IMG/VR virus record: IMGVR_UViG_3300034980_000520
Coordinates: 1-64,000 of that record
DNA length: 64,000 bases
Source: a virus
Direction: 5' to 3' (one strand)
A program made the translations under genes and the position numbers. Of this stretch, positions 1 to 64,000 are shown piece by piece (within the stretch, counting starts at the first letter, position 1; each line of letters opens with the position of its first letter). The notes beneath the pieces are model-generated. The model had not been told where the DNA came from and searched no databases. It saw only the letters and a program-made list of their open reading frames with translations.

Positions 1-1
1 G

Positions 2-142
2 GATCAGAAAAAGGGAAATTATGAGTGGGGAGCCAAGGAAGGCGCCCGCACTTTTAAAGGCGAAAATGGGAAAGCCCGCGCAGCAGATGAACAAAAAAAG
101 TTAAAGAAAAATGGTATCACTGTTAGCGTAGAGAAGAAATAG
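2..142 (+). CDS. 3' end of hypothetical protein (truncated by window edge)
   Basis: Open frame from base 2 (DQKKGNYEWGAKEGARTF...VEKK) ending at TAG 140-142, directly abutting next ATG at 143. Confidence 0.6.
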   Translation, partial: DQKKGNYEWGAKEGARTFKGENGKARAADEQKKLKKNGITVSVEKK

Positions 143-682
143 ATGAAGAAACTATTTGAAAATTGGAACAGATACTTGAATGAATCATTGGCGGCAAACC
201 TAACAGATAAGATGCACGCTCAATGGCTTCAAGGCTATCAACAAGAAAATGGCAACAAACCAAGACTTAAACCTATTCCTGATAATCCTCCGATAGAACA
301 GTTAGAGGGCTACGAGGGTGTCGAGATGGTTGATGGCATTGCACACCAGAACATTAATCAAGAAGCTAGCAAGATCGAGCCGTCTCTTAAGCATAAATTA
401 AATGGCGCCCCTGCTGTTGATTACGCAGCAGCCACCGAGAGTATACCAATAAACTCAACTAGTGATATAGAAGAACTAGCTTCTGAATTTCATGTGATTT
501 GGATGAAGCATAACTCGTGGCAAAAAGATAGTAATCCAAATTTGTTTATTGATTATCATCAGCTACCCGGCGATGAAAAGCTTAAAGATTTAGATCAGCT
601 AAAAGTTGCTTTGGATTTACAATATCCGGGCAATGAAGAAATTCAACAACTATTTAACCAAGTATATAAGGAAACAAGATAA
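143..682 (+). CDS. RyR-repeat-like protein with MKKLFENW leader, putative head-internal protein
   Basis: C-terminal LASEFHVIWM...NPNLFIDYHQLPGDEKLKD resembles the RyR repeat (H..W...P.L..Y..L...EK..D); a weaker copy at MHAQW. Confidence 0.55.
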   Translation: MKKLFENWNRYLNESLAANLTDKMHAQWLQGYQQENGNKPRLKPIPDNPPIEQLEGYEGVEMVDGIAHQNINQEASKIEPSLKHKLNGAPAVDYAAATESIPINSTSDIEELASEFHVIWMKHNSWQKDSNPNLFIDYHQLPGDEKLKDLDQLKVALDLQYPGNEEIQQLFNQVYKETR

Positions 683-1074
683 TGGCTATAAGAAAAAACA
701 AGAAGAGAATTGACCCTCGGTATTTTTTACACGAGACGACATATAGAGATGAATTGGATGAGCAGGGCGACAAAGGACAGGAGAAGCTCGACACTATTAG
801 AAAACTCCTGCACAAATCACAAGACTACGGTGACGATGCCGGCGCCGCCCAAGCGCGCCAAGCTCTGGAGCAACAAGTGATAGCCCTTCTTAGAATGGTG
901 AATGCCGGCGGAGAATCCCCCGGCAATGCCTCGGCAATCGCCCAGCGAATCATGAGCCAATTGGCCCGTGGCCCCCTGAAACGACACCAACCACCGCTCG
1001 ATCCCGATTCGGAGAATTACTTTGAAGACGTAGCTAAAGCCCTGATCGCCAAGTCGCAGGATCCTGCAGGATAA
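682..1074 (+). CDS. hypothetical protein (MAIRKNKKRIDPRYFLHE leader)
   Basis: ORF with AAGGA RBS, TAATG coupling to the upstream gene, CTATTTA motif at 650. Confidence 0.7.
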   Translation: MAIRKNKKRIDPRYFLHETTYRDELDEQGDKGQEKLDTIRKLLHKSQDYGDDAGAAQARQALEQQVIALLRMVNAGGESPGNASAIAQRIMSQLARGPLKRHQPPLDPDSENYFEDVAKALIAKSQDPAG

Positions 1075-1079
1075 ATAAA

Positions 1080-1373
1080 ATGAATTGGTTAAAATCACTT
1101 TGGAGCAAACTGGTAAGCAAAACATCTGTTTCCCCTACGTTTGTTGTGGTTGAAGAAGAGGACGAAAGAAGTGCCGGAGAAATATTTTATATGATCTGCC
1201 GGCAAGCAAAAGTAGGACACGCCGAACTTACGAAGAACAGAATAGTAGAAGATTTTGAAGAATGGTACGACGGTCCACGCAACGAAGAATGTATAAGAAA
1301 ATCAATAAAACACTTCAGAGATGAAAATAGCGGAGTAATAAGTGCAAAACTAGCAGGAGTCCCAACAGAATGA
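1080..1373 (+). CDS. hypothetical protein with amphipathic N-terminus (MNWLKSLWSK)
   Basis: ORF, AGGA RBS, ATGA overlap with next gene. Confidence 0.65.
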   Translation: MNWLKSLWSKLVSKTSVSPTFVVVEEEDERSAGEIFYMICRQAKVGHAELTKNRIVEDFEEWYDGPRNEECIRKSIKHFRDENSGVISAKLAGVPTE

Positions 1374-1642
1374 AAATCACTAAGTCCAGACTTAAGCAGA
1401 TCATCAAAGAGCAGATTGAAGCTACTCTGCATGAAGAGACGGAGATAGAAGATCTGCGACCCGAGGTAAAGAGAATTTTCGTTTTGATAACGGCAGAAAT
1501 TAAAAAAAGCCCAGAAAACCAGCGCGGTATCCTGTGGTCAACACTCATGTCAATGATTGCAGAAGCTGCCCAAGAAGGTAAAGGCTCTGAGTTGCAGGAT
1601 GTAGCCGAGGTTTTGGATCCCGACGCCGAAGAGGAAACCTGA
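1370..1642 (+). CDS. hypothetical protein with MKITKSRLKQIIKE leader, putative head-internal protein
   Basis: AGGAG RBS; leader shared with other ORFs in the window. Confidence 0.7.
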   Translation: MKITKSRLKQIIKEQIEATLHEETEIEDLRPEVKRIFVLITAEIKKSPENQRGILWSTLMSMIAEAAQEGKGSELQDVAEVLDPDAEEET

Positions 1643-1686
1643 GCAGATAAAGAAGACTCCGGCGGAGTTACTATAAGGAGGAAAAA

Positions 1687-1887
1687 ATGATGGAAAAAGC
1701 ACAAGCATTTGTAGACACATGGTTAGCTAAACTTACTTCACGCAAGCTGATGGTATGGCTTACTGCCACTGCGCTCACCTTAGCAGATCACGTTACGAGC
1801 GAAGATTGGGTAATTATTTCTGCAATATATATTGGTGGACAAACAGTGATCGATGGTGTCGCTAGGCTAAAAGGATACAATGATTAA
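1687..1887 (+). CDS. putative holin
   Basis: 66 aa, two hydrophobic segments, SRKL motif before TM1, strong AAGGAGGA RBS. Confidence 0.5.
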   Translation: MMEKAQAFVDTWLAKLTSRKLMVWLTATALTLADHVTSEDWVIISAIYIGGQTVIDGVARLKGYND

Positions 1888-2263
1888 AGAGAAGATACTA
1901 GAATTTGCTCTGAAGAACTGGAAAGCAATACTAATAGTGTTGCTTTTAGTCGTTATAGCCCTCAAGAATGGTCGCGATTATAAACTCATGCAAACTGCAT
2001 ATGAAACTCAAATAGAATCTCATGAAGCACAAATCGAAGGTTTGAAAGAAATACACAAGCGAGAGATAGAAGAGAAGCAAGTGTTGATGGAAAGCTTCTT
2101 AGAATCAATTGCAGCAATTGAAGAAGAATACGAAAAAGCCCAAGAAGAGCTTGACACACTTCGAGAGAAAAAGAATAACGAATACAAAAGAAAATTCAGA
2201 CATGATAAACAGGCACTAATTAAAGATATAGAGACAAAGTTTGGTATTGAATATGTTCCTTAA
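1880..2263 (+). CDS. membrane-anchored coiled-coil protein (i-spanin-like)
   Basis: N-terminal TM (AILIVLLLVVIAL) followed by long E/K-rich coiled coil; follows holin candidate. Confidence 0.45.
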   Translation: MIKEKILEFALKNWKAILIVLLLVVIALKNGRDYKLMQTAYETQIESHEAQIEGLKEIHKREIEEKQVLMESFLESIAAIEEEYEKAQEELDTLREKKNNEYKRKFRHDKQALIKDIETKFGIEYVP

Positions 2264-2672
2264 TCTTCTTTTGATGTTGAGCCTTTCGGCAAATGCAACG
2301 GAGCCTGCCAAATTTTCCATACTGGAATACAAAGCGCCGGCACCATTTGCCGGTGTTCTCTTCGACGAGAGAGCCATGGCAAAGATGTTGTCAGATTATG
2401 ATCTTGTGCTGTATTCTTGCGATATAAAGACAGATTATCAATTAAGGATTCAAAAAGAAGAGTATGAGTTTAAGTTAGAAGATCTAAAAATAGAACATAA
2501 AGCCTTAACAGATGAGTACGATTTGTTTATAATGCAGAAAGATAAAGAAATTAATATACTTGTAGACTCACTAAAAAAAACATCTCCCCGTCACAAATGG
2601 TTATATTTTGCTGGTGGGATCCTCATTGGTACTGCGGGCTCATATGGCGTATATAAGGCATTAAATGACTAA
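2253..2672 (+). CDS. signal-peptide coiled-coil protein with C-terminal TM (spanin partner-like)
   Basis: MFLNLLLMLSLSANA signal peptide, coiled coil, WLYFAGGILIGTAGSYGVY tail; overlaps upstream gene. Confidence 0.4.
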   Translation: MFLNLLLMLSLSANATEPAKFSILEYKAPAPFAGVLFDERAMAKMLSDYDLVLYSCDIKTDYQLRIQKEEYEFKLEDLKIEHKALTDEYDLFIMQKDKEINILVDSLKKTSPRHKWLYFAGGILIGTAGSYGVYKALND

Positions 2673-3075
2673 AAAAGATCCAAACCAACTCGCTGCCATT
2701 GAACTTGCTATAAGCAAAAAGTATGGCAAAGACGCAGTAGCCAACCCCCGCGCCCGCTGGAACGAGGACAAAGAAAAAGAGTACTTACGTCAAATGTCTG
2801 AATTCTATACTAAGATTAAGAGAAACGAAGAGCACCAAGAGAAAATCGATATAAATGGTATAAAGGTTACAAAAAAACTACTTAATAGAGAATCTTTAAA
2901 GTGTTGTCCAGTCTGCGGAACCTTTCCAAAGAAATCTATGGATGATGTCTGTCTCGTCAAATTTGAGTGTTGCAGCAACTGTTACATTAAATATGTGGAA
3001 GGCAGAGAGGAAAGATGGCTAGAAGGTTGGAGACCAAATTTAAAAGAGGAAATAAAAAATGGCAACAGTTTATGA
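2665..3075 (+). CDS. hypothetical protein with Cys cluster (zinc-finger-like)
   Basis: CCPVC...CCSNC motif. Confidence 0.65.
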   Translation: MTKKDPNQLAAIELAISKKYGKDAVANPRARWNEDKEKEYLRQMSEFYTKIKRNEEHQEKIDINGIKVTKKLLNRESLKCCPVCGTFPKKSMDDVCLVKFECCSNCYIKYVEGREERWLEGWRPNLKEEIKNGNSL

Positions 3076-3613
3076 AATAATGCAAGGCTTGGCACAAGCT
3101 GCCGCAAACGCTTACGACGGAGCACTCGGAGAAGATTTTGAGCCGGCAAATGACGGCATTTTACGCAGAGAAGAAGGTGACGCTCTTATTGATGAGAGAG
3201 TCATGGACGGCTTTAACGTTAAGTTTTACGGCAATATGATGTGTCTTTCATACATGTCCGAAATACAATTAAAAGAAGTATACGCCGGCGGCTTTGAGGA
3301 AGAAATGGATCAAAGACTGACGGACATCTCCGGATGGCTTAAGAAAGAGTATAAGAAAATTACAGGCAATTCTGTCACTTTAACAGAAGAAGGCGAAATC
3401 GATGTCATGGTGCAAAATTCCTCCCGCGTTCGTAGTTGGGTTCAAGCTAAGAAGCATTACAAAGTCGGCGGATTGTCGGAAGACATGAATGACGATAACC
3501 AAGGCTCCACAAACCCGGTAGAAGCTAGTTGGAAAAGCTTTATGGATCAAGGCGGATGGGATGGCAAAGGCGGAAAACGTCCGGAGAACGATACCAGAAA
3601 AAAGGAATCGTAA
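3059..3613 (+). CDS. hypothetical protein
   Basis: 184-aa ORF with GAGGA RBS. Confidence 0.7.
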   Translation: MATVYEIMQGLAQAAANAYDGALGEDFEPANDGILRREEGDALIDERVMDGFNVKFYGNMMCLSYMSEIQLKEVYAGGFEEEMDQRLTDISGWLKKEYKKITGNSVTLTEEGEIDVMVQNSSRVRSWVQAKKHYKVGGLSEDMNDDNQGSTNPVEASWKSFMDQGGWDGKGGKRPENDTRKKES

Positions 3614-3614
3614 A

Positions 3615-4595
3615 GTGAAAGTCACACAATCAAGACTGCAACAGATTATCTTAGAAGAGTACATAAAAGAAGAGGCTCTCGAAGAAGCATTGAGCCCACA
3701 ACAGGAAAAGGAAATGTTGGCATGGATCCGGAAGCAAGGGCCCAAACCTGATTGGCTCGGGGATAATTATGGACACAGCAAAAAAGTAAAATCTGGCCAG
3801 GTACCAGCGGATCCAAATGCCGATAGAGCGGCCCAGACGATGCCGATTGGTATGGATATTCCGTCAGACGACGCCCCAGAGCGCGATTATAGTGGTTTCC
3901 AAGATCGTTCCGGACCATCTGACAGCCCTTTGGCAGAGCCGGAAGACATGAGCGACGAAGACGTTCTAGCGTCCATTAGTCAAATGATTCAAGGGAGGGA
4001 TCCAGAAACGGTTCAGGCGCTCTTTCAGGCGGCATTTGAACAGATCCCGGGCATTGAGATGGGTATGGCAGACGACGAAGAAGAAGAACTCGGCACGCCG
4101 TACGGTGGTAAGGAGTTCGATCGCCGAAAGGGTCAATTTGGACAAGCCGGCTTCCGCGAGCAATTAGTAAATGAAGTATATGCGCGTATTCTGGAATCCG
4201 ATTTTCACCGCGGCTACGGCATGGCAGGAATTCCATGGAAGCGAGATATCCCCGACGAAGAAGTTGACGAAGGGCTTGATGATTATCCTGATTTTGAACC
4301 GGCATACGATGTCATGAAAGGTGAAGGCCCGCCAGAGGAAGCACCGTTCCACGACATGTCCGACGTCGAAGTTCCTTATGCAAGAGAACTGGCACAAAAG
4401 ATGTGGGATGGCGGCGAACGACTTCCAGATACCTCACAAACGGCGCAACTAAGCGCTAAGCAGGAAGCAAGTCTTATCGACACAATCGAAAAAGAATCGG
4501 GCGATCTACATGTTGACAACGACGCGTTGAGCGACCTAGTGATGGATGTAACAGAAGAATTGTGGGCAATTCAAGAGAAGTCGGAAGATGTATGA
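3615..4595 (+). CDS. acidic hypothetical protein with MKVTQSRLQQIILEE leader, putative head-internal protein
   Basis: GTG at 3615 after AAGGA gives the shared leader; D/E/P-rich body; ATGA overlap with terminase. Confidence 0.65.
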   Translation: MKVTQSRLQQIILEEYIKEEALEEALSPQQEKEMLAWIRKQGPKPDWLGDNYGHSKKVKSGQVPADPNADRAAQTMPIGMDIPSDDAPERDYSGFQDRSGPSDSPLAEPEDMSDEDVLASISQMIQGRDPETVQALFQAAFEQIPGIEMGMADDEEEELGTPYGGKEFDRRKGQFGQAGFREQLVNEVYARILESDFHRGYGMAGIPWKRDIPDEEVDEGLDDYPDFEPAYDVMKGEGPPEEAPFHDMSDVEVPYARELAQKMWDGGERLPDTSQTAQLSAKQEASLIDTIEKESGDLHVDNDALSDLVMDVTEELWAIQEKSEDV

Positions 4596-6175
4596 GTTTC
4601 CAATTAGACAAGAAACAGAAAGTCAAAGAAATCTTAAAGTGCGGTAAGGATCCTTCTTACTTCCTCACCACATACGCCCGCATATCTCACCCGATGCACG
4701 GGCTGATTCTTTTTGATACATACGATTTCCAAGATGAACTCTTAAAAGACTTTAACGACTATCGCTTTAACGTTATTTTAAAAGCACGCCAATTGGGAAT
4801 TTCTACAATTACTGCCGGCTATATTGTATGGCTGATGTTATTTCATCGAGATAAAGCAATTCTCGTAATGGCAACCAAGTTTGCTACGGCAGGAAACCTT
4901 GTAAAGAAAGTTAAAGGTATCATGAGAAACGTGCCTGACTGGCTGAGCATCGCCACAATTTCGGTAGACAACAGAACATCTTTCGAGCTTTCAAATGGTT
5001 CATCGATTAAGGCTGCTTCTACTTCTGGGGATGCTGGGCGTTCTGAGGCACTGTCTCTCTTGGTTCTAGATGAGGCTGCTCACATTGAGGGATTGGAAGA
5101 ACTGTGGACTGGTTTGTATCCAACGCTGTCTACTGGTGGACGCTGTATTGCGCTCTCTACACCAAATGGTGTGGGGAATTGGTTTCATAAAACATGTAAT
5201 GATGCGGAATCCGGCACCAACAATTTTAATTTAACGACGCTTATGTGGGATGCGCACCCTGACAGGGATGAGGCTTGGTATAAAAAAGAAACCAAGAATA
5301 TGTCCAAGCGACAAATTGCACAAGAGCTTGAGTGCAACTTCAATACTTCGGGCGAAACTGTTATCGACCCAGAATGTATGGATTGGCTGCTGTCGAACGT
5401 GTGCGAACCAAAACATCGCACCGGCTTCGATCGTAATTTTTGGATCTGGGAAGAGTTCGATCCGAGTTGCAATTACTTGATGGTATCGGATGTTGCACGT
5501 GGCGATGGGGCAGACTACTCTACATTTCATATTATAAAATTGGAGACTCTGGAAGTGGTTGGAGAATATCAAGGAAAGCCAGCCCTCGATATGTATGCGG
5601 GGATGCTCAACCAAGTTGGAAGAGAATACGGTGGTTGTATGCTGGTTGTCGAAAACAACAATATCGGCTATTCGGTATTAGATAAGCTTATTGATTATGC
5701 ATATCCCAATCTATATCATTCAATTAAATCTACACACGAATATATCGAACAATATCAAGCAGAGTACACTAACTCTTCTGTCCCCGGCTTTACCACATCA
5801 ATGAAGACGCGCCCCCTTATCATCGCAAAACTAGAAGAATTCATCAGAAACAAACTAATTAAAGTGTATTCATCTCGCACCATCAACGAGATGAAGACAT
5901 TCATTTGGAGGAACGGTAAGCCACAAGCAATGAAGGGATACCATGATGATTTAATTATGGCGCTCGCAATTGCATGTTGGGTTCGCGATACTGCTCTACA
6001 AGTGAATGCTCGCGAGCTAAATTATCAAAAAGCGTATGCTAATTCAATCTATACTTCGAAAACTACAATGAATACACAAATACCTGGTCAAGAGGGCTAC
6101 AAAAAAAATGATATGTTTGATAAAATGAAGGAAGCTAGAGATACATATGAACAATATAAATGGATTATAAAGTGA
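4592..6175 (+). CDS. terL: terminase large subunit (T4 gp17-like)
   Basis: KARQLGIST Walker A, LLVLDEAAH Walker B, LSTPNG motif C, DVARGDGADYS and HDDLIMALAI nuclease motifs. Confidence 0.95.
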   Translation: MSFQLDKKQKVKEILKCGKDPSYFLTTYARISHPMHGLILFDTYDFQDELLKDFNDYRFNVILKARQLGISTITAGYIVWLMLFHRDKAILVMATKFATAGNLVKKVKGIMRNVPDWLSIATISVDNRTSFELSNGSSIKAASTSGDAGRSEALSLLVLDEAAHIEGLEELWTGLYPTLSTGGRCIALSTPNGVGNWFHKTCNDAESGTNNFNLTTLMWDAHPDRDEAWYKKETKNMSKRQIAQELECNFNTSGETVIDPECMDWLLSNVCEPKHRTGFDRNFWIWEEFDPSCNYLMVSDVARGDGADYSTFHIIKLETLEVVGEYQGKPALDMYAGMLNQVGREYGGCMLVVENNNIGYSVLDKLIDYAYPNLYHSIKSTHEYIEQYQAEYTNSSVPGFTTSMKTRPLIIAKLEEFIRNKLIKVYSSRTINEMKTFIWRNGKPQAMKGYHDDLIMALAIACWVRDTALQVNARELNYQKAYANSIYTSKTTMNTQIPGQEGYKKNDMFDKMKEARDTYEQYKWIIK

Positions 6176-6185
6176 GAAAATAAAA

Positions 6186-8162
6186 ATGGCAGATAAAAAT
6201 TCAAGAAATACCCAGTCCCAGCTTTTTAAAGCGCTCACTCGTCTTTTTTCAGGGCCGATTATAAATTACCGCTCGCAGACGGGTAGAAAGATCCGTCGAC
6301 AGCATCTAGATAAATTTTCAACTAGGTTTAAGTCAGCGTCCGGACAACAGTTTAAGAAGTCTCTTTATAACCCGCTCGACACAATTGCAGCCAATGCGAT
6401 GCAAAACCAGCGCCGAGTCGAGCGCTATGTAGATTTTGATCAAATGGAATACACTCCTGAGATTGCATCGGCACTGGATATTTATGCTGACGAGATGACG
6501 ACTTATTCTGATTTGCGCCCGATGCTGAGCGTCAGGTGCCCCAATGAAGAGATTAAGGCAGTATTAGAAAACCTTTATAGCAAGATTTTAAATATAGATT
6601 ATAATCTTTTCGGCTGGGCACGCACAATGTGCAAGTATGGAGACTTTTTCTTGTACTTGGATATCGACGATAAGTTTGGTGTGCAGTCAGTGATCTCTTT
6701 GCCAATATCCGAAATAGAAAGATTAGAAGGGAAGGACGCTACAAATCCAAACTATGTCCAATACCAGTGGAACTCTGCCGGCATGACATTCGAGAACTGG
6801 CAAATTTCACACTTCCGAGTTTTAGGAAATGATAAACATGCGCCTTATGGCACTGCTATCTTAGATCCGTGTCGAAGAATATTCCGTCAGCTTATCTTGG
6901 TTGAAGATGCAATGATGGCTTATCGAATTATTAGATCGTCCGAGAGGAGAGTATTTAAAATTGACATTGGCGCCATTCCTCCTCAAGACGTTGAGCAATA
7001 TATGGAGAAGATTGTTACTCAATTAAAGAGACACTCGGTTGTAGATCCTAGTAGTGGCAGAGTTGATTTGCGATATAACCCCATGAGCATCGAAGAAGAT
7101 TACTTTATTCCAGTACGTCCGGGATCTGCAACAGAGATTACCAATCTCGCCGGCGGTACAAACACGACAGCGATTGATGACGTTAAGTACTTGCGTGACA
7201 AACTCTTTTCCGCGCTAAAAATTCCTCAAGCATATCTTGCGATGGGCGATGGTGCCGCCGAGGACAAGACTACCCTTGCGCAAAAAGATGTAAGATTCTC
7301 CAGAACCATTCAGCGACTCCAGAGAGTTATTTCTGCAGAGCTTGAAAAGATTGGCATTATTCACCTTTACACTCTTGGTTTCCGCGGCGATGACTTGGTT
7401 AGTTTCAAGACAGTCTTAAACAATCCCTCGAAGATCGCTGAACTTCAAGAGATAGAACATTGGAAATCTAAATTTGACATCGCAGCCTCAGCAACCGAGG
7501 GTTTCTTTTCTCGGCGCTGGGTATCTGATAATATCTTTGGCATGTCTCACGAAGAATTTTTACGCAATCAGCGAGAAATGTTTTATGATCGCAAGCAGGA
7601 TGCTGCCCTTCAAGCAGTTGCGGAAGCTGCTGCAGCCGGGGAAGCCGGCTTGGGCGGAGACATGGGTGGCGATCTTGGTGGAGACTTGGGCGGCGATCTT
7701 GGCGGAGACTTGGGTGGTGATCTTGGCGGCGAAGAGATGCCGGCAGGTGATGTTGGCGGAGAGGAATCCCCATTGCTGGCAGTACCTCCCGGAAGTAGAA
7801 ATTCTCCGAGATTACATGGCGGAAAGAAAAGCCACAGCAAAAAAGTATACTTCCCCGCTAATCGCGATAAACGTGAAGATGCCGGCTTTGGTAAACACAT
7901 ACAAGGACTGACGAACATGGAGAAGCGAGGGAGAGCCCCCAGAGCTAGAAGCCCGGGCCGTGAAATCGCAAAGATTCCAAGCATGATACCTCTAGCAAAA
8001 GGTATTCCAGAAAGTAATTATCCATCCGACGCACCTATTTATAGTTTGAAGGATATCAGAGAGGAAGAAATGCTTTTTGAAGTCAACGATTCTCTGCATG
8101 GCCTAATATCACTCTTAGAAACAAAAGACAAGCTAATTACGGAGCAAGAAAATGAAGACTAG
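6186..8162 (+). CDS. portal protein (T4 gp20-like)
   Basis: PEIASALDIYADE, EDAMMAYRIIRSSERRVFKIDIG, EEDYFIP, IDDVKYLRDKLFSALKIP motifs; follows terL. Confidence 0.93.
   Translation: MADKNSRNTQSQLFKALTRLFSGPIINYRSQTGRKIRRQHLDKFSTRFKSASGQQFKKSLYNPLDTIAANAMQNQRRVERYVDFDQMEYTPEIASALDIYADEMTTYSDLRPMLSVRCPNEEIKAVLENLYSKILNIDYNLFGWARTMCKYGDFFLYLDIDDKFGVQSVISLPISEIERLEGKDATNPNYVQYQWNSAGMTFENWQISHFRVLGNDKHAPYGTAILDPCRRIFRQLILVEDAMMAYRIIRSSERRVFKIDIGAIPPQDVEQYMEKIVTQLKRHSVVDPSSGRVDLRYNPMSIEEDYFIPVRPGSATEITNLAGGTNTTAIDDVKYLRDKLFSALKIPQAYLAMGDGAAEDKTTLAQKDVRFSRTIQRLQRVISAELEKIGIIHLYTLGFRGDDLVSFKTVLNNPSKIAELQEIEHWKSKFDIAASATEGFFSRRWVSDNIFGMSHEEFLRNQREMFYDRKQDAALQAVAEAAAAGEAGLGGDMGGDLGGDLGGDLGGDLGGDLGGEEMPAGDVGGEESPLLAVPPGSRNSPRLHGGKKSHSKKVYFPANRDKREDAGFGKHIQGLTNMEKRGRAPRARSPGREIAKIPSMIPLAKGIPESNYPSDAPIYSLKDIREEEMLFEVNDSLHGLISLLETKDKLITEQENED
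7649..7730 (+). repeat. 12-nt tandem repeat encoding (GGDL/M)n in the portal C-terminal tail
   Basis: LGGDMGGDLGGDLGGDLGGDLGGDLGG with synonymous variation between units. Confidence 0.9.
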
Positions 8163-8985
8163 ATATAACAAAAAACGCAACACGGCGTTTGTTTATGAAG
8201 CGCTGATTCGGGAGGGCACCTCTGCCATCCTACAACAAGACGATGATCGACGCAGCAAAGTTGTTTCTGTCATTAAAAAGCACTTTAAGCCCGGAACAAT
8301 ATTAAGAAAGGATCTAGAGTGCTACCAGTCCTTATATGAAAACCAAGTAGAAAACAAGGATGATTGCAAGAGTATTCTTAAAGAGGCTCGCCTTCAAAAG
8401 AGCTTTTTAAATCCCGAAATATTATTCAAAGAGCAGACTTCCCTGATTCATGATATAAACAAAGAGATTAAAGCTGATGTCTTTGGCAATTTTGTCCCAA
8501 ACTATAAGTCGCTAGCTAATATTTATCAAATGTTTTCTTTCTCTTCGTCTCCCAAAGACAAGGTTTTGTTAGAAAAACTTGTTATTGGCAACATGCTAAT
8601 TGAAAAAACAGATCAAGAAGAAGTGTTGCACATAGACGACATCGTGATAGAATCTTTTGTTAAGAAATTTAATGAAAAATATGACAAGGAATTATTGCAA
8701 GAACAAAAAACTCTTTTGAATCTTTATATAAAATCATTTGTAGATAATTCCCTTGAGTTTAAAATTTACTTAAACGAGGAAATTACCCGATTAAAAGAGG
8801 GCATCGAATCAGCCAAGACGCTTGAAGAATTTGTGGCAGATCCCGACATGCTGGAAAAAACATCTCAGGTTCTGAACAAGTTAGACAGCTTTAAGGAAAC
8901 AGAGATTAATGAAAATATAATTCTTTCTGTGTTAAAAATTCAATCACTCCACAAGGAAACCATGGAAGATGGCAGTAGTAATTAG
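8152..8985 (+). CDS. hypothetical protein (head module, helical)
   Basis: 277-aa ORF between portal and protease, GGAG RBS. Confidence 0.75.
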   Translation: MKTRYNKKRNTAFVYEALIREGTSAILQQDDDRRSKVVSVIKKHFKPGTILRKDLECYQSLYENQVENKDDCKSILKEARLQKSFLNPEILFKEQTSLIHDINKEIKADVFGNFVPNYKSLANIYQMFSFSSSPKDKVLLEKLVIGNMLIEKTDQEEVLHIDDIVIESFVKKFNEKYDKELLQEQKTLLNLYIKSFVDNSLEFKIYLNEEITRLKEGIESAKTLEEFVADPDMLEKTSQVLNKLDSFKETEINENIILSVLKIQSLHKETMEDGSSN

Positions 8986-9508
8986 AGTTGGCGAGAAAGC
9001 CAATGAGAAAAAAGTTAGATTAGATCTGGATGCTCGCAAGAGCCTTGCTGGTGATATAATGATTTTTGATCACGGTGACATTGACATTGTTCTGTCGCCC
9101 ACAACAAAAAAAGTAGTGGCATTTCCCAAAGAGTCGATGTCGGATTTGGTATATGGCGCTCAGAATAGACTCATGACACACTTAGTTAAAAGGGGAATTC
9201 TTACCCCAGAGTCTGTTCAAGCCGGCTCATTTTATGGAGCGCTCGAAGCAACAATTCAAGAGTCATCCACCCCAGATATCAGTGGTCCAAAGCTAGCACT
9301 TATTAATATTTCTCAATTCATAGAAGAAGAGCGTCCATATTTTGAAAATACGGAAGCTATCATTTCTATGGAAGATGGAGAACTGGTACACCCAGATAAA
9401 ACAGACTCAACAGAACTGGGTGAAGTACCGCAATCAACCGATCAGGGCTCGATCTCCAACAGATACATCAGAGATCCTTACGCTCTGGACTACATGTATA
9501 CATTTTAA
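8969..9508 (+). CDS. hypothetical protein
   Basis: 179-aa ORF overlapping upstream gene. Confidence 0.7.
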   Translation: MAVVIRVGEKANEKKVRLDLDARKSLAGDIMIFDHGDIDIVLSPTTKKVVAFPKESMSDLVYGAQNRLMTHLVKRGILTPESVQAGSFYGALEATIQESSTPDISGPKLALINISQFIEEERPYFENTEAIISMEDGELVHPDKTDSTELGEVPQSTDQGSISNRYIRDPYALDYMYTF

Positions 9509-9518
9509 TAGAGGAAAC

Positions 9519-9827
9519 ATGGAATTATTAACATTTATACTTGCCGCCTATGGGCTTACGCAGGTAGTGGTGTATGGGAAGATATTTAACAAAGTACGAC
9601 CAACGAAAGGAAGGCTTGGAGATTTATTTAAATGTCCAATGTGCATAGGATTTCATGTAGGTTGGTTTTTAATGCTACTTTCCCCGTTTACAGAACTATT
9701 TAATTTTGACGTTTCTGTAGCCAATTTCTTTTTACTAGGTTGGTTGTCCTCGGGAACATCGTATATTTTAAACATGGTTTTTGGAGACGAAGGGATTAAA
9801 TATGAACACAAATATTTGGACAAATAA
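9519..9827 (+). CDS. DUF1360-like membrane protein
   Basis: GAGGA RBS, hydrophobic segments and LFKCPMCIGFHVGW motif. Confidence 0.6.
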   Translation: MELLTFILAAYGLTQVVVYGKIFNKVRPTKGRLGDLFKCPMCIGFHVGWFLMLLSPFTELFNFDVSVANFFLLGWLSSGTSYILNMVFGDEGIKYEHKYLDK

Positions 9828-9870
9828 ATGGATGCTCCAGCCAGTTAGACATTGCTGCAAAGGGAGTTAG
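9802..9870 (+). CDS. small 22-aa peptide MNTNIWTNKWMLQPVRHCCKGS
   Basis: AAGGGA RBS, fills the gap between 9827 and 9876; below ORF-track threshold. Confidence 0.4.
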   Translation: MNTNIWTNKWMLQPVRHCCKGS

Positions 9871-9875
9871 CTAAA

Positions 9876-10292
9876 ATGAAAATAACAGAATCAGAAATTA
9901 AAAATCTTATCGACGAAGAAATTCAGGCGATGATTGACTCAGGCGATATCGACGAGAACGTTCTCGCTCGAATGGCACGAGGCGCCGGCAGATATGCGCG
10001 CAAGGCGCAAGGCGCACTCCAGTCCAAAGTCGCTGGTGCTATCGGCGCCCAGGACATGGCGGCCGCCGGCCAAGCTAAACAGATGTACGCCGCCCTTATG
10101 GGCCCGCTGGAGACGATTCAAGCCAACGCTAAAAAGATGGGATTACTCTCAGGGGCTAGCAAGGATCAAGAGTTGTATGATACAATCAAGGCTTTAGCGG
10201 ATATTGCAAAGAGATACAAATCAAGCGGCAATGTCAAAGGTTCAGTTGGCAGCATCCAGCAAGGATACCGCGAGCATCAGGAAGCAGAATAG
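9876..10292 (+). CDS. hypothetical protein with MKITESEIKNLIDEE leader, putative head-internal protein
   Basis: GGGAG RBS; shared leader. Confidence 0.7.
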   Translation: MKITESEIKNLIDEEIQAMIDSGDIDENVLARMARGAGRYARKAQGALQSKVAGAIGAQDMAAAGQAKQMYAALMGPLETIQANAKKMGLLSGASKDQELYDTIKALADIAKRYKSSGNVKGSVGSIQQGYREHQEAE

Positions 10293-10293
10293 A

Positions 10294-10905
10294 ATGGCTA
10301 AACAGCTACTAAGAGAGTACCATGCTTTATGTGAGGGAGGAATCTGTCAAGATCTCCTCACTGAAGAAGAAAAACGTTATGTCGCTGCCGGCGGCATGAT
10401 TCTGTCGGGCATCATGCAGATGACAGAGACGAAGAACGGAAACGGTAGAATGTATATGCATGAAACAATGGTACGAGAGATTAAGCTTTACCAAAAGCTC
10501 GTAAAAGAAAACCGAGCGCTGGGAGAACTTGATCATCCTGATGACTCGGTTATCAACTTAAGAAATGTTTCTCATTCGGTAACGGCGATATGGATGGAAG
10601 ACAAAAATGTAATGGGCAAGATCAAAGTTTTAGACACCCCTTCCGGCAAAATTCTACAAGAATTAGTCAACGGCGGCGTGACAGTTGGCGTATCCTCTCG
10701 CGGCATGGGATCAGTGTCGGAGGCTAACGGGCAAACAATCGTAGAAGATGATTTCCAACTGATATGTTTCGATATGGTATCGGAACCCTCTACTCCCGGC
10801 GCCTTCATGATGCGCGAAGCTAAAGACTTAAACAATTCGGTTGTGCACACGCGTGCAGATCGTCTTAACAGATTACTAAATGAGGTTTTAGATGAAGAAG
10901 GATGA
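10294..10905 (+). CDS. prohead core protease (T4 gp21-like)
   Basis: NGNGRMY, ALGELDHP, VSH, TPSGKIL, GVSSRGMGS, FDMVSEPS motifs. Confidence 0.95.
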   Translation: MAKQLLREYHALCEGGICQDLLTEEEKRYVAAGGMILSGIMQMTETKNGNGRMYMHETMVREIKLYQKLVKENRALGELDHPDDSVINLRNVSHSVTAIWMEDKNVMGKIKVLDTPSGKILQELVNGGVTVGVSSRGMGSVSEANGQTIVEDDFQLICFDMVSEPSTPGAFMMREAKDLNNSVVHTRADRLNRLLNEVLDEEG

Positions 10906-11302
10906 TTTAAAAAGAATTATCAAACCCTTGGTTAAGGAATGCATTAACGAAGTTTTGCTCGAAGAAGGCGTATTATCAAATATAGTTTCGGAAGTTGCGC
11001 GAGGAATGGCGAATACCAACATGGTGGTAGAATCGCACGCGCCCAAGCAAGAGCCTAAACGAAGCACCCCCGCACCAACGAACAATGCGGCGGCACTTGA
11101 AAAAAGGAAGAGATTAATGGATGCAATCGGTAACGACTCATATAACGGCGTTAATTTATTTGAAAATACACAGCCCATGAGTGGTTATGAGGCAGCAGAA
11201 GCAAAACCCGGCTCAGTTGATTTAGGTGATCCTAGGGACGCCGGAGTCGATATTAGTTCCATTGTGGGCAATGCCGGACGCTTGTGGGAGGCATTGAAAT
11301 AA
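10892..11302 (+). CDS. hypothetical protein with MKKDDLKRIIK...EVLLEE leader
   Basis: GAGG RBS; between protease and bS21. Confidence 0.7.
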   Translation: MKKDDLKRIIKPLVKECINEVLLEEGVLSNIVSEVARGMANTNMVVESHAPKQEPKRSTPAPTNNAAALEKRKRLMDAIGNDSYNGVNLFENTQPMSGYEAAEAKPGSVDLGDPRDAGVDISSIVGNAGRLWEALK

Positions 11303-11304
11303 AG

Positions 11305-11553
11305 ATGCCCCGAACGAAAGCAAACGTTTTAGTAACCTCAAAAGAATGCCGCGGCAACCACGAGCGCATGATTCGAAGATTTATTAAGAAGACAAAGAAA
11401 GAGAGAATAGTAGAAGAAGCTAAGGATAGAAGATACTACAAAAAGCCTTCTATTCGCAAAAGAGAAGAGCGCGCCAAAGCCGAGCGCCGTCGCAAAAGAG
11501 ACGAATTAAAAAAACAAAGAGCAGAAGAAAGGCGCACTAGAAAAAATAGATGA
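11305..11553 (+). CDS. rpsU: phage-encoded ribosomal protein bS21
   Basis: ERMIRRFIKK...IVEEAKDRRYYKKPSIRKR matches the S21 signature; very basic; located in the head gene cluster. Confidence 0.85.
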   Translation: MPRTKANVLVTSKECRGNHERMIRRFIKKTKKERIVEEAKDRRYYKKPSIRKREERAKAERRRKRDELKKQRAEERRTRKNR

Positions 11554-11592
11554 CTATTTATCTTGAACAATAAAATTTACGGAGATTTTTAA

Positions 11593-12012
11593 ATGGCAGA
11601 TACAAACTTTACACCCTCATGGGCAATTCCGGTAGGGATGAACCACGTACCCGCTTATCAAGTGAGCGGCATTCCATGGGCAACGGGCTCTATAGATGTT
11701 CAAACCGCCACTAAGATCACATTCCCCTCTGTTACCAGATGGGTGGTTATCAACAATTGGGATCTGAATGACAATTTAAAAGTCGGATTTTCACAACGCG
11801 GAGTCACTCATAATAGTAACTATTTTGAAGTCGGCAAGCAGTTTTCCAACGCCGGAGGCCCGGGCAGCGTACGCCTTGAGCTTAAAGTTTCTGAACTCTG
11901 GCTTTCGGGTTCAGCGAAAGTTGATGTAATTGCTGGCTTAACTTCAATCAAGCCCGGAAAGATTGCAACATCAGACGGTCCAAGTTTCTCAGGCTCAGCC
12001 GGGGTTGGATAA
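11593..12012 (+). CDS. putative virion structural protein
   Basis: Beta-rich 139 aa, GGAG RBS, CTATTTA motif upstream. Confidence 0.6.
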   Translation: MADTNFTPSWAIPVGMNHVPAYQVSGIPWATGSIDVQTATKITFPSVTRWVVINNWDLNDNLKVGFSQRGVTHNSNYFEVGKQFSNAGGPGSVRLELKVSELWLSGSAKVDVIAGLTSIKPGKIATSDGPSFSGSAGVG

Positions 12013-12015
12013 TCG

Positions 12016-12693
12016 ATGGCGAAGTTTGGCTGGGCATATGTAAGCTGCACCGGTTCCGATGACGGTGGTGCATATGGACCGACTGGATCGGTTCAGTTTT
12101 TAACGGGTGCTGGAAATACTTCCGGCACTTTGAACTTTATGTATCATACCGCAGCGTATGGTTCTTCGTATGCAGCCAATAGCCTTGTCTTAACTGGCAC
12201 GCTGGTAGTGAGTGGGACGATCTCTGCAAGTCACTATCACATTGATAACGTAACTGTTATCGATTCTACTGGTTCTACCTACTTTGGTAACTCCAACGAC
12301 GACAGACACATCCGCACAGGCAGCTTAGAAGTTGCCAAGGTTGCGGGCAATGTAATACTGAGAGCCGATAATACAACTGAGACAGTTAGCGTGAGAGGCT
12401 TCCGCGGAATGTATACTGCTGTAGGTACCGCTAAAGCTACCGCTAGCGTCCCAAGTTATATTTTAGGAGTGAGTCTCAATAACAACGTTGAAATTAATAT
12501 CCCCGCCGCATCTACATATGGATCCGGCGCCATTTTGATTATTAAGGACGAAGTCGTTGGTCGCGGAGGAACAAATATTCGCTTGACTGCTTCGGCTGGC
12601 TACAACATCGACAACAGCAGTTTCTATATCTTAACGGGTTCAAATCCTGCAATTAGTTTGTATTCTAATGGCGCCAATTGGTTTGTCTTCTAA
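12016..12693 (+). CDS. fibre/decoration-like structural protein
   Basis: G/S/T-rich; C-terminal IIKDE...ID...AISLYSNGANWFVF domain shared with neighbours. Confidence 0.6.
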   Translation: MAKFGWAYVSCTGSDDGGAYGPTGSVQFLTGAGNTSGTLNFMYHTAAYGSSYAANSLVLTGTLVVSGTISASHYHIDNVTVIDSTGSTYFGNSNDDRHIRTGSLEVAKVAGNVILRADNTTETVSVRGFRGMYTAVGTAKATASVPSYILGVSLNNNVEINIPAASTYGSGAILIIKDEVVGRGGTNIRLTASAGYNIDNSSFYILTGSNPAISLYSNGANWFVF

Positions 12694-12712
12694 TTAATAA
12701 AGGAGACACCCC

Positions 12713-13753
12713 ATGGCGTATAATGCTATATCTGGCACCATCATTGCAGCGCAAAACTATTTGCCTGCAGTTGACTCGATCGTTGCCAACATTGTTTCGG
12801 GTAACCTGAGCACTTCCGACGGCGCAAGCATAATAAACATTCCACGTGTTTCCAACGCTACCAACAACTCTATCTTAACAAATGTAGGTGGAGATGCCAA
12901 CACATTAACGTGCGAGTCAAACCTGTTATTCGACGGCACCACTCTCAATATCACAGGACACCTCACTGCCAGCATTGGAATGTCAGCTTCCTTCTTATAT
13001 GGTGACGGCAGGCATCTCACCAATATAACCGCTAGCAGTGGAGGCTCTGCGGATGGACAGGGACCCAGCGGCTCCCTTCAATTCCACACGACTGGTGGCT
13101 CTATTAGCGGCTCTGCTCGCATGATGTATGTGAATGATACATTAAAGATTACGGGAAGCATTTTCGCTAGCGGAGCCATGGAATTGGATGGGGATTTTCT
13201 TCCTGCGGTGGGGAATACTAAGAATTTGGGATCTTCTGCTAAGCCGTGGGGCGCTCTATACGTTTCGAGTAGTTCTATTTATATGGGCTCTGATAAGATT
13301 AGTGTACAAGATAACAACCTCCGCTTTGGATCCGGCAGTACCAACCGGGGATTTCAGGTAGGCTTCATGAGGTTCCGCGATAAAGGGATCGCCATGGCAA
13401 ACGATTTGGTATTTCAAATAAATGCCAAGCAAATGTTGTTTGCCGGCGGCATTGCTTACAAGAGGCGCGTTGTATCGTGGGATTATACGATCACGAAAAT
13501 GGATTATATTGTGTGTGTTCAAACAAACACTTTAACATCTTCGGTAACACTCACACTGCCCTCTGCGGATGCCTGCACAAATGGGCAAACCTTCGTAATA
13601 AAGGACGAGGGAGGAGCAGCTAATACTCACGAAATCGAAGTACAGTGTGCTGGCAGCGATGTTATTGATGGACTAAATTCGGTACTTTTGAGATCTCCTT
13701 ATGCGGCAATCCAGCTTTATTGTAACGGCGCCGATAAATACTTTATTTACTGA
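12713..13753 (+). CDS. fibre/decoration-like structural protein
   Basis: MAY start, ISGS/TAS repeats, C-terminal TLP.A...VIKDE...IDG...LYCNG domain. Confidence 0.6.
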   Translation: MAYNAISGTIIAAQNYLPAVDSIVANIVSGNLSTSDGASIINIPRVSNATNNSILTNVGGDANTLTCESNLLFDGTTLNITGHLTASIGMSASFLYGDGRHLTNITASSGGSADGQGPSGSLQFHTTGGSISGSARMMYVNDTLKITGSIFASGAMELDGDFLPAVGNTKNLGSSAKPWGALYVSSSSIYMGSDKISVQDNNLRFGSGSTNRGFQVGFMRFRDKGIAMANDLVFQINAKQMLFAGGIAYKRRVVSWDYTITKMDYIVCVQTNTLTSSVTLTLPSADACTNGQTFVIKDEGGAANTHEIEVQCAGSDVIDGLNSVLLRSPYAAIQLYCNGADKYFIY

Positions 13754-13882
13754 CGCTGTTCTCTGCAGTCTCACACTACTTAAAAGACGAGCGGAGTCTC
13801 ATGACTCGGCTCAAATCTGGATAAGTACGTCTTATTCAGATTACCATAAAAAAAACTTAATTAATATGGAGGGTTTTATAAA

Positions 13883-15580
13883 ATGGCTTATAAATTTCAA
13901 GTGGGGCCCGCTAGCTTAAGCGGCTCCCTCAAACGTTCAGGTTCTATGGATATCATGAACGCATCTGGCGTGAGTTCATTCACGGTAGACTCATCAAGCG
14001 GTAATATTTCCGGCTCTGGTACTCTTATCAACGTCGGCGCCGCATCTTTCGGCTCCACTATCGCCGCCACCGGTTCTATTACCGCTGGCTCATCTTTCAT
14101 CATCGGCTCTGCTGATTTGAATGAAGTAGATATGGAGAAGCTTGACGGCATTACCAACGGTACTGCTGCTGTTAACAAGGCTGTCGTTCTCGACGGTTCT
14201 AAAAACATTGCCACTCTCGGCACTGTTGGTTGTGGCGCTATCACCTCAACCGGTGCTTCCACCATGGGTTCGCTGAACATCGGCGGAACCTTGGCATGTG
14301 ACACCAGCTTCACTCTTGACGCTGTTGTAATCAACGCCACCGAGCTTGGCTTTATCGACGGTGTTACCGCTGGTACTGCTGCAGCTTCTAAGGCACTTGT
14401 CGTGAGTGCTGATAAGGATATCGGCACAATTCGTAACCTTACGATTGACGGTACTTTCTCCGATGGTAACTACACCTTTGACACTAGCGGAAACGTTACT
14501 GGCTTAGGAACTGTTGGTTGCGGTGCTGTTACCTCGACAGGTAATGTCTCTGGTACCACGCTCACTGGTTCTACCGCTGTTCGCACCGGTGGTGCAGATG
14601 CATGGGGCTTTAGCTCCGCCGGTACTGGTAAGTTCCACTCTATGAACGTAGGAACATCCTACGGTATCAGTAACAGTGGCGCGCTGACAGCTTCCGTCGC
14701 GACTGTGTCGGGTCTGTCATCTCTTCAAGCAGTTACTGCCTCTAGCACCCTAGGTGTTGAAGGTGCGACTAGCCTTAAGGGTACTGTTGCGCTTCCTGGT
14801 GTTGCTGTGGAGGCTATCGCTGTAGCTTCCGATTCTATGTTCTTCCTTGATGCCGATGGTCTCATGAAGAAGACGACGAACGCGCTTTATGCTGCAGCCT
14901 TAGTTGCTTCGGAGCCCGGCTTGGCATCAAGTGGTGGTAAGCTTCTCTTCGATCCAAGCAGTTGCGCTGCTGTGACTCCTGCTACTGGTGATTCATTAGT
15001 CTTCGCTGACGCTGATGATACTGACATTCCAAAGAAAGCAACTCTTGATGCTTTTGCTGGCGTTCTCGCTGGTGGAGCTGGTATCGCTGCTTCTGGTGTT
15101 GCATTGTCTCTCGACCTTAACGGGCTAGCCGCGTACGCCAACGTCACCCCTGCCTCCGATTCATTTGCAATTCTGTCTAATGCGTCTGGTAGTGTAAAGT
15201 CAACTTTCACTGAAGTTGCTTCGCGCATGGCTGGTGCCGGTATTACCGCTACCAACGGTGTGTTCTCTGTAGATACCACCGGTGGTGACAGTATGTCTCG
15301 CGCTGCTATTGCAAACGGTGGAACTGTTGCTGTTGGTCTCAACTACTTTGCGGCTCTTGTCGCTGATGCTACGGTTACGCTTCCTGCGTCTCCGACTGCA
15401 GGTGATATTTGTGTTATCAAGGCACATACAATCGCCGCTGGTAAAGAGATTATCATTAACCGCGGTCACAGTAGTCAAACAATTGACGGTCTCGCAACAA
15501 TCTCGATGCGCTCCAACTATGGCGCAGTAACCCTTATTGCTGCTACTGCTGGCAATACTGCTGATTGGCGACTCGCTTAA
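13883..15580 (+). CDS. abundant fibre-like structural protein
   Basis: MAY start, A/G/S/T-rich with internal repeats, shared C-terminal domain, own terminator, capsid-like codon usage. Confidence 0.65.
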   Translation: MAYKFQVGPASLSGSLKRSGSMDIMNASGVSSFTVDSSSGNISGSGTLINVGAASFGSTIAATGSITAGSSFIIGSADLNEVDMEKLDGITNGTAAVNKAVVLDGSKNIATLGTVGCGAITSTGASTMGSLNIGGTLACDTSFTLDAVVINATELGFIDGVTAGTAAASKALVVSADKDIGTIRNLTIDGTFSDGNYTFDTSGNVTGLGTVGCGAVTSTGNVSGTTLTGSTAVRTGGADAWGFSSAGTGKFHSMNVGTSYGISNSGALTASVATVSGLSSLQAVTASSTLGVEGATSLKGTVALPGVAVEAIAVASDSMFFLDADGLMKKTTNALYAAALVASEPGLASSGGKLLFDPSSCAAVTPATGDSLVFADADDTDIPKKATLDAFAGVLAGGAGIAASGVALSLDLNGLAAYANVTPASDSFAILSNASGSVKSTFTEVASRMAGAGITATNGVFSVDTTGGDSMSRAAIANGGTVAVGLNYFAALVADATVTLPASPTAGDICVIKAHTIAAGKEIIINRGHSSQTIDGLATISMRSNYGAVTLIAATAGNTADWRLA

Positions 15581-15614
15581 TCATTCTTTCCGATATTTTA
15601 TATTGGATTCTTTT

Positions 15615-15647
15615 GGATGCCCTCCCTGTGGGGGCATCCTTTTTTTT
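15615..15647 (+). terminator. rho-independent terminator
   Basis: GGATGCCCTC-cctgt-GGGGGCATCC followed by T8. Confidence 0.9.
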
Positions 15648-15697
15648 ATGTGCTTAATAAGCAGAAATTATCTATTTATTGGTGACGAGGATAAAAA

Positions 15698-16825
15698 ATG
15701 GCATATAACGTTTTAAAAGGCAAAGTAGACGGCTCCGTCGATCAACACGCGAATCAAGAGATCGGAGGCGTTAAAATATTTAAAAACGCAATCAGTGCTA
15801 GTGTTTTTTACGACACTGACGCACAAAGCCCCTGCGCAACGATAAAAGACATCGCAGTCCAAAAAGTTAAAAGTCAAACCGTCGGCGGCGTAATGGTATG
15901 GGATGGCAACGGCGAAGCTGCCACAAATCGAAAATTAAGATTTAATGGAGACACATTAACAACCTATAATCTTGTCGCCAAAACTCTTAGAGGATCCGCC
16001 GCTGGGCTAACTAATATTCCGCCCGACCAGTTCGACGCTGAAATAAGTGCCAAGTATATAAATCATGGCGCAGGATTGCACAATGTCCGAGGATCCCTTC
16101 AGATAAAAGCTTCGCACGGCATTCAAGTAGAGGACGGCTCCCTATCGCTAGCTCTGCAGCCAAATAGTGGACTCGCCCTTAAGTCTAATAAGTTGCTTAT
16201 AAATCCAGCACTCACCCCTCCAATCAATACAGGCGGCCAGAATTTAAGTGATCAAGATGTTTTAATGGTGGCGGACATATCGCGGAACAAGACAACCAGC
16301 ACCACACTACAAAATCTATATGATAATTATATTCGCCTTAAGATGCCCCAAGCCGCCGGCGAAAAACACCAAATTCAATTTAGAGGCGCCGCAGGATTTG
16401 CTGCATCTCCTAATCTAATGTTTGATGACAAACACAATACAATGGAGATATCTGGGAAAGTAAAGGCTCACGAAATTTCAACTGCGATCGCATTACGGTG
16501 TAATGGTGCTGTATATAAAAACATAACCAAGACGACTGACAAAAACTATGCAGTTGATCCCGAAGACTACACGATTGTTTGCGATACATCTAAGAATTCA
16601 GTCAATATAGAGTTGCCAACGCCTTGCAATAATGAGGGAAGACTTCTTGTAGTTAAAAAAATTGACGCCAATAAGTATAAGCTAGCATCTAACACTCTTA
16701 AGATAACTTGTGAAGACGGCAGAGTAGAGATTAGCAACGAGATCACAGTTAAGATGAACTACTCAAGCCGGACTCTACAATGCGATGGTGAAAACTGGTG
16801 GATTATCGGCAGTAACGGCAGTTGA
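15698..16825 (+). CDS. fibre/decoration-like structural protein
   Basis: MAY start, ISAS motif, C-terminal ELP.P...VVKK...LQCDGENWWII domain. Confidence 0.6.
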   Translation: MAYNVLKGKVDGSVDQHANQEIGGVKIFKNAISASVFYDTDAQSPCATIKDIAVQKVKSQTVGGVMVWDGNGEAATNRKLRFNGDTLTTYNLVAKTLRGSAAGLTNIPPDQFDAEISAKYINHGAGLHNVRGSLQIKASHGIQVEDGSLSLALQPNSGLALKSNKLLINPALTPPINTGGQNLSDQDVLMVADISRNKTTSTTLQNLYDNYIRLKMPQAAGEKHQIQFRGAAGFAASPNLMFDDKHNTMEISGKVKAHEISTAIALRCNGAVYKNITKTTDKNYAVDPEDYTIVCDTSKNSVNIELPTPCNNEGRLLVVKKIDANKYKLASNTLKITCEDGRVEISNEITVKMNYSSRTLQCDGENWWIIGSNGS

Positions 16826-16856
16826 ATTCTACTTAATATAAACGGAGAAATAGTAA

Positions 16857-18962
16857 ATGGCATATAACAGTACGACAGGCAGTCAAATGTCGGGCGACAT
16901 AAGATACGAGAACGATCCAGAGGATACTCAGATAGATTTTGAAAATGACTCTATCACATTAAGAGCCGGCGGCGCCAACAACATGGTAATCTCGACGACT
17001 TCGATCACCGCATCAGTATTGTTGTCTTCGTCAATGCCTATTTCAGCATCTTCCTTTTGGGTAGACGGGGTTCAAGTAAGTGGCGGAGGAACTCCCGGCG
17101 GCTCCAGTACACAGGTGCAATATAATAATGGAGGCAGCTTTGCAGGCTCCGCTAATTTAACATTTAATGGAACGACGCTTACCGCCGCCGGAATTTCTTC
17201 TACTGGAAATACTACGCTCGGCGATGCCGGCGCCGATTCAGTCACCATTAATGCGGCAACCGTCAATATTCCCAATGTTGCAGCCGGTACAGATAACACG
17301 GTAGTAGTCTACAATGGAACTACACTTGTGACAGATGAGATTGATTCCCGCGTGTGGGGAAGTACGCTGGTGGACGCTACCGGCACGCCTGTTGCGAATC
17401 AAATAGCCACATGGAGTGACGCTAATACTGCACAGGGGCTCGCTACTCTGACTTATGACGGCACCACGTTAGCGATAACGGGCTCTATTTCTGGCTCTGG
17501 CAACATATCTGGTTCTGCTTTCTATGGAAGCGGAGCAAATCTCACAGGATTGCCATCAGCAGCTATTACGACTTATAATAATTCAACTGACAATAGAGTC
17601 ATTACATCGGTAAATTCGACAACGGTTCAGGGTGAAGCCAATCTCACTTTCGATGGCACGACACTTGCAGTTGTGGGCGACATGTCGGGTTCGGGTGTAC
17701 TATCGGCTGATCAGATTAAGTGTTCAGGTTCTGTAGCCGCGGTATCTTTTGCTGGCGATGGTTCCGCATTGACGGGACTACCCTCGGCTGCCATCTCTAC
17801 TTATAACACCTCCGGAGATAACAGGATCATAACTTCGGTGGACGCCACGACTGTACAAGGCGAGGCTGATCTTGCTTTTGATGGAACCAAGCTGACTGTA
17901 AAGGGAGCTAACAGCATAATAAACGTGACTGGCAGTCTCCAGATCGGCACCAACGTTGATACACCTCACAAACTGCACGTTAGCGGAACGGAATCGCAAG
18001 TATTATGTCTGATAGGGAGTGATCTCTATGAGACTATTTTTGCAGTAACCGGATCCGGAAAAGTTACAGTAGGTGGTGTCCATTTAGATGCTAAATTTAA
18101 TATTACGGGATCCGACGCCGATGTCCTTATGTCAGCCAAAAGCAACACTAAGAGTCCTGCTTTTGTTATATCAGGCAGTGGCAACGTTGTTGTAGGAAAT
18201 CAGCTTTCCGCTTCGAGCGGCATCACAGGATCCGCGCTATACACCGAACATACAGTTATAGATGCTATTCACGTTTCAAGTTCGCTCCCCGTTTCGGCTT
18301 CATCTTTTTGGGTAGATGGTGTTCAGATAACCGGCGGTGGGGGAGGCGGAACACCCGGAGGCGCTGATGGGCAAGTCCAGTACAATAATGGTGGCTCTTT
18401 TGGCGGAGAAGCCGAGCTTGTGTACGATGACAGCAACAACAGACTCGGTGTCGGCACTGCAGTCCCAACCCACACGCTTTCTGTGACTGGATCGGCAGCA
18501 ATCTCCGGAGATCTTACAGTCAGTGGATCGCTGAGAGCGGCCAAGAGAATAGAAATGACAACTCATTATTTTGCATATGGAGGTAACGGCGAAACATTCA
18601 TACCGTTCGGCTACGGAAATACAGATGACGCTACCAATCCGACAGAAAAGAACCAATTTATTGCGCCTTATCCGGGATCTCTTAAGAAATTAATGGTCCG
18701 CACTCATAATACTCAAAATGGGCATGCTACTGCGAGTTTGTGGGTAGGGAATGACGGTACCGAAGACTTCAACGTCGGCGGCTCGGTAGTAGAACACGTA
18801 ACCGCATCGATGGCTAGCGCAAATACTACATACACTTTTAACTTTACCGGAACTTCGCACTTTACATCAAGTCAAATTGTTGGCGTATCGTTCGATTTTA
18901 GATTGAACCCCGGCGAGGTAAATATGACATGCGTTTGGGAATACGACGATAGAGAACTTTAA
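16857..18962 (+). CDS. long fibre-like structural protein with internal duplications
   Basis: MAY start; repeated QVQYNNGGSF and LPSAAI.TYN..DNR.ITSV..TTVQGEA.L.FDGT modules. Confidence 0.65.
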   Translation: MAYNSTTGSQMSGDIRYENDPEDTQIDFENDSITLRAGGANNMVISTTSITASVLLSSSMPISASSFWVDGVQVSGGGTPGGSSTQVQYNNGGSFAGSANLTFNGTTLTAAGISSTGNTTLGDAGADSVTINAATVNIPNVAAGTDNTVVVYNGTTLVTDEIDSRVWGSTLVDATGTPVANQIATWSDANTAQGLATLTYDGTTLAITGSISGSGNISGSAFYGSGANLTGLPSAAITTYNNSTDNRVITSVNSTTVQGEANLTFDGTTLAVVGDMSGSGVLSADQIKCSGSVAAVSFAGDGSALTGLPSAAISTYNTSGDNRIITSVDATTVQGEADLAFDGTKLTVKGANSIINVTGSLQIGTNVDTPHKLHVSGTESQVLCLIGSDLYETIFAVTGSGKVTVGGVHLDAKFNITGSDADVLMSAKSNTKSPAFVISGSGNVVVGNQLSASSGITGSALYTEHTVIDAIHVSSSLPVSASSFWVDGVQITGGGGGGTPGGADGQVQYNNGGSFGGEAELVYDDSNNRLGVGTAVPTHTLSVTGSAAISGDLTVSGSLRAAKRIEMTTHYFAYGGNGETFIPFGYGNTDDATNPTEKNQFIAPYPGSLKKLMVRTHNTQNGHATASLWVGNDGTEDFNVGGSVVEHVTASMASANTTYTFNFTGTSHFTSSQIVGVSFDFRLNPGEVNMTCVWEYDDREL

Positions 18963-18999
18963 GCCGTATTAAAAAAATGGGTTTTCATCTACTATAATA

Positions 19000-19006
19000 C
19001 TATTTA
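19000..19006 (+). promoter_or_regulatory. putative late promoter CTATTTA before scaffold/capsid operon
   Basis: Member of the recurring CTANTTA motif upstream of structural genes. Confidence 0.65.
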
Positions 19007-19040
19007 TTTTTGAAATATGTTGTGATTCAGGAGATACTAC

Positions 19041-20267
19041 ATGTCTAATTTGCTTAGTGAAGCCATAGTCGATGCAAAAGCATTGAGAGATGCTGCGTTA
19101 AAAAACGCCGAAACGATTGTAATTGAGAAATATTCCACAGAAGTGAGAGATACCTTGGAGAAATTGCTAGAGCAGCCCGAAGCACCCCCACCTGTGGATC
19201 TCGATGCCGATATGGGCCCAGATTCAGAGGTACCCGTTGGAGGCGAAGAAGCCGCCATGCCACCAATGGAAGAGCCGCTCGATCCCATGGCAGAGACAGA
19301 AGAGCCAGCCGAAGAGATTTCGGAAGATGATATTCCGCTGGGAGCCACCAACGGCTTCGCGGATCTCGATGGCAAAAATTTGGGCTCATTCCCAGCAGAC
19401 GGACAAGATGTGGAACTTAACATCAACCTTGGCGCCCTTCAAGAGAGCGTCGACGAATTGACAGCAGCACTGCAAGAAGAAGAGGAATATGACATCTCTG
19501 AAGAGAACATTGCTGCGATGGTAGCAGAAACGCTAGGCGCCGCCACCAAGGAAGAGCTTGAAGAGGCAGCAACAGTTACTACCGCGCCCAGCGCCGGCAT
19601 TGCCGCAGCACAGCAAACGAAAGCTGAGGATGATGAATTTAAAGACTCTGATGACGGCGACTTGGCTGAAGGCGAAGATGAAGATCCCGAAGCTAAAAAC
19701 ACAGACATGGGTTCCCTTGTAGACGCGGTGATGGAAAGACTTACCGTAGACATGGGTGCTACTCTTTCGGGATGGGCGGGACGCTCATCTGAAAGCATGC
19801 GATGGGAGATTGAGAAAGCTCTCGCCCACCGACGTAGCACAGATGTCGATGAAGAATTAAAAGATTTGAAGAAAGCTCACGAAGAGTTGGTATTTGAAAA
19901 TAACCAACTCACCGAGCACAACAATAAATATAAGCAAGCAACAGTAGAGTTGAAGGAGAGTTTACATGATGTAAACCTTTCTAACGCTCGCTTGCTTTAT
20001 ACGAACCGAGTATTGAGAAATGCCTCCTTGAATGAGCGACAAAAAGATAAAATTGTCGAAGCTATTTCTGGCGCCGGTTCAGTAGCAGAAGCACGTACGA
20101 TATATGATACGCTTCAAAGCACAGTGGAGGCTGCCCCTAAGAGAAGTCCACAATCACTGAGCGAAGCAATTGGTCGTCGTTCTACTGTTCTAAGGGCTTC
20201 TCGTGAAGAGAAGCCTTCATCCGATCCGTTACAGGATAGGATGAAAAGACTAGCTGGAATAAAATAA
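19041..20267 (+). CDS. prohead core/scaffold protein (T4 gp22-like)
   Basis: Acidic, coiled-coil C-terminal half ending RMKRLAGIK, immediately upstream of the major capsid gene. Confidence 0.75.
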   Translation: MSNLLSEAIVDAKALRDAALKNAETIVIEKYSTEVRDTLEKLLEQPEAPPPVDLDADMGPDSEVPVGGEEAAMPPMEEPLDPMAETEEPAEEISEDDIPLGATNGFADLDGKNLGSFPADGQDVELNINLGALQESVDELTAALQEEEEYDISEENIAAMVAETLGAATKEELEEAATVTTAPSAGIAAAQQTKAEDDEFKDSDDGDLAEGEDEDPEAKNTDMGSLVDAVMERLTVDMGATLSGWAGRSSESMRWEIEKALAHRRSTDVDEELKDLKKAHEELVFENNQLTEHNNKYKQATVELKESLHDVNLSNARLLYTNRVLRNASLNERQKDKIVEAISGAGSVAEARTIYDTLQSTVEAAPKRSPQSLSEAIGRRSTVLRASREEKPSSDPLQDRMKRLAGIK

Positions 20268-20300
20268 TCATAATTTATAAAAAAAAGGAGGTGATTTAAA

Positions 20301-22103
20301 ATGTCTAGTATTATCGAAAGATTGACCGAAGGAGTTGTCAATCGTGATATGCGCGCCGAAGGCTCAGCTCTTCTTTCTAAATGGGAGAAGACTGGTTTGT
20401 TGGAGGGTCTTACCAAGGATCGTTCAAGAACTGCCATGGCTCGCTTGCTTGAAAACCAAGCAAAAGAACTGCTTCGCGAGAGCAGCAGCATGAGCGCTGG
20501 TGATGTTGAGGGCTTTGCAGCCGTCGCGTTCCCCATCGTACGTCGTGTATTCGCAGGCTTGATCGCAAACGATCTTGTCTCTGTTCAGCCCATGAGCTTA
20601 CCCTCGGGTCTGATTTTCTTCCTCGACTTCGTGTTCTCACCGAACATCGGAGCTAGCGGAACTCAGACTGGTAGATTTGGTAACGAACCTAACCAGTCCA
20701 TCTATGGTGGTGATAAGGTTGGTTCTGCTCTTACCGGCGGATTGGATCTTGTCGGCTCTAAGGGACAGGATCTTTCTGGTCCTCGTACCGTAGGCGCCCG
20801 TGGTTATGCATATGCATCCCCAAGTGGCTCTTGCGCAGTTTCGAGTTCTCAGATTACTGCTTCTGGTTGGCTTGTCGGTAACGAAACAGCCGCTCAGAAG
20901 AAGTTGATCCAATACGATCCGGATCTTGAATCTCTCAGTGGTTCTTCTACTGCTGTATACGTGCTTCGTCTTGTTCTTGAGAAAGAGCAGGTTAATAGCG
21001 CTGCAACCGGCGATGGAACTCAAATTGATTATCTCAACTTGGGTGCTGTTTCCGCTTCGATCGGCTCTATCAACTCAATGACTAGTCTCACTCTTACGTC
21101 GGCTGACACTGCTCAGTTACGTCGCTTGACTCAGGCTACAGAGGGCGTTGATCGTGATAGTGGTACTCTTTCACTGTACTTCACTACTACTGTTGACACA
21201 ACTTCAGTTGCCACCACTGCTGGTAGACTTACTGCAAGTTTCCCAATTATCGATGATATCGCTGCTGGCGGTGCTGTCGGTGCTGTTACCGGTCAAGAAG
21301 TGTGGGGCTTGGAAGGAAATGCTGACATCCCAGAGATCGACATCAAAGTCGATTCAGTGGCTGTCACCGCTCAAACCAAGAAGCTCAAGGCTAAGTGGAC
21401 TCCGGAGTTAGGGCAAGATCTTAACGCCTACCACAACCTTGATGCAGAGGTTGAGTTGACAAGTATCCTTTCGGAGCAAATCGCTCTTGAAATCGATCGT
21501 GAGATCCTTGCGGATCTCGTCAATGGTGCAACTGCTAGTACTTACTACTGGTCACGTTCCCCCGGTCTCTTCGTGAACCGTACAACTGGTGCTGAAATCG
21601 GCGCTAGCTCTGCGGCTCCCGACTTCACTGGTACCGTGTCTGAGTGGTATGAGACTCTTGCAGAAACCATCAATGATGTATCTGCTCAAATTCACCGCAA
21701 GACTCTTCGTGGTGGTGCCAACTTCATCGTCTGTGGACCAGAAGTTGCCAACATCCTTGAGTTCACCGCTGGATTCCGTGCCTCCGTCACACATGATGAC
21801 GAGGTTGGTTCCGTTGGTGCTGTTAAGGTGGGTTCGATGAGTAAGAAGTTCGACGTTATCGTTGATCCTTACTTCCTGCGCAACGTGGTTCTCGTTGGAC
21901 GTCGCGGTTCCTCTTTCCTTGAAAGCGGATACGTGTACGCACCATACGTACCACTGCAGACTACACCAACAATCTTCGGTGTCGAAGACTTCGTGCCTCG
22001 CAAGGGTGTGATGACTCGCTACGCCAAGAAGATGGTTCGTCCAGATATGTACGGATTGGTTGTGGTTCAGGGCATTATCGGTCAAGCCGGCGCAACTAGC
22101 TAA
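20301..22103 (+). CDS. major capsid protein (T4 gp23-like)
   Basis: LLENQ, VSVQPMSLPSGLIF, TKKLKAKWTPELGQDLNAYH, EIDREI, YAPYVPL, KGVMTRY motifs; AAGGAGGT RBS. Confidence 0.97.
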   Translation: MSSIIERLTEGVVNRDMRAEGSALLSKWEKTGLLEGLTKDRSRTAMARLLENQAKELLRESSSMSAGDVEGFAAVAFPIVRRVFAGLIANDLVSVQPMSLPSGLIFFLDFVFSPNIGASGTQTGRFGNEPNQSIYGGDKVGSALTGGLDLVGSKGQDLSGPRTVGARGYAYASPSGSCAVSSSQITASGWLVGNETAAQKKLIQYDPDLESLSGSSTAVYVLRLVLEKEQVNSAATGDGTQIDYLNLGAVSASIGSINSMTSLTLTSADTAQLRRLTQATEGVDRDSGTLSLYFTTTVDTTSVATTAGRLTASFPIIDDIAAGGAVGAVTGQEVWGLEGNADIPEIDIKVDSVAVTAQTKKLKAKWTPELGQDLNAYHNLDAEVELTSILSEQIALEIDREILADLVNGATASTYYWSRSPGLFVNRTTGAEIGASSAAPDFTGTVSEWYETLAETINDVSAQIHRKTLRGGANFIVCGPEVANILEFTAGFRASVTHDDEVGSVGAVKVGSMSKKFDVIVDPYFLRNVVLVGRRGSSFLESGYVYAPYVPLQTTPTIFGVEDFVPRKGVMTRYAKKMVRPDMYGLVVVQGIIGQAGATS

Positions 22104-22128
22104 ACACTAGAAACGTAATGCACAGTGT

Positions 22129-22155
22129 AAAGCCTCCGTTTTTAACGGGGGCTTT
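22129..22155 (+). terminator. terminator after major capsid gene
   Basis: AAAGCCTCCGTT-ttt-AACGGGGGCTTT hairpin. Confidence 0.8.
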
Positions 22156-22241
22156 CCTGTATCTAAGAGCTACTTATATGCGAGGAGAGAAATCTCTTCG
22201 TTAATTGACCTAATTAATATTTATATAAGGAGAAATATATT

Positions 22242-22748
22242 ATGGGAACCAAAAGAGTAGGTTGGGCACGAATTCGTAGCCTGATTAACGAAAATCAAAA
22301 TCAACTTAAGACACGAAACGATCAAATTAAAGCGGTGTCTTCCGCTACCACTTTAACCGCTGATGATTCCGGCGCAACTATTTACTGGACACACAGTACA
22401 TCGAATCATGACATTACACTTCCGGCCGCTAAAGTTGGCTTGAACTTCAAGTTTGTCATTGCTGAAGGGTTTGCTAAGAATCACCACATTACTTGTGCTG
22501 GTTCAGACGAGGTTTTTGGAAAGGTGACGGTTACTTCTACAACGGCAGATAAAACCGACACACAAACCGAGGACAAAGACACAAGCAATTTTACTGAACT
22601 AAGACTTCATTCATCCGGGAACACCCTAGGCGGCGGCTCGGGCGATGTCATCGACATGGTTTGTGTTGAAGACGGCTACTGGCTCGTTAGCGCAGTGCTC
22701 CACACCACCGGTACTGCTCCGGCAGCAACTGTGGTAATGCAGGCTTGA
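22242..22748 (+). CDS. putative capsid decoration protein
   Basis: TLTADDSG...ITLPAAKVGLNFKFVI...GYWLV resembles the C-terminal domain of the fibre paralogs; follows MCP; AAGGAG RBS. Confidence 0.55.
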   Translation: MGTKRVGWARIRSLINENQNQLKTRNDQIKAVSSATTLTADDSGATIYWTHSTSNHDITLPAAKVGLNFKFVIAEGFAKNHHITCAGSDEVFGKVTVTSTTADKTDTQTEDKDTSNFTELRLHSSGNTLGGGSGDVIDMVCVEDGYWLVSAVLHTTGTAPAATVVMQA

Positions 22749-22790
22749 TGTGATCGCATAGACTGTTTTTAGAAAAATATAACTTTATTT

Positions 22791-22822
22791 CCCCCCCTCT
22801 CCTTTTGGATTGGGGGGTTTTT
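22791..22822 (+). terminator. probable terminator
   Basis: C-run/TCC-tttt-GGA/G-run hairpin followed by T5. Confidence 0.65.
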
Positions 22823-22924
22823 CTTGAAAATGTCGATCCCCCCAAAAATACCGCCCGCAATTTTTTGAGATTTTTGCACCCGCGATTACTATTTACTGTT
22901 GAACTAAACACATAGGAGTTCCAA

Positions 22925-23305
22925 ATGGGAAAGAAAAGAAGAATGCTGTCAGCAACTAAGAAGTTTGCTAAAAAGCACAGCCAACACCCTCGAATGAGAA
23001 TGTTAAACAGCAGAAACACCGCGACAACAACCGCACCAGTGGAGGAAGTAGTCCTGAGCACCCCTGAGCCTGTTAAGCTGGCGCCAGAACCTACCACTAC
23101 GCCTGCTACCCCAATAATGGCGCCCAAAGCCACACCAGCGCCTGCAGCGACAGTTTCAGAAACCATAGAGGCTAAAGCCGCTACAATTACCCCGAAGAAG
23201 ACAAAACTGAAGGCTCCAAAGAAAGCGGCTCCCAAAACAGCCAAAAAAACGTCAACACGACGACGCAAAACAACCAAAAAGAAAACCAATAACGCAACTG
23301 CATAA
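22925..23305 (+). CDS. Lys/Thr/Ala/Pro-rich basic protein (histone H1-like composition)
   Basis: KAPKKAAPKTAKKTSTRRRKTTKKK tail; AGGAG RBS; CTATTTA upstream. Confidence 0.65.
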   Translation: MGKKRRMLSATKKFAKKHSQHPRMRMLNSRNTATTTAPVEEVVLSTPEPVKLAPEPTTTPATPIMAPKATPAPAATVSETIEAKAATITPKKTKLKAPKKAAPKTAKKTSTRRRKTTKKKTNNATA

Positions 23306-23373
23306 AATAAACGTTTTCATGCATTGAGTTTTGCAGCGCTCTTTACTATTTAATGGGAGAGGGAATTTCTTTA

Positions 23374-24642
23374 ATGCCAACTAATCTTAGCCCAAAATCA
23401 ACAACAAGCGCCGTCATACTCACATCCACAGGCTCCGCAGCCAATGTGGGAACTGCTGTTCCGTTTGGTATTTATACCGGATCTGTTGATTTCTTAAGCG
23501 GCGCCTCGCTGCAAGTTAATTACGTTTACAAGAAACTTGGTGGCGACGTCGTTGACATTGAATTAACGCCCGCAAACGTATATTCGGCTTATGAAGAAGC
23601 GGTATTAGAATATTCTTATATTATTAATCTGCACCAAAGCAAGAATGCGCTTGGTGATTCACTGGGCGATGTTACCGGTACGTTTAACCACAAGGGTGAG
23701 CTATTAACGGGCCCGACAGGCTCGAATCTAAGATTCCCGAGGTTTCAGGTATCATATGCTCAGCGTGTGGGAGATGGACTGTCAACCAAATCAGGCTTTG
23801 GTGGCACCACTACAATATACTCAGGATCTTTTACGCCAGATGAGAACACTCAAGACTATGATTTGCAGTCTATTATTGAAGCGGCATCGAGCACGGGCAC
23901 AGATGAGTCAGGAAATTCGGTGCCCTTTTCGGGCTCTGTGGGTTCTAAGAGAATCTTCGTAACGAAGGTGTTTTTCAAGACGCCACGCGCTATGTGGCGT
24001 TTCTACGGGTATTATGGAGGCATTGGTGTGGTGGGCAACCTGAGCACCTACGGACAGTTTGCAGACGATTCGACGTTTGAGTTAATTCCAACGTGGCAGA
24101 ATAAATTACAGGCGATTATGTATGAAGATTCTATCTATACACGAACATCGCACTATTCCTATGAGTTAAAGAACAATAAGTTGAGATTGTTTCCCAATCC
24201 GATGAACTTTCCTTATGAAAATAATGAAGTTTGGTTCAATTTTTATATTAAGCAAGATGCAACCGCCGATGAAGCCGGATATGACGATGGGGTTCGCGGA
24301 ATTAACAACATGAATACGCTGCCCTATGACAATTTGCCCTATAATAGTATCAACTCGATTGGTAAACAGTGGATCCGCAAATACGCTCTTGCACTGTGCA
24401 AAGAGATGCTTGGGCAAATCCGTGGAAAATTTACTACTATTCCAATTCCCGGCGATACTGTCACCTTAAATCATAGCGAGTTGCTAACTCAAGCAAAAGC
24501 AGAACAACAAGATCTGAGAGATAAACTTAAAGAAATGCTTCAGGGGATGGAATATCACGAACTGGTTAAGATATCTGCACAGAAGGCAGACTCAACGGCT
24601 AAAACGTTTGTATTTTCTCCTGTGCCAATATTCGTGGGGTAA
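23374..24642 (+). CDS. neck/head-tail adaptor protein (T4 gp13-like)
   Basis: LGGDVVDIELT and QWIRKYALALCKEMLGQIRGKF...LN motifs. Confidence 0.8.
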   Translation: MPTNLSPKSTTSAVILTSTGSAANVGTAVPFGIYTGSVDFLSGASLQVNYVYKKLGGDVVDIELTPANVYSAYEEAVLEYSYIINLHQSKNALGDSLGDVTGTFNHKGELLTGPTGSNLRFPRFQVSYAQRVGDGLSTKSGFGGTTTIYSGSFTPDENTQDYDLQSIIEAASSTGTDESGNSVPFSGSVGSKRIFVTKVFFKTPRAMWRFYGYYGGIGVVGNLSTYGQFADDSTFELIPTWQNKLQAIMYEDSIYTRTSHYSYELKNNKLRLFPNPMNFPYENNEVWFNFYIKQDATADEAGYDDGVRGINNMNTLPYDNLPYNSINSIGKQWIRKYALALCKEMLGQIRGKFTTIPIPGDTVTLNHSELLTQAKAEQQDLRDKLKEMLQGMEYHELVKISAQKADSTAKTFVFSPVPIFVG

Positions 24643-24647
24643 TTTAG

Positions 24648-25136
24648 ATGGGAAATGAATGGAAAAGACCAGAACAGCCGCCACCACCGCTCTTCTTAGG
24701 TAAAAAAGAACGAGATCTTGTAAAGCAAGTCAACGATGAGTTGGTTGAGAATGTCATTGGGCAGGCAATCCTCTATTATCCAATTGATATGGATCGTACT
24801 AATTTTCATGACATGTATGGAGAAGCAGTCGAGAAAACCTACCTTTCTCCTATTCGCGTATACGCTTTAATTAAATTTGACGAAGAAGCAACAAGTTATA
24901 TGGAAGGAATGGGCATCGATGCAGATTCAGTAATCACCGTTAACTTTCATCGTCGACGACTCACCGAAGATCAAGATTTATATGTCCGTGAGGGTGACTT
25001 TATTTTATATGGTAAAACATATTACGAGATAGTTAAGTTATCGGAGCCAAGAAAGTTGTTCGGACAAGTCAACCACACGTTTGAAATTACAGCAATCTGC
25101 AAGCGCGCCAGAAAGGGGTTATTCGATGCTTCCTGA
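24648..25136 (+). CDS. neck/head closure protein (T4 gp14-like)
   Basis: GQAILYYP, MYGEA, REGDFI motifs; synteny. Confidence 0.7.
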   Translation: MGNEWKRPEQPPPPLFLGKKERDLVKQVNDELVENVIGQAILYYPIDMDRTNFHDMYGEAVEKTYLSPIRVYALIKFDEEATSYMEGMGIDADSVITVNFHRRRLTEDQDLYVREGDFILYGKTYYEIVKLSEPRKLFGQVNHTFEITAICKRARKGLFDAS

Positions 25137-26010
25137 TAATTTTGATTTTGCAATGCTGCCGGACGTTGCCCACACTGGCTCAGCCACTCTCCAAGAAATT
25201 GGAATGCTTGCTTCTACTTTGGAGAATATTGATTATTCCCTTACATCATGGGTTAAGGAAGATCTGGCACTAACTGCGCGCACCAATGAGGGTAGGATCA
25301 CTGTTCCCGTGCTATGGCAGGCACCAGAACGAGCATACCAAGTGAAAAACTCTAAAGAACTTCGAGATCAGCAGGGTTCGCTAAAATTACCCCTTATAAG
25401 TATTGAGCGCACCGGACTCGTTAAGAATCCGGAACATAAGGGAGCTTATCAGGCTCAGACATATTCCAACGACAGAGACGGTAGAACAGGAAGAATTGTG
25501 ATCGCACGCCGAATCGTTCAAGACAAAACACGTAATTTTGCGGCTGCCGAGGCAATGAGACAGCTTCCAAAAGCTACCAGTTTTCAAAAATATTACCCAC
25601 GTGTTAACAAAAAGATCGTGATCCAAACACTCTCCATTCCCATCCCAATATATGTGGATGTGAATTATAAGATCATGATCAAATCAGAATACCAACAACA
25701 AATGAATGATCTTGTAGCGCCCTTTATTGGAAGAACAGGACAAATTAACTCTTTTGTAATGAGACGCAACGGGCACTTATACGAAGCGTTTATAGATCAA
25801 AACTTTACACACACTAATAATGTCGCTGCTTTGAACGAAGATATTCGCATGTTTGCGACAGAAATCAGCATCCGCGTACTTGGCTATCTTATCGGCGAAG
25901 GCAACAACGACGATCGTAAAATTGTTAAGATCGAAGAAAACGCAGTAGAGGTGACATTTCCTAGGGAGTCTATACCGATGCCCGGCGATCCCGGCTTCAT
26001 CGAAGATTAG
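25126..26010 (+). CDS. tail terminator/sheath stabilizer (T4 gp15-like)
   Basis: LPLISIER, PIYVDVNY..IKSEYQQQMN motifs; between neck and sheath. Confidence 0.65.
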   Translation: MLPDNFDFAMLPDVAHTGSATLQEIGMLASTLENIDYSLTSWVKEDLALTARTNEGRITVPVLWQAPERAYQVKNSKELRDQQGSLKLPLISIERTGLVKNPEHKGAYQAQTYSNDRDGRTGRIVIARRIVQDKTRNFAAAEAMRQLPKATSFQKYYPRVNKKIVIQTLSIPIPIYVDVNYKIMIKSEYQQQMNDLVAPFIGRTGQINSFVMRRNGHLYEAFIDQNFTHTNNVAALNEDIRMFATEISIRVLGYLIGEGNNDDRKIVKIEENAVEVTFPRESIPMPGDPGFIED

Positions 26011-26066
26011 TTCCTGAAGTGCACTCATTTTCTTTAATACGTTGAAGACTTTTGAAAATGCGTTAA

Positions 26067-26073
26067 CTATTTA
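26067..26073 (+). promoter_or_regulatory. putative late promoter CTATTTA before tail sheath
   Basis: Recurring CTANTTA motif. Confidence 0.65.
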
Positions 26074-26128
26074 TTGATGATTAACCTATGATTTTTCGAA
26101 ATTATAACACTAAGAGGATATAGTAAAG

Positions 26129-29100
26129 ATGTCAGTTAAAAACTTTAAGTTCGTATCTCCCGGAGTATTCATCAATGAGATTGATAACTCGTTTATTCCG
26201 CAATCGCCAGATGCAATTGGACCCGTCGTAATCGGCCGCTCTAGAAAGGGCAAGGCAATGGAGCCTGTAAAAATCGAGTCCTACTCTGATTTTGTAAACG
26301 CTTTCGGAGATACCGTACCCGGCTTCGGCGGCGGCGATATTTACCGCGCCGGAAACCTTCAATCCCCAATGTACGGCACATATGCCGCAAAAGCGTTCCT
26401 GAACTCAAATGTAGCGCCTCTTACCTACATTCGACTTCTCGGACAACAGACATCTGTAGGTTCGGCCGCCGGCGGTGATGCTGCCGCAGGCTGGAAGGCT
26501 TCTGGCTCTGCCCCCACCGTGCAAGCTGGAGGTGTTGGAAACAACACAAACGCCGGCGCCTTTGGAATGTTCCTCTTCACGAATACCGGCGAAACAGTCG
26601 CAACAGGCTCCATTGACTTTACATCTATGGGTAATGTTGCCGCAACCACTGCATCAATATTCACAATCGTAAGCACCGATGGGACAAGTAAAACTTACGT
26701 AGCAAAATCAGGCTCTACCGCCGGCGCTCTCGATAACGGGAACGTATCGTTTAACTTTATTGAAAACGCAGCCGCCGGCGCCTCCAGATACTACGCAATG
26801 ACACAGTTGTCATCAGCAATTAACTCAGCTAATGGTCACAATGCAGGATCAGCCGGCTCAAAGATTAAACTTAACGCAACCGCAACGGGATCGGCACCAG
26901 TGCTGTCCCTCATACAAGCTGTGGGAGGTACCGACGGAAACGTTGAAATCACGGGCAACGCCGCCGCAAAATCGAGCGGTATTGTTTCCGGCGGTTTTGG
27001 CGGCGGCTCAGGAGAGCCTGCCATCGGAACTGGTTCACTAGCAGCAGTCTGGTATCTCCAAAACGGTGTGGTTCAACTTAGTGGAACCCTTTGGGGCGGT
27101 AGTAGTACCACTGTCACTGCTTCTAATGCAGCATTCATCACGTCAGATTCCTCCGGAAACTATAAGATGCTTATTTCAGGCTCCGCCCAAGGTTCGCAAA
27201 CGTTTACCTTCAACTTTAACGATAACAGCGAAAACTTCATTCGCAACCAGTTTAACACGAACCCGCAGCTAAAGAGTGGAAACGAAAAGACGTTTTATCC
27301 CGCTGCCACACAAGTTGATTACTGGCTCGGTGAGACATACGAACAACACGTCAGAAACGATGGGCTTGCTGCCTCTACGTCTAGTGTCGGTATCATTGTT
27401 GCGCTAGGTTCCGGCTCAGCCGGCTCCACCCAAAACTGGGGTAATATGAAGAAGCAGGCTTCACGCGAAGCTGTTGCTGGATGGTTCATCGCACAGGATA
27501 CCGGCGTAGCTACCTCCTATAACCCAGCTAATCAACAAAAGCTTTTCCGACTTGTTGGAAGCGGACACGGTGAGTGGTTGCACAAGAATCTCAAGGTTTC
27601 GATCGAAAGAGTGCGCCAATCCAATACGAACACGAACCCTTACGGTAGTTTCTCGGTGGTACTTAGAAATATTCTAGACACAGATACCGCCGTCGAGGTA
27701 GTTGAAAGATTCGATAATCTTAACTTGGACCCCACATCCCCCGATTTCATCGCCCGCAAGATTGGCGACAGATACTCTCAATGGGATACTACCAACCGTC
27801 GCTTGCGCTACTACGGAGAATATGCCAACAAGTCTAGATTCATTCGTGTAGAGATGAACCCTGACGTCGAAGCAGGAGCAACTGATCCTTCACTGCTTCC
27901 CTTCGGCTACTATGGACCCCCTGCACCTCGCGATATTATCGATGTCACTGGAAGGACAGAGCAATCGGCCGAAAAGCTTAAAGACAGATATATCGCGTAT
28001 AGTGGCTCATACGCCGGCGGCTTCGGTGTCAGCAATGATTATCAGTTGCTTAGCGGATTGGCGGATCCTGACGAAGTAACCGGCTCGTTCAAGTTCCCGA
28101 CAGATCTTCTCCGCTCTTCTAGCACAGATGGTGGTTTAACTCAACCTACCAATGCATACTTCGGCTGGCGCACAACACGCACGGCAACGTCCAACACACC
28201 GGACGCCAGCGTGGCAGATCCACATCGCCTCCTGTTCCCAGATTTCCCGGATGATCCTACCACCGGTGGGAGCGCGACTGCAGCAGGCCGCGGCGTTACC
28301 CCTTACACCTACATCTTCAGTCTTGATAATGTTAAGAAGGACGGGGATGATATCTACATCTATGTGTCGGGTTCACGCACAAACGACATTTCAGTCACTG
28401 CTGGCGGAACCTATAAGACGCTTCTTGATGCCAACTACAACCGATTCACTGCACCGTTCTGGGGTGGTTTCGATGGCTGGGATATCACGAAGCCCGATCC
28501 CGTGGCTAACTCGCTTATGAGTTCTACGTCTACCGAAGACAATGATTATGTATATCACACAATTCGTCGCACACTGGAAACAGTATCGGATGTTGGGCTT
28601 CTGGACTTCAACTTGCTGTCAATGCCCGGTTTGACTACCGATGCGCTGACGCAATACATGATGGAAGTTTGCCAAGATCGCGCTGATGCCATGGCACTTC
28701 TGGACTTGAGCAGCGTATATACTCCTCCGCACGAAGAGTACTTAGCAAAGACGGCTAGAGCCAACAAGAATGTTGTCACAACCGCTAATGCACTCAAGGA
28801 TAGAAGGCTCGATAGCTCCTATGGCGCCACATTCTACCCATGGGTTCAGACTAGAGACGCGAACACCGGACAACTTGTCTGGATTCCGCCATCCGTCGCC
28901 ATGATGGGTGTTCTGGGCTCTTCTGAGTCTAAGTCTGCCGTCTGGTTCGCTCCCGCCGGCTTCAACCGCGGAGGACTTACTGAAGGCGCCGCTGGAATTC
29001 CAATTACAAATGTTTCCGAGAGGCTTTCTTCTCGCGAGCGTGACACTCTCTATGATGCCCGAATTAACCCCATTGCCTCGTTCCCCTCAAGTGGAATCGT

Positions 29101-29461
29101 GGTATTTGGACAGAAGACTCTCCAAGAGCGTCCATCGGCACTCGACAGAATTAACGTCCGTCGACTTGTCATCTACTTGAAGAAGCAAATCTCCGTCCTT
29201 TCGACGCAGATTCTCTTCGAGCAAAATGTGCAAGCCACATGGGACAGATTTAAGGGACTTATTGAGCCATTCTTGGCAAACGTCAAGGTTCGGTTCGGTA
29301 TTACCGACTATCGCTTGATTTTGGATGAGAGCACAACAACCCCCGACTTGATTGATCAGAACATTCTTTATGCGAAGATTATGGTCAAGCCAGCAAGAGC
29401 AATTGAGTTCATCGCAATTGACTTTGTTATTGCATCGACTGGTGCATCTTTCGATGACTAA
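26129..29461 (+). CDS. contractile tail sheath protein (T4 gp18-like) with large insertions
   Basis: FVSPGVFINEID, WFAPAGFNRG, LYDARINPI, FGQKTLQ, DRINVRRL, KPARAIEFI motifs. Confidence 0.95.
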   Translation: MSVKNFKFVSPGVFINEIDNSFIPQSPDAIGPVVIGRSRKGKAMEPVKIESYSDFVNAFGDTVPGFGGGDIYRAGNLQSPMYGTYAAKAFLNSNVAPLTYIRLLGQQTSVGSAAGGDAAAGWKASGSAPTVQAGGVGNNTNAGAFGMFLFTNTGETVATGSIDFTSMGNVAATTASIFTIVSTDGTSKTYVAKSGSTAGALDNGNVSFNFIENAAAGASRYYAMTQLSSAINSANGHNAGSAGSKIKLNATATGSAPVLSLIQAVGGTDGNVEITGNAAAKSSGIVSGGFGGGSGEPAIGTGSLAAVWYLQNGVVQLSGTLWGGSSTTVTASNAAFITSDSSGNYKMLISGSAQGSQTFTFNFNDNSENFIRNQFNTNPQLKSGNEKTFYPAATQVDYWLGETYEQHVRNDGLAASTSSVGIIVALGSGSAGSTQNWGNMKKQASREAVAGWFIAQDTGVATSYNPANQQKLFRLVGSGHGEWLHKNLKVSIERVRQSNTNTNPYGSFSVVLRNILDTDTAVEVVERFDNLNLDPTSPDFIARKIGDRYSQWDTTNRRLRYYGEYANKSRFIRVEMNPDVEAGATDPSLLPFGYYGPPAPRDIIDVTGRTEQSAEKLKDRYIAYSGSYAGGFGVSNDYQLLSGLADPDEVTGSFKFPTDLLRSSSTDGGLTQPTNAYFGWRTTRTATSNTPDASVADPHRLLFPDFPDDPTTGGSATAAGRGVTPYTYIFSLDNVKKDGDDIYIYVSGSRTNDISVTAGGTYKTLLDANYNRFTAPFWGGFDGWDITKPDPVANSLMSSTSTEDNDYVYHTIRRTLETVSDVGLLDFNLLSMPGLTTDALTQYMMEVCQDRADAMALLDLSSVYTPPHEEYLAKTARANKNVVTTANALKDRRLDSSYGATFYPWVQTRDANTGQLVWIPPSVAMMGVLGSSESKSAVWFAPAGFNRGGLTEGAAGIPITNVSERLSSRERDTLYDARINPIASFPSSGIVVFGQKTLQERPSALDRINVRRLVIYLKKQISVLSTQILFEQNVQATWDRFKGLIEPFLANVKVRFGITDYRLILDESTTTPDLIDQNILYAKIMVKPARAIEFIAIDFVIASTGASFDD

Positions 29462-29505
29462 AATTAAAATTACAAACTAGTTAAATTCAAGGGAGAAAAC
29501 TAAAA

Positions 29506-30099
29506 ATGCCATTCTGGTCACAATCATTCAAGGACGATGTAAATCTCAAAGATCCTAAGAGACAATTTAGATTTACAGTATCTATTACGGGTATCAACTC
29601 GCAAAATGGAGGGCCGCTCCTCTGGTATGCAAAGAGTGTAGACAAACCTACCTTTACCCTCAGTCACACTGAGCACAAGTACCTAAACCATACATATAAT
29701 TATCCCGGCAATGTAACTTGGAATGAAATTAGCATGAAGATGGTAGATCCCGGCGGCGATCCCGACGTGACAGCCACGCTAGCAGCAATTGCGCAAGCAT
29801 CTGGCTATTCGATCCCCTCCACTCCCGATGATTTAACGAGTGTCTCCAAAGCGAAAGCAACAGCGGCTATTGGACAGATTACTATCACTCAAATTGATGC
29901 TGACGGTGTTCCCGTCGAGCAGTGGACACTCTGGAATGCGATGGTGGCTGAGATCAATTTTGGTGGCACCCTTGAGTACGGAAAAGAAGAATTAGTAGAA
30001 TTGTCCTTAAAAGTTAAGTACGATTGGGCTAGAATAGAGACACCGAGCAGCACTTCTTCAGCGATTGCGCTTGGTGGAAACAGTTTCTTCAACATATAA
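29506..30099 (+). CDS. tail tube protein (T4 gp19-like)
   Basis: PKRQFRF, YPGNVTWNEI, EQWTLWNA, YDWA motifs; follows sheath. Confidence 0.85.
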   Translation: MPFWSQSFKDDVNLKDPKRQFRFTVSITGINSQNGGPLLWYAKSVDKPTFTLSHTEHKYLNHTYNYPGNVTWNEISMKMVDPGGDPDVTATLAAIAQASGYSIPSTPDDLTSVSKAKATAAIGQITITQIDADGVPVEQWTLWNAMVAEINFGGTLEYGKEELVELSLKVKYDWARIETPSSTSSAIALGGNSFFNI

Positions 30100-30116
30100 A
30101 AAAATAGAGGTGTATA

Positions 30117-30974
30117 TTGTCTAGAAATAGAGACAGGACGGGCGGTGCTAACTCAGGCGCGCCCCAAGGCGAAGCCCCTGTCAATCAAATGATGAATAAC
30201 AACGAGAATCAACAATCATTCTCCTTTGTTGTTCCTACTGAGTTTGTGGAATTGCCGTCAGAGGGTAAATATTACCCTTCTGGTCATCCACTCCACAATC
30301 AACCAAACATTGAAATTAAGCAGATGACAGCCAAAGAGGAAGATATCCTTACCTCACAGTCGCTGCTCAAGCAAGGTGTTGCGCTCGATCGAGTACTACA
30401 GAGTATTGTTACTGACAATCGTATCAACGTAAATTCTCTCTTGGTTGGCGATAGGAATGCTCTTTTGGTGGCATGCCGCGTTTCCGGTTACGGGAGTGAT
30501 TACGAGACGCAGGTTACTTGTCCAAGTTGTCAGACGAAACAACAATATGTTTTCGATCTTAATTCGCTTGAAACACATCAAGGTGGAAATTTTGAAAATG
30601 TGACGCCAAACGATGATGGGACATTTACAACGCCACTCCCCAGATCTAAGCTTACTGCTACATTTAGACTTCTTACGGGAAATGATGAGAAAAACCTAGA
30701 AAAACTTCGAACCAAAAACAACAACAAGCGCGACAGACTGATTACAGGACAATTGCGGAGTATGCTGGTGGCTATTGAAGATAACGACACCGCCGAAGCT
30801 CTTAATTATGTGGTTGAGAATATGCCATCCTTAGATTCCGCCCACTTGCGTAAGTGTTATAAAGAAGTCACCCCAGATCTTGAGATGAAGCAATATTTTG
30901 AATGTACAGGTTGTGATCATGCACAGCACATGGAGGTTCCGTTAACAGCGGACTTTTTTTGGCCTAACCGCTGA
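30117..30974 (+). CDS. baseplate hub assembly/tail chaperone (T4 gp26-like)
   Basis: VELPSEGKYY, MTAKEEDIL, two CxxC motifs, ends FFWP; TTG start with GAGGTG RBS. Confidence 0.8.
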   Translation: MSRNRDRTGGANSGAPQGEAPVNQMMNNNENQQSFSFVVPTEFVELPSEGKYYPSGHPLHNQPNIEIKQMTAKEEDILTSQSLLKQGVALDRVLQSIVTDNRINVNSLLVGDRNALLVACRVSGYGSDYETQVTCPSCQTKQQYVFDLNSLETHQGGNFENVTPNDDGTFTTPLPRSKLTATFRLLTGNDEKNLEKLRTKNNNKRDRLITGQLRSMLVAIEDNDTAEALNYVVENMPSLDSAHLRKCYKEVTPDLEMKQYFECTGCDHAQHMEVPLTADFFWPNR

Positions 30975-30978
30975 ATAC

Positions 30979-31206
30979 ATGGAGAGTGTATATGAGGTGT
31001 TTTTCTTCCTGAAATATTCAGGAGGATGGTCGTTCTCGGAAGCATATAATTTGCCGGTAGGACTAAGGAAATGGTTCGCCGAACGCTTAATAAAGCAACT
31101 GGAAATGGAGTCCGAAGCCCGCGAGTCATCAAGAAGTTCCAAAAAACAGTCTTCGCACACTCTATCCTCACAGAATCAACCTCGCGGCATAGGCCCGAAC
31201 AGATAA
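30979..31206 (+). CDS. small tail-assembly ORF (T4 gp51-like), possibly a frameshift extension of the upstream gene
   Basis: YEVFFFLKYSGGWSFSEAYNLPVGLRKWF motif; no clear RBS. Confidence 0.65.
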   Translation: MESVYEVFFFLKYSGGWSFSEAYNLPVGLRKWFAERLIKQLEMESEARESSRSSKKQSSHTLSSQNQPRGIGPNR

Positions 31207-31211
31207 AGTTC

Positions 31212-31235
31212 AAAAGCCCAACTTTTTGGGCTTTT
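31212..31235 (+). terminator. terminator-like hairpin
   Basis: AAAAGCCCAA-cttt-TTGGGCTTTT perfect inverted repeat. Confidence 0.75.
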
Positions 31236-31262
31236 ACTATTTATTATAATAAGGTTTTTTAA

Positions 31263-33584
31263 GTGGCAACATTAGACGACATTAAATCAGTATTAGAGGG
31301 CATTAGATCCGATTTGGGATCAGGCACCGGCTCAACATCTGGTGGCACCCCGCTTAGCGCCGCCGATTTAGCCGATCACGCCCAAGCCTTGCGAGACAAC
31401 ACTGCAGCAACAGAGGAGTTGGGCAGAGAAACAGAGCGCTCCACCACCCGCATGCGGGACATGGATGAGACGACTCGAGAAGCCGATGGCACCTTGCAAA
31501 AGCTCGCCCGCAACATAAAGCACGTTGGCAGTTCGATGCTTTCAATGCAGGGCTCCCTCAACATGATGGTGGATGGCTTGATCAAAATTGGAAAGGGCCT
31601 CGTACAAGTAGCTAAAAAATCCCTCGATGCCACCAACAAACTAAACGAACTAACAACAGGTATGAGGGCACAAACGGGCGCCAGTGACGCTCTCGTTAAT
31701 TCCATTGGCAAAGTATATGACAGGACTCTCATGATGGGAGTGTCCTTAGAAGAAGCTGCGTCAGCAACCAACACATTAATGCATGGTATGTCCGATTTCA
31801 CGAAGATAACGGAGGATCAACAAGAAGCCCTTGTTAGAGATTCCGCTACCCTTCAAGAAATTGGTGTGAGTTTCGAGGCATTTTCGAGCATCGTGGAGAC
31901 TGGAACTAAGCTTTTAGGAATGGGAGCCTCCGAATCTGCAGACATGGTGTATAAGCTTCGCGGCGCTTCAAGAGATATGGGCATACCCCTCGACACCATG
32001 ATGCAGAAACTGCCCCAGTTGACAGATAAATTGGCAGATATGGGCGATCAAACGTTTCAGACTGCCATTGACATGATGAAGCTCAATAAGGAAACGGGAG
32101 CATCGCTGGATGCCATTTCTCAGCTTGATAGTCAAATGTATTCATTCGAGGGTGCCACCAAATTTGCTGCCGGCATGAACCAGGCGCTCCAGGGTACCTT
32201 CTTTAATCCCCACGAACTGATGCAAGCATATGACGAAGGCGCTCCTGCCGTCGCCAAGTTGATAGCGACAACCTTTAACGACGCCGGCAAAGATATAGGT
32301 TCAATGGGTCGTCGAGAATTGAAATTCTTCGCAGATCGCGCTGGCATTGGTGTAGCAGATTTCAAGAAGCTTCTTGGAAATGAAATGGGAACCCTCGATT
32401 CGGAAATGGGCAAGACTGCAACAGATCGCGCCGCGGCAGAAGCTGATGCCAGCTATGGGATGAAAAGCCAGGTGGATCAGATGAAAAACTTCAAGAAGGC
32501 TTTTGAAGAATTGCCCGTCGCAGCAGTTGAAGAGAAAGTGCGCCAGATACAAAATCACCTTGGCCCTGCGGCACTTGATACCGCTAAAATGGCTCGCGAT
32601 TTCGAAATCGTGGGAGCGGAAGCGAATGCGATCGAAGGAGCCTTAGCGGCAACCGCGGCAAATGCCGCGACAGTCGCCAAAGAAGGAGCCTCCGGCGAGA
32701 TCATCGGCGGTATAGGGCTCTTCATCGCAGGAATGGCGAGATCTATCCCGTCGCTTATCGTAAAAATCCCAGCATTCTTCATGAGCGTCATGGGAGGTAT
32801 CAGCAGTATGATCTCTGCTGTATATTACGCGATCTGGGCGGGGATGGTTGATTTCTTCGCACTGAGCACCGGTGCGATGGCGGGGGCGATCGCGGCAGTT
32901 GCAACCTTTGTTTACGGCACTTATAATGCAATTACAGATGTGCATGGTGCAATTTTTGAAGTAATTGCCGCCGGCGGTGATTGGGTAGATCAGATGATTG
33001 CAGCCCCAATAGCTATTATGCACGGCTTCGGCAGGGCATTAGACTTCATTCTGAGCGGCTTCGGATTATTTGAAGAAGGCTTCCTCTCGTGGATCAGTCG
33101 CATGTTTAATCCCGGCGGCAAAAGTTTCTTAGAGGCTTATCTGGAGATTGATTGGGGTCATATGAGCGAGGGGATGGACGAATCATTGATCGCAATTGCA
33201 AAAAATCTGGAAGAGTTCGGCTATGAATTTGCGGATCTGTTCGCCCGCCCGATCTCCTGGATTAAAGATCAATGGGGTTCTATGGTTGGTTGGTTCGCGA
33301 CGACGTTCGCGACACTCGGTCCAGAGATAGAGTCAGTTATGAATGATATGATCGCGGAGATGCCGGCACCAATACGTTACGCGATCAATAATGCCGGCAA
33401 GCTGGGAGACTTAGCATCCGGCGCAGCTACGGCAGCATCAGAAAGTTACGATGGGCTGATAGAGGCTCTCACCGGAAAGGATGCCGAACAAAATATAACG
33501 GTTGTTCAGGAATTGGATGGTGAACCAATGAAGAAGACGATACTTAAGGTAGTGGGCGGCGTAGTACAGCCGCTAACACAATAG
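31263..33584 (+). CDS. tape measure protein
   Basis: 773 aa, helical A/G/M-rich with hydrophobic segments, downstream of tube and chaperone. Confidence 0.75.
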   Translation: MATLDDIKSVLEGIRSDLGSGTGSTSGGTPLSAADLADHAQALRDNTAATEELGRETERSTTRMRDMDETTREADGTLQKLARNIKHVGSSMLSMQGSLNMMVDGLIKIGKGLVQVAKKSLDATNKLNELTTGMRAQTGASDALVNSIGKVYDRTLMMGVSLEEAASATNTLMHGMSDFTKITEDQQEALVRDSATLQEIGVSFEAFSSIVETGTKLLGMGASESADMVYKLRGASRDMGIPLDTMMQKLPQLTDKLADMGDQTFQTAIDMMKLNKETGASLDAISQLDSQMYSFEGATKFAAGMNQALQGTFFNPHELMQAYDEGAPAVAKLIATTFNDAGKDIGSMGRRELKFFADRAGIGVADFKKLLGNEMGTLDSEMGKTATDRAAAEADASYGMKSQVDQMKNFKKAFEELPVAAVEEKVRQIQNHLGPAALDTAKMARDFEIVGAEANAIEGALAATAANAATVAKEGASGEIIGGIGLFIAGMARSIPSLIVKIPAFFMSVMGGISSMISAVYYAIWAGMVDFFALSTGAMAGAIAAVATFVYGTYNAITDVHGAIFEVIAAGGDWVDQMIAAPIAIMHGFGRALDFILSGFGLFEEGFLSWISRMFNPGGKSFLEAYLEIDWGHMSEGMDESLIAIAKNLEEFGYEFADLFARPISWIKDQWGSMVGWFATTFATLGPEIESVMNDMIAEMPAPIRYAINNAGKLGDLASGAATAASESYDGLIEALTGKDAEQNITVVQELDGEPMKKTILKVVGGVVQPLTQ

Positions 33585-33594
33585 GAGATAGGAA

Positions 33595-34665
33595 ATGGCA
33601 GGTAATAGCGACGACACTAACTTTTTTTGGCAATCTAAGTACGGTACTGAAACGTGGGTGGGGACAGAAAACCTTGTAGACGTCACAGATTCGTATGCAA
33701 ACAATCTCAAATACAGAATAGGCTTCTATCATGTTCCATCTGGAAAGATGGTATATTTTAAGGCATTCATAACCAATTACAAAGAAGATTTCGTAAGCGA
33801 CTGGAAAGAAGAACCCATCTTCGGTAGAACCGACGGCATCTATACTTATAGCTCCACCAAGCGTAAAATTAGTCTTTCTTTTGATGTTCCTGCTGCATCC
33901 GAAAGCGAAGCATACGAAAACATGGGAAGAATCCAACGATTAATCCAGTTTCAGTATCCCTCTTATGATGAAACAGGGCAATCGATCGGTGCCGGTGGAG
34001 AGCACCACAAAGAGCGTGTAATTGGACAATCTCCGCTAGTGAGAATTAGTGTTATGAACCTGCTACAACGCCCCCCGGTGGGCAAAAAAATGAAAAATGG
34101 CAGCGACGAGAGAACAAAGAAATCTAGAAGAGATTTGCTGAATGGTTATACTCGAGAGGATCAGACAGCAGCTGCCGGCATCCTAGCAGCAATCAACAGC
34201 CTCTCCTTAGATACGGACGTCGGCAAGCATGCAATATTCGAAAAAGCACCCGGGACAGTGCTCCCTCAGTTTTTTAGCGTTAGCCTGGACTTCTTTGTGA
34301 TTCACGAAGATACGCTCGGCTTTGATCAGCAAGGCAACTCGTTGCTTCCAAATTATCCATGGGACGTGTGGCTCAAGGAGCCTTCCGATGCTGAAGTGCA
34401 AGCAACCGAACAAAGCACCGCAGCCCGTACCGAAATGCTGCTCAATAACCAAGCTGCCGAAGACATCGCTAAAGCGCGCTACAGCGGGCTCGGTGCCAAA
34501 GGCAGAGCCAAGAGGGATATGAGAAAGTATGGGCGTATTGCTAAGCGCGCTGAAAAGCGGGGTCCAAATTCACGTGCAGCAGGAAGAATTCAAGAAGGCT
34601 CCTTCGATCGCGAGTTGTTCGAGGAAGCGGCTGATGCAGCACAAGACAACGATTGGGACTGGTAG
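33595..34665 (+). CDS. baseplate/tube-initiator-like protein
   Basis: FKAFIT.Y...F.SDW....FGRTD....Y..T.RKISLSF motif; synteny. Confidence 0.55.
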   Translation: MAGNSDDTNFFWQSKYGTETWVGTENLVDVTDSYANNLKYRIGFYHVPSGKMVYFKAFITNYKEDFVSDWKEEPIFGRTDGIYTYSSTKRKISLSFDVPAASESEAYENMGRIQRLIQFQYPSYDETGQSIGAGGEHHKERVIGQSPLVRISVMNLLQRPPVGKKMKNGSDERTKKSRRDLLNGYTREDQTAAAGILAAINSLSLDTDVGKHAIFEKAPGTVLPQFFSVSLDFFVIHEDTLGFDQQGNSLLPNYPWDVWLKEPSDAEVQATEQSTAARTEMLLNNQAAEDIAKARYSGLGAKGRAKRDMRKYGRIAKRAEKRGPNSRAAGRIQEGSFDRELFEEAADAAQDNDWDW

Positions 34666-34675
34666 GGACATATAA

Positions 34676-35008
34676 ATGAGATACAAGGGAACTAAAATAT
34701 TTTCAAACAATGAAGACTATTATGAGTATTTGCGCCGAGAGCGCAAGCTGAAGTCTGTGGATCATTACGCAACACCGATCCTTAGAAATCCCACAGTAGG
34801 CCAGCGCGCATCTCTCGTAACCAATCAACATATCTGGAAATATGGCGATCGGTTATCCAATCTCGCCTTTAAATATTATGGCGATGTGAGATACTGGTGG
34901 GTGATTGCATGGTACAACGCAGTACCCACCGAAGCATCATTAGAAAATGGCGACTTGATAGCCATACCAGTCAACTTAGGAAAAACTTTGGCTGTTTTAG
35001 GGGTATAA
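34676..35008 (+). CDS. baseplate wedge protein, LysM-like (T4 gp53-like)
   Basis: GDRLSNLAFKYYGDVRYWWVIAWYN...GDLIAIP. Confidence 0.75.
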   Translation: MRYKGTKIFSNNEDYYEYLRRERKLKSVDHYATPILRNPTVGQRASLVTNQHIWKYGDRLSNLAFKYYGDVRYWWVIAWYNAVPTEASLENGDLIAIPVNLGKTLAVLGV

Positions 35009-35009
35009 A

Positions 35010-38000
35010 ATGGCAGACAATGAATTTTTAAATTGGGAATTGCCTTCGGGAGATCTAACCGCGGCAGATATTGCAGCGTTCCAAGAGAACTATAAGCTAG
35101 CCTTCGAATACTATCTTGTAGAGGGACAAGCAGAACTAGCGGCAACGTCGGGTTATTTGACACCCGGCGATCTCGCCGGCGAATCCAGTCTCCAACCGAT
35201 CATGTTCCCCAGTACAATTGAGGAGTTAGTACTCCAACTCGATGCGGATCTTCGATATGAGCCATCAGCAGTCTGGGTTGCCGGAAATTTAAAAACAGCA
35301 CCCAGCGATGCTACACGAATAAAAGCGGCGATGGAGGGATCCGAGAATCTGGGATTCTTGGCGCTCAGGCTTTACAAAGAGTTTCTCGCCAAGAAACTCG
35401 TCGATGAGGCTAACGCCGCGACAGGCTACGATGCTGGGCGGGGCGAGAGCGAAACCGATCCAGAAGCAATTGAGTCAGATCCCGCTGCCGAAGACGATAG
35501 AGAGGAGCAGGAGGCACTTAGAGCCCAAGCCCTCAAAAAAGCAGAAGATGAAGCAAGCCGCCAAGTTGCCCTCATCGACGACTTACAAACAGCTCATTTT
35601 GATGAGAAACACTTTGTACAATCAAATTTGGTAAATCTAATTGATTTAAAATTAAATGTTGTAGATTTTTATGAATCAAAAGCCTTCGCATATGTTGACG
35701 GAAAACCTAATGCATGCATTATGATGCAGGGAGATCCATTTAATTTTTTAAATCAGCTAACCACCTACCGTGACGATTTATATTTTAGGATGCCTTCGTC
35801 AGAAATAGCGAACTTGCAGCCTAAAATCAGACTTTACAAATCTGTTCCCGCGTACGCGACCACAGGGGAGAGCTTCAAGCTTAATGTTCCCATTCACTTT
35901 GATACCTCTTTTACTGGCGCCAATTTGCAATCTCTACTTGAGAATAAAAACAGGCGAGCAGTGGGAGTCGGCATCAAAAGCTTTTCAGTTGATTATACCG
36001 GTGTGGACGCATTTTCTATGCATAAATCTTTTGAAGCGACATTGAAGATTTATGCTGCTAGTATGGGCGAGCTATTTAAGCCGCGCCATCACGCACCTAC
36101 TGGAGTTATGTATCGTTATATTGATTTAGCGTTGATGGCAGATCCTTTGAAGCGCCCTTCGAAAACGCCCCTTAGTCCAAAGGCGATGGGCATCGCGGCA
36201 ACTGATGTATCGGCGCTGGATTTTGAGATCAAAGCACAACTTGGAATTAGTCCGCTTAGTAATGTGGGTGCCGCAAAAGCCACTTATGACAGGGTACTGA
36301 AAAGAAATTCCGTCACCCTTACGATGAAGGCAGTCGAGCATTCTTTTAAATTCGTTCAGGCGAATGGAGCAGTCGAGCTAACTATTAAATATATGCCCTA
36401 CGTAGAAAAAAGATTTGCTGGCTCCGATTACAATGTTCTTAGCGATCGAGAGTCTCTTAAATATAAACTGAAGCAAGAATTACATGCCAAGATCGCCGAA
36501 GAAACATGTGATGCGAAAGTTGACGAAAAGCAGATTAAAGCGCGCATTGAAGAAGAAAGAATGATTAATACCACGGCTGCAGCCAACTTAATAAAAGAAA
36601 TATCATGCGCATCCAAAATTCGATATTTGCCCCTTGATGCCCAAATCGTTCAGGACTTTATGGATCTCGGGCCTAAGCTAGATTGGGGGAAAACGATTAA
36701 GTTGGCGCCATATGCGGCATTTGTTGGAAAGGAGGGTAACCAAGAAGCTTTAAAAAAAGATATTGCAAAAGCTGCCACCAACACGAGCAAGAAATTCCGC
36801 GGCGCCCTTCAGACAGGCTTTACTACTCCCCTCACGTCCTCTGCAAGATTTATCTATTTGGGCGACTTGGTGGATTTACTTATGGCTAAGATGACAAAAG
36901 CAAATTCTGCAGGAGAAATGGGAATGCTTATTTTCGAACTTCTAGAAAAAGATCCCGACATCAAAAAGTTTAACGCGTCCCACCCACTCGATATTGAATC
37001 CTTAATAGAGCGCTTCGCGCAATCGAGCCAAGATTTTGGCAGATTGAGGGTGGTCCTCGGCCCTATTGAGATTGTTGATCCCGGAAGCCCTAGTGAAAAT
37101 ATTCGGGTTGTGAGTATAGGCGATTTGCCAATTCCAGTTAGTCTTTTGTTGGAATATATGGTAAAAATGGCAGGCGAGAAAAGCACTAAACACTTTGATT
37201 TTATAACATTCATCACACATCTGATTAAAACTACAATTAGCAACTGGCTAAATGATGATACAGCGTTTGACGGAACCTTGAGTCAGCGTGTGAGAATTCA
37301 ATCAACAACGATCACGGCTTTTGACGGCCAGTATGAAAAGGACGATTTGACACAGGAGCTAGTAGCGCTCAACGCCAAATTCAAACGCGCCGATCCCAGC
37401 CGCGTTGCTGGCAGCGCCGCAGGCACCCCAGCGGTTGGAGACGTCAAAAGAATACATGCGCATCGCTTATACATCGACGATATGGCAAAACCAGCGCTCG
37501 ACACTGCGCCCGGAAAAGATGTAGAAGATATTGATGTTCGAACAGAAACGACATATTTGGTATTCTACAGCACCGCAGCGTGCCCCATTGAAGCTACCGC
37601 CGCAGGCCGGGCTGAGCGCTCAGTCCATAGCTATATGGTGGGGAAAGATCGTGGAATTATTAAGGATATCCAATTAGACGTTTACAAAGATGACGGGGGA
37701 ATGAAGGCTTTACGATATTCACAGTCCAACAACGCTGGATTGTCGCAGCTGCATGAAATTTATAATGTTAATATCAAGACTTATGCCAACTTAAATATGT
37801 GGCCCGGGACGACAATATATGTAGATCCACGTGGCTGGGTCCCGGATTTGGATCTCAAGACGAGGGGGATATATGGAACTGTTGATGCCGTTGATGATTT
37901 GGGCCTAGGCGGATATTATAATGTCATAAAGTGTGGGCATGTGTTCGAAAGGGGGAATTTTGAAACTTCCATATTTGCCCAATGGTTCTCGAATGGCGGC

Positions 38001-38261
38001 ACCGGCCCCAAGCTGGAAGATGCTGAGCGCTCATCACCTGCCGAGGCTCCCGTTACTAAATGCGGTACCGGCGCCACAACACAGCCGCAAGGGACAGATA
38101 AGAAAGAACCCATGGGCCCGTGCGAAGGCAACTCCGCTCACCGTCTCCGTGCCCTAAAGGGAGCATACGGCATTCAGCAAGTGGCAAGACGTTTACTAGT
38201 CGATGCCGGAGACTTCGGACAGCATCCTTCTCCCACCACCAACGACACCGAGACTAACTAA
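35010..38261 (+). CDS. large putative baseplate hub protein
   Basis: 1083 aa; C-terminal PGTTIYVDP...LGLGGYYNVIKCGH..F.TSI motif typical of hub proteins; synteny. Confidence 0.55.
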   Translation: MADNEFLNWELPSGDLTAADIAAFQENYKLAFEYYLVEGQAELAATSGYLTPGDLAGESSLQPIMFPSTIEELVLQLDADLRYEPSAVWVAGNLKTAPSDATRIKAAMEGSENLGFLALRLYKEFLAKKLVDEANAATGYDAGRGESETDPEAIESDPAAEDDREEQEALRAQALKKAEDEASRQVALIDDLQTAHFDEKHFVQSNLVNLIDLKLNVVDFYESKAFAYVDGKPNACIMMQGDPFNFLNQLTTYRDDLYFRMPSSEIANLQPKIRLYKSVPAYATTGESFKLNVPIHFDTSFTGANLQSLLENKNRRAVGVGIKSFSVDYTGVDAFSMHKSFEATLKIYAASMGELFKPRHHAPTGVMYRYIDLALMADPLKRPSKTPLSPKAMGIAATDVSALDFEIKAQLGISPLSNVGAAKATYDRVLKRNSVTLTMKAVEHSFKFVQANGAVELTIKYMPYVEKRFAGSDYNVLSDRESLKYKLKQELHAKIAEETCDAKVDEKQIKARIEEERMINTTAAANLIKEISCASKIRYLPLDAQIVQDFMDLGPKLDWGKTIKLAPYAAFVGKEGNQEALKKDIAKAATNTSKKFRGALQTGFTTPLTSSARFIYLGDLVDLLMAKMTKANSAGEMGMLIFELLEKDPDIKKFNASHPLDIESLIERFAQSSQDFGRLRVVLGPIEIVDPGSPSENIRVVSIGDLPIPVSLLLEYMVKMAGEKSTKHFDFITFITHLIKTTISNWLNDDTAFDGTLSQRVRIQSTTITAFDGQYEKDDLTQELVALNAKFKRADPSRVAGSAAGTPAVGDVKRIHAHRLYIDDMAKPALDTAPGKDVEDIDVRTETTYLVFYSTAACPIEATAAGRAERSVHSYMVGKDRGIIKDIQLDVYKDDGGMKALRYSQSNNAGLSQLHEIYNVNIKTYANLNMWPGTTIYVDPRGWVPDLDLKTRGIYGTVDAVDDLGLGGYYNVIKCGHVFERGNFETSIFAQWFSNGGTGPKLEDAERSSPAEAPVTKCGTGATTQPQGTDKKEPMGPCEGNSAHRLRALKGAYGIQQVARRLLVDAGDFGQHPSPTTNDTETN

Positions 38262-38275
38262 AATAAGGCTTTAAC

Positions 38276-39469
38276 ATGACATATTTTTTTCGAGAAGACA
38301 ATAGCGAAAGCACCATAGACTTATATAATAAGAAGAGAATATACGATAGTATAATCCGCGGCACTTCTCCAAATCTTGTTAATTTTCAATTTGCCGAAAA
38401 GGCACTTTATGGGAGAGTAGATCGCCTCTACCGCCCAATGGTACTTACTAACTATATACCGCTCCAACTAAAGGGCTTCGGCGCAGAAGGAACACCTGCC
38501 CAATCGGCACGTGCCTTAAACTTTGTGGCAGACGCTTTCGCTGATTTGAGAAATCAGTTTTTAAAAAAGAGGCTGACAAATGAAATCTCCCCAAATGAAG
38601 ATTTTCTGAGTAGCCCTGTTGTTTATAAAGCCTATGTGAATCCCAAGAAAACTTACGATGAATATATTCAGATATATTTAGAGGCATTTCAAGATGTTGT
38701 CCGCACCAAAAGGCTGACATTCGGCAATTTTCAAGAATTTATAGACACGATCATGCCATTTTTAATGAAAACGATTCGCAAAAAGCCATTCACCTATACT
38801 GCATTCGTCAAGAGTACATTTTGCCCAATCAACGCGTCCGGACTCGTGGTAGAGATAGCGGATATTGATCCCGTGAATGATGTAGAAAAGGTGAAGAAGT
38901 TCATCAAGAGCCCCAATTGGCAGTTTTATTTAACAGCATGCGGTAATTTTGGCTTCATGGTAGATCGCAACACCCCTTGGCGCCTCGTTGCTGACATCGG
39001 TTCGGCAAACATGCTACAGTATGCTGAGCGCTATGGAGTTTATTCGACTGATGGGGTTTTAGTAGCAGCATATGGCCGGGCATATAAAAACTACTTGACA
39101 ACCTTTCGCTCTATATTGTATAATATGTACATGAAACTAAAGCGCCCTCGATATTCTCGCTATGTTGAAGTTGATTCATTGGGAGGAAAGGTTGTGACAG
39201 TAACCCCGAAGCGATACAGGCCAGAAGACTATTTATTAGAATTTCCGGACTCTTACTTTTTAAGTCTCTATTGTAAAATTAGAATGGTGGAGGAGGAGTC
39301 GTCTTTTTCGGAAGCGCAGAAGTACCAATTAATAGACAACACTATCGAATTGGCACAGGTTAATCCGACTAGGGCGTTAGATACATTTGAAATTATTGTG
39401 AATAAAACGTTTGACTATAACGGCTCATTGAGTTACATTAAGGATACATTGGCAAAGCTGAGAGAGTAA
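38276..39469 (+). CDS. hypothetical protein
   Basis: 397-aa ORF with FGFMVDRNTPWRLVADI motif. Confidence 0.7.
   Translation: MTYFFREDNSESTIDLYNKKRIYDSIIRGTSPNLVNFQFAEKALYGRVDRLYRPMVLTNYIPLQLKGFGAEGTPAQSARALNFVADAFADLRNQFLKKRLTNEISPNEDFLSSPVVYKAYVNPKKTYDEYIQIYLEAFQDVVRTKRLTFGNFQEFIDTIMPFLMKTIRKKPFTYTAFVKSTFCPINASGLVVEIADIDPVNDVEKVKKFIKSPNWQFYLTACGNFGFMVDRNTPWRLVADIGSANMLQYAERYGVYSTDGVLVAAYGRAYKNYLTTFRSILYNMYMKLKRPRYSRYVEVDSLGGKVVTVTPKRYRPEDYLLEFPDSYFLSLYCKIRMVEEESSFSEAQKYQLIDNTIELAQVNPTRALDTFEIIVNKTFDYNGSLSYIKDTLAKLRE
39411..39439 (+). promoter_or_regulatory. sigma70-like promoter for PolA-like gene
   Basis: TTGACT-N17-TACATT. Confidence 0.6.
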
Positions 39470-40671
39470 TGTATTTTCAATCTATTGATGATAAAGAGGA
39501 ATGTCTAGGCATATACCACGATGGTGTTTTGGAATTTGATAAAGACAGAATGCCCACGGATTTTTCCGGAATGAGAACGTGGAAATATTCAGGATCTATT
39601 ATAAATAAAGATGTAGAATATGGTTGGCTATGGGCATCGGGTAGCAACCTAAAGGAAATGTGCCCACCTGAACTACAGTCAGAATTGTCGCGCATGCAAA
39701 AGAAGATGTCGGCATTTAAAAAATCATTTGAGATCGCCAAAATCGATTTTCGTCAACATTGCTTTTTTGATCTGGTACCGCACGATTTTTTGACTGCTTT
39801 TTTAGAAGTTAAAAATAAGATAACTCAGCATGTATTTGAAACAACAGAAAAGCCTGTTATCTACGATCACCTGTGCCAATTGGAAAAACTGTTGTATAAG
39901 ATAAGGTATCAAGAGATGAACATTGACCCTACCGACTGTCGACACCTTTTCATCAAGTCTGCCCACCGATCCCGAGCAAACAAAATTATGGGCGGCTCTC
40001 GGTTCATCGATTACAACATTTTTGGAACAAAAACAGGACGATTAGCAACGTATCCGGGATCTCTCCCTCTACTGACGATGCAGAAAGAATTGCGTGCTTT
40101 CATTAAACCACGCAACGATTGGTTTATTTCTCTTGACTATAATGCAGCAGAGGCGCGAACTGTAATCGGATTACTTGGAAAGTCACAACCAACGGAAGAT
40201 GTGCACGAATGGCATATGGATACTATTTTTAAGAACACGGAAATCTCCACCCGAGAAGCTGCAAAAACCGCTTTTTTCGCGTGGCTGTATAATCCTGCAT
40301 CTAGTCAATTCACCCAACAGCCATACGAGAGAGATGAATTGCTGGAAAAGTTTTATAAAAATGGATGCATAGAAACTCTTTTCGGAAGATCGATAGAAGT
40401 AGATGAATTTAAAGCACTTAACTACCTGATTCAAAGCACGACGGCAGATTTAGTGAATGAGCGCGCCGTTGCATTAGACAGCTTCCTAGAAGGCACGAAA
40501 AGCTTTGTGTCGCACATCGTGCACGATGAGGTGGTTTTGGATATGCATGACGAGGATCGTCAATTGTTGCCTGAAATTAAAGATATCTTTGCGCAAAACC
40601 GTTTGGCGAAATTTGAGGTTAACTTTAAAGCGGGTAAAGATTATTATAACTTAGAAAGGTTGAACGTATGA
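39469..40671 (+). CDS. short family A DNA polymerase-like protein
   Basis: TKTGRL, motif A SLDYNAAEAR, motif B REAAKTAFFAWLY, NYLIQST, motif C VHDEV. Confidence 0.8.
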   Translation: MYFQSIDDKEECLGIYHDGVLEFDKDRMPTDFSGMRTWKYSGSIINKDVEYGWLWASGSNLKEMCPPELQSELSRMQKKMSAFKKSFEIAKIDFRQHCFFDLVPHDFLTAFLEVKNKITQHVFETTEKPVIYDHLCQLEKLLYKIRYQEMNIDPTDCRHLFIKSAHRSRANKIMGGSRFIDYNIFGTKTGRLATYPGSLPLLTMQKELRAFIKPRNDWFISLDYNAAEARTVIGLLGKSQPTEDVHEWHMDTIFKNTEISTREAAKTAFFAWLYNPASSQFTQQPYERDELLEKFYKNGCIETLFGRSIEVDEFKALNYLIQSTTADLVNERAVALDSFLEGTKSFVSHIVHDEVVLDMHDEDRQLLPEIKDIFAQNRLAKFEVNFKAGKDYYNLERLNV

Positions 40672-41531
40672 TATCGATCGTGGGAATAGGTAATGCCGGC
40701 TCTGCCATCGCGGAGAAGTTTAAGTCGCAAAAGAACAACTATAAGGTGTATCAGCTAAATAGCAAATGTGGTAAATCCAAATCTTGCCATAAACTGAAAG
40801 AATTTGACACACCAGAAGAATACGAGAACAGCATACCGAATCTTAAAACATTCTTTAAAGATATCACCGACAAGGTACAAGTATTTGTGGTGGGCTCCTC
40901 CAAAAGCTCCGGCTATGCTTTGGGTATCTTGGAGCAAATAAAAGATAAAAATTTAGAGATATTCTATATAAAGCCTGATACCGAGTTGCTGACAGGTATT
41001 CCCAAGCTGTTAGAAAACATGACATATGGAATACTACAAGAATATGCCCGCTCAGCTATGTTTACATCGCTGACAGTTTTTTCGAATTACGAGATTGAAA
41101 AAAATCTGCCCAATATATCAATTAAAAATTATTTTGATACCCTTAATCAAACCATTTTTTCTTCCGTTCATTATCTCAATTTTTTTACGCACACGGAGCC
41201 GGAAATAGGACAAGTTTCGCGCCCCGCTCCGATTAACAGGATCCGCAGTGTTGGGATGCTTAATTTAAAAGATATGTCAGAAAAATGGCTCTTTAACCTT
41301 GACAGCCCGCGTGAAACATGCTATTATATATGTATAAATCAGGATAGATTAGAAAAAGAATCGGGCTTGCATAAACAGTTGGTAGATATGCTCAAGGAGA
41401 AGCCTCGAAATGCTTACAGAAAGATCTCATATGGTATATGGGAGACAAATTTACAAGACTTTGGGTTCTGCGTTGCCCACACTAACGCAATTCAACAACA
41501 AACTACCCTTGACAAGCTAGAGCAAGGGTGA
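40668..41531 (+). CDS. tubulin/FtsZ-like protein, degenerate GTPase loop
   Basis: N-terminal IVGIGNAGSAIAE (T1 loop); GGGTGSG position reads GSSKSSG. Confidence 0.55.
   Translation: MISIVGIGNAGSAIAEKFKSQKNNYKVYQLNSKCGKSKSCHKLKEFDTPEEYENSIPNLKTFFKDITDKVQVFVVGSSKSSGYALGILEQIKDKNLEIFYIKPDTELLTGIPKLLENMTYGILQEYARSAMFTSLTVFSNYEIEKNLPNISIKNYFDTLNQTIFSSVHYLNFFTHTEPEIGQVSRPAPINRIRSVGMLNLKDMSEKWLFNLDSPRETCYYICINQDRLEKESGLHKQLVDMLKEKPRNAYRKISYGIWETNLQDFGFCVAHTNAIQQQTTLDKLEQG
41299..41327 (+). promoter_or_regulatory. sigma70-like promoter (intragenic)
   Basis: TTGACA-N17-TATTAT with extended -10 TG. Confidence 0.6.
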
Positions 41532-41537
41532 TACATT
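41509..41537 (+). promoter_or_regulatory. sigma70-like promoter for SSB gene
   Basis: TTGACA-N17-TACATT with extended -10 TG. Confidence 0.7.
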
Positions 41538-41591
41538 AGATATCGAGGAAAGCTCGGTATACTTTACAACAACAAATAGGAGAAAAAACTA

Positions 41592-42359
41592 ATGTCAATC
41601 AATATGGAACTAATGAAGAAGAAGCTCGCATCTCTGCGTGGAGAAGGCGGCAACGAAAACTCAGTGTGGTTTAAGCCACAAGAGGGCGAACAAGTGGTTC
41701 GCATCGTCCCCACTGCAGATGGGGATCCACTTAAGGAAATGTTTTTCCACTACAATGTGGGTGATCACAAGGGGGGCATTGTATGTCCTAAACGAAACTT
41801 TGGCGATCGTTGCCCCGTCTGCGAATTTGCATCCTCAGTATGGAAAGAGGCTGTAGCAACAAATGACGAAGAAGCGAAGAAGCTTGCAAAGTCATTGTTT
41901 GTACGTGCGCGATACTTCTCCCCCGTAGTACTTCGGGGATCAGAAGAGGAAGGAATTAAATTCTACGGCTACGGAAAGCGCGCCTACGAACTTCTTTTGG
42001 GATACATTTTGGATCCCGAATACGGTGACATCACCGACAAACTGGAAGGTACCGATATTACCTTAGTGTATACTAAGCCCACATCCCCCGGTGCCTATCC
42101 ACAAACAAGCCTTAAGATGAGAAGAAATACTTCGACTCTACTTGAGGATCAAGACGCTATCCCCGCCCTCCTTGATCGTATGCCCGATTTTGATAGCCTC
42201 TTTGAGCGACTTTCCCCCGAGGAAATAGACGCGATTCTTGATGAGCAACTTGCTGGTGATCTTAGTGCGGAAACACGATCATCGGAAACTGGGCGTTATA
42301 ATGTTGACACTCAAAACCCAGTTGATAAGGCATTTGATGAGCTGATGGCCACCAAGTAG
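41592..42359 (+). CDS. single-stranded DNA-binding protein (T4 gp32-like)
   Basis: WFKP, VRIVP, HY...CP..FGDRCPVCE zinc site, YGDITD..EGTDI, acidic tail AFDELM. Confidence 0.85.
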   Translation: MSINMELMKKKLASLRGEGGNENSVWFKPQEGEQVVRIVPTADGDPLKEMFFHYNVGDHKGGIVCPKRNFGDRCPVCEFASSVWKEAVATNDEEAKKLAKSLFVRARYFSPVVLRGSEEEGIKFYGYGKRAYELLLGYILDPEYGDITDKLEGTDITLVYTKPTSPGAYPQTSLKMRRNTSTLLEDQDAIPALLDRMPDFDSLFERLSPEEIDAILDEQLAGDLSAETRSSETGRYNVDTQNPVDKAFDELMATK

Positions 42360-42370
42360 CGGGCTTGTTT

Positions 42371-42410
42371 AAGCCGCTGGCAGATCGGCTTTAAGTAAAT
42401 AGTCTGCCGC
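42371..42410 (+). repeat. structured intergenic repeat copy 1 (pseudoknot-capable)
   Basis: AAGCCGCTGGCAGATCGGCTTTAAGTAAATAGTCTGCCGC. Confidence 0.8.
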
Positions 42411-42439
42411 AATTTTCTATAAACAAAAAGGAGAATGTT

Positions 42440-42682
42440 ATGGAATGGTTAAAATCCCTATGGGCTAAATGGAAGGTTCAAATTAGCGTAGCAGGAGGCG
42501 TCCTGGTGATTGCCACCGCCTACGGAACCTGCAGCGTAGATCCCACTACGGTTTCTGACAATAGTAGCACAGATATCAACACGACTGAGACAGTCGAGGT
42601 ATCAGCCACCACAGAGACAGTTGGAGAGACAACAACCACGGGTGATACCACAGGTACCACCACCACAACTACAGGCGAGTAG
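42440..42682 (+). CDS. small membrane protein with Thr-rich tail
   Basis: AAGGAG RBS, MEWLKSLWAKW, TM segment, GTC, poly-Thr tail. Confidence 0.75.
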   Translation: MEWLKSLWAKWKVQISVAGGVLVIATAYGTCSVDPTTVSDNSSTDINTTETVEVSATTETVGETTTTGDTTGTTTTTTGE

Positions 42683-42687
42683 TAAAA

Positions 42688-42720
42688 AAGCCGCTGGCAG
42701 ACCGGTAAAAAGTCTGCCGC
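42688..42720 (+). repeat. structured intergenic repeat copy 2 (pseudoknot-capable)
   Basis: AAGCCGCTGGCAGACCGGTAAAAAGTCTGCCGC. Confidence 0.8.
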
Positions 42721-42744
42721 CATCACAAGCTTTAAGGAGGGCAC

Positions 42745-43896
42745 ATGGCAAAGAAAGTTACGGCTAAAGCAGGACGTGTAGCAATGCAGGATCTGATGAA
42801 ATTAGTCAATAAAAAAGCCGGCAGAAATGTCGCACACGATTTAACGGGAGATAATCCCACGTCCGTCAAGGAATGGATCCCAACAGGATCAAGATGGCTT
42901 GATTCTATTATCTGCAAGGGGTACGTCGCCGGCATCCCAGTAGGCAAGGTTACAGAGATCGCCGGGTTGGAATCAACAGGCAAATCTTACATGGCTGCGC
43001 AGATCGCAGCAAACGCCCAGAAACAGGGCAAGCTTGTCGTTTACTTCGATTCTGAGTCTGCCATCGATCCAACCTTCTTAGAGCGCACAGGGTGCGATTT
43101 AGGGCGTTTAATGTACGTTCAGGCGTCCTCTGTGGAGTTTGTGCTGGAGACGATCGAAGAACTTCTCGGTGCGTCCGATGACAAGCTCGTATTTATCTGG
43201 GATTCGTTGGCGTTTACGCCATCTGTGTCTGATGTCGAAGGAGACTTCAATCCCCAGTCGTCAATGGCGGTTAAGGCACGTATTCTGGCTAAGGGAATGT
43301 CTAAGCTGGTAATCCCCGTTGCTGATAGACAGGCGACACTGATCGTTCTGAATCAGCTTAAAACAAACATCCCGCAAGGACCGAACGCTAGAATTGTTGC
43401 GATGACAACACCATACACAACACCCGGCGGGAAGGCAATGCATTATTCATATTCATTGCGCATATGGCTAACAGGGCGAAAGGCAAAGTCTTCCTTTATT
43501 GAAGACGAGAAGGGCTTTCGAATCGGATCAGAGGTTAAGGTAAAACTTGAGAAATCTCGCTTCGGCACTCAAGGTAGATCGTGCGCATTCCGCATTCTAT
43601 GGGGCACCGAAGAGATTGGTATCCGAGACGAGGAAAGCTGGTTTGACGCTATTAAGGGCTCCGAGAGTCTTACCTCTGCCGGAGCATGGTATACGCTAGC
43701 TACTCCAGATGGATACACCAAGAAATTTCAGCCATCTAAGTGGACTGACTTGATTACATCTGATGAAGAGTTCCGCGGAAAGGTTATTCAAATAATGGAT
43801 GAAGAGATCGTTCAAAAGTTTGAGAAAAGAGAAGGCGATGCAGCCAGTTTTTATGAAGATCCGGAAGACTTGACAGTCCCCGTAACTTCAAAATAA
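42745..43896 (+). CDS. recA: RecA/UvsX recombinase
   Basis: IPTGS, EIAGLESTGKS Walker A, YFDSE, IWDS, LNQ, TPGGKA motifs. Confidence 0.92.
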   Translation: MAKKVTAKAGRVAMQDLMKLVNKKAGRNVAHDLTGDNPTSVKEWIPTGSRWLDSIICKGYVAGIPVGKVTEIAGLESTGKSYMAAQIAANAQKQGKLVVYFDSESAIDPTFLERTGCDLGRLMYVQASSVEFVLETIEELLGASDDKLVFIWDSLAFTPSVSDVEGDFNPQSSMAVKARILAKGMSKLVIPVADRQATLIVLNQLKTNIPQGPNARIVAMTTPYTTPGGKAMHYSYSLRIWLTGRKAKSSFIEDEKGFRIGSEVKVKLEKSRFGTQGRSCAFRILWGTEEIGIRDEESWFDAIKGSESLTSAGAWYTLATPDGYTKKFQPSKWTDLITSDEEFRGKVIQIMDEEIVQKFEKREGDAASFYEDPEDLTVPVTSK

Positions 43897-43899
43897 ACG

Positions 43900-43928
43900 T
43901 TGACATGTCTTTGGTGATAGGTTATAAT
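43900..43928 (+). promoter_or_regulatory. consensus sigma70 promoter
   Basis: TTGACA-N17-TATAAT exact consensus. Confidence 0.9.
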
Positions 43929-43955
43929 AAGATATAAGCTTGTAGGAGGGCTATT

Positions 43956-44420
43956 ATGAATATATTTGTACTGGATAGGGATCCGGTAATTGCAGCCACA
44001 ATGATGTGCGACAAACACGTGGTAAAGATGATAGTAGAAACTGCGCAGATGCTGTGTACGATTGCTCGTAATATGGGCTATGATGGCGCGCCCTACCGTT
44101 CAACCCACAAGAATCACCCTTGCACCGTCTGGGCTGCCAAGACATCTTCAAACTGGAGTTGGCTGCTACGTCATGGATTTGCTTTGTGTGATGAATATAC
44201 AAAGAGATATGGTAAAAATCATAAATCTAAAAAAGTTATAGAGTGGTGTAGCCAAATGCCGACTCGCCCCAAGCCGGGACCACTGACACCGTTCGCCCAA
44301 GCTATGCCCGAACAATACAGAAACGAGTGTGTTGTGACGGCTTACCGCGATTATTACGTGGGAGACAAATCTTCTTTCGCAACATGGAAAACACAAACGC
44401 CAAACTGGTGGAGAGTATAA
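43956..44420 (+). CDS. pyrimidine dimer DNA glycosylase/DenV-family protein
   Basis: MNIFVLD, DKHVVKMIVETAQML, HKNHPCTVW, EYTKRYG..H, QAMP motifs. Confidence 0.8.
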   Translation: MNIFVLDRDPVIAATMMCDKHVVKMIVETAQMLCTIARNMGYDGAPYRSTHKNHPCTVWAAKTSSNWSWLLRHGFALCDEYTKRYGKNHKSKKVIEWCSQMPTRPKPGPLTPFAQAMPEQYRNECVVTAYRDYYVGDKSSFATWKTQTPNWWRV

Positions 44421-45391
44421 TGACACAAACTGATAAAAAACGCGTCATCATTATTGATGCGCTAAACATGTTCTTAAGAGCATACATCGTGGATCCGTCT
44501 CTTTCTTCTAATGGGCAACCAATTGGTGGACTTAAAGGTTCGATAAAGATCCTCCAGAAACTCGTACGGATAAGTCAGCCCGACTCTATCGTTATTGTGT
44601 GGGACGGTCCGAATGGATCGCGAAAACGCAAAACCATGGACAAGAATTACAAGGCAGGACGCAAGCCGATCCGCCTGAATCGAGCCTTCCATAATCTAAC
44701 GGATAATGAAGAGCTACAAAATAGAATTTGGCAGCAAACTAGAGTGATTGAGTATCTGAATGAGATGCCAGTTGTTCAGATTATGCTCCCTGAGATTGAA
44801 GCCGACGATGTCATTTCTCATGTGAGCCAGCTCAGTCATTATGATGGCTGGCAAAAGGTAATCATTTCAAATGATAAAGATTTCCTCCAGTTGTGTGACG
44901 ATGAGACGGTTGTTTACCGCCCCACGGTAGATGTGCTCTTAAATAAGGTGCGAATCGTTGATGAATATGGTATTCATCCAACTAATATGGCATTGGCCCG
45001 AGCGATCGCCGGCGACACTTCTGATAACCTTCCCGGGATCAAAGGAGCGGGACTGGCAACTATTAAGAAAAGATTGTCTTTTCTCGCATCTGAAAAAGAT
45101 TATACAATTCAAGAGGTTATAGAATTCTGCGAAAATTCAGCCAATAAATTGAAATTTTTTACTGGTATTGTTGAGGGAAGAGAGATAATTGAGCATAATT
45201 ATAGAATGATGCAACTTTATTCTCCGATGCTCTCAATTAACTCAAAAGATTTTGTAAAAACAGCAGTCGTAGATTTCGAATGTAGCTTCAATAAGACAGC
45301 CATTATCAAAAAGATGCGAGAAGATGGTTTCGGCGAATTAAATTGGGAAGAGTTAAGAACTCGTCTTAATAATATAGCAGTAAGCTGTTGA
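44420..45391 (+). CDS. 5'-3' exonuclease / T4 RNase H-like flap nuclease
   Basis: IIDALN, VWDG, YKAGR, EADDVI, SNDKDFLQL, GDTSDNLPGIKGAG motifs. Confidence 0.92.
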   Translation: MTQTDKKRVIIIDALNMFLRAYIVDPSLSSNGQPIGGLKGSIKILQKLVRISQPDSIVIVWDGPNGSRKRKTMDKNYKAGRKPIRLNRAFHNLTDNEELQNRIWQQTRVIEYLNEMPVVQIMLPEIEADDVISHVSQLSHYDGWQKVIISNDKDFLQLCDDETVVYRPTVDVLLNKVRIVDEYGIHPTNMALARAIAGDTSDNLPGIKGAGLATIKKRLSFLASEKDYTIQEVIEFCENSANKLKFFTGIVEGREIIEHNYRMMQLYSPMLSINSKDFVKTAVVDFECSFNKTAIIKKMREDGFGELNWEELRTRLNNIAVSC

Positions 45392-45397
45392 GTGTAC

Positions 45398-45425
45398 TTG
45401 ACATGGGATTGGAATGTGTTATGGT
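45398..45425 (+). promoter_or_regulatory. sigma70-like promoter for helicase
   Basis: TTGACA-N16-TATGGT with TG. Confidence 0.5.
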
Positions 45426-45446
45426 TATCACTATGAGGAGTGACCC

Positions 45447-46817
45447 TTGAACGAAAATGTAGGTTTTGCGAAGTATGGAAAAGTCTTTCAAGAGGGCTTG
45501 GTTCAACTCATTTTAGATGATCGCCCATTCGCCGATCAGATCTCTGAAGTGTTGGATATATCTTTCTTAGAATTAGAATACCTCCGAGTTTTTGCACGCA
45601 AGGTTATCAACTATCGCAACCGCTATTCTAAGCACCCCTCCCACGAAGCTGTCATAACAATGCTTCGCATTGAATTGGATGCGGAAGACGAGGTTGTGAA
45701 ACAGCAAGTAAAAGAGTATTTTGCGAAGATTCACGCATCCGAAGTCCAAGATGCAGAATATATTAAAGAACAGTCGTTAGATTTTTGTCGCAAGCAAAAC
45801 CTAAAAGAAGCCATGCTAAAGTCAGTCGATCTTCTCCAAAATAGTTCTTTTGATGAAATTTCGAAAGTCATCAATGAATCTTTAAAGCTGGGATCCGAAA
45901 CCAATTTTGGATACGATTATCTGGCAGATTTTGAAGAGCGCTTTTTACCCAAATTTAGAAATCCTGTATCGACAGGCTGGCAAGACTTAGATTCAATCAC
46001 TTCCGGCGGCTTAGGTAAGAGCGAGCTTGGGGTGGTGATCGCTCCCACCGGCGCCGGAAAATCAATGGTTCTCGTTCACTTGGGAGCGCAAGCTGTAGTG
46101 GAAGGGCAAGTAGTAGTCCACTATACCCTAGAGTTGCAGGACACTATCATTGCAAAGCGTTATGACAGTTGTATTACCGGATATCCTCTCTCTGACTTGA
46201 CATCCTTTAAGGAGGAGGTTTTTGACGAGATCAAAGATATCGAGGGGCGCCTGATCGTAAAAGAGTACCCCACCAAATCAGCGTCCACAGAGACGATCCG
46301 CAACCACCTTAGTCGTTTGCACAAAAGAGGCATTAAGCCCGGCTTGATTATAGTAGACTATGCAGACTTGCTTAAGCCGGTGGTTGTTCGGAAAGAAAAG
46401 AGAGACGAGCTTGGCTCCATTTATGAGGAATTGAGAGCCATTTCTACTGAGTACTCTTGTCCGATATGGACAGCATCCCAAACAAACCGCGCTGGGTTGA
46501 GTGCGGAGGTGATCACGATGGAGCAAATCTCAGAAGCCTTTAATAAATGCTTTGTCGCAGATTTCATATTTTCCGTATCACGTACAATTGAAGACAAACA
46601 AAACAACCAAGGAAAGATTTTTATTGCAAAAAATAGAAACGGACCGGACGGAATGGTGTATGATATATTCATGGACACCTCTAATGTCAAAATAAGAGTC
46701 TTACCAAGGGTAACGCACCCTAGCACAAATTCTGTAGCGACGAGCCCAGTTGTATTGACAGCCGGCATGCAGCAGAACTTGCTAAAAAGCAAATATGAAA
46801 AATTTAAAAGGAAATAA
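45447..46817 (+). CDS. replicative DnaB-like helicase (T4 gp41-like)
   Basis: APTGAGKS, TLEL, IVDYADL, WTASQTNR, AKNRNG motifs. Confidence 0.92.
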   Translation: MNENVGFAKYGKVFQEGLVQLILDDRPFADQISEVLDISFLELEYLRVFARKVINYRNRYSKHPSHEAVITMLRIELDAEDEVVKQQVKEYFAKIHASEVQDAEYIKEQSLDFCRKQNLKEAMLKSVDLLQNSSFDEISKVINESLKLGSETNFGYDYLADFEERFLPKFRNPVSTGWQDLDSITSGGLGKSELGVVIAPTGAGKSMVLVHLGAQAVVEGQVVVHYTLELQDTIIAKRYDSCITGYPLSDLTSFKEEVFDEIKDIEGRLIVKEYPTKSASTETIRNHLSRLHKRGIKPGLIIVDYADLLKPVVVRKEKRDELGSIYEELRAISTEYSCPIWTASQTNRAGLSAEVITMEQISEAFNKCFVADFIFSVSRTIEDKQNNQGKIFIAKNRNGPDGMVYDIFMDTSNVKIRVLPRVTHPSTNSVATSPVVLTAGMQQNLLKSKYEKFKRK

Positions 46818-46822
46818 ATCAC

Positions 46823-48790
46823 ATGAGAACAATTGAGAACATACGCAGATTCAGACTATCAGATACTTTTATTGAACCCTACAAAGATGCCGAAGTGCCT
46901 TGGGGTCCCCTCGGGTACGTTACGTACAAACGTACCTATTCGCGAAGACTCAGTGAGTTCGAACCAGAGGCAGTAGGTTCCGAAGAGTGGTGGCAAACCT
47001 GTCGTCGAGTTGTCGAGGGTATGTTCAACATGCAAAAGCGACATGTGTTTATGCTTAGCTTAGAGTGGAACGACAATAAGGCACAAAAAACGGCGAAGGA
47101 GGCATACGATCGATTATTCAATCTCAAGTGGACTCCCCCCGGCCGCGGTCTTTGGATGATGGGAACTAAGTTTATTGAGGAAAGAACCGCTGCTGGTCTG
47201 TTCAATTGTGCTTTTCGCTCCACGCGTGATCTAGGAACCAAGGGTGGTTATCTCTTTGCGTGGATGATGGATGCGCTAATGGTTGGCATCGGCGTCGGGT
47301 TTGATACAGAGGGCGCCGGCTCTCTTTCGATTAAAGAACCCCAGTACACCAATGATACTTTAGTGATTGATGACTCACGAGAAGGGTGGGTGGATTCTGT
47401 ACACATGCTTCTCGATGGATTCTTTTTTGGTTCCAAAGTACCGAAGTTTGATTACTCGGCGATTCGTAAATTTGGAGCAGAGATCCGCGGATTCGGAGGG
47501 ACATCCTCTGGGCCCGATCCTTTAGTCGAGCTACATGAAAGCTTGAGAGAACTTTTTTCTGCTAAAATTGGTGAGAACATTACCTCCGTGGACATTGTAG
47601 ACACCGAGAATCTCATTGGCAGGTGTGTGGTATCGGGAAACGTTCGACGCTCCGCCGCCCTTGCAATGGGCAGATATGATGATACACCTTATTTAGAAAT
47701 GAAAAACGATCAAGAGAAGCTGTATCACCATCGCTGGGGATCTAACAACTCTTTTAATGCTGAAGTTGGAATGGACTATGAATGGCATGCTTCGCAGTCG
47801 CAAAAGAATGGCGAACCGGGCTATATTTGGCTCGATAATGCGCGCACACTTGGGCGATTCAAAGACGGGCGCCGCTATGATGATGTAAATGTGGCAGGCT
47901 TCAATCCGTGTGTGGAACAGCAACTAGAAGATGCGGAGCTTTGCTGCTTGGTAGAAACATACCCAGCTAAACATGAAGATTTAGAAGATTACTTGCGGAC
48001 ACTTAAAATTGCCTACCTCTATGGCAAAACAATAACGCTGTCAAATACACACTGGCCAGAAACAAATGCCAAGATGTTAAAGAACCGACGAATTGGACTG
48101 TCACAGTCGGGAGTTATTCAAGCATTTAATAAGTTCGGACGTCGAGAGGTATACGACATGTGCGACAAAGCCTACGGCTACGTTAAACAATTGGATGAAG
48201 AATACTCTAATTGGCTGTGCATTCCCAAATCAGTACGCATGACATCAATTAAGCCTTCTGGCACTGTATCTTTGCTCAACGGCAGCACTCCCGGGATTCA
48301 TTTTCCTGAAGATGAGTATTACATTCGAAGGATTAGATTTTCTACAGACAATAAAATGCTTGACGCTTTGAAAGATTGCGGTTATAATATTGAAGATGAC
48401 AAATATTCTCCGAATACTGTTTGTGTTGAGTTTCCTGTACATGAGCCCTATTTTTCAAAGGGAAAAAGATCTATTTCAATGTGGGAGCAGCTTGAGATTG
48501 CAGCCCAGTATCAATATTATTGGGCCGATAACTCAGTGTCTATTACAGTCACTTTCAAACCTGATGAAGCAAGCCAGATCAAAAGTGCCTTGGAGTTATA
48601 TGAAACACGCCTTAAGGCGGTATCCTTCTTGAAGTTTGAAAAAACCGGCTATGAGCAGGCTCCATACGAGCCAATTACAGAAAAAGAATATAAAAAGTTA
48701 TCCGCAAAAATAACACCCCTTACCCGAATAACGGACGAAGAAGGCGGCAGTGGGACAAAGTTTTGCACAAACGATACCTGTACAATTTAG
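46823..48790 (+). CDS. nrdJ: class II adenosylcobalamin-dependent ribonucleotide reductase
   Basis: PPGRGLW, FNCAF, GNVRRSA, NPCVEQ, IKPSGTVSLL, C-terminal CTNDTC. Confidence 0.92.
   Translation: MRTIENIRRFRLSDTFIEPYKDAEVPWGPLGYVTYKRTYSRRLSEFEPEAVGSEEWWQTCRRVVEGMFNMQKRHVFMLSLEWNDNKAQKTAKEAYDRLFNLKWTPPGRGLWMMGTKFIEERTAAGLFNCAFRSTRDLGTKGGYLFAWMMDALMVGIGVGFDTEGAGSLSIKEPQYTNDTLVIDDSREGWVDSVHMLLDGFFFGSKVPKFDYSAIRKFGAEIRGFGGTSSGPDPLVELHESLRELFSAKIGENITSVDIVDTENLIGRCVVSGNVRRSAALAMGRYDDTPYLEMKNDQEKLYHHRWGSNNSFNAEVGMDYEWHASQSQKNGEPGYIWLDNARTLGRFKDGRRYDDVNVAGFNPCVEQQLEDAELCCLVETYPAKHEDLEDYLRTLKIAYLYGKTITLSNTHWPETNAKMLKNRRIGLSQSGVIQAFNKFGRREVYDMCDKAYGYVKQLDEEYSNWLCIPKSVRMTSIKPSGTVSLLNGSTPGIHFPEDEYYIRRIRFSTDNKMLDALKDCGYNIEDDKYSPNTVCVEFPVHEPYFSKGKRSISMWEQLEIAAQYQYYWADNSVSITVTFKPDEASQIKSALELYETRLKAVSFLKFEKTGYEQAPYEPITEKEYKKLSAKITPLTRITDEEGGSGTKFCTNDTCTI
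48360..48388 (+). promoter_or_regulatory. sigma70-like promoter inside nrdJ
   Basis: TTGACG-N17-TATAAT. Confidence 0.55.
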
Positions 48791-48801
48791 GAGATAAAAA
48801 A

Positions 48802-49071
48802 ATGTTTAAACCAGTTAATCGACACATCTTGGTAGAAATGGTAGACGGGGAAGAATCGCCTACTCCTTTGATAGTTCTTCCGGAAGATTTCAAACCAGCT
48901 ATGGAAAAGTATGCTGTGGTGAAAGTACTCAACTTTGCTGATGACATTCGATTTGAGCTAAAGAGCGCCCCGCGCATAGTGGTGGATCAGTCAATGATAG
49001 AAGAAATTGTTGTGAATAAGACTACTTATAACGTGATACAAGACAACTATGTGGTGGGCATCGTCACTTAG
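48802..49071 (+). CDS. GroES-like co-chaperonin
   Basis: MFKPVNRHILVE...IVLPE...IQDNYVVGIV pattern; 89 aa. Confidence 0.6.
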   Translation: MFKPVNRHILVEMVDGEESPTPLIVLPEDFKPAMEKYAVVKVLNFADDIRFELKSAPRIVVDQSMIEEIVVNKTTYNVIQDNYVVGIVT

Positions 49072-49092
49072 TTGAGCCTGTAGGTTATCTCT

Positions 49093-49998
49093 ATGGATAA
49101 GAATTTTTATAATGAAGCTTCCGCCAAAAAACTTGGCTGGGCTCCTTCGTGGTTCGGCGAGAAATATTTTGATGATAAGCTGCTGCGCGCCATTAAGAAA
49201 TGGCAACGCGCACGCCACTTAGCTGCCGATGGTTTGTGTGGTCCGATGACATTCCGCAGACTGTGGACAGAGCGCCAAGAGATAGTGGGCGATTATTGTC
49301 CCAATGAGGACATGTCCTACTCCAATTACATTGTATACAATGGAGAATTTCATCCTATTGAGTGGGACAAGTTTGTTCTGTGGTCGGATGACGGCGCCCT
49401 TGTCTCAAAGCCCGGACACTACTATGATTATTCCGGACGTCCAAAGCGCAAGATTCGCTATTTCGTGAATCACTGGGATGTGTGCCTTAACTCCACATCA
49501 TGCCAAAACGTTTTAGACAAAAGAGGAATTTCAGTACACTTCTTGATCGACAATGACGGGACGATTTACCAAACCCTAGACATGCAACATGCAGCATGGC
49601 ACGCAGGCTCCGCAAGAGCCAACCGAGCCTCAGTGGGAGTTGAGATTTCGAATGCTTATTACCCAAAATATCAAGATTGGTATGTTAAAAATGGGTATGG
49701 CAAGCGCCCAATGATTGACGATGCGTGGGTACACAGTTCCCAATTAGAACCATTCATGGGCTTTTATCCCCAACAAATTGAAGCCCTTAAGGCGCTCTGG
49801 AAAGCTATTAATAGTGCAACAGGAATTCCTTACGAATGCCCAACCAATCAATTTGGCAATACCTCAACGAAATATGAGCAGCAGGTTACTTATGGTAAAT
49901 TTAGTGGTTTCGTAAGTCATTACCACGTCAGCAAGGCAAAAATTGATTGCGCAGGCTTGGATCTAAAGAAAATTCTAGAAGATATAAAAGAAGAATAA
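49093..49998 (+). CDS. N-acetylmuramoyl-L-alanine amidase with peptidoglycan-binding domain (endolysin)
   Basis: AIKKWQ...L.ADGLCGPMT PG-binding motif; SVHFLID.DGTIYQ, AWHAG, SVGVEI, HYH amidase_2 motifs. Confidence 0.85.
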   Translation: MDKNFYNEASAKKLGWAPSWFGEKYFDDKLLRAIKKWQRARHLAADGLCGPMTFRRLWTERQEIVGDYCPNEDMSYSNYIVYNGEFHPIEWDKFVLWSDDGALVSKPGHYYDYSGRPKRKIRYFVNHWDVCLNSTSCQNVLDKRGISVHFLIDNDGTIYQTLDMQHAAWHAGSARANRASVGVEISNAYYPKYQDWYVKNGYGKRPMIDDAWVHSSQLEPFMGFYPQQIEALKALWKAINSATGIPYECPTNQFGNTSTKYEQQVTYGKFSGFVSHYHVSKAKIDCAGLDLKKILEDIKEE

Positions 49999-50025
49999 AG
50001 TTATTTTAACCCACTACTTACGGAT

Positions 50026-50568
50026 ATGGGGTGGCTTTTATTTTTGATTCTGGGGCACGGAAGTGCGCCTCCAGACAGCACCGTGCCAGAACATTTTCAG
50101 AATGTAGCGCACATGCAAGAAACCATGGTAATAGGGAAACCTAACCAAAAAGCGACTTGGGGGGCACCTCCTATGATAAGAGTGTGCACGGATTCGGGCG
50201 TCTCGGTAAGTCGTGCCACTCGCGCTGTTAAATATTGGGAGCGCCTAGGCTATGAATTTGGTAGGATTGTGGGAGATCCCTTCTCGATGTGCATGACACC
50301 CAAATCTGGCGAGGTTCTCATCAGTATTCCCGATGGGGGTTTTAGCAGCACTCACATGGCAGCTACCAGATTGTATACCGACACTGCCTCGGGAGAGATT
50401 GTAAGAGCTAAAATTCAAATTCTTCCTCATAATGCCGCCAAAGATAGAGTGTTGGAACACGAAATAGGACACGCACTCGGCTGGGAACACTACCCACAGC
50501 GATACCATATCATGCACCCCACATGGAAGTACGGAGGATATGATTCTTATGGTGTTCGCAAAAGATAG
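50026..50568 (+). CDS. secreted matrixin-like zinc metalloprotease
   Basis: HEIGHALGWEH zinc motif with Met-turn IMHP; hydrophobic N-terminus. Confidence 0.8.
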   Translation: MGWLLFLILGHGSAPPDSTVPEHFQNVAHMQETMVIGKPNQKATWGAPPMIRVCTDSGVSVSRATRAVKYWERLGYEFGRIVGDPFSMCMTPKSGEVLISIPDGGFSSTHMAATRLYTDTASGEIVRAKIQILPHNAAKDRVLEHEIGHALGWEHYPQRYHIMHPTWKYGGYDSYGVRKR

Positions 50569-50597
50569 TTGACATTACTGAGATATTGAGTTATACT
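50569..50597 (+). promoter_or_regulatory. sigma70-like promoter
   Basis: TTGACA-N17-TATACT. Confidence 0.8.
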
Positions 50598-50622
50598 GTA
50601 TCAAACATAAACTAGGAGAAAC

Positions 50623-50895
50623 ATGTTTACAACTTTATTAGCACTAGCTGTGCTTTCTTGCTCCCCTGTGGGAGAAATACGGGATACCGGCCCACAACCG
50701 GCTACATTTGATGAGACAATTGAACGTCTCGATCGTATGATCTTGACGTCAGAAAAAATGTTGGAGGATTTGAAAAAGATGAATCACAATTCTGAAATGA
50801 TTTTTCGTGCCGTAACCGGCTGTCCTTCGGATCACCGGTGCGAGGAATTAAAGAACCACATCGAGGCACAAATTGACACGAGAGGTGAAAAGTGA
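50623..50895 (+). CDS. putative lipoprotein
   Basis: MFTTLLALAVLSC lipobox-like; AGGAG RBS. Confidence 0.6.
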   Translation: MFTTLLALAVLSCSPVGEIRDTGPQPATFDETIERLDRMILTSEKMLEDLKKMNHNSEMIFRAVTGCPSDHRCEELKNHIEAQIDTRGEK

Positions 50896-52070
50896 GGTTT
50901 TTATCCCTTTTAACAGCGCTAGCGCTGACTGGCACCGCACACGCTGACGATTTTAGCGACAGCGAGACGTCCTATTCGGGCGCATCTATCTTAGAAGGAG
51001 ACTGGGACGTATCGTTTGAAGCCGCTACCGACATCGCTGGCAGTGAGGACCGATTTCCGTACGCCTTTTTTGAAGGGAACACCCTTTATGTGGGCAACTC
51101 AGATCCGCAGGATAACACCATTGACGCCATCGTGGAGTTTTTCTGGTTTCAATCGTCTATCGATAGAGGCACAGATTTTTATGTTGCCGTCATCAAGACA
51201 AGAGTTACGCCCGGGCACAACTGCTTTTATGCCCCTTGGGGCTGGGCAGATGGTGCCCAGTGCAAACTATGGGCAGACGAGTGGAGTGATTGGGGCGAGC
51301 ATCCAGTTTTATCGGTAGAGGCACTGACAGACATTGAACGCGAACAAGGTGCCTTCCGCTGGGACTGGTCCGTTCCATTTGAGTCCTATGGCATCGATGC
51401 TTATGGACAAGTAACGTTTCAGAATGCATACGGAATTGGATCTGATTCAGAAGGCGCCGTCATGGCTCATGGGGAGTACCCCATTAACGAAGATGGGGAA
51501 GTAGAGGCGGAGGGCAATGTACAGATCAAGGGCTATCACTCATCAGAGTATTCAGTTCAAACACAATACGAAGTCACACTTTATGAGTGGGATGTGTTTG
51601 TGGATGGAAGAGCTGATCTAATGGCTTGGGACATGTACTTAAACCTTGGAGCAAGAGAAACACAATCGGCTTACCACGAATACTTTTTGAGTGTTCAGGT
51701 TGAGGAAGGCATGCCGTTCATGATAGATGAGTTAAACTTTATGGGAAACTTCGATACCGGCTGGTATGATCCCTTCCATCACGAACTTGGTGTGACACTT
51801 ACAGACTTGGTTATTTCACAGCCGTTCTTTATTCCCGCAGAAGAAGAAGAGGAAGAAGAGCCCGCTGTTACGGAGAGCGATACGGGAAACTCACAGGAGC
51901 ACGAAGACACTGGTGATGACGACACGAGCACTCCTTTTGAGTTTGCTGACGATGAGTCTGAGCCGGGAACAAAGTCTTCCGCCGGCTGCAGCGGCAGCGC
52001 CACTAACCGTGGTAGTCTGTATGTTATCTTTATGGCTGCCTTGCTAGCAGGGTTCAGAAGGGAAGATTGA
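50892..52070 (+). CDS. secreted acidic protein with MYXO-CTERM-like C-terminal sorting signal
   Basis: Signal peptide (TAHA), acidic linker, AGCS...hydrophobic helix...RR end. Confidence 0.65.
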   Translation: MRFLSLLTALALTGTAHADDFSDSETSYSGASILEGDWDVSFEAATDIAGSEDRFPYAFFEGNTLYVGNSDPQDNTIDAIVEFFWFQSSIDRGTDFYVAVIKTRVTPGHNCFYAPWGWADGAQCKLWADEWSDWGEHPVLSVEALTDIEREQGAFRWDWSVPFESYGIDAYGQVTFQNAYGIGSDSEGAVMAHGEYPINEDGEVEAEGNVQIKGYHSSEYSVQTQYEVTLYEWDVFVDGRADLMAWDMYLNLGARETQSAYHEYFLSVQVEEGMPFMIDELNFMGNFDTGWYDPFHHELGVTLTDLVISQPFFIPAEEEEEEEPAVTESDTGNSQEHEDTGDDDTSTPFEFADDESEPGTKSSAGCSGSATNRGSLYVIFMAALLAGFRRED

Positions 52071-52963
52071 TATTAGAGCGACAGCATGTAGTGCTTGGAA
52101 GCTCTCTTAGCGCTCTTCTATTCGCCTATATTAATGATTATGCTGTTGTTTTTACAAAGCCAAGAACGCCCTTTAAGTTCGATTATTTGAGTACTAAATT
52201 AGATCTTTCGAGCCTCAAAATACCTTTTAATAATTTAACGCTTAAAAGTTTCGACAGTAAAATGCAAGTTGGTATACAAAAGGTGTTATTATGGGAACGC
52301 ATATTGTTTCTGCAGTCGTTACGAGGAAATATAATATCCACTAAGGACGCTCACAGCTTACGTCTTGCCGGCAACACGATAACGATATCCAACGAGTATT
52401 CTAAAATATTAGATTTGGTTTTTGAAAAGTGTTATTATTATGGCGACGACGGGGCAGCAGGATTTACAGAGAAAACAGATCTTGACGAAGCTACCTATAT
52501 ATGTTATGATTATATAGCATTCAATAGTGGAGGAAAACATGAAATTGATTACATCAGAACAGGTGATGATTTTGTCAGCGAGATATGGTTTTATAGTTCC
52601 GACCGTATTGATGGAAATACTCCTGTTAGAGATGCTTGTGCGGTATCAACACTAACCAAGCAGCAACTACAGGACTTTGATTTTTCAGAAACTATGGCGA
52701 GGTTTAAAACACTTCAAGTTATGAAAGATAATGGAATGAGAGGAAAATTCAATGGATACACAAAAAAAGGAAAGGCTCGGCACTATGATTTTAGAACATC
52801 TAGCATTAGGCGCTCAACGCAGCGCGACTACCATGAACCGAGAGCGCACTCCTCTTGTATCGAGATTAAAGCCCCCGATGAAGAAAATTTACTTAAATCT
52901 TTGCCGAATGCTGCAGCCAACACCTGTAGACTTTTAGAGAGATTAGATGAAAACTCATCTTAG
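52067..52963 (+). CDS. hypothetical protein, degenerate Rossmann/FAD-binding-like N-terminus
   Basis: HVVLGSSLSALLFA resembles VIGxGxxGLxxA. Confidence 0.5.
   Translation: MILERQHVVLGSSLSALLFAYINDYAVVFTKPRTPFKFDYLSTKLDLSSLKIPFNNLTLKSFDSKMQVGIQKVLLWERILFLQSLRGNIISTKDAHSLRLAGNTITISNEYSKILDLVFEKCYYYGDDGAAGFTEKTDLDEATYICYDYIAFNSGGKHEIDYIRTGDDFVSEIWFYSSDRIDGNTPVRDACAVSTLTKQQLQDFDFSETMARFKTLQVMKDNGMRGKFNGYTKKGKARHYDFRTSSIRRSTQRDYHEPRAHSSCIEIKAPDEENLLKSLPNAAANTCRLLERLDENSS
52482..52510 (+). promoter_or_regulatory. sigma70-like promoter (intragenic)
   Basis: TTGACG-N17-TATGAT with TG. Confidence 0.5.
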
Positions 52964-53828
52964 CGGTATAATTCCGCTTGCAAATCATGAAAACGATTTG
53001 GGAGTCGACTTCCCAGCGCCACTGATTCCAGTTGAAAATGGTTTCACAGCTGTTCAAAAATCGGTATTTGAATGTACCATGGCGGGCTGCGACACTATAT
53101 GGATTGTCGCGAATGATGATCTCTCCCCATCCATAAGGGCAATCGTGGGGGACTGGGCATATGATCCAGTATACTTTAAGAGAGACATGGCAAGTAAATA
53201 TTATTCCGAACTTAGGAAAGAAGTGCCTATTTATTATGTTGCGATTAATCCTAAAGATCGCGATCGTCGCGATTCATATGGCTGGTCGGTGTTGCATGGC
53301 ATCCACACAGCATATATGACGTCTTATAAGATTTCAAAATGGATTGTGCCGGAAAAATATTTTATTTCTTTTCCCTTTGGGGTTTATGATCCGCATATTT
53401 TAAGAGACTATCGCAAAATAATCAGAGATAAGAATAATAATTTTTTCTTAAAACACGACAAAAACTATATAAAAGATAATGTGCCGCTAGCGTGCACGAT
53501 GACAGGAGAAGACTTTAAATTATGTCGAAGAGCGATAAACAAAAAGACAACAAGGGAGTATTTACCCCCTTTACCGAACCAGCAATACCCTACCCAAAAG
53601 TTGCCCCTCCACGAAAGGTGGTCAGCACGGACGTTCAATTTCAAAGAAATTTTCGATAGTATTGACGAGAAGGGTGCAACGTACGTAGACTTACCGTGGC
53701 ATTATGATGTGTCAGGGTGGGACGGCTATGTAGCGTACATGCGATCAGAAAATAAGATAAAAAAGCCCATTGAAGCATTGACAAAGCCCCACCAACATGT
53801 TAAGATACCATATGATTCGGAGGGATAA
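52947..53828 (+). CDS. nucleotidyltransferase-like protein (degenerate)
   Basis: GIIPLA...PAPLIPV...AGCDTIWIV pattern of the NTP_transferase N-terminus, lacking GxGTR. Confidence 0.55.
   Translation: MKTHLSGIIPLANHENDLGVDFPAPLIPVENGFTAVQKSVFECTMAGCDTIWIVANDDLSPSIRAIVGDWAYDPVYFKRDMASKYYSELRKEVPIYYVAINPKDRDRRDSYGWSVLHGIHTAYMTSYKISKWIVPEKYFISFPFGVYDPHILRDYRKIIRDKNNNFFLKHDKNYIKDNVPLACTMTGEDFKLCRRAINKKTTREYLPPLPNQQYPTQKLPLHERWSARTFNFKEIFDSIDEKGATYVDLPWHYDVSGWDGYVAYMRSENKIKKPIEALTKPHQHVKIPYDSEG
53778..53806 (+). promoter_or_regulatory. sigma70-like promoter for dnaE
   Basis: TTGACA-N17-TAAGAT with TG. Confidence 0.7.
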
Positions 53829-56800
53829 GTGAATCGTATAAATTCTAAAATTAAATTCGTAGGCTTGCACGCACACAGCGTGGCAGGATCTATTTTTGAT
53901 GCCATTGGGTATCCGCAAGATCATATGGATTTTGCATATGAAAACGGCTGTGACGCCTTGGCATTAACCGATCATGGAAACATGAATGGTTTGGCATATC
54001 AGGTACTGCATGCAAAAAAGATGCAGGAAGCAGGAAAGGAGTTCAAGCCTATCTTTGGTTGTGAGGCATACTTCACGCCATCCATTGCTGAATGGCATGA
54101 TGCCTACAACAAGGCGATGGAAGACAAGAAGCGCGCCCGCTCGATCAAGAAGGACGAGCAATCTGGCGCCACCGTCGAAGACGAAGGCGACAGCAAAAAG
54201 ATTCAAGGGATTCTTAAGCGCCGCCGACATCTAGTGCTGCTGGTGCAGAACCAGACAGGGCTTAATAATCTATTCAAGCTTGTATCGGAATCATATCAGC
54301 CAGAGAACTTTTACCGCTACCCCCGAATTGACTACGCACTGCTGAAGAAGTACAATGAGGGTATCATAGCCTCGTCAGCATGCCTAGGAGGCGTTTATGC
54401 CGGCAACTACTGGGAGCATCGGGAGGAAGGCGAAGAAGCCGTCCTAGAGGCAATGCGAGAGTCTACGCGACAAATGGTTGACATCTTTGGAGATCGCTGG
54501 TACGCCGAGATTCAGTGGAACAATATTAAAGAGCAACATGAGTTAAATCAATATGTCATTCAGATTGCTAAAGAGTTTGGCGTTGGACTGGTGACGACAG
54601 CCGACAGCCATTACCCCAACCCTGACGCTTGGAAGGACAGAGAGCTTTACAAGCGTCTTGGTTGGCTTGGTAAGGGGCGCCCATCTTGGGCAGAGGAGGA
54701 GTCGCAACTACCTGCAGGCGTTGAAGAAATTGGTTATGAGTTGTATCCAAAGAATGGCGATCAGATGTGGGAGAGCTATAAACAATACTCCGAGGAACAA
54801 GGCTTTGAGTATGACGATGAGATAGTATTAGAGAGCATCGAAGAGACACACAGAATTGCGTTCGATCGAATTGAATCATTCTTGCCAGATAACACGGTGC
54901 GTTTGCCAGAGTTCGTTGTGCCAGCCGGCTATACTGCCACGCAAGCGCTCGTCCAGTATGCCCTTGAGGGCTTAAAAGAAAGAGGTATGCACACCAACAA
55001 GGAGTATACCGATAGACTCAAGCGTGAATTGAATGTGATTGATGATCGAGGGTTTTCCAAGTATTTCTTAACGATGAAATCTATTGTTGATGTTGCATCG
55101 CAAATGATGCTCCCCGGCCCAGGCAGAGGATCTGCCGCCGGTTCTCTAGTGGCGTATGCTCTTGATATCACGCAAGTTGATCCCATCAAGCATGGGCTCC
55201 TCTTCTCTCGCTTTCTGCGCTCAGACGCCACGGACTACCCTGATATCGATTACGATGTGTCGGACAGCATGGCACTCAAGGAGAAGCTCGTTGACATGTG
55301 GGGAGCCGATTGTGTTGCGCCTATTTCTAACTGGAACACGCTGCAGCTCAAAAGTTTAATTAAAGACATCTCAAAGCTTTATGATATTCCATTTACGGAG
55401 GTGAATACGGTTACCTCCATTATGATCCGCGAAGCCACACCCGAAGCAAAGCGCAAGCACGGAATCAAGTCAGGCGTGTATGCGCCCACGTGGGAGGAGG
55501 TGATCGAGTTTTCACCATCCCTGCAATCCTATCTTGCGAAACACCCAGCAGTTAAAACACACGTTGAAGGGCTAGTGGGGCAAGTTCGCTCTTGCTCTCG
55601 CCACGCCGGCGGCGTTGTGATTGCAGAGAATCTGGACGAAAACATGCCGCTTATTAATTCTGGTGGAGTGCGACAGGCACCATGGGCAGAGGGGCAGAAC
55701 GTCCGACATCTTGAACCAATGGGATTCATTAAGTTTGATTTGCTAGGACTGTCGACGCTAAAGATGATGGAGGGTTGTATCGAGCATATTCTCCAGCGCC
55801 ACCACGGAGTCGAGAAACCTACCTTCGCACAAGTTAGAGAATATTATGACAAGAACCTTCACCCCGACGTCATTGATACCAATAATCAAGAGGTGTATGA
55901 AAATGTATTCCACAAAGGTAAGTGGGCAGGCATCTTTCAGTTTACCGAGCAGGGAGCACAAAAGTTCTGTGTTCGCGCCAAGCCTCGCAACATCATCGAT
56001 GTGTCGGCTATCACTTCCATCTATCGTCCTGGGCCGCTTGCAGCTAATGTCCACGACGAATACGTAGAAGCAAAAGAGAGCCCACATCATATCAAGTATT
56101 TGAACGATGACTCGCACGATATCACGCAGGAGACATTCGGTTTCCTAATTTTCCAAGAGCAAATTGCTCTGCTAGCACACAAGCTTGGAGGCTTGACTCT
56201 CGATGAGGGTAATATGCTTCGCAAGGTGCTGACTAAGAAGGGTACCGGTAAGGGATCCGTGAAGGGGAGGCTACATGATAAGTTCATTTCCGGCTGCTTT
56301 AAGAACAAGATCTCAAAAGACGAGGCACAAGCGCTTTGGGACAAGTTTGAATATTTCTCAGGATATGGTTTTAACAAGTCTCACGCAGTATCTTACAGCT
56401 TGATTTCGTTTCAGTGCGCGTGGCTTTGGAACTACTATCCTGCCGAATGGATGGCAGCGTTTCTAGACAAAGAGCCAGAGAGTCGGAAGGAAAAGGCAAT
56501 CAATACTGCCAAGAAGTTTGGGTTTGAGATTGAGCCTTTGGACGTTAACAAATCGGGCACGGTGTGGGAGATTAGTGCTGACGGCAAGACACTGATCCAG
56601 CCTCTTACTTCTATTAAGGGATTGGGAATGTCAGCTATTGAACAAATTTTAGCTAACCGTCCATTCCTGAATGCAGAGGATCTTTTATTCCGAGAAAGTG
56701 TTTCATATAGCAAGCTTAATAAAAAGGCGTTAGATGCGCTGTGTCGCGGAGGCGCCTTGGACAATATTGTTGATGATAGATTCTCGGGACGCAAGCATTT

Positions 56801-57260
56801 TTGGTCGGCTTGTGTGGTGGATCGGCCGAAGAGCCTCAAGAAATTCGGAGAGAATATGGAAACATATTACCCAGAAGGAGACTTCAGCGAAGAAGAGGTA
56901 ATTCAGTTTAAAACGGATCTAACAGGAGTGTTCCCTCTTAACTTGGTGGTTAGCGCCGAGATGATTCAAGCGCTCCAAGAAAGATTCATCCCGCCCATCT
57001 CCGAGTTCGATCAAGAATTGCAGGTGTGCTGGTTTATCCCAAGAGCCATCACCGCACGGAAGACTAAAAATGGAAAACTTTATTGGATCTTAGACGTAGT
57101 TGACTCCAACAACGAACTAACTAGAATAAGATGCTGGGGAGTTAAGCCAGAGAAAGATCGTTTGCATTTGAATCGCGCTTACATGGCGAGATTGAATTAC
57201 GATCCTAATTGGGGCTTTAGTACCTACGCTATTGGTAGAACATTCAAACTGTTAGGGTAG
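53829..57260 (+). CDS. dnaE: DNA polymerase III alpha subunit (family C)
   Basis: PHP LHAHS, ALTDHG, GRGSAAGSLVAY, PDIDYD, RHAGGVVI, KFDLLGL, YGFNKSHA motifs. Confidence 0.96.
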   Translation: MNRINSKIKFVGLHAHSVAGSIFDAIGYPQDHMDFAYENGCDALALTDHGNMNGLAYQVLHAKKMQEAGKEFKPIFGCEAYFTPSIAEWHDAYNKAMEDKKRARSIKKDEQSGATVEDEGDSKKIQGILKRRRHLVLLVQNQTGLNNLFKLVSESYQPENFYRYPRIDYALLKKYNEGIIASSACLGGVYAGNYWEHREEGEEAVLEAMRESTRQMVDIFGDRWYAEIQWNNIKEQHELNQYVIQIAKEFGVGLVTTADSHYPNPDAWKDRELYKRLGWLGKGRPSWAEEESQLPAGVEEIGYELYPKNGDQMWESYKQYSEEQGFEYDDEIVLESIEETHRIAFDRIESFLPDNTVRLPEFVVPAGYTATQALVQYALEGLKERGMHTNKEYTDRLKRELNVIDDRGFSKYFLTMKSIVDVASQMMLPGPGRGSAAGSLVAYALDITQVDPIKHGLLFSRFLRSDATDYPDIDYDVSDSMALKEKLVDMWGADCVAPISNWNTLQLKSLIKDISKLYDIPFTEVNTVTSIMIREATPEAKRKHGIKSGVYAPTWEEVIEFSPSLQSYLAKHPAVKTHVEGLVGQVRSCSRHAGGVVIAENLDENMPLINSGGVRQAPWAEGQNVRHLEPMGFIKFDLLGLSTLKMMEGCIEHILQRHHGVEKPTFAQVREYYDKNLHPDVIDTNNQEVYENVFHKGKWAGIFQFTEQGAQKFCVRAKPRNIIDVSAITSIYRPGPLAANVHDEYVEAKESPHHIKYLNDDSHDITQETFGFLIFQEQIALLAHKLGGLTLDEGNMLRKVLTKKGTGKGSVKGRLHDKFISGCFKNKISKDEAQALWDKFEYFSGYGFNKSHAVSYSLISFQCAWLWNYYPAEWMAAFLDKEPESRKEKAINTAKKFGFEIEPLDVNKSGTVWEISADGKTLIQPLTSIKGLGMSAIEQILANRPFLNAEDLLFRESVSYSKLNKKALDALCRGGALDNIVDDRFSGRKHFWSACVVDRPKSLKKFGENMETYYPEGDFSEEEVIQFKTDLTGVFPLNLVVSAEMIQALQERFIPPISEFDQELQVCWFIPRAITARKTKNGKLYWILDVVDSNNELTRIRCWGVKPEKDRLHLNRAYMARLNYDPNWGFSTYAIGRTFKLLG

Positions 57261-57262
57261 AC

Positions 57263-57868
57263 ATGAATATACTTAAAAACTTTAGCCCGCTCTTAAAAGA
57301 GCCAAAATTCATCGATGACTTGCCTGTTGTTATAAGGTTGACAAAGTTTGATGAGACATCCGCCAAGGGTTTTTCTGCAGCCGTAATGAAGGCGCAGAAC
57401 ACAGGGCAGCCTGTCTTGCCAATTATTATCGACAGTTATGGTGGGCAAGTATACAGCTTGATGTCTATGATATCAGATATTAAGCACAGTCGCATTCCTG
57501 TTGCAACTATCGTTCAGGGAAAAGCGATGTCTTGCGGGGCAATCCTCTTCAGCTTTGGAGCCGAAGGCAAGAGATATATGGATCCGGATGCGACAGTTAT
57601 GATTCATGACGTTAGCTCGATGGATCACGGGAAAGTGGAAGAACTCAAAGCCTCTGCGGAGGAAGCCGAGCGCCTTAACCAGAAAATATATTCAATGATG
57701 GCGGAAAATTGTGGACAGCACAGGGACTATTTTTTAGACATTGTACACGAAAAGGGACATGCCGATTGGTTCTTAGAGGCAGACGAGTGTTTAAAACACA
57801 ATCTTGCCAATCACCTGAAGGTACCAGAATTAAAAATTGAAGCAAAGGTTAAGTTCAGTTTCGAATGA
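57263..57868 (+). CDS. clpP: ClpP-family serine protease
   Basis: IDSYGG.V, GKAMSCG (Ser), MIHD (His), DWFLEADEC. Confidence 0.85.
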   Translation: MNILKNFSPLLKEPKFIDDLPVVIRLTKFDETSAKGFSAAVMKAQNTGQPVLPIIIDSYGGQVYSLMSMISDIKHSRIPVATIVQGKAMSCGAILFSFGAEGKRYMDPDATVMIHDVSSMDHGKVEELKASAEEAERLNQKIYSMMAENCGQHRDYFLDIVHEKGHADWFLEADECLKHNLANHLKVPELKIEAKVKFSFE

Positions 57869-57881
57869 ATCTATTTAATGT

Positions 57882-58586
57882 GTGATTAAAACCGAAAAAA
57901 TTAAATTGCGCCGAGTAATGAACGAGCTACACTATCTCTATGAGGAGATGGAGCTTATCGGAGATCTCTGTGGGACAGCCGCCGGTGACTTCGAAAGTTA
58001 TTACCGAGCCTTTTGCGCAGAGAACGATATTGATTTAAAGAAGCTGAACAAAGAAAACTCAGAACAGCTTAAAGAAATTTATGGTGTCAAAGATTTGGAA
58101 GAAGACGAGGTACCCTCCGAGCTTCCACGCTCTGGCTCCGCCGAACTGATTCCACAGAGTGGAGAAGCCAGCGATGCTGATCAGTTTATCCCCGATGATG
58201 ACGTTGTATACAAAGAACTCCACTCAATGTTTAATAAGATTTTTAAGAAGCTCGCCATGAAACTCCACCCTGATCGTATCGAAAATCATATACTTGATAA
58301 TGACGAGAAGATTAAGCTACGTAATGATTTTTCGAAAGCCAGAACATCCTTAGAAAAGAAGAAGTATTTCCATTTAGTAGAGATCAGCCGCCGCCACGGT
58401 ATTTATGTTACCGAGAGATATGGGCTGCAACTAAGATGGTTTAGAAAAGAGAGGGATAACGTACGCAAGCACGTAAATCATGAAAAATGCACATACAATT
58501 ATAAGTTTAGCGAATGCGAGACTGATGAGCAAAAAGATGCCCTCATCCGAGAATTTCTCCAGCAACTTTTTGGGATTTTAGCATAA
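57882..58586 (+). CDS. J-domain-like protein
   Basis: FKKLAMKLHPDR with intact HPD motif. Confidence 0.6.
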   Translation: MIKTEKIKLRRVMNELHYLYEEMELIGDLCGTAAGDFESYYRAFCAENDIDLKKLNKENSEQLKEIYGVKDLEEDEVPSELPRSGSAELIPQSGEASDADQFIPDDDVVYKELHSMFNKIFKKLAMKLHPDRIENHILDNDEKIKLRNDFSKARTSLEKKKYFHLVEISRRHGIYVTERYGLQLRWFRKERDNVRKHVNHEKCTYNYKFSECETDEQKDALIREFLQQLFGILA

Positions 58587-58603
58587 ATAACAACCAAAAA
58601 CGG

Positions 58604-58632
58604 TTGACAGCCGCATCCGCGGGTGTTATACT
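58604..58632 (+). promoter_or_regulatory. sigma70-like promoter
   Basis: TTGACA-N17-TATACT with TG. Confidence 0.85.
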
Positions 58633-58659
58633 ATTAGTATAGTCATCAAGGAGGTATTA

Positions 58660-58914
58660 GTGGCTAACACAAACGAAGAAAAACAACAATATGTCAAGGA
58701 GTATATTCGCTCTTTGGCAGCAATCGAGGGGTGCATTGAACCCTATCAGGAGCAAAAGCGCGAACTGCGCACTGAATTCCGAGAGAACGGATGGCTCAAC
58801 ACGGATGAGATCCGAGCAGCAGTAAAGGCATATCGTCTTTACAAGCACAAAATCAACATTGACGAGGTGGTTGATAACTTCCACGTTATTTCAGGAGAAG
58901 GAGAAGAACAATAA
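58660..58914 (+). CDS. small helical DNA-binding-like protein (T4 DsbA/GapR-like)
   Basis: 84 aa; YIRSL..IE...QEQKREL..EFRENG...IRAAVK pattern; AAGGAGGT RBS. Confidence 0.45.
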   Translation: MANTNEEKQQYVKEYIRSLAAIEGCIEPYQEQKRELRTEFRENGWLNTDEIRAAVKAYRLYKHKINIDEVVDNFHVISGEGEEQ

Positions 58915-59024
58915 TGGACAAATTTTTAAGTTCTATTTTATCAGTACCATGGATTCTTAAGGCAACGCTCTGGCTTTGTCACCTAGGAGAAGACTGGGGC
59001 GAAGAAGTCGAAGGCGAGGCATGA
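58914..59024 (+). CDS. small 36-aa hypothetical protein
   Basis: MDKFLSSILSVPWILKATLWLCHLGEDWGEEVEGEA; TAATG and ATGA coupling on both sides. Confidence 0.55.
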   Translation: MDKFLSSILSVPWILKATLWLCHLGEDWGEEVEGEA

Positions 59025-59749
59025 GAGCGAATCGTTTACCATTGACAAAGAAGCAAGTATTTAAGATCTTCCGCAGCAAGCCGTATTGGCTTGCCGTCGT
59101 CGACGCAGTGGAGAGCATGGCAGGTTGCCATTTTAAGAGTCTCGTCGCTGCAGATTCTTCAATAAAGACAGTTGGCGAATGGGCACGCTCAAAAGAAGAA
59201 GACAAGCGACAGCAAACTTCATCGTTGACTGTCCCCTTTGCATATGACTTTGAAGCTTGGATCCGCAAAATTGCTGTTGAGTTTGGAATTGAAATCTTGC
59301 AAAAGGACGAGAGTGAAGAAGGAAATGATTTTCGTGTCCGGACATCTGATGCCGGCATCATTCCCTTTGAGGTAAAGACAACCCAGTGCGCACAAGGATG
59401 GACGGGTTCAACTCACTCTGAGGGTAAGGGCAAGGCGCTCAACTATGTGCTAGCAAGCTTCGGACTAGATTTGGATTATCCAATCACTGCCGATCTTACG
59501 CAGCCGGCGTTACCCGGTGTGATTACCGCTCTCCACGCTTCGGTGTTTGGACAAGATGTTCCTGTCAAATGGTCAGGAGCAGCTTCGGAGAGCAACAGCA
59601 GCACCAAGGGTAGGATTCCAGTATCAGCATTTCGTCAATATCGCCAAGCAGTGGCATTTGGAAATGTTAAGAAAAATAGAGTATGGTGTAAGTGCGAACG
59701 AGCAAATCTCGCAGAGCATCGGACACTGTTGCAGGAGAGAGCGGCATGA
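59021..59749 (+). CDS. PD-(D/E)XK nuclease, restriction endonuclease-like
   Basis: FE...NDF...FEVKTT catalytic pattern; ATGA-coupled to a methyltransferase. Confidence 0.5.
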   Translation: MRANRLPLTKKQVFKIFRSKPYWLAVVDAVESMAGCHFKSLVAADSSIKTVGEWARSKEEDKRQQTSSLTVPFAYDFEAWIRKIAVEFGIEILQKDESEEGNDFRVRTSDAGIIPFEVKTTQCAQGWTGSTHSEGKGKALNYVLASFGLDLDYPITADLTQPALPGVITALHASVFGQDVPVKWSGAASESNSSTKGRIPVSAFRQYRQAVAFGNVKKNRVWCKCERANLAEHRTLLQERAA

Positions 59750-60588
59750 ATCATATCAATCAGATCATTAACAGCGATAGTATAACTGCGCTGCAGGAAC
59801 TCCCAGAGAACTCAATAGATATGGTAGTGACGTCACCGCCTTATGATAATCTGCGAGCATATCAGGGATTAATCGATGACATGAAGGAAGAGTATAATGG
59901 CTATTCCTTTCCCTTTGAACAAATTGCAACCGAGCTATCTCGCGTTGTGAAGAAGGGCGGCGTAGTCGTATGGGTAGTCGGAGATGCAGTGATGAAGGGT
60001 GGCGAAACAGGTTCGTCCTTCCGGCAGGCACTATACTTTATGGAGAAGGGGTTTAAACTTCACGACACCATGATTTATGAGAAGAACGGAAGCTCCTTCC
60101 CAGCCAGACGAGACGGCAACAGATACTCCCAACTCTTTGAATACATGTTTGTGTTCAGCAAGGGAGGGAAACCCAAGACATCAAATCTTATTTGTGATAA
60201 GCCTAACCGATGGGCAGGCTACACGCATTTTGGGAAAGGATCGATTAGAAACAAGAAGGGAGAGCTAGTGGAAAGAAACATTAAGCCCATCCCTGAATTT
60301 TCCCCCCGAAATAATATTTGGAAATATAACACTGGAAAGAATTACTCTACCAAAGACAAGGTAGCATTTGAGCATCCTGCCATTTTCCCCGAACAATTGG
60401 CAGCAGATCATATTCTAACGTGGAGCAATCCCGGCGATGTAGTTTTAGATCCCTTTAATGGATCTGGCACAACTACGAAGATGGCAGCACTGCACGATAG
60501 AAATTATGTGGGCATTGATATCTCAGACAAATACTGTGATATTGCCCGCGAACGTTTGGAAATTATAAAAAAAAAGAGAGCAAGTTAA
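59746..60588 (+). CDS. site-specific DNA methyltransferase (N4-C/N6-A, beta class)
   Basis: VTSPPY, HPAIFP, VLDPFNGSGTT motifs. Confidence 0.92.
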   Translation: MNHINQIINSDSITALQELPENSIDMVVTSPPYDNLRAYQGLIDDMKEEYNGYSFPFEQIATELSRVVKKGGVVVWVVGDAVMKGGETGSSFRQALYFMEKGFKLHDTMIYEKNGSSFPARRDGNRYSQLFEYMFVFSKGGKPKTSNLICDKPNRWAGYTHFGKGSIRNKKGELVERNIKPIPEFSPRNNIWKYNTGKNYSTKDKVAFEHPAIFPEQLAADHILTWSNPGDVVLDPFNGSGTTTKMAALHDRNYVGIDISDKYCDIARERLEIIKKKRAS

Positions 60589-61062
60589 ATGAATAAAAGT
60601 ACACAAGTAGTAATGTTCTCGTCTGAGACGGGAGATTGGGCAACGCCCAAGGAATTTTTTGATAAACTGGACTGGAGGTTTGGACCATTTGATCTGGATC
60701 CCTGCGCCACCCCATCGAATACAAAATGTTCGAACTTCTTCACAGAAGCTGAAGACGGTTTGTCTAAGGATTGGGGTGGTTTTACCGCCTTCATCAATCC
60801 GCCATATGGCAGAGGGATTGACGCATGGATTAAGAAGGCATACGAAGAATCCCGAAAGGAAAACACCAAGATAGTAATGTTGATTCCATCGCGAACCGAC
60901 ACAAAGTACTGGCATCAATATGTGATGAAAGCGGATGAAGTACACTTTATAAAAGGACGCTTAAAGTTTGGCGACAGCAGCAATAGCGCCCCCTTCCCAT
61001 CAGCAGTCGTTGTATTTGACGGCAGCAATAGGCAACAGATCATTGGAGCACTGAACCGATGA
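60589..61062 (+). CDS. phage N6-adenine DNA methyltransferase (phage Dam family)
   Basis: WATP, FDLDPCA, DGL..DW, NPPYGR, LIPSRTDT..W, GRLKF, APFPS motifs. Confidence 0.9.
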   Translation: MNKSTQVVMFSSETGDWATPKEFFDKLDWRFGPFDLDPCATPSNTKCSNFFTEAEDGLSKDWGGFTAFINPPYGRGIDAWIKKAYEESRKENTKIVMLIPSRTDTKYWHQYVMKADEVHFIKGRLKFGDSSNSAPFPSAVVVFDGSNRQQIIGALNR

Positions 61063-61448
61063 AACAAGATCTTTTACAGGGAGCGCTCTTACGGCTTCAG
61101 GGCTCCATCCTTGAAACATTCGAAGCTTTGAAGGATGAATATGCGGCGCCCGCAAATGAGGGTACTGTGGACAGGATAGCGTCACTCGCCGCAAGATTAG
61201 CCAATCTAGAGGGCGCCCTCATAACATTGCAACAATACTCTCAAAGAATTGTGGAAACCGCCAAAGCAGAAGCCATGGAAACGTCATTGGCAGCAGCCCG
61301 CATGGCAATCGCGGAAGCCAAAAGCGCCTCCGAAGGAGAGTCGGCAGTCATTACCGAGGAGAATTCAAAAACAATGAAGAAAGTGAGGGCAGTCCAAAAA
61401 GAACAGAAGAAGCCCAAGAAGACAAAGAAGAAGGATACAAAAGAATGA
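61059..61448 (+). CDS. hypothetical helical protein
   Basis: 129-aa ORF, ATGA coupled. Confidence 0.65.
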   Translation: MKQDLLQGALLRLQGSILETFEALKDEYAAPANEGTVDRIASLAARLANLEGALITLQQYSQRIVETAKAEAMETSLAAARMAIAEAKSASEGESAVITEENSKTMKKVRAVQKEQKKPKKTKKKDTKE

Positions 61449-61702
61449 ACCGGCAACACCGCCGCGCTCTCAAGAAGCAGACAACCTCACCGGCAGAGCA
61501 GAAGATGGCAGAACAAGTGGCAAAATTTGGTAAAATGCCAGAGAAATGTTGCGCCTGCGAAAAAGAGTTTGACAAGAAAGATCGTTCCATGATAGAATCA
61601 TGGAGTGTTGTTGTGAAGCAGGAAGTAGTACGTCTATTCTGCCCAGCATGCATTAATAAAACAAAGGAGGCTCTCAATGGCAGTCACACGAATATCAAAT
61701 GA
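61445..61702 (+). CDS. small zinc-finger-like protein
   Basis: MNRQHRR start, CCAC...CPAC. Confidence 0.65.
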   Translation: MNRQHRRALKKQTTSPAEQKMAEQVAKFGKMPEKCCACEKEFDKKDRSMIESWSVVVKQEVVRLFCPACINKTKEALNGSHTNIK

Positions 61703-62051
61703 ATCTTTGGACATGCTGCTCCAAGGAAAAGTAAAGGAAGCAGCAACTTGCGTGCTTAAGTTCTATTCTAATGGCTGTGATATGTGTCATGCCTTGAGTG
61801 ATTATTACGCACAAATATCGCAAGAAGATAAGTATAAAGATTTGCATTTCTTTGCCGTAAACATTGATGATTATCCTGAAATAGAACGTAGGTTAAACTT
61901 TAAGGGAGTGCCAACAATTTTTATTCTGCATTCCAATATTGGAAACCGCGCCCCCACGATCCGAGTCATAGAGGAGCCCGAGAAGCCCAATGATAAAACA
62001 TGGTATAAGGTGTCAGACATTAAAAAGTTTATTGACAGAGAGGGACTGTGA
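61677..62051 (+). CDS. thioredoxin-like protein
   Basis: KFYSNGCDMC, VNIDD, GVPT. Confidence 0.8.
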   Translation: MAVTRISNESLDMLLQGKVKEAATCVLKFYSNGCDMCHALSDYYAQISQEDKYKDLHFFAVNIDDYPEIERRLNFKGVPTIFILHSNIGNRAPTIRVIEEPEKPNDKTWYKVSDIKKFIDREGL

Positions 62052-63088
62052 AAAAGTCCTTATCATATGATGACGTTTTGCTACTCCCCCAATACTCAGA
62101 CATTCGAAGCAGAAGCGAAGTCTCAACAGAAGTTGATCTCGGCAACGGATTGAAACTCGCTCTCCCGGTGTTAGCGTCACCAATGGATACGATTTCAGAG
62201 GCTCCGATGGCGATCGCGCTTGGTGGTGCCGGCGGTGCAGCAATTATTCATAGATATGCTTCTGTTCAGGAGCAGTGCAAGATGGTAAGCTGGGCACAAG
62301 AGGGTGGCATTAGAAATTTTAAAACCGAAATCAATGTTGGAGCCGCTGTGGGTGTCACTGGAGATTATCTTCTGCGCTCAAGAATGCTTTTAAACGCCGG
62401 CGCAACCTTCCTATGTGTGGATGTTGCACACGGGCATCATGTTTTAATGAAAGAAGCCCTCCGGGAGATCCGCGATGAAGTGGGCGCCGATGTTCATCTG
62501 ATGGCAGGAAACGTTGCCACCCTGCAAGGCATCAATGATCTGGCAGAGTGGGGCGCCGATAGCGTAAGATGCAATATTGGAGGGGGCTCGATTTGTTCGA
62601 CGCGCATTGAAACGGGACACGGAGTCCCGGGCTTTCAAACGATAATGGATTGCGCGCAGACTAGTCGCGACATCACCATAATTGCCGACGGCGGCTTGAG
62701 AAATTCTGGAGATATTGTCAAGAGTTTAGGCGCCGGCGCCGATGCTGTAATGTGTGGATCCTTATTCTCTGGTACGGATGAGAGCCCCGGCAAAATAATA
62801 GAAGAAGCCGACGGCACTCGATGGAAGATATATCGCGGCATGGCATCCAAAGAGGCGCAAGTTAATTGGCGAGGCAGCTTTTCTTCAGCAGAAGGCATAT
62901 GTGCTCGCGTTCCTTATCGCGGTTCTGTAAGAAAAATTATAGAAAGCCTAGAGAGGGGAATTCGTTCCGGACTATCTTATAGTGGCTGCCGCACAATCTC
63001 TGAGCTTCAAAGTTCTGCAACTTTCACTTTGCAAACCCCCGCCGGCATGGGTGAGAGCCGAACCCACATTCTTAATAGGAAGTGGTGA
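62048..63088 (+). CDS. guaB: IMP dehydrogenase / GMP reductase family protein (no CBS domains)
   Basis: [45 protein letters not shown] motifs. Confidence 0.85.
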
Positions 63089-63411
63089 TGAGCGAAAACA
63101 CACTTGGACAGAACACTAAAAGGATCGTCTTTACTGAAAACGATCATCGCCATGCACAACTAATTGTAAAACTTAAAATGGATGGCATGACACAGGCGAA
63201 ATTTTTCAGACAAATGATTACAGGATATCTGGAAGATGATGAACGGATCCGAAGTTATGTGCTGGACAACTCTTCTCTCTCTAAAGTAAAGATTAACAAA
63301 AGCATGAAGTTGATCGAAAAAGGAAGAGAGACGGCAACTAATTTAGGGCTCAATGAAGATCAACTTGAAAATATATTTGATATGATAGCCGAGGAATTCC
63401 CAGAGTTATGA
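63088..63411 (+). CDS. hypothetical protein (possible DNA-binding)
   Basis: ORF coupled by TGATG and ATGA overlaps. Confidence 0.65.
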   Translation: MSENTLGQNTKRIVFTENDHRHAQLIVKLKMDGMTQAKFFRQMITGYLEDDERIRSYVLDNSSLSKVKINKSMKLIEKGRETATNLGLNEDQLENIFDMIAEEFPEL

Positions 63412-63662
63412 AAAACGGCTTACGTCAATGCAGCCTAGATTGCATAAAGGCACAGAAACCTTGCAAATCTAAAGAATGCCGCCACTATATTGAGTTCGAA
63501 GGTGAGTATAATTGTACTTTAGTCTCTATATATGAAAACGGCCCCATGACTCTGCGTCAAGTCGGCGATAGAATTGGGGTGTCGTTTGCTAGAATTAAAC
63601 AAATTGAAGAAAAAGCGTTGAAGAAGATAAAACACAGCGATTTAATTTCTTTTCTAAATTAG
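63408..63662 (+). CDS. sigma70 region-4-only protein with Cys-rich N-terminus
   Basis: MTLRQVGDRIGVSFARIKQIEEKALKKI matches the sigma 4.2 HTH; five Cys upstream. Confidence 0.75.
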   Translation: MKNGLRQCSLDCIKAQKPCKSKECRHYIEFEGEYNCTLVSIYENGPMTLRQVGDRIGVSFARIKQIEEKALKKIKHSDLISFLN

Positions 63663-63719
63663 GATATTGAAAAAAATAATACTATTTATACTAGGAACTC
63701 ACGTAAGGAGAAAATGTAG

Positions 63720-64000
63720 ATGTCCCGTAAAACTTTATTAACCGAAACTGAGATTAGGCAGTTTCTCAAGCTTGCCAACTTAGGTGCGGTAGGCGACACA
63801 CGAATTCAAGAGATGAGCATGTCTCCGGATCTTGAAGATCTCGAAGAAGAGGCAGACCCAGAAGAGTTAGATAAATTCGCTGCTGATGATTTGGAGGACG
63901 ACACCGCTCTCGGCGACGAAGAAGCCGGAGCCGATGAGCTTGAAGCTGACTCCGAACTCGACGCAGAGATGGGCGGCGACATGGGCGGCGCCCCCGATGG
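63720..64000 (+). CDS. acidic hypothetical protein, 5' part (runs off window)
   Basis: AAGGAG RBS, CTATTTA upstream, MSRKTLLTETEIRQFLKLANL then D/E-rich. Confidence 0.7.
   Translation, partial: MSRKTLLTETEIRQFLKLANLGAVGDTRIQEMSMSPDLEDLEEEADPEELDKFAADDLEDDTALGDEEAGADELEADSELDAEMGGDMGGAPD

Follow-up and report, generated by a model that had tools for sequence, protein, structure and literature searches.

A repeated, candidate pseudoknotted 3'-end element between the gp32-like and recA genes of uncultured marine phages

Between the gene for a gp32-like single-strand DNA-binding protein (SSB) and that for a RecA/UvsX-type recombinase, a viral contig in IMG/VR (record IMGVR_UViG_3300034980_000520) carries the same short sequence twice, once on either side of a small open reading frame (ORF). 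The locus raises the question of what such a repeat does beside two core recombination genes, whether it folds as RNA, and to which of its neighbouring genes it belongs. The stretch of DNA analysed, referred to below as the window, comprises 64,000 nt (positions 1 to 64,000 of the record). A sequence-only reading of the window had described the repeat as a duplicated H-type pseudoknot a short way ahead of start codons, a candidate cis-regulatory RNA acting perhaps as an SSB-sensing operator, a nuclease block or a small riboswitch. The comparison with relatives presented here leads to another assignment, namely that the element most likely serves to end transcription or to dampen it, and to mark the joints at which genes are swapped in and out.

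The features of the locus, all on the + strand, are the following, where S1a and S1b denote the strands of stem 1, S2a and S2b those of stem 2, and L1 and L3 the loops:

41509..41537, + strand: sigma-70-like promoter of the gp32 transcription unit (TTGACA, 17 nt, TACATT; 10/12 in a consensus scan)
41540..41560, + strand: conserved predicted stem-loop in the 5'-UTR of the gp32 mRNA (8-bp stem, 5-nt loop; RNAalifold)
41592..42359, + strand: gene for the gp32-like single-strand DNA-binding protein (255 aa; Pfam PF08804, E 3.5e-13)
42371..42410, + strand: element copy 1, read from the sequence (covariance-model score 52.0 bits), with S1a 42371-42376, L1 42377-42378, S2a 42379-42385, S1b 42386-42391, L3 42392-42401 and S2b 42402-42408, then GC
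42411..42439, + strand: spacer of copy 1, with a 4-T run (42413-42416), an A-rich stretch and a Shine-Dalgarno sequence (42428-42433), before the start codon at 42440
42440..42682, + strand: 80-aa cassette ORF, from the ORF list, between both element copies
42688..42720, + strand: element copy 2, read from the sequence (covariance-model score 51.4 bits), with S1a 42690-42693, L1 42694-42695, S2a 42696-42702, S1b 42703-42706, L3 42707-42711 and S2b 42712-42718, then GC
42745..43896, + strand: gene for the RecA/UvsX-type recombinase (383 aa; Pfam PF00154, E 5.2e-36; Shine-Dalgarno sequence 42734-42740)

The gp32 promoter keeps the same position in relatives and is followed, at the predicted start of the mRNA, by the 5'-UTR stem-loop, for which RNAalifold predicted 8 pairs from 31 distinct sequences, 7 of them with compensatory double changes. 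On the + strand of the window, the consensus scan found no promoter-like site between this promoter and position 43900, where the next one lies, past recA; any transcript of the 80-aa ORF and recA must therefore run through both copies of the element. The gp32 message would be bracketed by the hairpin at its 5' end and the element at its 3' end, as expected for an abundant and stable mRNA with graded read-through to recA. The translated 80-aa ORF has a hydrophobic N-terminal segment and a Thr-rich tail, and the Pfam scan assigned it to no family; its own family is the commonest cassette of the gp32-recA interval, forming a cluster of 27 ORFs across 80 loci. The locus had no blastn match among cultured phages, whose closest RecA is 32% identical (tblastn). 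The element belongs to a lineage of uncultured marine phages that forms a large group and is not close to T4.

The duplication claimed by the sequence-only reading is borne out, both copies being legible at 42371-42410 and 42688-42720 on either side of the small gene between SSB and recA. As that reading had also described, the differences between the copies either preserve pairing (U.G in copy 1 against C-G in copy 2 at the inner end of stem 2, G-C against G.U at the fourth pair of stem 1) or fall in L3, and each copy sits just past a stop codon and 24-29 nt ahead of a start. Copy 1 begins 11 nt past the gp32 stop codon and copy 2 begins 7 nt past that of the 80-aa ORF, with the start codons 29 nt (copy 1) and 24 nt (copy 2) downstream of the GC that follows stem 2. 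A T-run is absent from copy 2 (run of 1), and a 98% identical relative, L001, has 4+4 T. The 16-nt core has 2 exact matches in the 64 kb, and a search allowing up to 3 mismatches added a third match, with 3 mismatches, where 0.46 would be expected. The pattern GGCAGA-N5-30-TCTGCC was found twice against an expectation of 0.10, at least two occurrences being reached in 0 of 100 shuffles, and the whole 72-kb record contains no element beyond these two copies. Single-sequence folding with a program for nested structures, which by design gives the stem-2 hairpin without the crossing stem, returned that hairpin only, with z-scores of -1.2 to -2.4; since these are modest, the case for structure rests on comparison with relatives and not on thermodynamics.

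Relatives were collected by scanning IMG/VR with the RecA protein, which gave 594 in 600 candidate stretches, the best 80 of which were fetched as a first set; a second set consisted of the best 80 loci from a gp32 profile scan of the same collection. In the first set, the element lies within about 50 nt past the gp32 stop codon in all 63 loci holding the 3' end of gp32, in its main form in 62 and as a variant in 1. It is likewise present in all 78 loci of the second set that extend beyond the gp32 stop: 63 show the main form, 13 combine an upstream CCC with a loop GGG, and 2 have a stem 1 of 8 bp. A third set of loci added minor variants only, and most of what three additional scans of viral contigs brought up was of forms already seen, so that the family looks nearly saturated in the viral-contig collection. 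A covariance model in which stem 2 was the sole structure included matched 95 times in 292 kb and 134 times in 485 kb, always on the + strand and always upstream of recA. Each of five whole records, including two complete genomes of about 195 kb, had all its matches in one cluster (2, 2, 5, 2 and 4 matches), and in the two complete genomes the element is confined to the gp32-recA interval. This single cluster per genome marks it as a locus-specific signal and not the general terminator type of these phages.

The earlier description of a novel structured RNA stands to this extent: the element is real, conserved, strand-specific and structured, and the Rfam search placed it in no family. With Rfam 15, whose families include the preQ1, SAM-II and fluoride pseudoknot riboswitches, no match reached the gathering score in the 64 kb, and at E values up to 10 the region 41450-42800 gave four weak matches, all far below their gathering scores and none to a riboswitch or pseudoknot family. 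A separate observation concerns a reading as terminator only, for which the absence of the element from the remaining ~190 kb of the complete genomes needs an argument from local duplication.

Stem 2 is firmly established, by comparison of its sequences, as a structure at the RNA level or at least at that of the single strand. It comprises 7 bp with at least 4 G-C pairs and is 100% paired in both the 86 distinct copies of the first set and the 76 of the second. The 86 copies were selected for having a stem, and their informative part is therefore the variety of pair types: double changes occur at 6 of the 7 pairs. Across the sets, stem 2 takes about 12 different sequences with pairing kept in all, and a single locus (L068) holds five copies with five different stem-2 sequences. 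The orientation of its wobble pairs is compatible with the + strand only.

The crossing stem 1 proposed in the sequence-only reading survives in part. Two bases upstream of stem 2 stands CCG, and directly after the 5' strand of stem 2 stands CGG, in 86 of 86 and 75 of 75 distinct copies, the latter number being the copies of the second set with letters in the stem-1 core columns. Every main-form copy is thus compatible with the stem, while covariation within the main family is weak: the 3-bp CCG/CGG core never varies and, being invariant, is uninformative for covariation either way. At the fourth pair, the second set has GU in 27 copies, CG in 14, GC in 4, AU in 2, UG in 2 and UA in 1, with 25 unpaired, which yields a covariation score of 0.119 against 0.057 after shuffling, exceeded in 0 of 500 shuffles. 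In the first set this pair is G.U in 48 of 86 distinct copies, and an A.G mismatch occupies it in 21 of 86 and 25 of 76. For stem 1 alone in the first set, from which the model was built, the score was 0.081 against 0.088 shuffled, with 345 of 500 shuffles scoring at least as high. Pairing fell from 92-94% to 9-57% when the stem-1 partner was shifted by 1-3 columns.

Compensatory change comes from rare variants. One locus, L041, has TCG/CGA within a 6-bp stem 1; four loci (L129, L132, L215 and L217) have an 8-bp stem 1 and otherwise the usual layout, namely 2 nt in L1, 7 bp in stem 2 and no junction base; and a third form has CCC upstream and GGG in the loop, although there the loop lengths differ and a rival local CCC-NNN-GGG hairpin is possible. 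Many of the double changes in stem 1 lie within one clade and may reflect a single event. The loop CGG is more conserved than the stem 2 that encloses it, and L3 varies from 3 to 13 nt, a pattern of conservation that would not be expected of a plain terminator. Against this, a 3-bp stem 1 is thermodynamically marginal by our own estimate, and where L1 reads CT, stem 2 could lengthen by 2 bp in competition with stem 1, whose last base it would take, the extension pair being CG in 43 of 86 copies and unpaired in 41 of 86. Taken together, these comparisons partly support the pseudoknot, and stem 1 probably forms and matters, a view that we hold with somewhat better than even confidence. A further candidate, an upstream hairpin that would compete with stem 1 by pairing a conserved TAGG box with the CC of stem 1, was rejected as too weak, its longest helix averaging 3.0 bp against 2.5 bp after shuffling in 56 distinct sequences.

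The surroundings of the element, counted over distinct contexts (149 or 146), indicate the gene to which it belongs. A stop codon ending a frame of at least 40 codons lies within 50 nt upstream in 141 of 149 contexts (median 12 nt), and a run of at least 4 T follows within 12 nt downstream in 119 of 146 distinct copies, beginning 2-3 nt past the 7-bp stem 2; the run is at most 2 in 17 of 146. Among the 146, the next feature downstream is most often a small ORF (58 cases), otherwise recA (35), a larger ORF (22), a -35 box (9) or tRNA-Met (2), the other 20 copies being followed by other sequence. Copies that stand before a promoter keep the T-run in 9 of 9 cases. Of the 17 copies without it, 16 directly precede an ORF that lacks its own promoter (recA, small or larger) and 1 precedes a tRNA gene. 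A Shine-Dalgarno sequence and start codon follow in 116 of 149 contexts, with the start 18-35 nt (median 25) past stem 2. Where other genes separate recA from the last element, recA has its own TTGACA-N17-TATAAT promoter and no element. The stop codons, T-runs and promoters thus assign the element to the 3' end of the preceding gene and not to the leader of the next, and the earlier proposal of a leader is not supported in the form in which it was made, on several grounds: the element is tied to the 3' ends of gp32 and of each cassette ORF and is not specific to recA, most copies are followed by a T-run and some stand before a promoter or a tRNA gene, and recA dispenses with it when it has its own promoter.

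The hairpin and U-run together bear the signature of an intrinsic terminator, which must be leaky. The G+C-rich stem of at least 5 bp typical of intrinsic terminators is present and the 3-8 nt loop is not: hairpin loops in the element span 9-20 nt, and a simple terminator scan misses it because these exceed the usual length. In two loci, L162 and L131, a separate canonical terminator hairpin lies just past the element, which suggests that the element alone stops transcription poorly, and in loci where the gp32-recA gap is 59-90 nt a promoter would not fit. RNA data consisted of contigs from three metatranscriptomes and one run of unknown kind, and contigs do not show transcript ends. One metatranscriptome contig of 477 nt with 11 differences from the window spans 42202-42678 and bridges copy 1, although it could derive from DNA in the library.

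The gap between gp32 and recA ranges from 59 to 2776 nt across loci, and behind the small ORFs inserted on the way to recA stand extra copies of the element, with at most 5 copies per locus. Larger inserts encode, by Pfam, D12 adenine methyltransferases, an Hc1-like protein, a PD-(D/E)XK domain protein and a HATPase protein; the scan of 26 proteins from the interval, 19 of them matchless, found no integrase or homing endonuclease. Two pairs of loci that differ by insertion were examined for their breakpoints, and in both the break falls inside the element. L056 and L058 have flanks 85-93% identical and differ by a 1.3-kb insert, the aligned pieces overlapping on the element at L056 2938-2991; between L055 and L056 the difference is a single cassette, and the overlap, at L055 404-460, is again the element. 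The suggestion that the duplication tells how the 80-aa gene entered is upheld by these two pairs, and the comparison supports a modular pattern that runs through the family and is not a single event in the genome of the window.

The explanation that we favour, giving it an even chance of being right as a whole, is that the element acts as an intrinsic terminator and 3'-end module, leaky and capped by a pseudoknot, whose second role is to provide the recombination joint for a hypervariable region of cassettes. It would work as RNA of the coding strand in three layers. The 7-bp, G+C-rich stem 2 and its U-run would form a leaky terminator or attenuator and 3'-end protector, closing the gp32 message and every small cassette message and letting part of the transcription through to recA. 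In the second layer, the first three loop bases, CGG, would pair with the CCG two bases upstream of the hairpin to give a compact H-type pseudoknot in which L1 measures 2 nt, the stems abut directly and L3 is A-rich. This pseudoknot would close an otherwise oversized loop and probably tunes termination efficiency, resistance to 3' exonucleases, or both. In the third layer, the same ~35-nt sequence at the end of each unit would offer homology for the gain, loss and exchange of cassettes among co-infecting relatives, which would account for an 80-aa gene flanked by two copies.

A translational operator is the alternative closest to the original proposal. The pseudoknot would nucleate gp32 or another RNA-binding protein, which would spread over the U/A-rich spacer and cover the Shine-Dalgarno sequence of the next gene, so that translation of recA or the cassette would follow the level of free SSB, as that of gp32 does on its own mRNA in T4. 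The upstream gene is a gp32 homologue by Pfam, and T4 offers a precedent in the gene 32 operator, described as a pseudoknot of ~28 nt followed by an A/U-rich stretch (PMC535899); our own reading of the T4 sequence finds the layout of its knot alike. The Shine-Dalgarno sequence and start found across the U/A-rich spacer in most contexts, the invariant CCG..TGG..CGG bases and the restriction to one locus would also fit a specific recognition site. On the other side, intact copies precede promoters (9 contexts), tRNA-Met (2) or other sequence (20), and at the promoters and the tRNA gene the element is therefore not a 5' operator of the next gene; recA does without it whenever other genes intervene; the spacer is 18-35 nt and not more than 40 nt, with a T-run instead of UUAAA repeats; and the element lies 3' of gene 32, whose own leader has a plain covarying hairpin. 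We consider such an operator unlikely. A related possibility, to which we attach a rather low probability, would keep the knot 3' of gene 32 and have it recognised by SSB, with free gp32 binding the knot and U-rich tract and setting read-through, translation initiation, or both, for recA and the cassettes. If true, inserted genes would automatically join an SSB-titration regulon, and the operator would be a recombination handle that recruits genes.

Two other readings do away with the pseudoknot or with the RNA. In one, the element is a plain hairpin terminator in which only stem 2 and the U-run matter, CCG and CGG having been kept through one recent ancestor or for a reason other than pairing. 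Such a view accommodates the invariant stem-1 core of the main family, which leaves no covariation, the fourth pair that is unpaired in a quarter to a third of copies, the hairpin returned alone by single-sequence folding, and the near identity of short-loop copies across genomes, which fits recent spread. It is harder to reconcile with a CCG and a loop CGG that stay fixed while stem 2 has diverged to about 12 sequences and L3 ranges over 3-13 nt, since shared descent alone does not explain why loop bases should be more conserved than the stem. Crossing complementarity is moreover kept with other letters in the rare variants (TCG/CGA, CCC/GGG and the 8-bp stems), and it collapses when the partner is slid by a few columns. 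We judge the plain hairpin improbable. In the other reading, a recombinase, homing enzyme or repressor would recognise the inverted repeat as DNA, folded or duplex, in the manner of attC, and the RNA features would be incidental. Integron attC sites conserve structure while their sequence changes. The element resembles them in keeping its structure as the sequence of stem 2 changes, one copy lies at the 3' end of each cassette, and the indel breakpoints fall inside it. Nevertheless, 229 of 229 model matches are on the coding strand; the G.U pairs, which occur at the fourth pair of stem 1 in 48 of 86 copies and at several places in stem 2, would turn into A.C mismatches if read on the opposite strand; the T-run and fixed distance to the stop codon are features of a transcript; and the interval proteins include no integrase or homing endonuclease by Pfam, with the 19 matchless proteins among the 26 to be kept in mind. 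A DNA-level site is accordingly very improbable. Two further candidates were rejected. A recoding pseudoknot conflicts with in-frame stops, a TAA 13 codons past the gp32 stop and TAG-TAA after the 80-aa ORF, and many relatives have stops in all three frames. A riboswitch was set aside because Rfam gave no match and a 35-nt repeat follows unrelated cassette genes that have no evident ligand logic in common.

On the favoured reading of a leaky, pseudoknot-capped terminator, the element would be a concrete case of one short RNA signal that serves both as expression boundary and as homology for cassette exchange, beside two core recombination genes. As a structured RNA motif it is well populated, and it comes from an uncultured lineage of marine phages that is abundant, with hundreds of IMG/VR contigs per protein scan and genomes of ~195 kb. 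Formation of the knot would make it a terminator hairpin with its loop locked by a pseudoknot, and a full-text literature search found neither a phage terminator of this kind nor a pseudoknotted terminator repeat between SSB and recombinase genes. A catalogue built from the same collection lists 10,006 candidate structured RNAs from IMG/VR; a Rho-independent terminator is predicted for 1241 of them, 12 lie ahead of a GP32 gene and some ahead of a RecA gene (Fremin and Bhatt, PMC10690425). The accessible text of that article describes no pseudoknotted gp32-recA repeat, although the element may be among its candidates, and notes that the gene 32 pseudoknot has no Rfam model.

Among known systems, intrinsic terminators share the G+C-rich hairpin and U-run, the position a few to ~25 nt past a stop codon and the placement on the coding strand, and T4 gene 32 itself has a canonical hairpin with a 6-T run ~25 nt past its stop, a place equivalent to that of the element. 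Unlike them, the element has a loop of 9-20 nt rather than 3-8, in which the first three bases are invariant and complementary to bases upstream, its U-run begins 2-3 nt past the stem, read-through must be substantial, and it is confined to one genome interval. As an exchange joint, its closest described analogue is PeSL (promoter-early stem-loop) of T4-like phages, which the available portions of two reports present as short repeats that flank variable ORFs in hyperplastic regions and act as points of homologous exchange (PMC4122927; PMC2839356). The element likewise flanks variable ORFs and has the indel breakpoints in the repeat. PeSL, as described there, is a composite of terminator and early promoter spread over several regions of T4-like genomes, whereas the element comes without a promoter (a -35-like box follows only 9 of 146 copies), is putatively pseudoknotted, occupies one interval and belongs to a lineage not close to T4, its RecA being at best 32% identical to those of cultured phages.

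The gene 32 pseudoknot of T4, T2 and RB69 offers the nearest parallel in shape. The T4 operator lies in the leader, where the ~28-nt pseudoknot gives way to an A/U-rich stretch that is free of structure and contains the ribosome-binding site (PMC535899). By our own reading of the T4 sequence, that knot has a 7-bp stem 2, an L1 of 1 nt, no junction base and an L3 of 5-7 nt. Like it, the element, which lies beside a gp32 gene, would be an H-type pseudoknot in which 1-2 nt bridge a second stem of 7 bp, the stems are coaxial without a base between them, and the third loop is short and A-rich; an unstructured U/A-rich stretch would likewise run up to the ribosome-binding site. It differs in lying 3' of gene 32, in showing no sequence similarity, in being multi-copy, and in having a T-rich spacer of 18-35 nt where the T4 type has more than 40 nt with UUAAA/UAAA repeats; it also occurs where no gene follows, and gp32 is here a candidate binding partner. 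The shared layout bears on whether recognition of a pseudoknot by SSB is older and wider than the T-even case.

Each of three relative loci from IMG/VR (L068, L070 and L072) carries five copies of the element, the ~35-nt RNA repeat found 3' of gp32 and of the cassette ORFs, and the sequences of its 7-bp hairpin, stem 2, differ within one genome; the CCG, the TGG that follows it and the loop CGG are fixed across these same-genome copies. Divergence of this kind could reduce deletion between direct repeats or the mispairing of neighbouring copies in one transcript. It is not general, since all five copies of another relative, L051, share a single stem-2 sequence. Canonical terminators were located just 3' of the element in two further relatives, the element of L162 itself being without a T-run:

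L162, about 2020-2050: short-loop terminator hairpin followed by a T-run
L131, about 2385-2420: short-loop terminator hairpin followed by a T-run

Upstream of the element (window 42357-42370 and the equivalent position in relatives), many relatives have two features after the gp32 stop: extra stops covering all three reading frames, and a TAGG(C/T) box that is conserved and lies 12-15 nt before the element. Pairing of this box, as a hairpin, with the CC of stem 1 (the proposed crossing CCG/CGG pairing) was tested, and the support was too weak for it to be claimed.

The gp32-recA interval is hypervariable across the 80 loci L001-L080, ranging from 59 to 2776 nt. It encodes D12 adenine methyltransferases, small proteins resembling membrane proteins or lipoproteins, an Hc1 histone-like protein, a PD-(D/E)XK domain protein beside a methyltransferase, and an HATPase protein, and many of its ORFs lack a Pfam match. 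The commonest cassette in these loci (27 ORFs) is the family of the 80-aa ORF of the window. Another common cassette (15 ORFs) encodes a small protein of ~30 aa, listed as a 54-aa ORF that includes an upstream extension; this protein appears to carry a lipoprotein signal. Some relatives have a tRNA gene between the last element and recA. Coordinates of the 80-aa ORF and of these tRNA genes are:

Window, 42440-42682: 80-aa ORF, hydrophobic in its N-terminal segment and ending in an acidic tail rich in Thr
L037, 2903-2979: tRNA-Met (CAT) gene
L042, 2897-2973: tRNA-Met (CAT) gene

Where no element precedes recA (L004, L005, L013, L014, L046, L054 and L077), the gene has its own promoter, TTGACA-N17-TATAAT, positioned 95 nt upstream; the spacer often contains a short inverted repeat.

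Further upstream in the window lies the polymerase region:

Window, 38276-40671: a 397-aa ORF directly abutted by a 400-aa ORF

Because only the second (400 aa) matches PF00476 (family A DNA polymerase), the polymerase may be split, or its N-terminal part may be unrecognised. The next ORF (287 aa, window 40668-41531) had no Pfam match.

In the window (41509-41565), the gp32 promoter is directly followed by a conserved 8-bp stem-loop. Among 31 distinct relatives, compensatory changes occur in seven of its eight pairs; its loop, GAAMG, is almost invariant in relatives, and the L125-type clade lacks the structure. A catalogue of candidate structured RNAs from IMG/VR (PMC10690425) lists 12 candidates that lie upstream of GP32, and this stem-loop may be one of them.
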